Below are positions 1 to 4,627 of a stretch of DNA of 4,627 nt, one piece after another. Source of the stretch: a virus. Taxonomy: Duplodnaviria > Heunggongvirae > Uroviricota > Caudoviricetes. Position numbers and translations under genes: made by a program. Every line of letters starts with the position of its first letter. Positions within the stretch are counted from its first letter, which is position 1. The DNA lies in IMG/VR virus record IMGVR_UViG_3300029095_000166; one strand, given 5' to 3'. Under the pieces are notes generated by a model. That model was not told where the DNA came from and did not search any database. It saw nothing but the letters and a program-made list of their open reading frames with translations.

Positions 1-2153
1 CGGGGGCAGGCACACCGCGCCGGGCTGTGGCTGATTAAAACAGAACTGCTGGAAACGCAGACCGTGGATTTCAGCGTCGGCGCAGAAGGGCTTCGCCATG
101 TACCGGGCGATGTTATTGAAATCTGTGATGATGACTATGCCGGTATCAGCACCGGTGGTCGTGTGCTGGCGGTGAACAGCCAGACCCGGACGCTGACGCT
201 CGACCGTGAAATCACGCTGCCATCCTCCGGTACCACGCTGATAAGCCTGGTTGACGGGAGTGGCAATCCGGTCAGCGTGGAGGTTCAGTCCGTCACCGAC
301 GGCGTGAAGGTAAAAGTGAGCCGTGTTCCTGACGGTGTTGCTGAATACAGCGTATGGGGGCTGAAGCTGCCGACGCTGCGCCAGCGACTGTTCCGCTGCG
401 TGAGTATCCGTGAGAACGACGACGGCACGTATGCCATCACCGCCGTGCAGCATGTACCGGAGAAAGAAGCCATCGTGGATAACGGGGCGCACTTTGACGG
501 CGACCAGAGCGGCACGGTGAATGGTGTCACGCCGCCAGCAGTGCAGCATCTGACCGCCGAAGTCACTGCAGACAGCGGGGAATATCAGGTGCTGGCGCGA
601 TGGGACACACCGAAGGTGGTGAAGGGCGTGAGCTTCCTGCTCCGTCTGACCGTGACAGTGGATGACGGCAGTGAGCGGCTGGTCAGCACAGCCAGGACGA
701 CGGAAACCACATACCGCTTCACACAACTGGCGCTGGGGAACTACAGGCTGACAGTCCGGGCAGTAAATGCGTGGGGGCAGCAGGGCGATCCGGCATCGGT
801 ATCGTTCCGGATTGCCGCACCGGCAGCGCCGTCGCAGATTGAGCTGACACCGGGGTATTTTCAGATAACCGCCACGCCGCATCTTGCGGTTTATGATCCG
901 ACTGTACAGTTTGATTTCTGGTTCTCGGAAAAGCGGATTGCGGATATCAGGCAGGTTGAAACCACAGCACGCTATCTTGGCACGGCGCTGTACTGGATAG
1001 CCGCCAGTATCAATATCAAACCGGGCCATGATTATTATTTTTACGTTCGCAGTGTGAACACTGTTGGCAAATCGGCATTCGTGGAGGCTGTCGGTCAGCC
1101 GAGTGATGACGCATCCGGCTATCTGGATTTTTTCAAAGGAGAGATAGGGAAAACACACCTGGCTCAGGAGTTGTGGACGCAGATTGATAACGGTCAGCTT
1201 GCGCCTGACCTGGCTGAAATCAGGACNNNNNNNNNNNNNNNNNNNNNNNNNNNNNNNNNNNNNNNNNNNNNNNNCAGAGTGCAGCGATCCAGCAGATACA
1301 GAAGGTTCAGGTTGATACAAATAATAACCTGAACAGCATGTGGGCTGTGAAGCTGCAGCAGATGCAGGACGGGCGCCTTTATATCGCGGGTATTGGTGCC
1401 GGTATTGAGAACACCCCTGACGGCATGCAGAGTCAGGTGCTGCTGGCGGCGGACAGGATTGCGATGGTTAATCCTGCGAATGGCAACACAAAGCCGATGT
1501 TTGTTGGTCAGGGCGATCAGATATTCATGAACGAAGTGTTCCTGAAATATCTGACGGCTCCCACCATTACCAGCGGCGGTAATCCTCCGGCATTTTCCCT
1601 GACACCGGACGGGCGGCTGACGGCGAAAAATGCGGATATCAGCGGTAACGTGAACGCGAACTCCGGGACGCTCAACAATGTCACGATTAATCAGAACTGC
1701 CGGATTCTGGGAAAACTGTCAGCCAACCAGATTGAAGGCGATATTGTTAAAACGGTGGGAAAAGCCTTTCCGAGAAATGGCAGTTATGCCAGCGGTACAA
1801 TAACGGTCACTGTGTACGATGACCAGGCTTTTGACCGTCAGATAGTAGTCCCCCCCGTTCTGTTTCGTGGGGGTAAGCATGAAAACTTCAACAGCAACAA
1901 CCAACAGTCATACTGGTATTCAACCTGTAAGCTGCAGGTACTGAAGAACGGACAGGAAATCTTTCAGCAACCCGCGACGGATGTCAGCAGGGTATTTTCA
2001 TCAGTCATTGATATGCCTGCCGGACACGGCCATGTCACCCTGACTTTCAATGTTTCTTCATATGGTGCTAATAACTGGACGCCAACGACCAGTATCAGCG
2101 ACCTTCTTGTTGTTGTGATGAAGAAATCTACAGCCGGTATCAGTATCAGTTGA
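1..2153 (+). CDS. J: Host-specificity / central tail fiber protein J (lambda gpJ family), 5'-partial; reading frame interrupted by the N run at 1227-1274
   Basis: The ORF is open from base 1 (frame of 64..1332) with no stop, so the gene starts upstream of the window. The translation (..[69 protein letters not shown].., FN3-like segments such as [32 protein letters not shown]) matches my recollection of lambda J and its E. coli prophage homologues. After the N run the J-like sequence continues in a different frame from 1275 ([41 protein letters not shown]...[20 protein letters not shown]...) to TGA at 2151-2153. The ORF-track pieces 64..1332 and 1338..2153 are therefore one gene; the tail after the X run in the first piece (RVQRSS...) is a frame artefact. 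Confidence 0.9.
1227..1274. other. Run of 48 N (assembly gap or masked bases) inside the J coding sequence
   Basis: Directly visible. The flanking J frames differ (pre-gap codons start at positions congruent to 1 mod 3, post-gap at 0 mod 3), so the true missing segment must have a length congruent to 1 mod 3 if J is intact. Confidence 0.95.
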
Positions 2154-2171
2154 ATTTTATAACCCAGATAC

Positions 2172-2200
2172 GGGTGCCAGAAATGGCGCCTTTTTTATTT
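2172..2200 (+). terminator. Putative intrinsic (rho-independent) terminator between J and the side tail fiber gene
   Basis: GGTGCC (2173-2178) can pair with GGCGCC (2185-2190) as a 6-bp GC-rich stem with one G.U pair and a 6-nt loop (AGAAAT), followed immediately by TTTTTTATTT (2191-2200). It lies 19 nt after the J stop codon. Judged by eye, no folding energy computed. Confidence 0.45.
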
Positions 2201-2202
2201 GT

Positions 2203-2206
2203 GGAG
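2203..2206 (+). promoter_or_regulatory. Shine-Dalgarno-like GGAG for the side tail fiber gene
   Basis: GGAG lies 5 nt upstream of ATG 2212. Confidence 0.5.
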
Positions 2207-2211
2207 TGAAT

Positions 2212-4233
2212 ATGGCAGTACAGATTTCAGGCGTGCTGAAAGACGGTGCAGGAAAACCGATACAGAACTGCACCATTCAGCTCAAAGCAAAACGTAACAG
2301 CACCACGGTTGTGGTGAACACGGTGGCCTCAGAAAATCCGGATGAAGCCGGACGTTACAGCATGGATGTCGAGTATGGCCAGTACAGCGTTATCCTGCTG
2401 GTTGAAGGTTTTCCGCCTTCACATGCCGGGACCATCACCGTGTATGAGGATTCTAAGCCGGGGACATTGAATGATTTTCTGGGCGCTGCAACAGAAGATG
2501 ATGTTCGTCCGGAGGCACTGTATCGTTTTGAAAAGATGGTGGAAGAGGCGGCACGCAACGCTGAAGCCGCCTCTCAGAGCGCAGCGGCAGCAAAGAAATC
2601 CGAAACAGCAGCGGCATCGTCCAGGAACGCGGCGAAAACATCAGAGACGAATGCAGGTAACAGCGCGAAAGCGGCAGCTTCTTCAAAAACAGCCGCACAA
2701 AATGCAGCAACAGCGGCAGAACATTCAGAGACAAATGCCCGTGCGTCAGAGGAAGCCTCCGCAGACAGTGAAGAGGCTTCCCGCCGTAATGCAGAGTCAG
2801 CCGCTGAAAATGCCGGAATCGCCACCACAAAAGCGCGGGAGGCCGCAGCAGACGCAACAAAGGCCGGGCAGAAAAAGGATGAGGCTCTGTCGGCAGCGAC
2901 ACGAGCAGAAAAGGCGGCAGACCGCGCAGAAGCCGCAGCGGAAGTGACTGCAGAGCCCTATGCGAATATAGTGCCGCCGCTGCCTGATGTATGGATACCG
3001 TTTAACGATACACTGGATATGATTACGGGGTTTTCGCCATCATATAAAAAGATTGTTATTGGTGACGATGAAATAACAATGCCAGGCGACAAGATTGTTA
3101 AGTTTAAACGTGCTTCAACAGCAACGTATATTAATAAGTCCGGCCAACTCAAGCTTGCTGAAGTTGATGAACCGCGATTTGAGCGCGATGGCTTATTGAT
3201 TGAAGGACAGAGGACAAATTATCTGAGGAACTCAAATAAACCAGACTCATGGACTGTTCATTCCGCACTGAATAAAACATTTGGCACTGATAAACAGGGG
3301 TTCAATTATGCCACGGTGACACCCACGGAAAGTATAGTGGGAACAACAGGTGGCTATACTGTGCATGGTGTGGTTGCAGCAGACAGATTCCCGCTGGCAA
3401 GTGGTGAATGTTTCACTTTTTCGTGCCGGGTTAAAGGCGCTAAAGCACGATGCAGGTTAAGAGTTTCAGTTATTATTGGTGGAACAGATACCTTCTCTGC
3501 TGACTCTTATCTTGATCTGGATACCCGGATCGCAACAGTAAGCGGTAATACATCCCTTATAACAGCCAAAGCTGAACAACAGGGCGAGTGGACCTACTAT
3601 GAGGCCACTTATACAGCTAATACGGACATTGATACCGTTAACTGTGCTTTTTATATGACAAATAAAATAAGTAATGAGCCATTCTATGATGACTCAACAT
3701 TAACCATGACGACGCCGCAAATTGAACTGGGCAATACGGCATCGTCATTTATTGTAACTACAATGCCAACAACACGCGCAAGTGATGTGGTTACTATCCC
3801 CTCGGAGAATAACCTGTCAACACGGCCTTTTACGGTATTGTGCGAAGTAAGGAGGAACTGGAGTACACCGCCCAATGTTGCGCCAAGGATATTTGATGTT
3901 GGAGGGCACAGTATTGATGATAATTATTTATCGCTGGGGTTTGTTTCAACAGGAAAGATAAGCGCCAACGTAGGAATGGTTCAGCCACAAATAGCCGCAG
4001 ATGGAGAAAGGTTCATTGTGGGGGTGAGAGCTAAATCCGATTTATCAGTAAATGCAATATGCAATGGTAATTATACAACAAACCTTAATGGTAAAATATT
4101 TGGCATTACAGCAACATCGTACCGGTTTGGTGGGCAGACCGCAGCAGGAACGCGTCATTTGTTTGGACACATCAGAAATTTCAGAGTCTGGTTTAAAGAA
4201 TTAAATGACAGGCAAATAAAGGAGGCAGTATGA
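2212..4233 (+). CDS. stf: Side tail fiber protein, mosaic: lambda Stf-like N-terminal domain and Ala/Ser/Thr/Glu-rich shaft fused to a distinct C-terminal lectin-like receptor-binding module (674 aa)
   Basis: The N-terminus MAVQISGVLKDGAGKPIQNCTIQLKAKRNSTTVVVNTVASENPDEAGRYSMDVEYGQYSVILLVEGFPPSHAGTITVYEDSKPGTLNDFL closely matches my recollection of lambda Stf (orf401). I chose ATG 2212, preceded by GGAG, over the GTG at 2206 reported in the ORF track because Stf homologues begin MAV.ISG. A shaft rich in SETNA-like quasi-repeats follows (about 2540-2950). The C-terminal part (from about 2950) has no resemblance to the lambda Stf / T4 gp37-type distal region and ends with LFGHIRNFRVWFKELNDRQIKEAV, which resembles the terminal beta-strand motif of LamG / concanavalin-A-like jelly-roll domains. 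Stop TGA at 4231-4233. Confidence 0.88.
   Translation: MAVQISGVLKDGAGKPIQNCTIQLKAKRNSTTVVVNTVASENPDEAGRYSMDVEYGQYSVILLVEGFPPSHAGTITVYEDSKPGTLNDFLGAATEDDVRPEALYRFEKMVEEAARNAEAASQSAAAAKKSETAAASSRNAAKTSETNAGNSAKAAASSKTAAQNAATAAEHSETNARASEEASADSEEASRRNAESAAENAGIATTKAREAAADATKAGQKKDEALSAATRAEKAADRAEAAAEVTAEPYANIVPPLPDVWIPFNDTLDMITGFSPSYKKIVIGDDEITMPGDKIVKFKRASTATYINKSGQLKLAEVDEPRFERDGLLIEGQRTNYLRNSNKPDSWTVHSALNKTFGTDKQGFNYATVTPTESIVGTTGGYTVHGVVAADRFPLASGECFTFSCRVKGAKARCRLRVSVIIGGTDTFSADSYLDLDTRIATVSGNTSLITAKAEQQGEWTYYEATYTANTDIDTVNCAFYMTNKISNEPFYDDSTLTMTTPQIELGNTASSFIVTTMPTTRASDVVTIPSENNLSTRPFTVLCEVRRNWSTPPNVAPRIFDVGGHSIDDNYLSLGFVSTGKISANVGMVQPQIAADGERFIVGVRAKSDLSVNAICNGNYTTNLNGKIFGITATSYRFGGQTAAGTRHLFGHIRNFRVWFKELNDRQIKEAV
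2560..2950 (+). repeat. Low-complexity quasi-repetitive coding region (Ala/Ser/Thr/Glu-rich fiber shaft)
   Basis: Protein-level degenerate repeats (KKSETAAASSRNAAKTSETNAGNSAKAAASSKTAAQNAATAAEHSETNARASEEAS...) and DNA-level near-repeats such as tcagagacgaatgc (about 2640) and tcagagacaaatgc (about 2725). The composition bias leaves alternative frames on both strands open (spurious ORFs 2453..2902-, 2471..2947+, 2574..2828-). Confidence 0.6.
4220..4225 (+). promoter_or_regulatory. Shine-Dalgarno AGGAGG for the coupled small ORF
   Basis: AGGAGG lies 4 nt upstream of ATG 4230, inside the 3' end of the fiber gene. Confidence 0.55.
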
Positions 4234-4508
4234 AAGATTTAACTTTGAAATTTCCTGGTAACAGAGAGTTTAAATCCTTCCTGTCATCTCTTGACTGGGA
4301 GGAAGATGAAGACCTCCAGAATAAACTGTTAGTTGATGAAATTGGTTTCACCTACACAGAAACAGGGGTAACAGAAGAGGGAGAACCTGTCTGTATCCGG
4401 AATGACGGTTATTTTGTCAACATTCGCATCCTTGATGACGCGTTTGATGTTTCTGTATTCTCTGATTATGTTGTGGAGCTGGAAACACCGCTTCGTGAAT
4501 GGAGCTGA
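4230..4508 (+). CDS. Hypothetical small acidic protein (92 aa), translationally coupled to the side tail fiber gene; function unknown, candidate fiber accessory or chaperone
   Basis: The ATG at 4230-4232 overlaps the fiber stop TGA 4231-4233 (ATGA arrangement) and has a strong upstream AGGAGG. The ORF is 92 codons, AT-rich like the fiber C-terminal module, and strongly acidic (about 22 Asp+Glu against about 8 Lys+Arg, counted by eye). It does not match my recollection of Tfa family chaperones, which are about 190 aa. Confidence 0.65.
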   Translation: MKDLTLKFPGNREFKSFLSSLDWEEDEDLQNKLLVDEIGFTYTETGVTEEGEPVCIRNDGYFVNIRILDDAFDVSVFSDYVVELETPLREWS

Positions 4509-4509
4509 A

Positions 4510-4515
4510 AGGAGG
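4510..4515 (+). promoter_or_regulatory. Shine-Dalgarno AGGAGG for the downstream membrane-protein ORF
   Basis: AGGAGG lies 5 nt upstream of ATG 4521. Confidence 0.55.
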
Positions 4516-4520
4516 AAATA

Positions 4521-4627
4521 ATGGATATAAGCCCCTTACTTCATGCACTTTGTGCTGTGGCTGCGCAGGTACTGGTTGGTCTTTTTACCGGGAACTGGGC
4601 TTACGGAGCGATAGCCGGTTGTACGTT
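4521..4627 (+). CDS. Hypothetical hydrophobic (probably inner-membrane) protein, 3'-partial (first 35 codons only)
   Basis: ATG at 4521 with a strong AGGAGG upstream, starting 12 nt after the stop of the small acidic ORF. The translation MDISPLLHALCAVAAQVLVGLFTGNWAYGAIAGCT is dominated by hydrophobic and small residues, consistent with a transmembrane helix. The ORF runs off the window, so product identity is unknown. Confidence 0.5.
   Translation, partial: MDISPLLHALCAVAAQVLVGLFTGNWAYGAIAGCT

Follow-up and report, generated by a model that had tools for sequence, protein, structure and literature searches.

Lateral fibers of T5-like phages and of small siphoviruses bind O-antigen, a dispensable primary receptor (PMC8594841). 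A head homologous to the one studied here was modelled as 'galectin-like ... could contribute ... as an additional RBD' (PMC11990801), and a homologous head has been called a 'lectin-like head' and described as used for binding (PMC12143355). With a fluorescent tag, the RcGTA head spike fiber showed much stronger binding to cells with a capsule than to cells lacking one (PMC10218006). Cryo-EM work on the branched fibers of DT57C resolves the fiber N terminus only. The naming of the homologous head as 'galectin-like' or 'lectin-like' is already published, and the cassette analysed below is already known. A literature search on Jouyvirus, the PhiR phages, and the studied allele of the side tail fiber (Stf) returned no functional study.

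The stf gene and its lambda-type proximal half

The window is the whole 4,627-nucleotide stretch of DNA that was analysed, and its source is a lambda-like temperate phage of the Jouyvirus type, an E. coli prophage. The C-terminal domains of J lie directly upstream of stf (Pfam). The open reading frame at 2206–4233 on the + strand is intact and encodes 675 aa if counted from GTG 2206, the start in the open reading frame list. The likely start is ATG 2212, which stands behind GGAG and gives 673 aa. Amino acids are numbered from GTG 2206, so that aa 249 begins at nt 2950. The features are as follows.

2212..4233, + strand: stf, side tail fiber gene (open reading frame; 673 aa from ATG 2212)
2212..2604, + strand: tail-attachment domain of the lambda Stf N-terminal type, aa 3–133 (Pfam PF08400, PDB 9e7m, lambda orf-401)
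2605..2949, + strand: Ala/Ser-rich shaft, aa ~134–248 (similarity to lambda orf-401, composition)
2950..3225, + strand: conserved junction segment at the start of the swapped cassette, aa 249–340 (conservation)
3226..3735, + strand: variable middle beta-sandwich domain of the GTA-head-spike-fiber type, aa ~341–510 (NF048003, all-beta model)
3781..4221, + strand: C-terminal LamG/ConA-like (CBM40-like) jelly-roll domain, aa ~526–672
4230..4508, + strand: acidic protein of 92 aa (phrog_1361), its gene overlapping the stop codon of stf (ATGA overlap, PHROG)
4521..4627, + strand: first part of the gene for a hydrophobic 97-aa protein (phrog_1443), cut by the window end (sequence; full open reading frame in relatives)

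The Pfam family phage_tail_N (PF08400) matched aa 3–133 with an E of 9e-69 (230 bits; cut-off, 26.6), and the solved N terminus of lambda Stf (PDB 9e7m, 'Tail fiber protein', aa 1–94) matched aa 3–96 with an E of 3e-50. By BLASTP, the N terminus is 74% identical to lambda orf-401 over 158 aa, and the shaft is 53% identical to the Ala/Ser-rich part of the same protein. The PF08400 domain and the position just after J identify the gene product as a lambda-type side tail fiber. These matches agree with the initial annotation, which read the first ~245 aa as a lambda Stf-like attachment region followed by an Ala/Ser shaft. From the fiber literature, the shaft is presumed to be a trimeric helical rod; a search of the shaft for tandem repeats found none. 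Positions 2550–3000 show high GC and AT skew. Antisense open reading frames in 2453–2947 are a product of the Ala-rich composition (compare lambda orf206b).

The C-terminal 427 aa have no similarity to the lambda distal Stf protein orf-314 (best E, 0.23). The open reading frame downstream encodes 92 aa without similarity to lambda Tfa, and no open reading frame in the window matched Caudo_TAP. The studied Stf does not have the gp37-like distal region with a downstream Tfa. Pfam searches of the protein gave no Peptidase_S74, Caudo_TAP, or fiber-repeat match; the self-cleaving chaperone PF13884 (Peptidase_S74) gave none at E ≤ 1 and none in a scan of 54 family members. A PDB sequence search with the whole fiber matched only the lambda Stf N terminus and nothing for the distal part. 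A tailspike depolymerase was considered and rejected: Pfam gave no Beta_helix or pectate-lyase match, and the model is made of beta-sandwiches. The comparisons with orf-314 and Tfa uphold the earlier proposal that the last ~430 aa share no relationship with the lambda Stf/gp37-type tip. The same proposal called the region non-canonical, which is correct relative to lambda itself only; otherwise it is a common allele.

A mobile three-part cassette at the fiber end

The distal half of the studied Stf is a mobile three-part cassette that replaces the lambda gp37-like tip and Tfa. It corresponds to PHROG 1419, which the whole stf product matched with an E of 1.6e-294 and aa 249–675 alone with an E of 3.4e-173 (profile positions 352–793 of 793). 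A 673-aa database protein is 100% identical to the studied Stf over the 427-aa query (aa 249–675). There are thousands of homologs, so the C-terminal 427 aa are a conserved protein-coding region and not a chance feature. The PHROG 1419 module is present in ~10% of the complete genomes of E. coli; viable lambdoid phages carry it too. Full-length homologs occur in seven other phage lineages, comprising six phage groups and P2-like prophages, and the cassette also ends the fibers of T5-like, Drexlerviridae, Dhillonvirus, Vequintavirus, and P2-like phages. The same C-terminal module follows five or more unrelated N termini, which bears out the initial suggestion of domain swapping. The cassette is common and already catalogued among many coliphages; it is not unusual.

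The distal region had been proposed to be one lectin-like module. The jelly-roll fold stands, but the region is not a single module: it consists of two beta-sandwich domains and a conserved ~90-aa junction. The junction is the best-conserved part, with a mean pairwise identity of 78% among 54 homologs and 52–86% identity to the seven other phage lineages. The monomer model gives this segment a pLDDT under 50, as would be expected if folding occurred only in the trimer.

The middle domain belongs to the NCBIfam family of phage (GTA) head spike fiber domains. NF048003 matched aa 331–525 over model positions 1–181 of 182 (E = 3.5e-18) and scored 66.8 bits against a curated cut-off of 36. All three motifs quoted in the initial annotation are present in the protein. 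Two of them, RTNYLRNSNKPDSWT (aa 336–350, nt 3211–3255) and PQIELGNTASSFI (aa 504–516, nt 3715–3753), had been taken for jelly-roll motifs; they instead mark the start and the end of this GTA-spike-fiber-type domain. The Pfam family CBM_4_9 (PF02018) also matched here with an E of 1e-4, at 22–23 bits and below the gathering cut-off of 25.9. That match is partial (42 residues, model positions 92–132 of 136), does not amount to family membership, and is no more than a hint that the middle domain resembles a CBM. The model is all-beta with a pLDDT of 75–95. Mean pairwise identity among the 54 homologs falls to 46% (minimum, 17%), compared to 78% and 61% in the flanks, and the studied allele is only 22–31% identical to all sampled alleles. 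This pattern of variation fits a specificity determinant, and the middle domain is the likely candidate for that role.

The final ~150 aa match Laminin_G_3 (PF13385) over the whole model (positions 4–151 of 151) with an E of 6.7e-5, in line with the jelly-roll or lectin fold first proposed. The score is 23.5 bits against a cut-off of 27.6. The full-length Pfam scan missed this match, which was seen with the C-terminal segment alone and in homologs: 27 of the 54 family members match at E ≤ 0.01, and two homologs score 31.1 bits, above the cut-off. The third motif, LFGHIRNFRVWFKELNDRQIKEAV (aa 652–675, nt 4159–4230), had been likened to the terminal strand of LamG/ConA domains, and it does fall inside the domain that matches Laminin_G_3. 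The model has the two-sheet jelly-roll fold of the ConA-like superfamily at moderate confidence (pLDDT, 68). The top fold matches are carbohydrate-binding modules, namely CBM40 and the CBM-type domain 4 of arabinanase, and LamG/LNS, pentraxin, and clostridial-toxin Hc domains are also among the matches. At 13–16% identity to CBM40 or LamG structures, and 9–16% to liganded structures, ligand-binding residues are not mappable. Internal duplication as the origin of the two beta-sandwiches gained no support: hhalign of the middle and LamG alignments matched only eight overlapping included columns, and no homology was detected.

Downstream genes and the role of the head

The 92-aa gene shares an ATGA overlap with stf and has AGGAGG at 4220–4225. 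Its product matched phrog_1361 (E = 6e-40) and gave no Pfam or PDB match. An aligning small open reading frame follows the module in 7/7 other phage loci fetched (28–51% identity); it is phrog_1361 in all four of these that were scanned, and a P2-like prophage carries a 92-aa open reading frame in the same overlapping position. The phrog_1361 gene is always the partner of the cassette.

The next gene differs between phages. The full-length open reading frame of relatives matched phrog_1443 (E = 2e-58), and phrog_1443 sits where other phages have a distal fiber gene. Such a gene follows the cassette and small open reading frame in three T5-like loci, in one locus each of Drexlerviridae and Dhillonvirus, in lambdoid PhiR11_1, and in a P2-like locus. 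In most other phages, a second, distal fiber is mounted on the proximal fiber that the cassette ends, which leaves room for roles of the module besides receptor binding. The prophage and the identical phages have no distal fiber gene after the cassette and phrog_1361; phrog_1443 and sitDCBA are found there instead, sitDCBA following phrog_1443 in the prophage and in phages Lambda_2E9 and PhiR47_2. The branched arrangement of cassette, phrog_1361, and distal fiber gene is not present in the studied phage, and the viable phages Lambda_2E9 and PhiR47_2 have the same fiber and likewise no distal fiber gene.

The lack of a distal fiber gene suggests that this phage uses the lectin-type head as its working tip. 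We infer that this head binds glycan, and an Stf with a lambda N terminus and the lectin-type cassette is probably a working glycan-binding tip. The fiber would be a homotrimer, with each lectin-type domain present in triplicate at the fiber end. Contact of the head domains with polysaccharide on the cell (O-antigen, capsule, or the LPS core) would be weak and reversible; virions would thereby accumulate on the surface, and the J tip would engage its outer-membrane protein receptor afterwards. Specificity would be set by the variable middle domain, and the 92-aa protein may help to fold or complete the fiber end in Tfa's stead. A literature search found no binding experiment for the studied protein or a close homolog. 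A further point against this reading is that relatives plate on the rough strains E. coli C and K-12, where the fiber is therefore dispensable.

The distal fiber genes that follow the cassette in six other lineages raise the prospect that it is mainly a docking platform. The cassette would then be a structural hub at which a distal fiber docks on the proximal fiber end, perhaps via the 92-aa protein; in the studied phage the distal fiber gene would have been lost or replaced by phrog_1443/sitABCD cargo, and the lectin-like head would persist as a remnant with a minor receptor role at most. AlphaFold-Multimer places the T-shaped distal fiber of IrisVonRoten on Gp22, a 43%-identical homolog (PMC11990801), and the junction is the most conserved segment, as a docking surface would be. 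The stf gene is also often IS-broken or split in E. coli genomes, a point that counts against a glycan-binding tip as well, as does the pLDDT of 68 for the C-terminal domain. We nevertheless consider this hub reading unlikely. Most database copies of the studied-type fiber are intact (673–674 aa), as it is in the viable phages that have no distal fiber; the middle domain is a distinct and well-folded allele, not a decayed one, and its hypervariability across phages is hard to square with a purely structural role. Docking and receptor binding are not mutually exclusive.

Binding of an outer-membrane protein by the head, as suggested for lambda Stf and OmpC, is a less probable account still. The LamG/LNS, pentraxin, and clostridial-toxin Hc folds bind proteins as well as sugars, which counts against a glycan tip, and Ur-lambda Stf uses OmpC according to a report cited in PMC11990801. 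The best fold matches are nonetheless carbohydrate-binding modules, binding by the related GTA head spike fiber depends on the capsule (PMC10218006), and lateral fibers of phage groups that share the cassette are linked to O-antigen recognition (PMC8594841). A catalytic ConA-like domain (glycanase, lyase, or esterase-associated) that degrades or modifies surface polysaccharide is very improbable. The top matches are binding modules without catalytic function, the Pfam, NCBIfam, and PHROG matches include no enzyme family, and there is no beta-helix depolymerase domain.

A broader scheme, which we consider less likely than not, goes beyond the glycan-binding tip. The cassette and its 92-aa partner might form a self-contained, plug-in fiber end in at least seven phage lineages, acting both as a glycan binder and as a universal distal-fiber socket, with phrog_1361 an undescribed assembly or adaptor class that replaces Tfa. 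The studied phage would be the minimal version, with the socket alone as the receptor-binding tip.

Comparison with described fibers

Nothing here overturns current understanding. The analysis allows a fuller annotation of the protein than 'prophage tail fiber N-terminal domain-containing protein' alone: it can be described as 'lambda-type N-terminus plus GTA-spike-fiber-type and LamG-type lectin-like head'. As a fiber end, the cassette is portable by nature; it works on lambda-, T5-, T1-, HK578-, rV5-, and P2-type fibers and comes with its own small partner gene. This portability is useful for the construction of chimeric Stf proteins, an established practice with 126 lambda-Stf chimeras (bioRxiv 10.1101/2025.02.28.640725).

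The studied Stf shares with lambda Stf (Ur-lambda; orf-401/orf-314) its place after J, the PF08400 N terminus, and the Ala/Ser-rich shaft. It differs in the unrelated distal ~430 aa and in having phrog_1361 in place of tfa, and the studied phage has no lom between J and stf. Gp22 of IrisVonRoten (Bas32, T5-like) is homologous over the whole 427-aa cassette at 43% identity (70/28/47% by segment), is followed by the same small overlapping gene, and has a predicted lectin-type head, a 'galectin-like domain' on the 'proximal' lateral tail fiber (PMC11990801). In contrast, its N terminus is of the T5 pb1/LtfA type, and it is followed by a 574-aa T-shaped distal fiber, Gp24, modelled attached to Gp22, that the studied phage does not have.

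The RcGTA head spike fiber (rcc01080) is related through the NF048003 match at aa 331–525. The RcGTA protein is all-beta, lectin-like, and two-lobed, and binds capsule-bearing cells (PMC10218006), but it sits on capsid vertices by a 10-residue N-terminal anchor and not in a long trimeric tail fiber. The sialic-acid-binding CBM40 modules (NanA, NanJ, and R. gnavus IT-sialidase) and LamG/LNS/pentraxin domains are only 9–16% identical to the studied domain, and the CBM40 likeness gives no pointer to sialic acid as the ligand.

DT57C LtfA/LtfB are branched lateral fibers in which a proximal fiber carries a second one and which recognize O-antigen (PMC4728585, PMC10713586). They were rejected as the same kind of fiber: the DT57C fiber ends in the self-cleaving chaperone domain pfam13884, which is absent here. 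The BASEL fiber head 'D69' (for example, EmilHeitz RBP_10; RBPseg atlas, PMC12143355) is likewise a beta-sandwich, lectin-like C-terminal head, and it replaces the Peptidase_S74 tip in otherwise identical BASEL fibers. EmilHeitz encodes an LL12-type copy of the cassette (92.5% identity to LL12; LL12-type and studied cassettes are 33% identical), and RBP_10 would be the EmilHeitz fiber with this copy. It differs from the studied Stf in being a baseplate-mounted Vequintavirus fiber of >1400 aa.

The stf locus and its departure from lambda

The window (4627 bases) represents the tail end of an E. coli prophage of lambda-like type; hundreds of E. coli chromosomes match it at about 97% identity. 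Matches also occur in the viable phages Lambda_2E9 (Jouyvirus), Lambda_ev058, and PhiR47_2, whose distal Stf region is 98% identical in protein sequence. The gene order is:

64-1332 and 1338-2153: 3' part of J, seen as two ORFs because of a 48-N run at 1227-1274; J is one gene of 3483 nt in relatives
2206/2212-4233: stf, directly after J
4230-4508: acidic 92-aa ORF (phrog_1361), with an ATGA overlap with the stf stop codon and AGGAGG eight bases upstream
4521-4627: further ORF, starting at 4521 and running off the window end

Lambda has lom between J and stf, whereas the window has no lom gene there. A terminator-like hairpin at 2172-2200 (8-bp stem, then TTTTTTATTT; a consensus match only) separates the J stop codon (2153) from the stf ribosome-binding site; stf expression may need read-through or a promoter of its own.

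Pfam assigns residues 3-133 of Stf to its prophage tail fibre N-terminal domain (E 9e-69), and the N-terminus matches the solved lambda Stf N-terminus (PDB 9e7m, E 3e-50). By BLASTP, lambda orf-401 is 74% identical over the first 158 residues and 53% identical over part of the Ala/Ser-rich shaft. These matches bear out the initial annotation of a lambda Stf-like attachment region and Ala/Ser-rich shaft, and the coordinates and motifs that it quoted are all correct. Its claim that the distal region is unrelated to that of lambda also holds; lambda orf-314 has no similarity to Stf from residue 249 onward (best E 0.23). The ORF downstream of stf, compared with the lambda fiber chaperone Tfa, is not Tfa. 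The shaft region at 2453-2947 also contains long ORFs in alternative frames and on the complementary strand (for example, 2453-2902 minus and 2471-2947 plus); like lambda orf206b, they look like by-products of biased composition.

Domains and folds of the distal 427 residues

Homologs were aligned from six other phage groups and then as a non-redundant set (n = 54). The alignments resolve three parts:

aa 249-340: junction segment, mean pairwise identity 78%, low confidence in the monomer AlphaFold model
aa ~341-510: middle domain, mean pairwise identity 46% (minimum 17%), all-beta, pLDDT 75-95
aa ~526-672: terminal domain, mean pairwise identity 61%, beta-strands and a short terminal helix

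The window middle domain is 22-31% identical to each sampled allele and no higher, whereas its terminal domain shares 79% identity with the counterpart in the T5-like phage Stokescottia. These data indicate shuffling at the level of single domains.

Residues 331-525, comprising the middle domain and the conserved sequence on either side, match NCBIfam NF048003 (66.8 bits, cut-off 36), a model of the phage head spike fiber domain that is based on the Rhodobacter gene transfer agent (GTA). A partial Pfam CBM_4_9 match to the middle domain is under the cut-off and is a hint only. Scanned alone, the terminal domain matches Pfam Laminin_G_3, a member of the ConA-like lectin/glucanase superfamily, along the whole profile at 23.5 bits, below the 27.6 cut-off; homologs of about 36% identity exceed it, and 27 of the 54 family members match at E ≤ 0.01. 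A Foldseek search of the PDB with the 427-aa model returned CBM40 modules, neurexin LNS pairs, sialidase lectin domains, and botulinum-toxin binding domains at E ~1e-5. The profile matches and Foldseek returns support the LamG/ConA-like C-terminus that had been proposed. Of the motifs read as jelly-roll, the "terminal strand" lies inside the terminal domain, and the other two sit one at either end of the middle domain. The observation and its fold-level interpretation were correct, which is notable for a claim derived from motifs alone.

Distribution of the cassette and its neighbors

The cassette is PHROG 1419 (E 3e-173). Of 5426 complete E. coli genomes, 517 contain 80% or more of its DNA, and tblastn locates it in 218 phage records. 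Among 50%-identity cluster representatives, 1384 match at E ≤ 1e-3 and 339 at E ≤ 1e-10, and many span the whole cassette after very different N-terminal regions. The N-termini bearing it are lambda-type (PF08400), T5 pb1/LtfA-type, Drexlerviridae, Dhillonvirus, Vequintavirus, and P2-type (PF12571/PF03406). Such proteins already carry the NCBI name "phage head spike fiber domain-containing protein". This is an ordinary, widespread, already catalogued tail-fiber cassette, non-canonical with respect to lambda alone. Two papers mention the head in homologs. One, the RBPseg atlas (PMC12143355), reports a "lectin-like head (D69)" for BASEL fibers, EmilHeitz RBP_10 among them. EmilHeitz holds a copy of the cassette type of phage LL12 (92.5% identity), and we infer that RBP_10 is the fiber carrying it. 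The other (PMC11990801) ascribes a "galectin-like domain" to Gp22, the proximal lateral tail fiber of the T5-like phage IrisVonRoten; Gp22 and the window cassette share 43% identity.

Prophage copies of this stf are often decaying. In many E. coli genomes (matches H43-H53; prophage locus L001:8222-10243), stf is either interrupted by IS4, IS5, or IS3 or split within the shaft, so that an N-terminal pseudogene precedes a separate "head spike fiber domain" ORF. A truncated copy of the cassette in E. coli B derivatives (e.g. Rosetta2-DE3, H60; query bases 572-1281, 98.6% identity) is a prophage remnant. In one database protein, P0241, the cassette follows a capsid N-terminus of the Phage_cap_E type, a fusion on a 3-kb contig that assembly or gene calling probably created.

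A small ORF overlaps or abuts the fiber stop codon in all seven other phage loci fetched. The seven proteins are 28-51% identical to the window 92-aa protein, and phrog_1361 was assigned to the window ORF and to the four of the seven that were scanned. The 92-aa protein had no match in Pfam or the PDB and is a candidate for a chaperone or adaptor role. In the T5-like, Drexlerviridae, Dhillonvirus, PhiR11_1, and P2-like loci, the gene after the small ORF encodes a distal fiber. In the P2-like prophage (L012:5001-9052), the cassette is fused to a P2-type N-terminus (PF12571/PF03406). Behind it, a 92-aa ORF again takes the overlapping position, and a 303-aa Gp34_trimer distal fiber and then a Caudo_TAP chaperone are encoded next; this is a clear proximal-plus-distal fiber arrangement in a myovirus. 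The downstream genes of complete window-type relatives include no distal fiber gene; a 97-aa membrane-like protein and then sitDCBA follow the 92-aa ORF. The 97-aa protein (phrog_1443; full ORF L001:10531-10824) has two hydrophobic stretches and occupies the distal-fiber place. The sitABCD iron/manganese transporter operon lies directly after the tail-fiber genes in Lambda_2E9 (L010:6957-10406), PhiR47_2 (L011:6957-10406), and the prophage relative (L001:10916-14365). Its presence within viable lambdoid phage genomes identifies it as phage cargo (a moron).

Proposed function of the fiber tip

The analysis shows the domain layout, the folds, how the parts vary, the constant small partner gene, and the lack of a distal fiber gene; beyond these, we favor as probable a fiber that would be a trimer anchored via its lambda-type N-terminus. 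The lectin-type domains at its end would bind surface polysaccharide reversibly and so speed adsorption before J engages its protein receptor. Specificity would be set by the variable middle domain, and the 92-aa protein may aid folding or complete the tip, replacing Tfa. The main rival, distinctly less probable, casts the cassette as mainly a docking hub that is left over in the window phage. In the published model, the T-shaped distal fiber of IrisVonRoten hangs on Gp22 (PMC11990801), and the distal fiber genes after the cassette fit this model; the window-type loci have none. That the head binds a protein receptor is unlikely, and enzymatic activity is least likely of all. The constant 92-aa partner and the apparent dual use of the cassette, as tip and as distal-fiber socket, form the most interesting loose end. 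Two known systems support the polysaccharide-binding proposal by analogy: the head spike fiber of the GTA binds cells that bear a capsule (PMC10218006), and the lateral fibers of phage groups sharing the cassette recognize O-antigen as a dispensable primary receptor (PMC8594841).

Follow-up and report, generated by a model that had tools for sequence, protein, structure and literature searches.

Gene organisation of the locus

The window (the whole 4627-nucleotide stretch analysed here, from the caudovirus record IMGVR_UViG_3300029095_000166 of IMG/VR) carries downstream of J a side tail fibre gene, followed by a small acidic ORF and the beginning of a membrane protein gene. The features referred to in the following are:

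2172..2191, + strand, terminator-like hairpin between the stop codon of J (2153) and the fibre start
2206..4233, + strand, side (lateral) tail fibre gene, 675 aa (ORF listing, domain searches)
2956..3225, + strand, conserved fibre block, aa 251-340, PDVWIPFND...PRFE..GLLIEGQRTN (conservation profile of 21 diverse loci)
3226..3720, + strand, variable fibre block, aa 341-505, beta-sandwich resembling GTA head spike fibre and CBM domains (low conservation, profile matches)
3721..4230, + strand, LamG/galectin-like C-terminal domain of the fibre, aa 506-675 (conservation profile of 21 diverse loci)
4219..4225, + strand, Shine-Dalgarno sequence AAGGAGG of the small ORF
4230..4233, + strand, ATGA start/stop overlap (4 nt) of fibre gene and small ORF
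4230..4508, + strand, small acidic ORF, 92 aa, ATG start (ORF listing with translation)
4510..4515, + strand, Shine-Dalgarno sequence AGGAGG of the next ORF (sequence)
4521..4627, + strand, first 35 codons of a membrane protein of ~97 aa with two TM segments, PHROG 1443 (E=3e-16), running past the window end

The hairpin marks the upstream boundary of a unit made up of the fibre gene, the small ORF and the membrane protein ORF, and phage 21 has a terminator annotated at the equivalent position. No terminator-like site was found on the + strand from the fibre gene to the window end. The phage 21 counterpart of the membrane protein is annotated as CPT_21_24, and only temperate versions of the cassette end with the PHROG 1443 gene.

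The 675-aa fibre begins with a PF08400 N-terminal tail-attachment domain (aa 3-133; aa 3-96 match PDB chain 9e7m, 'Tail fiber protein'), which is followed by an Ala-rich shaft; its C-terminal region is globular. A Pfam search detected no Peptidase_S74 intramolecular chaperone domain in either the fibre or the small ORF. The variable block gave matches to NF048003 (aa 331-525, E=3.5e-18) and to the RcGTA head spike fibre 6tb9 (E=1.7e-22), and is presumed to be the receptor-binding part. In the C-terminal domain, aa 506-565 and 641-675 form a conserved framework with the terminus HLFGHIRNFRVWFKELNDRQIKEAV, and aa 566-640 correspond to variable loops; a homologous fibre has a weak match to PF13385 (Laminin_G_3). 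Among the 120 matches listed for the fibre C-terminus, the homologues were exclusively E. coli proteins of ~99% identity.

A preliminary description had reported a strongly acidic 92-aa ORF with a 4-nt overlap and its own strong ribosome-binding site at this position, and all of this could be reproduced. Coordinates, ATG start and the translation quoted there agree with the ORF listing, and 22 D+E versus 8 K+R residues lead to a net charge of -14 and a pI of 4.05. The start codon (4230-4232) and the TGA stop codon of the fibre gene (4231-4233) share the ATGA, indicating translational coupling of both genes, and the AAGGAGG is located 4 nt before the ATG within the last fibre codons (K-E-A). 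At the equivalent site of other clades the purine-rich SD-like motifs AAAGAGG, GGGGAGG and GAAGGAG were found. An AF2 model of the small protein (mean pLDDT 93.2) predicts a single compact alpha/beta domain with the order b-a-a-b-b-b-b-a. No hydrophobic segment or signal peptide was evident on reading the sequence which, together with the confident globular fold, is as expected of a cytoplasmic partner.

A family of small acidic proteins

Profile searches matched the small protein to PHROG 1361 (E=6.2e-40, residues 1-91 on positions 1-91 of the 92-position profile), and VOG7707 (pVOG) is noted on the orthologues of tunzivis and rolling. Both are bookkeeping families, neither of which has an assigned function. 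No match to Pfam, NCBIfam or PADLOC was obtained, and Pfam at E<=1 gave a sub-threshold LUD match only. Homologues with 30-98% identity occur in 146 phage records, and the protein is thus a member of a conserved family that is so far uncharacterised. Its members are 85-110 aa long, and the tabulated ones have a net charge of -7 to -16 with one exception, which is uncharged. Residues M1, L6, F8 and V63 are invariant in the PHROG 1361-type family, and D3, G39, G60, N64 and the penultimate residue W91 are near-invariant. All genuine family matches among 1.84 billion representatives have at most 150 aa, and a fusion to another protein was never seen. The search for related loci used a 15-member family alignment, the full 27-member set being more divergent.

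The dN/dS of the small gene was 0.10-0.32 in every pair with estimable dS and 0.16-0.32 in the type of the window and phage 21, which has no distal fibre (see below); the gene is kept under purifying selection even there. From the PHROG match, the many homologues, the low dN/dS and the confident AF2 model it follows that the 92-aa gene is real and not a chance ORF. A fold search found no solved structure matching the predicted fold, and telomerase p19, the sole PDB match of the family profile (E=0.026), was discarded as spurious. Three giant proteins (P0050, P0066 and P0084), which phmmer had suggested as tandem copies of the fold, turned out to be artefacts, their scores having been added up from numerous ~5-bit matches to repeats such as PKD.

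Linkage to one class of side fibre

A family member directly 3' of a fibre gene with the common C-terminal framework was found at 106 of 106 loci, and at 105 of them its start overlaps the fibre stop. The junction, determined for 103 loci, is ATGA in 60, GTGA in 32, TAATG in 10 and a 1-nt gap in one. Wherever the upstream fibre gene is intact, it contains the C-terminal motif HLFGHIRNFRIWHxxLTDxQ, and none of the 106 loci had a family member without an adjacent fibre of this class. Whether the small protein always co-occurs with this fibre type had been raised in the preliminary description, and in this set it does, with no fibre-free homologues. The loci span lambdoid, T1-like, T5-like, Dhillonvirus, Queuovirinae and rV5-like phages as well as an Aeromonas myovirus, thereby covering both temperate and lytic lifestyles, siphovirus and myovirus morphologies, and the hosts Escherichia, Salmonella and Aeromonas. 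In the annotated loci examined, the small gene lies within the tail-fibre gene cluster. Such a constant, coupled position after one fibre type suggests a fibre helper or component rather than a bacterial 'cargo' gene.

In several of these phages (T1-like, T5-like, Dhillonvirus, Queuovirinae and some lambdoid phages) the small ORF is flanked by a proximal fibre gene on its 5' side and a distal fibre gene on its 3' side. The second, distal fibre gene is present downstream in most lytic versions, and distal fibres carry an S74 intramolecular chaperone. The position of the small gene between the two fibre genes in most lytic relatives had escaped the preliminary description. Distal fibres start with the motif M[AV]TxT[VI]IPxDITxLK, and their first ~26 residues are common only to cassette-carrying phages; where other phages have the same receptor-binding bodies, the similarity begins only at residue 27-49. 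A scan of the whole phage 21 genome for the motif was negative (positive control 1.5e-21), and no Tfa gene is annotated in this complete genome. Phage 21, the window and Aeromonas phage 14AhydR10PP lack a distal fibre yet have kept the small gene. Distal fibres bring their own S74 domain, whereas the proximal fibres have neither S74 nor Tfa and are therefore the part for which no assembly aid is known.

Comparison of the small protein with individual fibre segments allowed us to ask which part of the fibre it follows. Between the window and phage 21 the small protein is 91% identical, but the last 300 fibre residues only 29-40%, whereas the last 150 fibre residues of the window and phage morffagbaw are 83% identical, with the small protein at 49%. 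The best-tracking segment was -450 to -300 (aa ~226-375, including the conserved block aa 251-340), with a Spearman coefficient of 0.78 between its identity and that of the small protein. Overall, the conservation of the small protein is similar to that of the distal docking peptide and far exceeds that of the receptor-binding part of either fibre. By these comparisons it follows the conserved fibre scaffold and not the variable receptor-binding part. A fibre chaperone or an adaptor for the lectin-like module had been proposed in the preliminary description; the link to the fibre is borne out by all 106 loci, but the identity comparisons show no tailoring to the variable lectin-like part. The small gene is independent of the distal fibre and of the variable fibre tip.

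Comparison with known fibre assembly systems

As the preliminary description had pointed out, the small ORF occupies the place of lambda tfa, directly after stf. Like lambda Tfa, Mu gpU and P2 gpG (Caudo_TAP), it directly follows a side-fibre gene with its start overlapping or abutting (lambda stf and tfa also overlap), its partner fibre has no intramolecular chaperone, and an aid to C-terminal folding and trimerisation may be presumed for both. In contrast to the two-domain Tfa proteins of ~175-200 aa, the small protein is a single domain of 92 aa without sequence relation to them and with a predicted fold unlike any solved structure. The C-terminal domain of Tfa is reportedly tip-specific, whereas no co-variation with the tip was observed for the small protein. 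A truncated Tfa, which the preliminary description had also considered, could be rejected, as no Caudo_TAP match (PF02413) was detected, aligning the family profile to lambda Tfa with hhalign gave a probability of 0.05%, and BLASTP returned no alignment.

The Peptidase_S74 domains of T5 pb1, K1F endosialidase and DT57C LtfA/LtfB are an alternative answer to the folding of trimeric fibres. The small protein differs from these as a separate polypeptide that is never fused and has no S74 motif, and no autoproteolysis is implied. T4 gp57A and gp38 (chaperones) and gp35 and gp36 (hinge connectors) may be regarded as conceptual analogues, being small proteins that fold fibres or join fibre halves. 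T4 gp57A is all-helical, unlike the alpha/beta sandwich of our model, and no Pfam or PHROG match of the small protein to a characterised chaperone family was found.

A homologous cassette is present in phage Bas32 (IrisVonRoten), with Gp22 as proximal fibre, Gp23 as orthologue of the small protein (47% identity) and Gp24 as distal T-shaped fibre (PMC11990801). The C-terminus of Gp22 has been described as a 'galectin-like domain' (PMC11990801), and the literature found assigns no role to Gp23. For infection of K-12 with restored O16 antigen, Bas32 depends on its lateral fibres (PMC8594841). In the window and phage 21, unlike in Bas32, the small protein is accompanied by the proximal fibre alone. 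The branched, two-part lateral fibres LtfA-LtfB of DT57C have S74 chaperones, and no small gene of the PHROG 1361 kind is reported for them (PMC4728585). Tail-fibre chaperone 'caps' of the Alteromonas phages V22 and A5 are separately encoded downstream of the fibre and may stay on the tip (PMC7289586; ref. 138 of PMC11990801). Their resemblance to the small protein lies in this arrangement, and hosts and fibre types differ. In the literature on BASEL, DT57C, Hf4s, Cronobacter Drexlerviridae, Eligo lambda-Stf and the rV5 and aquatic coliphage proteomes the small protein is nowhere characterised; available virion proteomes are shallow or derive from alleles without the cassette.

Possible roles of the small protein

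Most probably, the small acidic protein is a new small helper of the fibre or one of its components. With moderate confidence we regard it as a dedicated accessory of the side-fibre class with GTA-spike-like and LamG/galectin-like C-terminal parts, acting as a folding helper that is maybe retained. Fibres of this class come with no Tfa partner and have no intramolecular chaperone domain of their own. Translation coupled to the fibre gene would supply approximately one copy of the small protein per fibre chain, which probably binds the conserved framework of the fibre C-terminal region and not its variable receptor-binding surface. There it most likely aids the folding and register of three chains into the trimer, a role like that of Tfa for lambda Stf by means of an unrelated fold of half the size. 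The protein may remain bound and, where a distal fibre gene is present, would then sit where the two fibres meet or close by. Two points weigh against a chaperone: in contrast to Tfa-type chaperones the small protein shows no co-variation with the fibre tip, and the slot between proximal and distal fibre genes suits a structural joint or adaptor equally well.

The small protein could also be a structural cap or adaptor kept in the virion on the conserved C-terminal framework of the proximal fibre, forming or stabilising the socket for the distal N-terminal peptide where there is a distal fibre, or a plain cap in the phage 21 type, which we consider possible though rather doubtful. The gene order in several phage groups, the restriction of the first ~26 distal residues to cassette phages and the similar conservation of small protein and docking peptide agree with this, the coupled and approximately equimolar synthesis fits a structural subunit, and the BASEL authors labelled the Bas32 orthologue 'tail fiber protein', the evidence for which is not stated. 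However, purifying selection persists without a distal fibre in phage 21, the window and Aeromonas phage 14AhydR10PP, and the published AlphaFold-Multimer description of Bas32 joins Gp24 to the proximal fibre without the small protein (PMC11990801). The virion data set of mar004NP2, a phage with this fibre class, lists only eight proteins. More tentative still is a general form of the adaptor, in which the protein, kept in the virion, would bind the conserved framework at the tip of LamG/galectin-ended proximal fibres and serve as a universal 'socket' for the ~26-residue N-terminal plug of interchangeable distal fibres. Such a plug-and-socket common to T1-like, T5-like, rV5-like, Dhillonvirus, Queuovirinae and lambdoid phages might allow receptor-binding fibres to be swapped as cassettes, and phage 21-type prophages would retain the empty socket as a cap.

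A transient 'chaperone cap', which after helping the fibre to fold would shield it inside the producing cell or on newly made virions and delay attachment to debris or the lysing host, has been proposed for Alteromonas phage fibres but seems improbable here. PMC11990801 refers to this concept for glycan-targeting phages, synthesis in step with the fibre would suit it, and the conserved negative charge could imitate an anionic glycan surface, but one family member is uncharged, no co-variation was seen between the protein and the variable receptor-binding regions that would have to be masked, and Pfam and fold searches revealed no likeness in sequence or fold to any characterised chaperone. The preliminary description had also named a moron such as an acidic DNA mimic or an immunity-like protein. 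In a wider form of this reading, a gene without relation to fibre function would benefit the lysogen, also by anti-restriction or superinfection exclusion and possibly together with the downstream membrane protein. DNA mimics of the Ocr/ArdA type are small and highly acidic, as is the protein studied here, and in lambdoid prophages its gene is found beside the small membrane protein gene, towards the end of the late operon, where morons are frequent. Nevertheless, we consider this very unlikely: the equivalent coupled slot is occupied in strictly lytic T1-like, T5-like, Dhillonvirus, Queuovirinae and rV5-like phages without the membrane protein, arguing against moron, DNA mimic and immunity gene alike, the family is never seen away from the fibre and sits in the tail-fibre cluster, searches of PADLOC and Pfam gave no match, and neither a signal peptide nor a TM segment is evident in the sequence. 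The expected late expression with the structural genes would be the wrong timing for anti-restriction. What the small protein has in common with acidic DNA mimics is the charge, and neither early or leading-region expression apart from structural genes nor similarity to a known mimic in sequence or fold was found. Superinfection exclusion or receptor masking of the Cor, Llp or Sie type is at odds with the compact AF2 domain, with the sequence, in which no membrane segment could be read, and with the presence of the gene in lytic phages.

Relevance for fibre exchange

The fibre class is common, as DNA matching the region was detected in 1769 of 5426 complete E. coli genomes, about a third. T1-like, T5-like and rV5-like phages, in which the cassette occurs, are among the phages that are used or engineered for therapy. 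For fibre transplants, e.g. into lambda-based delivery particles or T5-like phages, the question arises whether the 92-aa gene must travel along. If the small protein assists fibre assembly, it would be a third, structurally unrelated solution beside Tfa/gp38-type chaperones and intramolecular S74 domains, and if it is an adaptor, the joint of a widespread two-part fibre would be defined. As the small protein is conserved and the receptor-binding parts are variable, one accessory gene could perhaps suffice for fibres of many specificities, and modular fibre engineering would become simpler.

Layout of the window

The window comes from a lambdoid Escherichia prophage, of whose late operon it covers the distal end, with the following features:

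64..1332 and 1338..2153: central fibre J, C-terminal half (PF09327 + PF12421)
2172-2191: terminator-like hairpin (with T-run), separating J from the side-fibre gene
2206..4233: side tail fibre of 675 aa (proximal fibre; ORF call)
4230..4508 (+): small ORF of 92 aa (ORF call)
4521-4627: start of the next ORF, which runs past the window end (SD AGGAGG at 4510-4515)

As the terminator-like hairpin precedes the fibre gene, fibre expression would need late antitermination read-through. A terminator is annotated at the matching position in phage 21. Inside J, the reading frame changes across a run of about 51 Ns (window ~1224-1274), which is a masked or unknown stretch and not a biological feature. 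The G+C content drops from ~0.61 in J to ~0.40 over the C-terminal part of the fibre gene and the small ORF, a pattern typical of an exchangeable module, and positions 4100-4627 were matched with 80-99% identity in 1769 of 5426 complete E. coli genomes, where the RefSeq label of the small ORF is 'hypothetical protein'. Fibre aa ~112-250 (window 2540-2960) form an Ala-rich shaft with a strong A-over-T skew (AT skew up to 0.54), and the corresponding coding stretch is overlapped by long spurious ORFs in alternative frames and on the other strand, e.g. 2453..2902 (-) and 2471..2947 (+).

A small gene coupled to one class of fibre

The small ORF is a real gene. The 92-aa ORF, its translation, the ATGA overlap with the fibre stop and the AAGGAGG 4 nt upstream were all found as given in the preliminary description, and the strong acidity claimed there was borne out by a net charge of -14 and a pI of 4.05. 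The PHROG 1361 profile matched the small protein over its full length (E=6e-40), tblastn detected it in 146 phage records (29-98% identity), and HMMER, run exhaustively against 1.84 billion representatives, gave 50 matches at E<=0.001, all of <=150 aa except for three large repeat proteins, which were set aside as artefacts. The dN/dS was 0.10-0.32 in each pair with estimable dS, and AlphaFold2 (27-sequence alignment; pLDDT 93.2, pTM 0.78) predicted a compact b-a-a-b-b-b-b-a domain. A divergent family member from SA126VB_23 (L097 4001-4267) is non-acidic, with a net charge of 0 and a pI of 6.6, and acidity may therefore be dispensable for the family function.

The small protein is tied to one fibre class and made by translational coupling to the fibre. 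We extracted 103 loci with their neighbours (the window, 80 from IMG/VR, 4 from genomes, and annotated ones from phages and metagenomes), and in 102 of them the start of the small ORF and the stop of a long preceding ORF overlap, with ATGA (60), GTGA (32) and TAATG (10) junctions; the sole non-overlapping start, with a 1-nt gap, is that of SA126VB_23. Three extra loci show a 1-nt overlap, in FFH2 (rV5-like myovirus), PhiR55_1 (lambdoid) and 14AhydR10PP (P2-like Aeromonas phage), and their small ORFs are family members (E=2.7e-17 to 4.3e-27). Wherever intact, the upstream gene encodes a fibre ending in ...HLFGHIRNFRIWH(K/R/N)xLTDxQ.... A weak Laminin_G_3 match, together with the 'galectin-like domain' described for Gp22, the proximal fibre of Bas32 (IrisVonRoten; PMC11990801), suggests that this HLFGHIRNFRIWH-type end represents the C-terminal strand in a domain of the LamG/galectin type.

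Phages carrying the cassette (proximal fibre and small ORF, with or without distal fibre and membrane ORF)
Lambdoid: phage 21 (CPT_21_23)
T1-like Drexlerviridae: tunzivis_75, morffagbaw
T5-like Tequintavirus: IrisVonRoten (bas32_0023), YJin-2024a, phC11
Dhillonvirus: rolling_60
Queuovirinae: JenP1 (gp24), SA126VB_23
Vequintavirus: FFH2 (ORF40)

The family is very widespread in coliphages of practical interest, and the majority of the listed carriers are strictly lytic. Lysogenic conversion or a moron is therefore unlikely as the family-wide function, and the moron, DNA mimic or immunity protein considered in the preliminary description is highly improbable, the same pairing with a fibre being kept in these lytic phages. 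The cassette was also seen in rV5-like/T5-like coliphage fibre DNA of MG065652.1, MG065654.1, OR847806.1 and OR849447.1 (L009, H140, H109/H126), which GenBank lists as 'Campylobacter phage C11/C15' and 'Listeria phage LM 4-11-1 / 4-14-1'; these records are probably mislabelled or contaminant.

Possible function of the small protein

The C-terminal 430 fibre residues consist of conserved (aa 251-340, 506-565, 641-675) and variable blocks (aa 341-505, 566-640), and aa ~290-530 share homology with the head-spike fibre of the Rhodobacter GTA (NF048003; PDB 6tb9, E=1.7e-22). Between the window and phage 21 the small protein is 91% identical and the last 300 fibre residues 29-40%, whereas between the window and morffagbaw the last 150 fibre residues are 83% identical and the small protein 49%. 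Among 66 unique pairs, small-protein identity correlated best with the conserved fibre segment -450..-300 (Spearman 0.78). These contrasts and the correlation argue that the small protein follows the conserved scaffold and not the receptor-binding surface, in contrast to Tfa, whose C-terminal domain reportedly follows the fibre tip. A truncated Tfa, also considered previously, was not supported, as neither profile-profile comparison nor BLASTP revealed similarity to lambda Tfa. NCBIfam and PADLOC gave zero matches and Pfam nothing above threshold. In a viral structure library, matches were confined to proteins of ~65-100 aa from uncultured tailed phages, likewise uncharacterised (TM 0.6-0.7; E down to 5e-5). 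The family is unrelated to known fibre chaperones by sequence and predicted fold, and differs from them in being half as large and decoupled from tip variation. In the literature on related phages and fibres we found no role assigned to it; the BASEL record names the Bas32 orthologue (Gp23) 'tail fiber protein', and the BASEL-2 paper modelled the Bas32 fibre from Gp22 and the distal fibre Gp24, leaving the small protein undiscussed (PMC11990801).

The gene after the small ORF is a second, distal fibre in lytic siphoviruses and some lambdoids (PhiR49_1, IdasGreatGrand, PhiR55_1 and loci L094 and L095); in FFH2 and the Aeromonas myovirus this position is taken by other genes. Distal fibres vary from 224 to >700 aa, each has its own Peptidase_S74 intramolecular chaperone, and their sole common stretch is a conserved N-terminal peptide of ~26 residues, M[AV]TxT[VIN]IPxDITxLK (L002 5289-7013, L003 5292-5966, L099 4292-4996 and similar loci). 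Some, of just 224-234 aa, extend scarcely beyond this docking peptide, a coiled coil and the chaperone. The same receptor-binding bodies in cassette-less phages align only from residue 27-49 onward, and the peptide is therefore cassette-specific. The window and phage 21 lack the distal fibre, and their small ORF is directly followed by the membrane ORF; the complete annotated phage 21 genome contains neither a distal fibre nor a Tfa gene, and its six-frame scan for the docking peptide gave no credible match (best E=1.3; positive control 1.5e-21).

The small gene is kept under selection where the distal fibre is absent, and the proximal fibre has neither a Tfa partner nor an S74 domain such as the distal fibre brings. 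The simplest reading with one function is an accessory dedicated to the proximal fibre; that a small accessory gene follows a fibre gene is in itself expected. Of the fibre chaperone or adaptor proposed in the preliminary description, the link to the fibre class stood, and a fit to the variable part of the lectin-like module did not. The favoured candidate, with about an even chance, is an assembly chaperone, which would work on the conserved framework of the proximal fibre. A serious rival, if somewhat unlikely, is a structural protein that caps the fibre or acts as adaptor where proximal and distal fibres join, with which the cassette-specific peptide would fit and the loci lacking a distal fibre would not; a universal adaptor of the plug-and-socket kind, onto which distal fibres could be exchanged, is doubtful, and a transient 'chaperone cap' improbable.

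Membrane ORF and neighbouring cargo

Lambdoid cassettes are closed by a two-TM protein of ~97 aa (PHROG 1443; starting at window 4521-4627, and L001 6292-6585 in phage 21), located directly behind the small ORF or else behind the distal fibre, and without a Pfam or PADLOC match. As this ORF is confined to temperate versions and missing from all lytic ones, it is a candidate for a lysogen-side function, e.g. superinfection exclusion. In 14AhydR10PP an 85-aa ORF comes next after the pair of fibre and small ORF (L104 5558-5815); its signal is lipoprotein-like (MKKMMLCAFAVIALSAC...), and its product may be a lipoprotein for receptor masking or exclusion. In phage 21 a sitABCD iron/manganese transporter moron (L001 6677-10126) lies after the cassette on the opposite strand, marking the region beyond the window end as a cargo hot-spot in related phages.

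Follow-up and report, generated by a model that had tools for sequence, protein, structure and literature searches.

What holds a side tail fibre gene, a small acidic gene and a small membrane-protein gene together at the end of a phage tail operon? The three are tightly packed on the same strand at the distal end of a 4,627-nt stretch of DNA from the virus IMGVR_UViG_3300029095_000166 (hereafter the window), and a sequence-only reading of it had tentatively proposed a single module that joins receptor recognition to superinfection exclusion or receptor masking. Our sequence comparisons indicate that the trio instead splits in two, into a swappable fibre tip with its own helper and a conserved membrane protein of predicted role.

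The packing itself is as that reading described it. The fibre gene (2212-4233, + strand) ends in a TGA (4231-4233) overlapping the ATG of the acidic gene ORF92 (4230-4232), which gives an ATGA junction and translational coupling. ORF92 (4230-4508, +) is followed by a 12-nt spacer, AAGGAGGAAATA (4509-4520, +), with the Shine-Dalgarno sequence AGGAGG at 4510-4515, and the third gene, ORF97, starts at the ATG at 4521; its first 35 codons (4521-4627, +) are present before the window ends. The only terminator-like site on the + strand is a hairpin that separates J from the side-fibre gene (2172-2191, +; an 8-bp stem with 5 G-C pairs and a T-run), at the same site that carries a terminator annotation in phage 21, and none was found on that strand within 2192-4627. 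The window scan gave no + strand promoter-like site downstream of 3309, and the six promoter-like matches in the window were not above chance (3.8 +/- 2.1 in shuffles). An Rfam scan of the window found no match. The minus-strand ORFs within 4193-4548 are short (43-52 aa). The region lies at the far end of a lambdoid tail operon and comprises two joined units that behave differently across phages.

The fibre is of the Stf type. Its ORF opens at a GTG at 2206 (2206-4233, 675 aa), and the annotated ATG of the same gene in phage PhiR47_2 corresponds to window position 2212. Residues 3-133 match PF08400, the N-terminal domain of lambda Stf-like prophage tail fibres (230.1 bits, cutoff 26.6; E 9e-69), and the protein matches phrog_1419 (E 1.6e-294). 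The locus thus shares with lambda Stf/Tfa this virion-attachment domain, the place after J and the overall plan of a conserved N-terminal part, an exchangeable C-terminal receptor-binding part and then an accessory gene. However, its C-terminal 410 aa bear no relation to those of lambda Stf, and the accessory gene here is ORF92, with tfa present as a 3' remnant downstream. The C-terminal module has a spike-fibre β-sandwich and, after it, a probable LamG-like domain. Residues 331-525 (3196-3780, +) pass the NCBIfam model NF048003, the phage head spike fibre domain (66.8 bits, cutoff 36), which is the one domain that this tail side fibre has in common with the RcGTA head spike fibre. The final domain (residues ~533-675; 3802-4230, +) was assigned as LamG/ConA-like from position and homology: it matches phrog_5939, as does its homologue at the Chelativorans locus L113, and the L113 region that matches the end of the window fibre hits PF13385 (Laminin_G_3, E 9.6e-10), although the window fibre itself has no Pfam LamG match at E<=1. 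The BLASTP alignment of the fibre stops at the boundary of this domain. Pfam gave a weak CBM_4_9 match in the fibre, and a PDB sequence search with the C-module found nothing. As a candidate function, the module most likely binds a surface polysaccharide, for example O-antigen.

The same type of fibre module is found in the lateral fibre loci of virulent Drexlerviridae, Nonagvirus and Tequintavirus (BASEL phage PeterMerian, tonn, L6jm; E 1e-127 to 1e-159), together with a homologue of ORF92 (50-54% identity) that is coupled to the fibre gene as in the window; these loci differ in their fibre N-terminus, in the lifestyle of the phage and in having no ORF97. The lateral fibres of these virulent coliphages are thought to bind O-antigen (PMC8594841). 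The third gene of the PeterMerian locus is 55% identical to a second small fibre gene of other E. coli prophages, and in some E. coli prophages a second small S74 fibre lies between ORF92 and ORF97. The branched, two-gene lateral fibre LtfA/LtfB of T5-like phage DT57C resembles this prophage class (PMC4728585), but both of its proteins end in S74 autochaperone domains and the passages covered mention no ORF92-like gene; LtfA/LtfB are S74-type fibres and were rejected as an example of the present fibre type.

The acidic, coupled character that the sequence-only reading gave to ORF92 stands (92 aa, pI 4.05, 22 D/E against 8 K/R). It matches phrog_1361 (E 6.2e-40, residues 1-91 of 92), a family annotated 'unknown function', and its PHROG matches are confined to families of this kind; it is a predicted cytosolic α/β protein (structure model pLDDT 89.8). 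Searches of Pfam and NCBIfam gave no match, which in Pfam includes the tail fibre assembly families Caudo_TAP (PF02413) and Phage_tail_APC (PF16778); PADLOC-DB, a collection of defence and exclusion proteins, had no match for any of the three proteins. A PDB sequence search with the ORF92 profile found nothing, and Foldseek against viral models returned uncharacterised phage proteins only. ORF92 may act in a chaperone-like manner, although it does not belong to the Tfa family.

Its distribution points to the virion. Homologues are found in 146 phage records, directly 3' of the fibre gene in every one examined, and ORF92 follows the fibre C-module in all fibre-bearing phages and prophages examined, virulent T1-like and T5-like ones included. 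The sole exception is Chelativorans, where the LamG-type protein has no ORF92-like neighbour. Since ORF92 comes after the same fibre even in virulent phages, among them Drexlerviridae and Tequintavirus, a role in building the virion is indicated, and we predict that it is probably a fibre-specific assembly factor replacing Tfa. The identity of ORF92 (31-99%) tracks that of the fibre module; such co-variation with the fibre end could stem from physical linkage alone. In Comamonas and Pantoea the gene after the LamG-type module (phrog_5939) encodes a protein that matches phrog_18574 with its N-domain, as ORF92 does; the relation of ORF92 to the Comamonas proteins is drawn from these common matches and gene position, and hhalign of ORF92 against the N-domain of the 188-aa Comamonas proteins gave a probability of 4.6%.

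The three genes move together, as the sequence-only reading expected. They occur as a trio in 79 of 80 related IMG/VR loci and at about 98% identity in 12 phage records; wild lambda-like phages and the Rac prophage of E. coli B (REL606/BL21, ECB_RS07130-07140) have it at 98% identity. The genes are also found together on the SSU5-like phage-plasmid PhiR41_1, as are their distant homologues in prophages of Comamonas and Pantoea. The trio was matched with at least 80% query coverage in 517 E. coli genomes, and the cassette region including the first 107 nt of ORF97 in 1809 of 5426 complete E. coli genomes (about one third). After ORF97 lies a truncated 3' remnant of tfa, and therefore the whole block displaced the 3' end of stf and the 5' end of tfa. 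The block is itself a mosaic, with conserved anchors at 2950-3221 (+; PLPDVWIPFND...LLIEGQRTNY, 80-95% nucleotide identity across fibre types) and from ~4508 onward; the first of these begins exactly where the earlier reading had set the left edge of its cassette. Between the anchors is a variable core (3222-4121, +), the hypervariable, low-G+C (~42%) receptor-binding part of the fibre, which extends through ORF92 in some types. DNA similarity between types is limited there to a short 68% patch at 3772-3897 against one other type (L054), and the last ~37 residues of the fibre (4122-4233) are semi-conserved.

ORF97, beginning at its ribosome-binding site, is the constant right flank of every cassette type (~90% nucleotide identity), and its G+C content (~53%) is unlike that of the fibre module and ORF92 (~42%). 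Both features would suit a gene kept mainly as a DNA handle, a right-hand homology anchor for recombination of fibre cassettes that encodes a protein of little function. We consider this quite improbable, as it is at odds with the constraint on the protein: dN/dS among phage copies is 0.03-0.23 with all amino-acid changes in helix 1, identity across Gamma- and Betaproteobacteria is 57-65% with the polar residues invariant, and standalone chromosomal copies are under purifying selection. For ORF92 dN/dS is 0.26-0.33; ORF92 and ORF97 are real genes, because these ratios are low and both match PHROG families.

The whole of ORF97, 97 aa, could be read from a phage 97.5% identical to the window (L001, 6572-6865). 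It matches phrog_1443 (E 2.4e-58, residues 1-96 of 97), a family also annotated 'unknown function', and an AF2 model (pLDDT 93.8) has three helices. It is probably an inner-membrane protein, its location and topology both being predicted; no signal peptide, lipobox (the N-terminus is MDISPLLHAL) or outer-membrane features were found. The family forms 577 clusters when grouped at 90% identity and 433 when grouped at 50%. Every member is a standalone protein, ~60-150 aa long (90-120 in most), in which the polar residues are invariant. The family ranges over Alpha-, Beta- and Gammaproteobacteria, is unusually well conserved and carries no annotation. The conserved polar motifs are H8, G-R-E-H-T-Q-A-E-Y-R-W, M-P-W-W-G-G-F-D and D79. 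ORF97 has no match in Pfam or NCBIfam, Pfam is also empty for ten distant relatives, a PDB sequence search with its profile found nothing, and we found no literature naming the accessions or PHROG ids of these proteins.

Temperate phages keep ORF97 right after the last receptor-binding gene, whatever its fold. The receptor-binding genes immediately before it in lambda-like, P22-like, P2-like and SSU5-like phages are unrelated to one another, and in sipho-, myo- and podovirus prophages it comes after pectate-lyase tailspikes, J-like giants, an S74 fibre and, in one case, a Tfa-like gene. A tie to LamG-type fibres, beside which it is seen in Comamonas and Chelativorans, was rejected because the module is within 7 kb in only 9 of 50 genome loci and other receptor-binding types precede ORF97. 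Its own identity is 95-100% while that of the receptor-binding domain spans 37-99%. Intact close copies were found in temperate phages and prophages only, with some carriers, such as the Aeromonas phages, lying outside the lifestyle assignment; the virulent Drexlerviridae and Tequintavirus with the same fibre and ORF92 lack it even at E<=1, and the HC6-type phages, likewise outside the virulent/temperate assignment, have it only as a frameshifted remnant. In four Aeromonas species the orthologues form a syntenic chromosomal gene without phage genes nearby (dN/dS 0.04-0.18). The earlier reading was to be refuted if the downstream ORF proved to be an unrelated, conserved host gene, and this is partly so, since in Aeromonas it is a conserved chromosomal gene; in related prophages the three genes do co-occur. 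From its invariance, its mixed partners, its absence from virulent phages and the Aeromonas copies we therefore take ORF97 to be a fibre-independent, lysogeny-associated gene.

These observations bear directly on the single module proposed earlier, in which the membrane protein would mask or remove the receptor of the adjacent fibre and so shield lysogens or progeny, as do T5 Llp and phi80/N15 Cor. In E. coli prophages ORF97 is tightly linked to, and co-occurs with, a receptor-binding gene, and its position is like that of the exclusion genes beside the receptor-binding proteins of T1-like and T5-like phages. A mask for one receptor would, however, hardly stay nearly invariant beside so variable a receptor-binding domain, follow unrelated receptor-binding proteins, be missing from virulent phages with the same fibre and persist on Aeromonas chromosomes away from phage genes; we give this explanation little probability. 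The likeness to lom and cor does not hold either. The products of T5 llp, T1/phi80/N15 cor and lambda lom are outer-membrane lipoproteins or β-barrels, each specific to one receptor. ORF97 resembles these genes in being small, envelope-targeted and next to receptor-binding genes, but it has no sequence similarity to them, is predicted to be helical and in the inner membrane, and is the same beside many receptor-binding proteins.

Could ORF97 instead be a membrane-anchored morphogenetic helper for receptor-binding proteins generally, with ORF92 as a second, fibre-specific one? It always has the same orientation as the receptor-binding or Tfa-like gene that immediately precedes it, and the stop codon of the one often overlaps the start codon of the other (4-nt overlaps in JEP4, phiHAP-1 and the loci L087 and L113, against the 12-nt spacer in the window); in L113, L139 and phiHAP-1 it is surrounded by tail genes, and the window cassette has no conserved promoter of its own. 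Yet the folds of its partners are unrelated, and several of these fold types fold by themselves or use an intramolecular S74 chaperone. Virulent phages, moreover, make the same LamG-type fibre without ORF97, Aeromonas maintains the gene with no phage genes nearby, and in phage Gally a terminator separates it from the tailspike gene. A general helper of this kind is rather unlikely. The tail-assembly-interference (Tai) system, which involves J and needle proteins, is not this locus.

Lysis cassettes often follow tail fibre genes, and a holin, antiholin or lysis regulator could have been carried along in this way. In Comamonas prophages the ORF97 homologue has the last fibre-related gene on one side and holin-like, endolysin-like and spanin-like genes on the other, and the size and multi-helix membrane character of the protein are holin-like. 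But those prophages have their own adjacent holin-like genes, the lysis cassette of the E. coli prophage is complete and lies apart, and the lysis genes of the window phage type are elsewhere. Neither ORF97 nor the ten distant members match a Pfam holin family, the invariant polar motifs are strong and the chromosomal orthologues are under selection, and the P22-like copies are at the tailspike-int locus and not in a lysis cassette. We regard a lysis role as very unlikely.

The most likely role predicted for ORF97 is exclusion or conversion that is directed at the envelope, and not the masking of one specific receptor. Inner-membrane exclusion and conversion proteins include HK97 gp15, T4 Imm, P22 SieA, D3 Iap, the epsilon15 polymerase inhibitor and the products of the P22 gtrABC locus. 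Like ORF97, these are small membrane proteins whose genes lie within or next to the tail or tailspike genes of temperate phages, and in P22-like phages the ORF97 homologue itself occupies the conversion locus that separates tailspike from int, in one case with an O-acetylase gene as its neighbour. ORF97 differs from them in having no detected homology to them (PADLOC, Pfam), in being far more conserved and in its wider spread. Known exclusion proteins usually evolve fast; the ORF97 family, contrary to this, is very conserved. The moron-like nature that the sequence-only reading suggested, a moron being an independent transcription unit within a late operon, gains some support from the P22-type locus, from Gally, where the gene lies 3' of a terminator and an AT-rich promoter-like region, apart from the tailspike gene, and from the selected gene in Aeromonas, but the window shows neither a promoter nor a terminator for ORF97 itself.

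Based on these comparisons we can propose how the locus might work, and we hold the proposal as a whole with moderate confidence. The first unit, on these comparisons, is a host-range cassette made of the C-module of the Stf-type fibre (conserved adaptor, hypervariable CBM-like β-sandwich and LamG-like end) and ORF92. ORF92 would be active in the cytoplasm while virions are assembled, where it would either help this fibre in particular to fold or trimerise or become a stoichiometric subunit of the tip, and would stand in for Tfa, of which the 3' remnant alone survives. The second unit, ORF97, would act alone in the host envelope, without depending on the fibre; its target would be a conserved host membrane component and not the fibre's particular receptor, and the outcome would be exclusion or surface conversion. 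With no promoter of its own in the window, ORF97 may be made together with the late tail genes or by read-through. Its coupling and its position in tail clusters would equally fit a late or morphogenetic role.

This fibre type and ORF92 are common to temperate lambda-like phages and to virulent coliphages used in therapy or as models (T1-like, 9g-like, T5-like). If ORF92 is a required helper, it must accompany the fibre when phages or delivery particles are re-targeted; the Eligo papers on Stf chimeras make no mention of accessory genes. More tentatively, phrog_1443 may represent a widespread class of inner-membrane proteins of temperate phages that has gone unrecognised. Such proteins would be kept beside receptor-binding genes of any fold, would protect the lysogen or remodel its envelope via a conserved host membrane component, whichever receptor the phage uses, and would have been domesticated by some bacteria, for example Aeromonas. 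Should ORF97 prove to be a factor for exclusion or conversion that acts on a conserved target in the host, the phage susceptibility of lysogens would depend on a common determinant that has been overlooked.

The window covers the distal portion of a lambdoid tail operon. At 64-2153 it contains the 3' end of the lambda-type tail gene J, whose reading frame is broken artificially by a run of 48 N at 1227-1274 (the matching stretch in phage PhiR47_2 is 58 nt), and the apparent break into ORFs 64-1332 and 1338-2153 is therefore a masking artefact, with no real frameshift. A terminator-like hairpin (2172-2191, plus strand) lies upstream of an Stf-type side tail fibre ORF on the plus strand (2206-4233, 675 aa; the ATG annotated elsewhere is at 2212). 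The fibre stop overlaps, in ATGA, the start of an acidic 92-aa ORF (ORF92; 4230-4508, plus strand, pI 4.05), and a 12-nt spacer containing AGGAGG leads on the same strand to a 97-aa membrane-protein ORF (ORF97), which starts at 4521 and is still open where the window ends at 4627. No terminator-like site was found on the plus strand between the three genes, promoter-like matches in the window did not exceed chance, and no Rfam family matched in it. The tight packing, coupled acidic ORF and RBS-led membrane ORF described in the sequence-only reading were thus borne out by the ATGA overlap, the AGGAGG and the absent terminator; the third ORF is present as proposed, with its start to be corrected to 4521. 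That reading also raised, as speculation, the hypothesis that 2950-4627 combines receptor recognition with a linked superinfection-exclusion or receptor-masking function. The three genes are here joined physically and probably in transcription, but they do not form a single functional module: by sequence comparison ORF97 is independent of the receptor-binding fold and its specificity.

The fibre belongs to the Stf N-terminal family and has a spike-fibre domain in addition: the prophage tail fibre N-terminal domain (PF08400, E 9e-69) occupies aa 3-133, an alanine-rich stretch follows, and aa 331-525 score as a phage head spike fibre domain, above the NCBIfam cutoff. The entire C-terminal part matches tail families phrog_1419 and phrog_5939. 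No Pfam hit was obtained in aa ~533-675 of the window fibre itself; the Chelativorans phrog_5939 homologue has Pfam Laminin_G_3 at this place, and the putative LamG assignment is made only from homology and position. Sequence searches revealed no solved structure related to the fibre.

Local BLASTN against ten related loci revealed a mosaic. A left anchor (2950-3221) is conserved at 80-95% nucleotide identity, the core (3222-4121) has almost no detectable DNA similarity between fibre types apart from one 68% patch (3772-3897), and the fibre end (4122-4253) is semi-conserved. ORF92 DNA is 90% conserved within the phage 21 type and diverged in other types, and ORF97 is at about 90% in all types, with conservation beginning at about 4508. 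G+C content is ~42% over the fibre module and ORF92 and ~53% in ORF97. Across 80 IMG/VR loci, identity to the window ranges over 37-99% for the fibre C-terminal module and 31-99% for ORF92, each tracking the other, while ORF97 stays constant at 95-100%. The C-terminal receptor-binding part of J (1337-2199) is also mosaic, at 68-81% in several prophages that match the upstream part of J at ~94%; variation in J is therefore independent of that in the side fibre.

Twelve phage records (wild lambda-like isolates, 1H12, PhiR47_2) carry the 1678-bp region 2950-4627 at 98.2-98.3% identity. Among 5426 complete E. coli genomes it is matched in 1809, and in 517 of these the match covers at least 80% of the region. 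The expectation that the three genes travel together was upheld, since 79 of the 80 IMG/VR loci, which were found using ORF97, carry a homologous fibre module and an ORF92 homologue; the whole trio is also present on the 108-kb SSU5-like phage-plasmid PhiR41_1. PhiR47_2 and phage 21 have J, the side fibre gene, the 92-aa and 97-aa ORFs and a convergent sitDCBA operon, in this order. This complete sitABCD manganese/iron ABC transporter operon lies in the b region just past the window end (6957-10406 in locus L001, 6996-10445 in L002), where viable lambdoid phages carry it as host-benefit cargo. In E. coli B, whose Rac prophage has the trio, a 3' fragment of tfa and then pinR come next, and a Tfa-like C-terminal peptide can be read downstream of ORF97 in other loci too (...EEETSLLEAWKKYRVLLNRV...; 7885-7995 in L003, 6239-6433 in L054), with a pin-type invertase next in several prophages. 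The remnant marks the right junction at which the cassette replaced stf-tfa sequence, and its place behind ORF97 shows that the block from the fibre C-terminal module to ORF97 displaced the stf 3' end and the 5' part of tfa. In some E. coli strains (NZ_CP127316.1, NZ_CM128606.1; hits H27, H30) the fibre gene is split by IS2 or IS3, which would inactivate the cassette there and leave the small ORFs in place.

In the protein collection the ORF92 family looks narrow, with 45 clusters, every one from Escherichia or Shigella; tblastn found it in 146 phage records. Virulent carriers include Drexlerviridae (PeterMerian/Bas05, tonn), Nonagvirus (JenP1/2) and Tequintavirus (L6jm), and those examined have a LamG-type lateral fibre, an ORF92 homologue with a stop/start overlap and often a second fibre gene; ORF97 was absent from them even at E<=1. 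Comamonas and Pantoea prophages encode a separate 400-aa phrog_5939 protein followed by a 95-188-aa protein whose N-domain hits phrog_18574, as does ORF92; when ORF92 and the Comamonas N-domain were aligned profile to profile, hhalign gave a probability of 4.6%. Close ORF92 pairs have dN/dS of 0.26-0.33. AF2 predicts for ORF92 a small α/β fold that includes a long β-hairpin (pLDDT 89.8); this model had no PDB match and matched only uncharacterised viral models. Because ORF92 is kept in strictly lytic phages, always after this fibre type and at the former place of tfa, we infer that its role is morphogenetic and specific to this fibre, as an assembly helper or as a tip subunit. It lies outside the Tfa family but probably functions in the manner of Tfa.

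A second class, represented by many E. coli prophages, has, between the ORF92 homologue and ORF97, an extra small fibre gene that encodes 234 or 346 aa (L050 5286-5990; L054 4918-5958; L149 4292-4987). The N-terminus of its product is a coiled coil, and inspection of the sequence by eye suggests an S74-like autochaperone end; the product is 55% identical to a gene of BASEL phage PeterMerian annotated 'putative lateral tail fiber chaperone'. This arrangement suggests branched two-protein fibres.

The full ORF97 protein has three predicted helices (4-23, 26-52, 74-96; pLDDT 93.8). The family forms 577 clusters when grouped at 90% identity and has 433 representatives when grouped at 50%, all standalone proteins of ~60-150 aa, most of them 90-120. 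Invariant residues include D2, H8, Q16, C34, R40, E41, T43, Q44, E46, Y47, R48, W49, R58, M61, P62, G65, G66, F67, D68, W72, D79 and P83; distant members retain H8, the G-R-E-x-[AS]-Q-A-E motif and a D ahead of the last helix. The conserved His, Glu, Gln and Asp near the predicted membrane interface suggest a specific binding or catalytic site. For ORF97 dN/dS is 0.03-0.23, with all substitutions confined to helix 1, and by their dN/dS values both small ORFs are genuine coding genes. In some contigs (L007-L010, 6001-6441; protein P0001) ORF97 reads past its stop to give a 146-aa product, whose 49-aa C-terminal extension spans the tfa-remnant region; this cluster has 205 member sequences.

ORF97 homologues of 56-65% identity directly follow different genes: a fibre with Phage_tail_fib and Peptidase_S74 in a P2/HP1-like Leclercia prophage, a pectate-lyase tailspike in a Salmonella myovirus (between two such genes) and, after J, in a Citrobacter lambdoid, fibre or tail proteins in Pantoea and Leclercia, a tailspike-like protein with a 4-nt overlap in a metagenomic contig, giant J-like proteins in Comamonas and Pantoea, and a LamG-type protein inside the tail cluster of Chelativorans. 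The Comamonas prophage (L004, 10-5769) has a giant J-like protein, called at 2520 aa, with several CBM-like repeat units (...GWRQPKLERGTLPATRYS...), then a 72-aa ORF, the ORF97 homologue and holin-like, endolysin-like and spanin-like genes. Among isolated phages, phiHAP-1 has the homologue between a Tfa-like gene and the sheath gene, and P22-like Lederbergvirus phages have it between tailspike and integrase, where it overlaps the tailspike stop in JEP4 and neighbours an LPS O-acetylase in 611R6. A LamG-type module occurs within 7 kb in only 9 of 50 genome loci. In phage Gally, another of these P22-like phages, a terminator hairpin (9-bp stem), 190 AT-rich bases that include a promoter-like site, and a Shine-Dalgarno sequence lie ahead of the gene, which there would be a moron-like unit of its own.

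In HC6-type phages the sole trace is a frameshifted, unannotated remnant (L144 4462-4624; the same match in ZCEC08, ST1UNAM and PBM-2/3) that follows a large 859-aa gene at the structural-module end of ~48-kb and ~73-kb phages and has lost the REHTQAEY region. Four Aeromonas species carry an orthologue at one syntenic chromosomal site, between pirin and RIO1 kinase genes and with no flanking phage genes; dN/dS there is 0.04-0.18, for dS values of up to 0.6. About 1.2 kb downstream, on the opposite strand and past the RIO1 kinase gene, are two lipid A acyltransferase genes (L005 7508-9645), which may be coincidence or may hint at a link to the envelope. In two MAGs that are unrelated to each other (Burkholderiales, Pseudomonadota; L134 3-1176, L135 4845-7225) a distant homologue comes immediately after the NAD-dependent DNA ligase gene ligA, overlapping its end, in a non-phage operon context.

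Based on these comparisons, the fibre module and ORF92, common to temperate and virulent siphoviruses, behave as a host-range cassette of morphogenetic genes. The receptor it recognises is probably a glycan, O-antigen or some other, because lateral fibres of this kind have been proposed to bind O-antigen (PMC8594841) and because of the CBM/LamG-type domains. ORF97, for its part, does not depend on receptor-binding fold or specificity, its intact close copies were encountered only in temperate elements and among selected chromosomal genes, and in one phage its surroundings are moron-like. Such a pattern is consistent with a cell-autonomous function of use during lysogeny, which would be aimed at a conserved envelope component and could be an entry block or a general surface conversion; it speaks against a mask for the fibre's own receptor, a general part in RBP assembly or a role at the DNA level alone.

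Database entries for all three genes already exist, most of them labelled hypothetical proteins; in phage 21 the annotation of ORF97 is putative membrane protein. Our literature search found no papers on the ORF92 or ORF97 family. A layout of fibre, helper and membrane accessory gene is familiar, and the fibre cassette itself is ordinary. ORF97 resembles the RBP-adjacent exclusion genes llp, cor and lom, and the inner-membrane exclusion or conversion proteins HK97 gp15, Imm, SieA and Iap, in position and size only. What has not been described is an invariant membrane protein common to different receptor-binding types and morphotypes, and the distribution of its family is both unexpected and cheaply testable.

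What the first reader, a model, noticed from the sequence alone, without database searches (positions are those of the whole stretch)
2940..4510. Base-composition shift marks a recombination junction inside the fiber gene
By eye, the J gene and the 5' part of the fiber gene are GC-rich (roughly mid-50s percent in stretches I counted, e.g. 121-180), whereas from about 2950 onward the fiber gene and the small acidic ORF are clearly AT-richer (about one third GC in 3001-3060). The switch coincides with the end of the Ala/Ser-rich shaft. This is the signature expected for horizontal acquisition of a receptor-binding cassette by recombination at the shaft.
Basis: seen in the sequence. Interest (0 to 1): 0.5.

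Follow-up and report, generated by a model that had tools for sequence, protein, structure and literature searches.

The report
Mosaic junction in prophage tail fibre
The drop in G+C at about position 2950-3000 is real and lies at a genuine module boundary of a lambda-like side tail fibre gene, where receptor-binding ends are swapped between phages; this is a well-known kind of mosaicism in a gene already sequenced many times.

Summary
Observation confirmed. G+C falls from 0.55 (fibre 2212-2939; 0.58 in the Ala-rich shaft) to 0.43 (2940-4510). The change-point is at 2987 (support 2952-3042), with a log-likelihood ratio of 17.9 against at most 10.1 in 200 shuffles.

About 58% of the step comes from amino-acid composition alone: a shaft with 35% Ala abuts a beta-rich domain. 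The synonymous part is real (GC3 0.49 to 0.37, z=3.3) but sits on a gradual decline from J to ORF92.

Homology, which does not depend on composition, places a junction at the same spot:
- Fibres of unrelated phages (Nonagvirus JenP2, a T5-like phage, a Drexlerviridae phage) are 18-35% identical before residue 249 and 85-88% identical after it.
- Most of the 150 listed matches, out of 1386 protein clusters at E ≤0.001, begin at 'PLPDVW' (~2974).
- Against phage 21 the mismatch rate jumps from 1.6% to 31% at 3025 (3010-3030) and falls back at 4276.

The swapped cassette is therefore about 3025-4275. It is flanked by a 48-nt block (2977-3024) conserved in every phage compared.

The same G+C step occurs in lambdoid relatives that carry other alleles, so it does not date a recent acquisition. 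The whole gene is 98.3% identical to fibres of a dozen sequenced phages and is present in 515 E. coli genomes. This is ordinary tail-fibre mosaicism.

The parts
64..2153 (+). 3' two-thirds of the central tail fibre gene J (context). It is interrupted by a run of 48 N at 1227-1274. Its receptor-binding end (~1700-2112) is itself variable between relatives.
   Evidence: PF09327 and PF12421 hits. 93-96% DNA identity to J of lambdoid phages; homology is lost over 1700-2112 in L001 and L010.
2172..2191 (+). Terminator-like hairpin followed by a T-run, between J and the fibre gene.
   Evidence: Pattern scan. The same site is annotated as a terminator in phage 21.
2212..4233 (+). Side tail fibre gene (673 aa from the ATG at 2212; the ORF list starts it at a GTG at 2206).
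   Evidence: ORF list. 98.3% DNA identity to fibres of 12 phage records (11 distinct lambdoid phages). At least 80% of the query (fibre gene to the window end, 2206-4627) is covered in 515 E. coli genomes. The exact protein occurs in gut-metagenome contigs.
2212..2604 (+). N-terminal tail-attachment domain (PF08400, residues 1-131). It is the only part shared with lambda Stf.
   Evidence: PF08400 E=8.9e-69. Residues 1-110 are 86% identical to lambda orf-401, with nothing further matching. The PDB chain 9e7m/9mgh 'Tail fiber protein' matches residues 1-94.
2503..2955 (+). Ala/Glu/Ser-rich shaft (residues 98-248; 35% Ala), G+C 0.58, very high AT skew. Its length varies between relatives, with a break in homology at ~2738.
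   Evidence: Composition. Degenerate repeats spaced 42/84 nt apart. L003 and L010 have 105 extra residues and lose DNA homology over 2738-2948. The coiled-coil character is inferred from the alpha-helical LtfA shaft of DT57C (PMC10713586).
2977..3024 (+). Conserved junction block encoding PLPDVWIPFNDTLDMI. It is the start of the distal module shared across phage families and the candidate crossover site.
   Evidence: 81-96% nt identity in all six phages compared. Alignment. Most of the 150 listed representative hits start here.
2956..3221 (+). 'Adapter' segment (residues 249-337), 85-88% amino-acid identity to Nonagvirus, T5-like and Drexlerviridae fibres.
3025..4275 (+). Cassette exchanged relative to phage-21-type fibres: the rest of the adapter, the binding core, the C-terminal strand and the first 15 codons of ORF92.
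   Evidence: Mismatch rate against phage 21: 1.6% before 3025 (support 3010-3030), 31% after it, ~55-60% in the core, 25% over 4122-4275 and 3.1% after 4276.
3222..4121 (+). Hypervariable receptor-binding core (residues 338-637). It has two sub-domains that assort independently, with the split at ~3772. NF048003 (GTA_spike_fiber) covers residues 329-523.
4230..4508 (+). ORF92: a small acidic protein (pI 4.05) whose start overlaps the fibre stop codon (ATGA). It always follows fibres that carry this distal module.
4521..4627 (+). Start of a 97-aa membrane-protein ORF, cut by the window end. G+C returns to about 0.50.
   Evidence: The homologue in phage 21 is annotated as a putative membrane protein with 2 TMDs. 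97% identity to phage 21 after 4276.

Best explanation
The window holds the tail end of a lambda-like (Jouyvirus-type) prophage: J, a side tail fibre gene, a 92-aa accessory ORF and a small membrane ORF. The fibre is a modular mosaic made of four parts:
- A lambdoid-specific N-terminal domain anchors it to the tail tip.
- An Ala-rich, presumably trimeric alpha-helical shaft of variable length acts as a spacer.
- From 'PLPDVW' (nt ~2977) onwards there is a distal module of lectin-like (ConA/LamG-type) beta-sandwiches. This module most likely binds a surface glycan such as O-antigen or LPS.
- The co-inherited ORF92 follows; its likely role is fibre assembly or an accessory function.

The distal module belongs to a pool shared by temperate and virulent coliphages. 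It is exchanged by homologous (or relaxed homologous) recombination in conserved flanks. The left flank is the 48-nt block 2977-3024 (plus the shaft, among close relatives). The right flank is ORF92 and the membrane ORF, from 4276 onwards.

The G+C step at ~2950-3000 has two superimposed causes:
1. The change from GCN/GAR-rich shaft codons to a Thr/Asn/Ile-rich beta domain, which accounts for about 58% of it.
2. A real drop in synonymous G+C, because the distal module carries the AT-richer composition of that shared pool, while the lambdoid structural arm is G+C-rich.

Shown: the step, the domain boundary, the breakpoints and the predicted fold. Inferred: the glycan receptor, the coiled coil, the recombination mechanism, the direction of transfer and the role of ORF92.
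For: Step and statistics.

Architecture: PF08400; NF048003; only residues 1-110 match lambda Stf.

Boundary at ~2974-2983:
- DNA homology with JenP2, Stokescottia and XY3 starts at 2983, 2976 and 2969.
- Amino-acid identity is 18-35% upstream and 85-88% downstream.
- Motif alignment.
- There are 1386 clusters at E ≤0.001. Of the 150 listed, most match from query residues 5-8 to the C-terminus, in proteins of 300-1500 aa.

Breakpoints against phage 21: 3025 (3010-3030) and 4276 (4276-4283), with mismatch rates of 1.6%, 31% and 3.1%.

Conserved 48-nt block.

Composition of the module in different backgrounds:
- GC3 is 0.37 in lambdoids, against 0.56-0.69 for terS to J.
- In the T5-like phage the module is GC3-richer than the resident part of the gene (0.26 against 0.16).
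- In lambdoids and XY3 it is GC3-poorer.
- No 1.5-kb piece of the Lambda_2E9 left arm falls below 0.523 G+C, whereas the module is 0.427.

Literature:
- Fibre loci of these siphoviruses are conserved only at the far N-terminus and are thought to target O-antigen (PMC8594841).
- stf exchange between temperate and virulent phages is documented (PMC3945230, which cites Haggard-Ljungquist 1992 and Sandmeier 1994).
- Relaxed homologous recombination by Rad52-like recombinases creates mosaics (PMC3945230).
Against: - Most of the sharpness of the G+C step is amino-acid composition, so composition alone would not have established a junction.
- The GC3 change-point is broad (2386-3037), and GC3 is already falling within J and the N-terminal domain.
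- The dinucleotide signature of the module is not unusual against the left arm (81.9; 15% of null pieces are as distant).
- The direction of transfer cannot be told.
- No receptor or binding data exist for this allele.
- ORF92 has no informative homologue or fold.
- In distant phages the 48-nt block is conserved mainly at the protein level (third positions 50-69%). Its role as a DNA crossover site between families is therefore conjecture.
Confidence: 0.85

Rival explanations
1. The G+C step is purely a by-product of protein composition (Ala-rich coiled coil next to a beta-rich domain) and carries no information about recombination. The fibre would be a single vertically inherited unit.
For: Shuffling synonymous codons within the gene still gives a drop of 0.071 out of 0.122. 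A composition-only drop of 0.04-0.09 is expected in every homologous fibre, including those of virulent phages. The whole gene is collinear at 98.3% with known fibres.
Against: GC3 also drops (0.49 to 0.37, z=3.3, 3 of 5000 shuffles reach it). Independent homology evidence puts a sharp boundary and a breakpoint at 2974-3030. The proximal and distal parts have clearly different sets of relatives.
Confidence: 0.07
2. The step records a recent, lineage-specific import of a foreign low-G+C receptor-binding cassette into this particular prophage.
For: The module's G+C (0.427) lies outside the range of all 1.5-kb pieces of the structural arm (0.523-0.609). The nearest non-lambdoid relative is the virulent Nonagvirus JenP2, at 69.7% DNA identity over 2983-4435 and locus G+C 0.42.
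Against: The same step is seen in phage 21, ev207 and L003, which carry alleles only 30-40% identical in the binding core. This exact mosaic is widespread (515 genomes, a dozen phages). Identity to any non-lambdoid donor is only about 70%, so no recent donor is in hand. The dinucleotide signature is not foreign.
Confidence: 0.06
3. The low G+C from ~2950 onwards simply marks the end of the G+C-rich late-gene 'left arm' typical of lambdoid genomes (segmental composition), unrelated to the fibre's domain structure.
For: In Lambda_2E9 every gene from terS to J has GC3 of 0.56-0.69, and everything after the fibre is 0.38-0.52 in G+C. In lambda itself GC3 declines J 0.68, lom 0.57, stf 0.53/0.48, tfa 0.46. 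The GC3 decline in the window is gradual.
Against: This describes the large-scale pattern but not why the step falls exactly on a domain boundary and breakpoint. G+C rises again to about 0.50-0.52 right after ORF92. It is compatible with the main explanation rather than opposed to it.
Confidence: 0.3

Closest known systems
Side tail fibres of phage 21 and the Jouyvirus/Bievrevirus lambdoid phages (Lambda_2E9, 1H12, PhiR47_2, ev207, Lambda_4C10)
   Same: Same gene order (J, terminator, fibre, 92-aa ORF, 97-aa membrane ORF). Lambda_2E9, 1H12 and PhiR47_2 are 98.3% identical over the whole fibre. Phage 21 is 98.4% identical up to 3024 and 97% identical from 4276.
   Different: Phage 21, ev207 and Lambda_4C10 carry a different cassette between ~3025 and ~4275 (30-33% amino-acid identity in the core). 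ev207 and L003 also have a shaft 105 residues longer.
Phage lambda Stf (orf-401/orf-314) with Tfa
   Same: N-terminal attachment domain (residues 1-110, 86% identical; PF08400), position downstream of J, and role as an accessory side fibre.
   Different: No similarity beyond residue 110. No lom between J and the fibre. No Tfa chaperone; ORF92 occupies that position and has no lambda counterpart.
Lateral tail fibre first subunits of virulent siphoviruses (Nonagvirus JenP2, Tequintavirus Stokescottia, Warwickvirus XY3) and a 1479-aa fibre of Vequintavirus
   Same: Distal module from PLPDVW to the C-terminus, plus the 92-aa ORF (adapter 85-88% amino-acid identity; 69.7% DNA identity to JenP2 over 2983-4435). 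All have an Ala-rich helical shaft upstream.
   Different: Unrelated N-terminal attachment parts. In those phages a second fibre gene, some annotated endosialidase-like or chaperone of endosialidase, follows the small ORF, implying a branched fibre. None follows in this window.
Classic mosaic tail-fibre genes (P2 H, Mu S, P1 S, lambda stf, T4 gp37/38; Haggard-Ljungquist 1992, Sandmeier 1994, as cited in PMC3945230)
   Same: N-terminal part specific to the phage group, distal receptor-binding part plus the downstream accessory gene shared among unrelated temperate and virulent phages, and sharp junctions.
   Different: The distal fold here is lectin-like (ConA/LamG, NF048003), not the gp37-type tip. 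No DNA invertase or inversion segment is seen in the window or in the relatives examined. The accessory ORF is not a Tfa/gp38-type protein.
RcGTA head spike fibre domain (NF048003)
   Same: Residues 329-523 match the domain model above its cut-off (66.8 against 36 bits). In RcGTA the head spike fibre binds capsular polysaccharide (PMC10218006).
   Different: Here the domain sits at the tip of a tail fibre of a coliphage, not on a capsid vertex. Similarity is at domain level only.

Membership tests
Lambdoid side tail fibre (Stf-type, PF08400 family) | N-terminal 'prophage tail fibre N-terminal' domain | tested here: met
   PF08400 E=8.9e-69, residues 1-131 of 134 profile positions. 86% identity to lambda orf-401 residues 1-110.
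Lambdoid side tail fibre (Stf-type, PF08400 family) | Gene located directly downstream of J in a lambda-like tail module | tested here: met
   J ends at 2153 and the fibre starts at 2212. Same order in phage 21 and Lambda_2E9.
Lambdoid side tail fibre (Stf-type, PF08400 family) | Tfa-type assembly chaperone encoded immediately downstream | tested here: not met
   The downstream ORF92 has no Pfam or NCBIfam hit and no lambda counterpart. It is a different accessory protein (phrog_1361).
Mosaic tail-fibre gene with horizontally exchanged distal cassette | Proximal and distal parts have different sets of relatives, with a sharp identity step | tested here: met
   18-35% against 85-88% amino-acid identity across residue 249 in three unrelated phage families. 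1.6% against 31% mismatch across nt 3025 relative to phage 21.
Mosaic tail-fibre gene with horizontally exchanged distal cassette | Distal module found behind many unrelated N-terminal parts | tested here: met
   Most of the 150 listed matches (of 1386 clusters at E ≤0.001) have the module at the C-terminus, after 10 to more than 1000 unrelated residues. 218 phage records across Escherichia, Salmonella and other hosts.
Mosaic tail-fibre gene with horizontally exchanged distal cassette | Site-specific invertase (cin/gin/pin type) driving the exchange, as in P1, Mu and p15B | tested here: not met
   No invertase gene or inverted cassette in the window or in the annotated loci L001-L013. The window is cut at 4627, so only the relatives speak for the downstream region.
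ConA-like lectin / LamG-type carbohydrate-binding fold (incl. NF048003 GTA_spike_fiber) | Sequence match to the domain model above its curated cut-off | tested here: met
   NF048003 scores 66.8 bits against a cut-off of 36, covering residues 329-523. The Pfam CBM_4_9 match is below its cut-off (22.2 against 25.9).
ConA-like lectin / LamG-type carbohydrate-binding fold (incl. NF048003 GTA_spike_fiber) | Jelly-roll beta-sandwich fold | tested here: met
ConA-like lectin / LamG-type carbohydrate-binding fold (incl. NF048003 GTA_spike_fiber) | Binds a carbohydrate ligand | not testable with these tools
   No binding data. Inferred from the fold and from the role of lateral fibres in related phages (PMC8594841, PMC11990801).
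Branched LtfA/LtfB lateral fibre of T5-like phages (DT57C type) | Second fibre gene (LtfB) downstream that attaches through the first | tested here: not met
   No second fibre gene after ORF92 in the window or in its closest relatives; a 97-aa membrane ORF follows. One is present in Stokescottia, JenP2, XY3 and L003.
Branched LtfA/LtfB lateral fibre of T5-like phages (DT57C type) | C-terminal autocleaving intramolecular chaperone domain (PMC4728585) | tested here: not met
   No such domain in the Pfam or NCBIfam scans of the fibre. The protein ends in a LamG-like terminal strand and helix.

The most novel reading that the evidence does not exclude
The 48-nt block 2977-3024 (PLPDVWIPFNDTLDMI), together with the ORF92 flank, may act as a dedicated, DNA-level 'linker' pair. 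Such a pair would let one receptor-binding cassette move freely between temperate lambdoid prophages and strictly virulent coliphages (Nonagvirus, T5-like, Drexlerviridae, Vequintavirus). That would be a standing gene-flow channel between two phage lifestyles generally thought to exchange little. ORF92 would be a new class of fibre-specific assembly factor that travels with the cassette.
Probability: 0.15. Interest if true: 0.5.

Novelty: already known. Interest (0 to 1): 0.2.

Why it matters
The result matters little for discovery. Mosaic tail fibres with swapped receptor-binding ends are textbook, and this exact gene is in many sequenced phages and E. coli genomes.

Its practical value is as a worked example:
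- It shows that a G+C step inside a fibre gene can be mostly an amino-acid-composition effect. Composition alone therefore should not be read as a sign of horizontal transfer.
- It gives usable coordinates for engineering or typing this fibre family: the junction block at 2977-3024, the cassette at ~3025-4275, and the sub-domain split at ~3772.
- It flags ORF92 as a conserved partner of unknown function for a lectin-like fibre tip found in at least five phage groups.

Tried and rejected
- Tandem Repeats Finder found no array in the shaft. Only degenerate repeats spaced 42/84 nt apart appeared, so no repeat-mediated slippage claim is made.
- The dinucleotide relative-abundance signature did not mark the distal module as foreign, so it is not used as support.
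- The first BLAST view suggested breakpoints at 3221 and 4122. Counting mismatches showed that these are only the limits of alignable sequence; the real steps against phage 21 are at 3025 and 4276.
- The search for homologous proteins with the distal module returned only near-identical proteins and was of no use for an alignment. The representative search supplied the diversity.
- I considered the DT57C LtfA/LtfB model. I rejected membership because there is no second fibre and no autocleaving chaperone domain.
- A literature search for the motif PLPDVW found nothing.
Full report
WHAT IS IN THE WINDOW. The ORF list and domain scans show four features:
- the 3' two-thirds of a lambda-type J gene (64-2153; PF09327 and PF12421);
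- a 673-aa side tail fibre gene (2212-4233);
- a 92-aa acidic ORF that overlaps the fibre stop codon (4230-4508);
- the start of a small membrane ORF (4521 onwards).

The fibre gene through the window end (2206-4627) is 98.3% identical in DNA to 12 phage records, 11 distinct lambdoid phages including Lambda_2E9, 1H12 and PhiR47_2. At least 80% of that query is covered in 515 of 5426 complete E. coli genomes. The exact protein occurs in human-gut metagenome contigs, beside prfC-osmY.

CHECK OF THE OBSERVATION. G+C is 0.554 over fibre 2212-2939 (0.58 in the shaft), 0.429 over 2940-4510 and 0.412 in ORF92. A likelihood change-point falls at 2987 (support 2952-3042) with LLR 17.9; 200 shuffles gave a mean of 2.6 and a maximum of 10.1. 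The step coincides with the end of the shaft...AEAAAEVTAE|PYANIVPPLPDVW. The shaft is 35% Ala, 14% Glu and 11% Ser. AT skew collapses at the same place.

HOW MUCH OF THE STEP IS CODON USAGE. I shuffled synonymous codons among positions of the same amino acid within the gene. Amino-acid composition alone then predicts a drop of 0.071 out of the observed 0.122. The rest is synonymous: GC3 goes from 0.488 to 0.374 (z=3.3; 3 of 5000 shuffles reach it).

GC3, however, declines in steps along the whole window:

| Segment | GC3 |
|---|---|
| J 5' part | 0.65 |
| J 3' part | 0.58 |
| Fibre N-domain | 0.53 |
| Shaft | 0.46 |
| Adapter | 0.38 |
| Binding core | 0.37 |
| ORF92 | 0.39 |

Its best single change-point is at 2470, with a wide support interval (2386-3037). 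In the complete relative Lambda_2E9, every gene from terS to J has GC3 of 0.56-0.69, and the fibre is where that G+C-rich arm ends. No 1.5-kb piece of that arm falls below 0.523 G+C, whereas the distal module is 0.427. Its G+C-normalised dinucleotide signature is nonetheless unremarkable: 15% of null pieces are as distant.

INDEPENDENT EVIDENCE FOR A JUNCTION. Three lines of evidence agree.
- DNA homology with fibres of unrelated virulent phages starts at 2983 (Nonagvirus JenP2, 69.7% through to 4435), 2976 (T5-like Stokescottia) and 2969 (Drexlerviridae XY3).
- At the protein level these fibres are 18-35% identical to the window's N-domain and shaft but 85-88% identical over residues 249-337. 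The shared part begins at the motif PLPDVWIPFNDSLDMITGF.
- A search of 1.84 billion representative proteins found 1386 clusters at E ≤0.001. In most of the 150 listed, the match starts at query residues 5-8 (about nt 2974) and runs to the C-terminus, in proteins of 300-1500 aa.

Residue ~256 is therefore a general domain boundary behind which many different N-terminal parts are found.

BREAKPOINTS AMONG CLOSE RELATIVES. Mismatch counts against phage 21:

| Window range | Mismatches | Rate |
|---|---|---|
| 2212-2990 | 11 | 1.4% |
| 2991-3221 | 63 | 27% |
| 3222-4121 (binding core) | not counted exactly | ~55-60% |
| 4122-4275 | 39 | 25% |
| 4276-4627 | 11 | 3.1% |

The maximum-likelihood breakpoints are 3025 (3010-3030) and 4276 (4276-4283). 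The cassette exchanged between the window type and the phage-21 type is thus about 3025-4275. It includes the first 15 codons of ORF92.

Between the domain boundary and the left breakpoint lies a 48-nt block (2977-3024) that is 81-96% identical in every phage compared. This makes it a plausible crossover site.

Further junctions exist:
- ~2738, where shaft length varies: ev207 and L003 have 105 extra residues;
- ~3112-3135 (L003);
- ~3772, which splits the binding core. Residues 338-520 are 61% identical to JenP2 and 36% to Stokescottia, whereas residues 521-637 are 78% and 80% identical;
- ~4122.

IS THE STEP A MARK OF A RECENT IMPORT? No. Phage 21, ev207 and L003 carry cores only 30-40% identical to the window's, yet show the same G+C drop (0.11-0.12) and a GC3 drop of 0.12-0.13. 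In the T5-like phage the module is GC3-richer than the resident part of the gene (0.26 against 0.16). In lambdoids and XY3 it is GC3-poorer. The module therefore keeps an intermediate, AT-leaning composition whatever genome it sits in. That fits a shared, mobile pool, but it does not give the direction or date of any transfer.

WHAT THE PARTS DO.
- N-terminal domain: this is the lambda Stf attachment domain (PF08400). Residues 1-110 are 86% identical to lambda orf-401, and a solved 94-residue chain, 9e7m/9mgh, matches residues 1-94.
- Shaft: probably a trimeric alpha-helical coiled coil, by analogy with the LtfA shaft seen in DT57C (PMC10713586). This is inferred.
- Likely function: lateral fibres of the related siphoviruses are thought to bind O-antigen (PMC8594841, PMC11990801), and the RcGTA spike fibre binds capsule (PMC10218006). 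Non-enzymatic glycan binding is therefore the most likely function. This is inferred and untested.

COMPARISON WITH WHAT IS KNOWN. This is a lambdoid side tail fibre of the phage-21/Jouyvirus type. It shares only the attachment domain with lambda Stf and lacks a Tfa. It resembles the first subunit of branched lateral fibres of virulent siphoviruses, but no second fibre gene follows it.

Exchange of distal fibre parts, together with their downstream accessory gene, among unrelated temperate and virulent phages has been documented since Haggard-Ljungquist 1992 and Sandmeier 1994 (cited in PMC3945230). The same paper shows that Rad52-like phage recombinases create mosaics from short diverged homologies. 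That offers a mechanism for crossovers in the conserved flanks (inferred).

VERDICT. A junction does lie there, but the composition step is mostly amino-acid composition plus a standing property of the locus. The crossover is just past the shaft rather than in it. The gene as a whole is a known, widely distributed mosaic. Novelty: already known. Interest: low.

Noticed in passing
window 1227-1274: The run of 48 N inside J replaces 58 nt of the Lambda_2E9 sequence (L011 3012-3069). The reading frame of J therefore appears to shift across the gap. This is an artefact of masking or gap sizing, not a real frameshift.
   Followed up: partly
window ~1700-2112: The C-terminal receptor-binding end of J is a second, independently swapped cassette. 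SCU-115 (L001) and ev207 (L010) lose DNA homology here but are 85-98% identical from 2113 onwards. G+C also dips to 0.44-0.48.
   Followed up: partly
window 2172-2191: An 8-bp hairpin followed by TTTTTTATTT lies between J and the fibre gene. The same site is annotated as a terminator in phage 21, so the fibre is probably expressed by read-through of the late transcript.
   Followed up: no
L001 9119-11219; L004 5740-8461; L005 6017-8433; L014 4334-6920: The cargo just downstream of the fibre/ORF92/membrane-ORF trio differs between otherwise similar prophages:
- cdtABC (cytolethal distending toxin) in SCU-115;
- sitABCD in phage 21, Lambda_2E9 and N63;
- IS elements in Lambda_4C10;
- two unknown genes plus dinI in the exact-match metagenome contigs.
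   Followed up: no
L001 6007-8028: RefSeq (PGAP) annotates this fibre in strain SCU-115 as two pseudogene fragments ('prophage tail fiber N-terminal domain' and 'phage head spike fiber domain'). The ORF is intact in the window and in the phage genomes, so the Ala-rich shaft appears to defeat the annotation pipeline.
   Followed up: no
window 4230-4508 and L003, L006, L007, L008: In JenP2, Stokescottia, XY3 and prophage L003 the 92-aa ORF is followed by a second fibre gene, some annotated endosialidase-like or chaperone of endosialidase. In the window and in phage 21 it is followed by a membrane ORF instead. ORF92 is thus tied to the first fibre's C-terminus, not to the second fibre.
   Followed up: partly
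window 3025-3072 vs L006: A 48-nt stretch of the adapter is 96% identical (88% at third codon positions) to the virulent Nonagvirus JenP2, well above the 69.7% average for the module. This hints at a more recent small exchange between a temperate and a virulent phage, but the stretch is too short to be sure.
   Followed up: no
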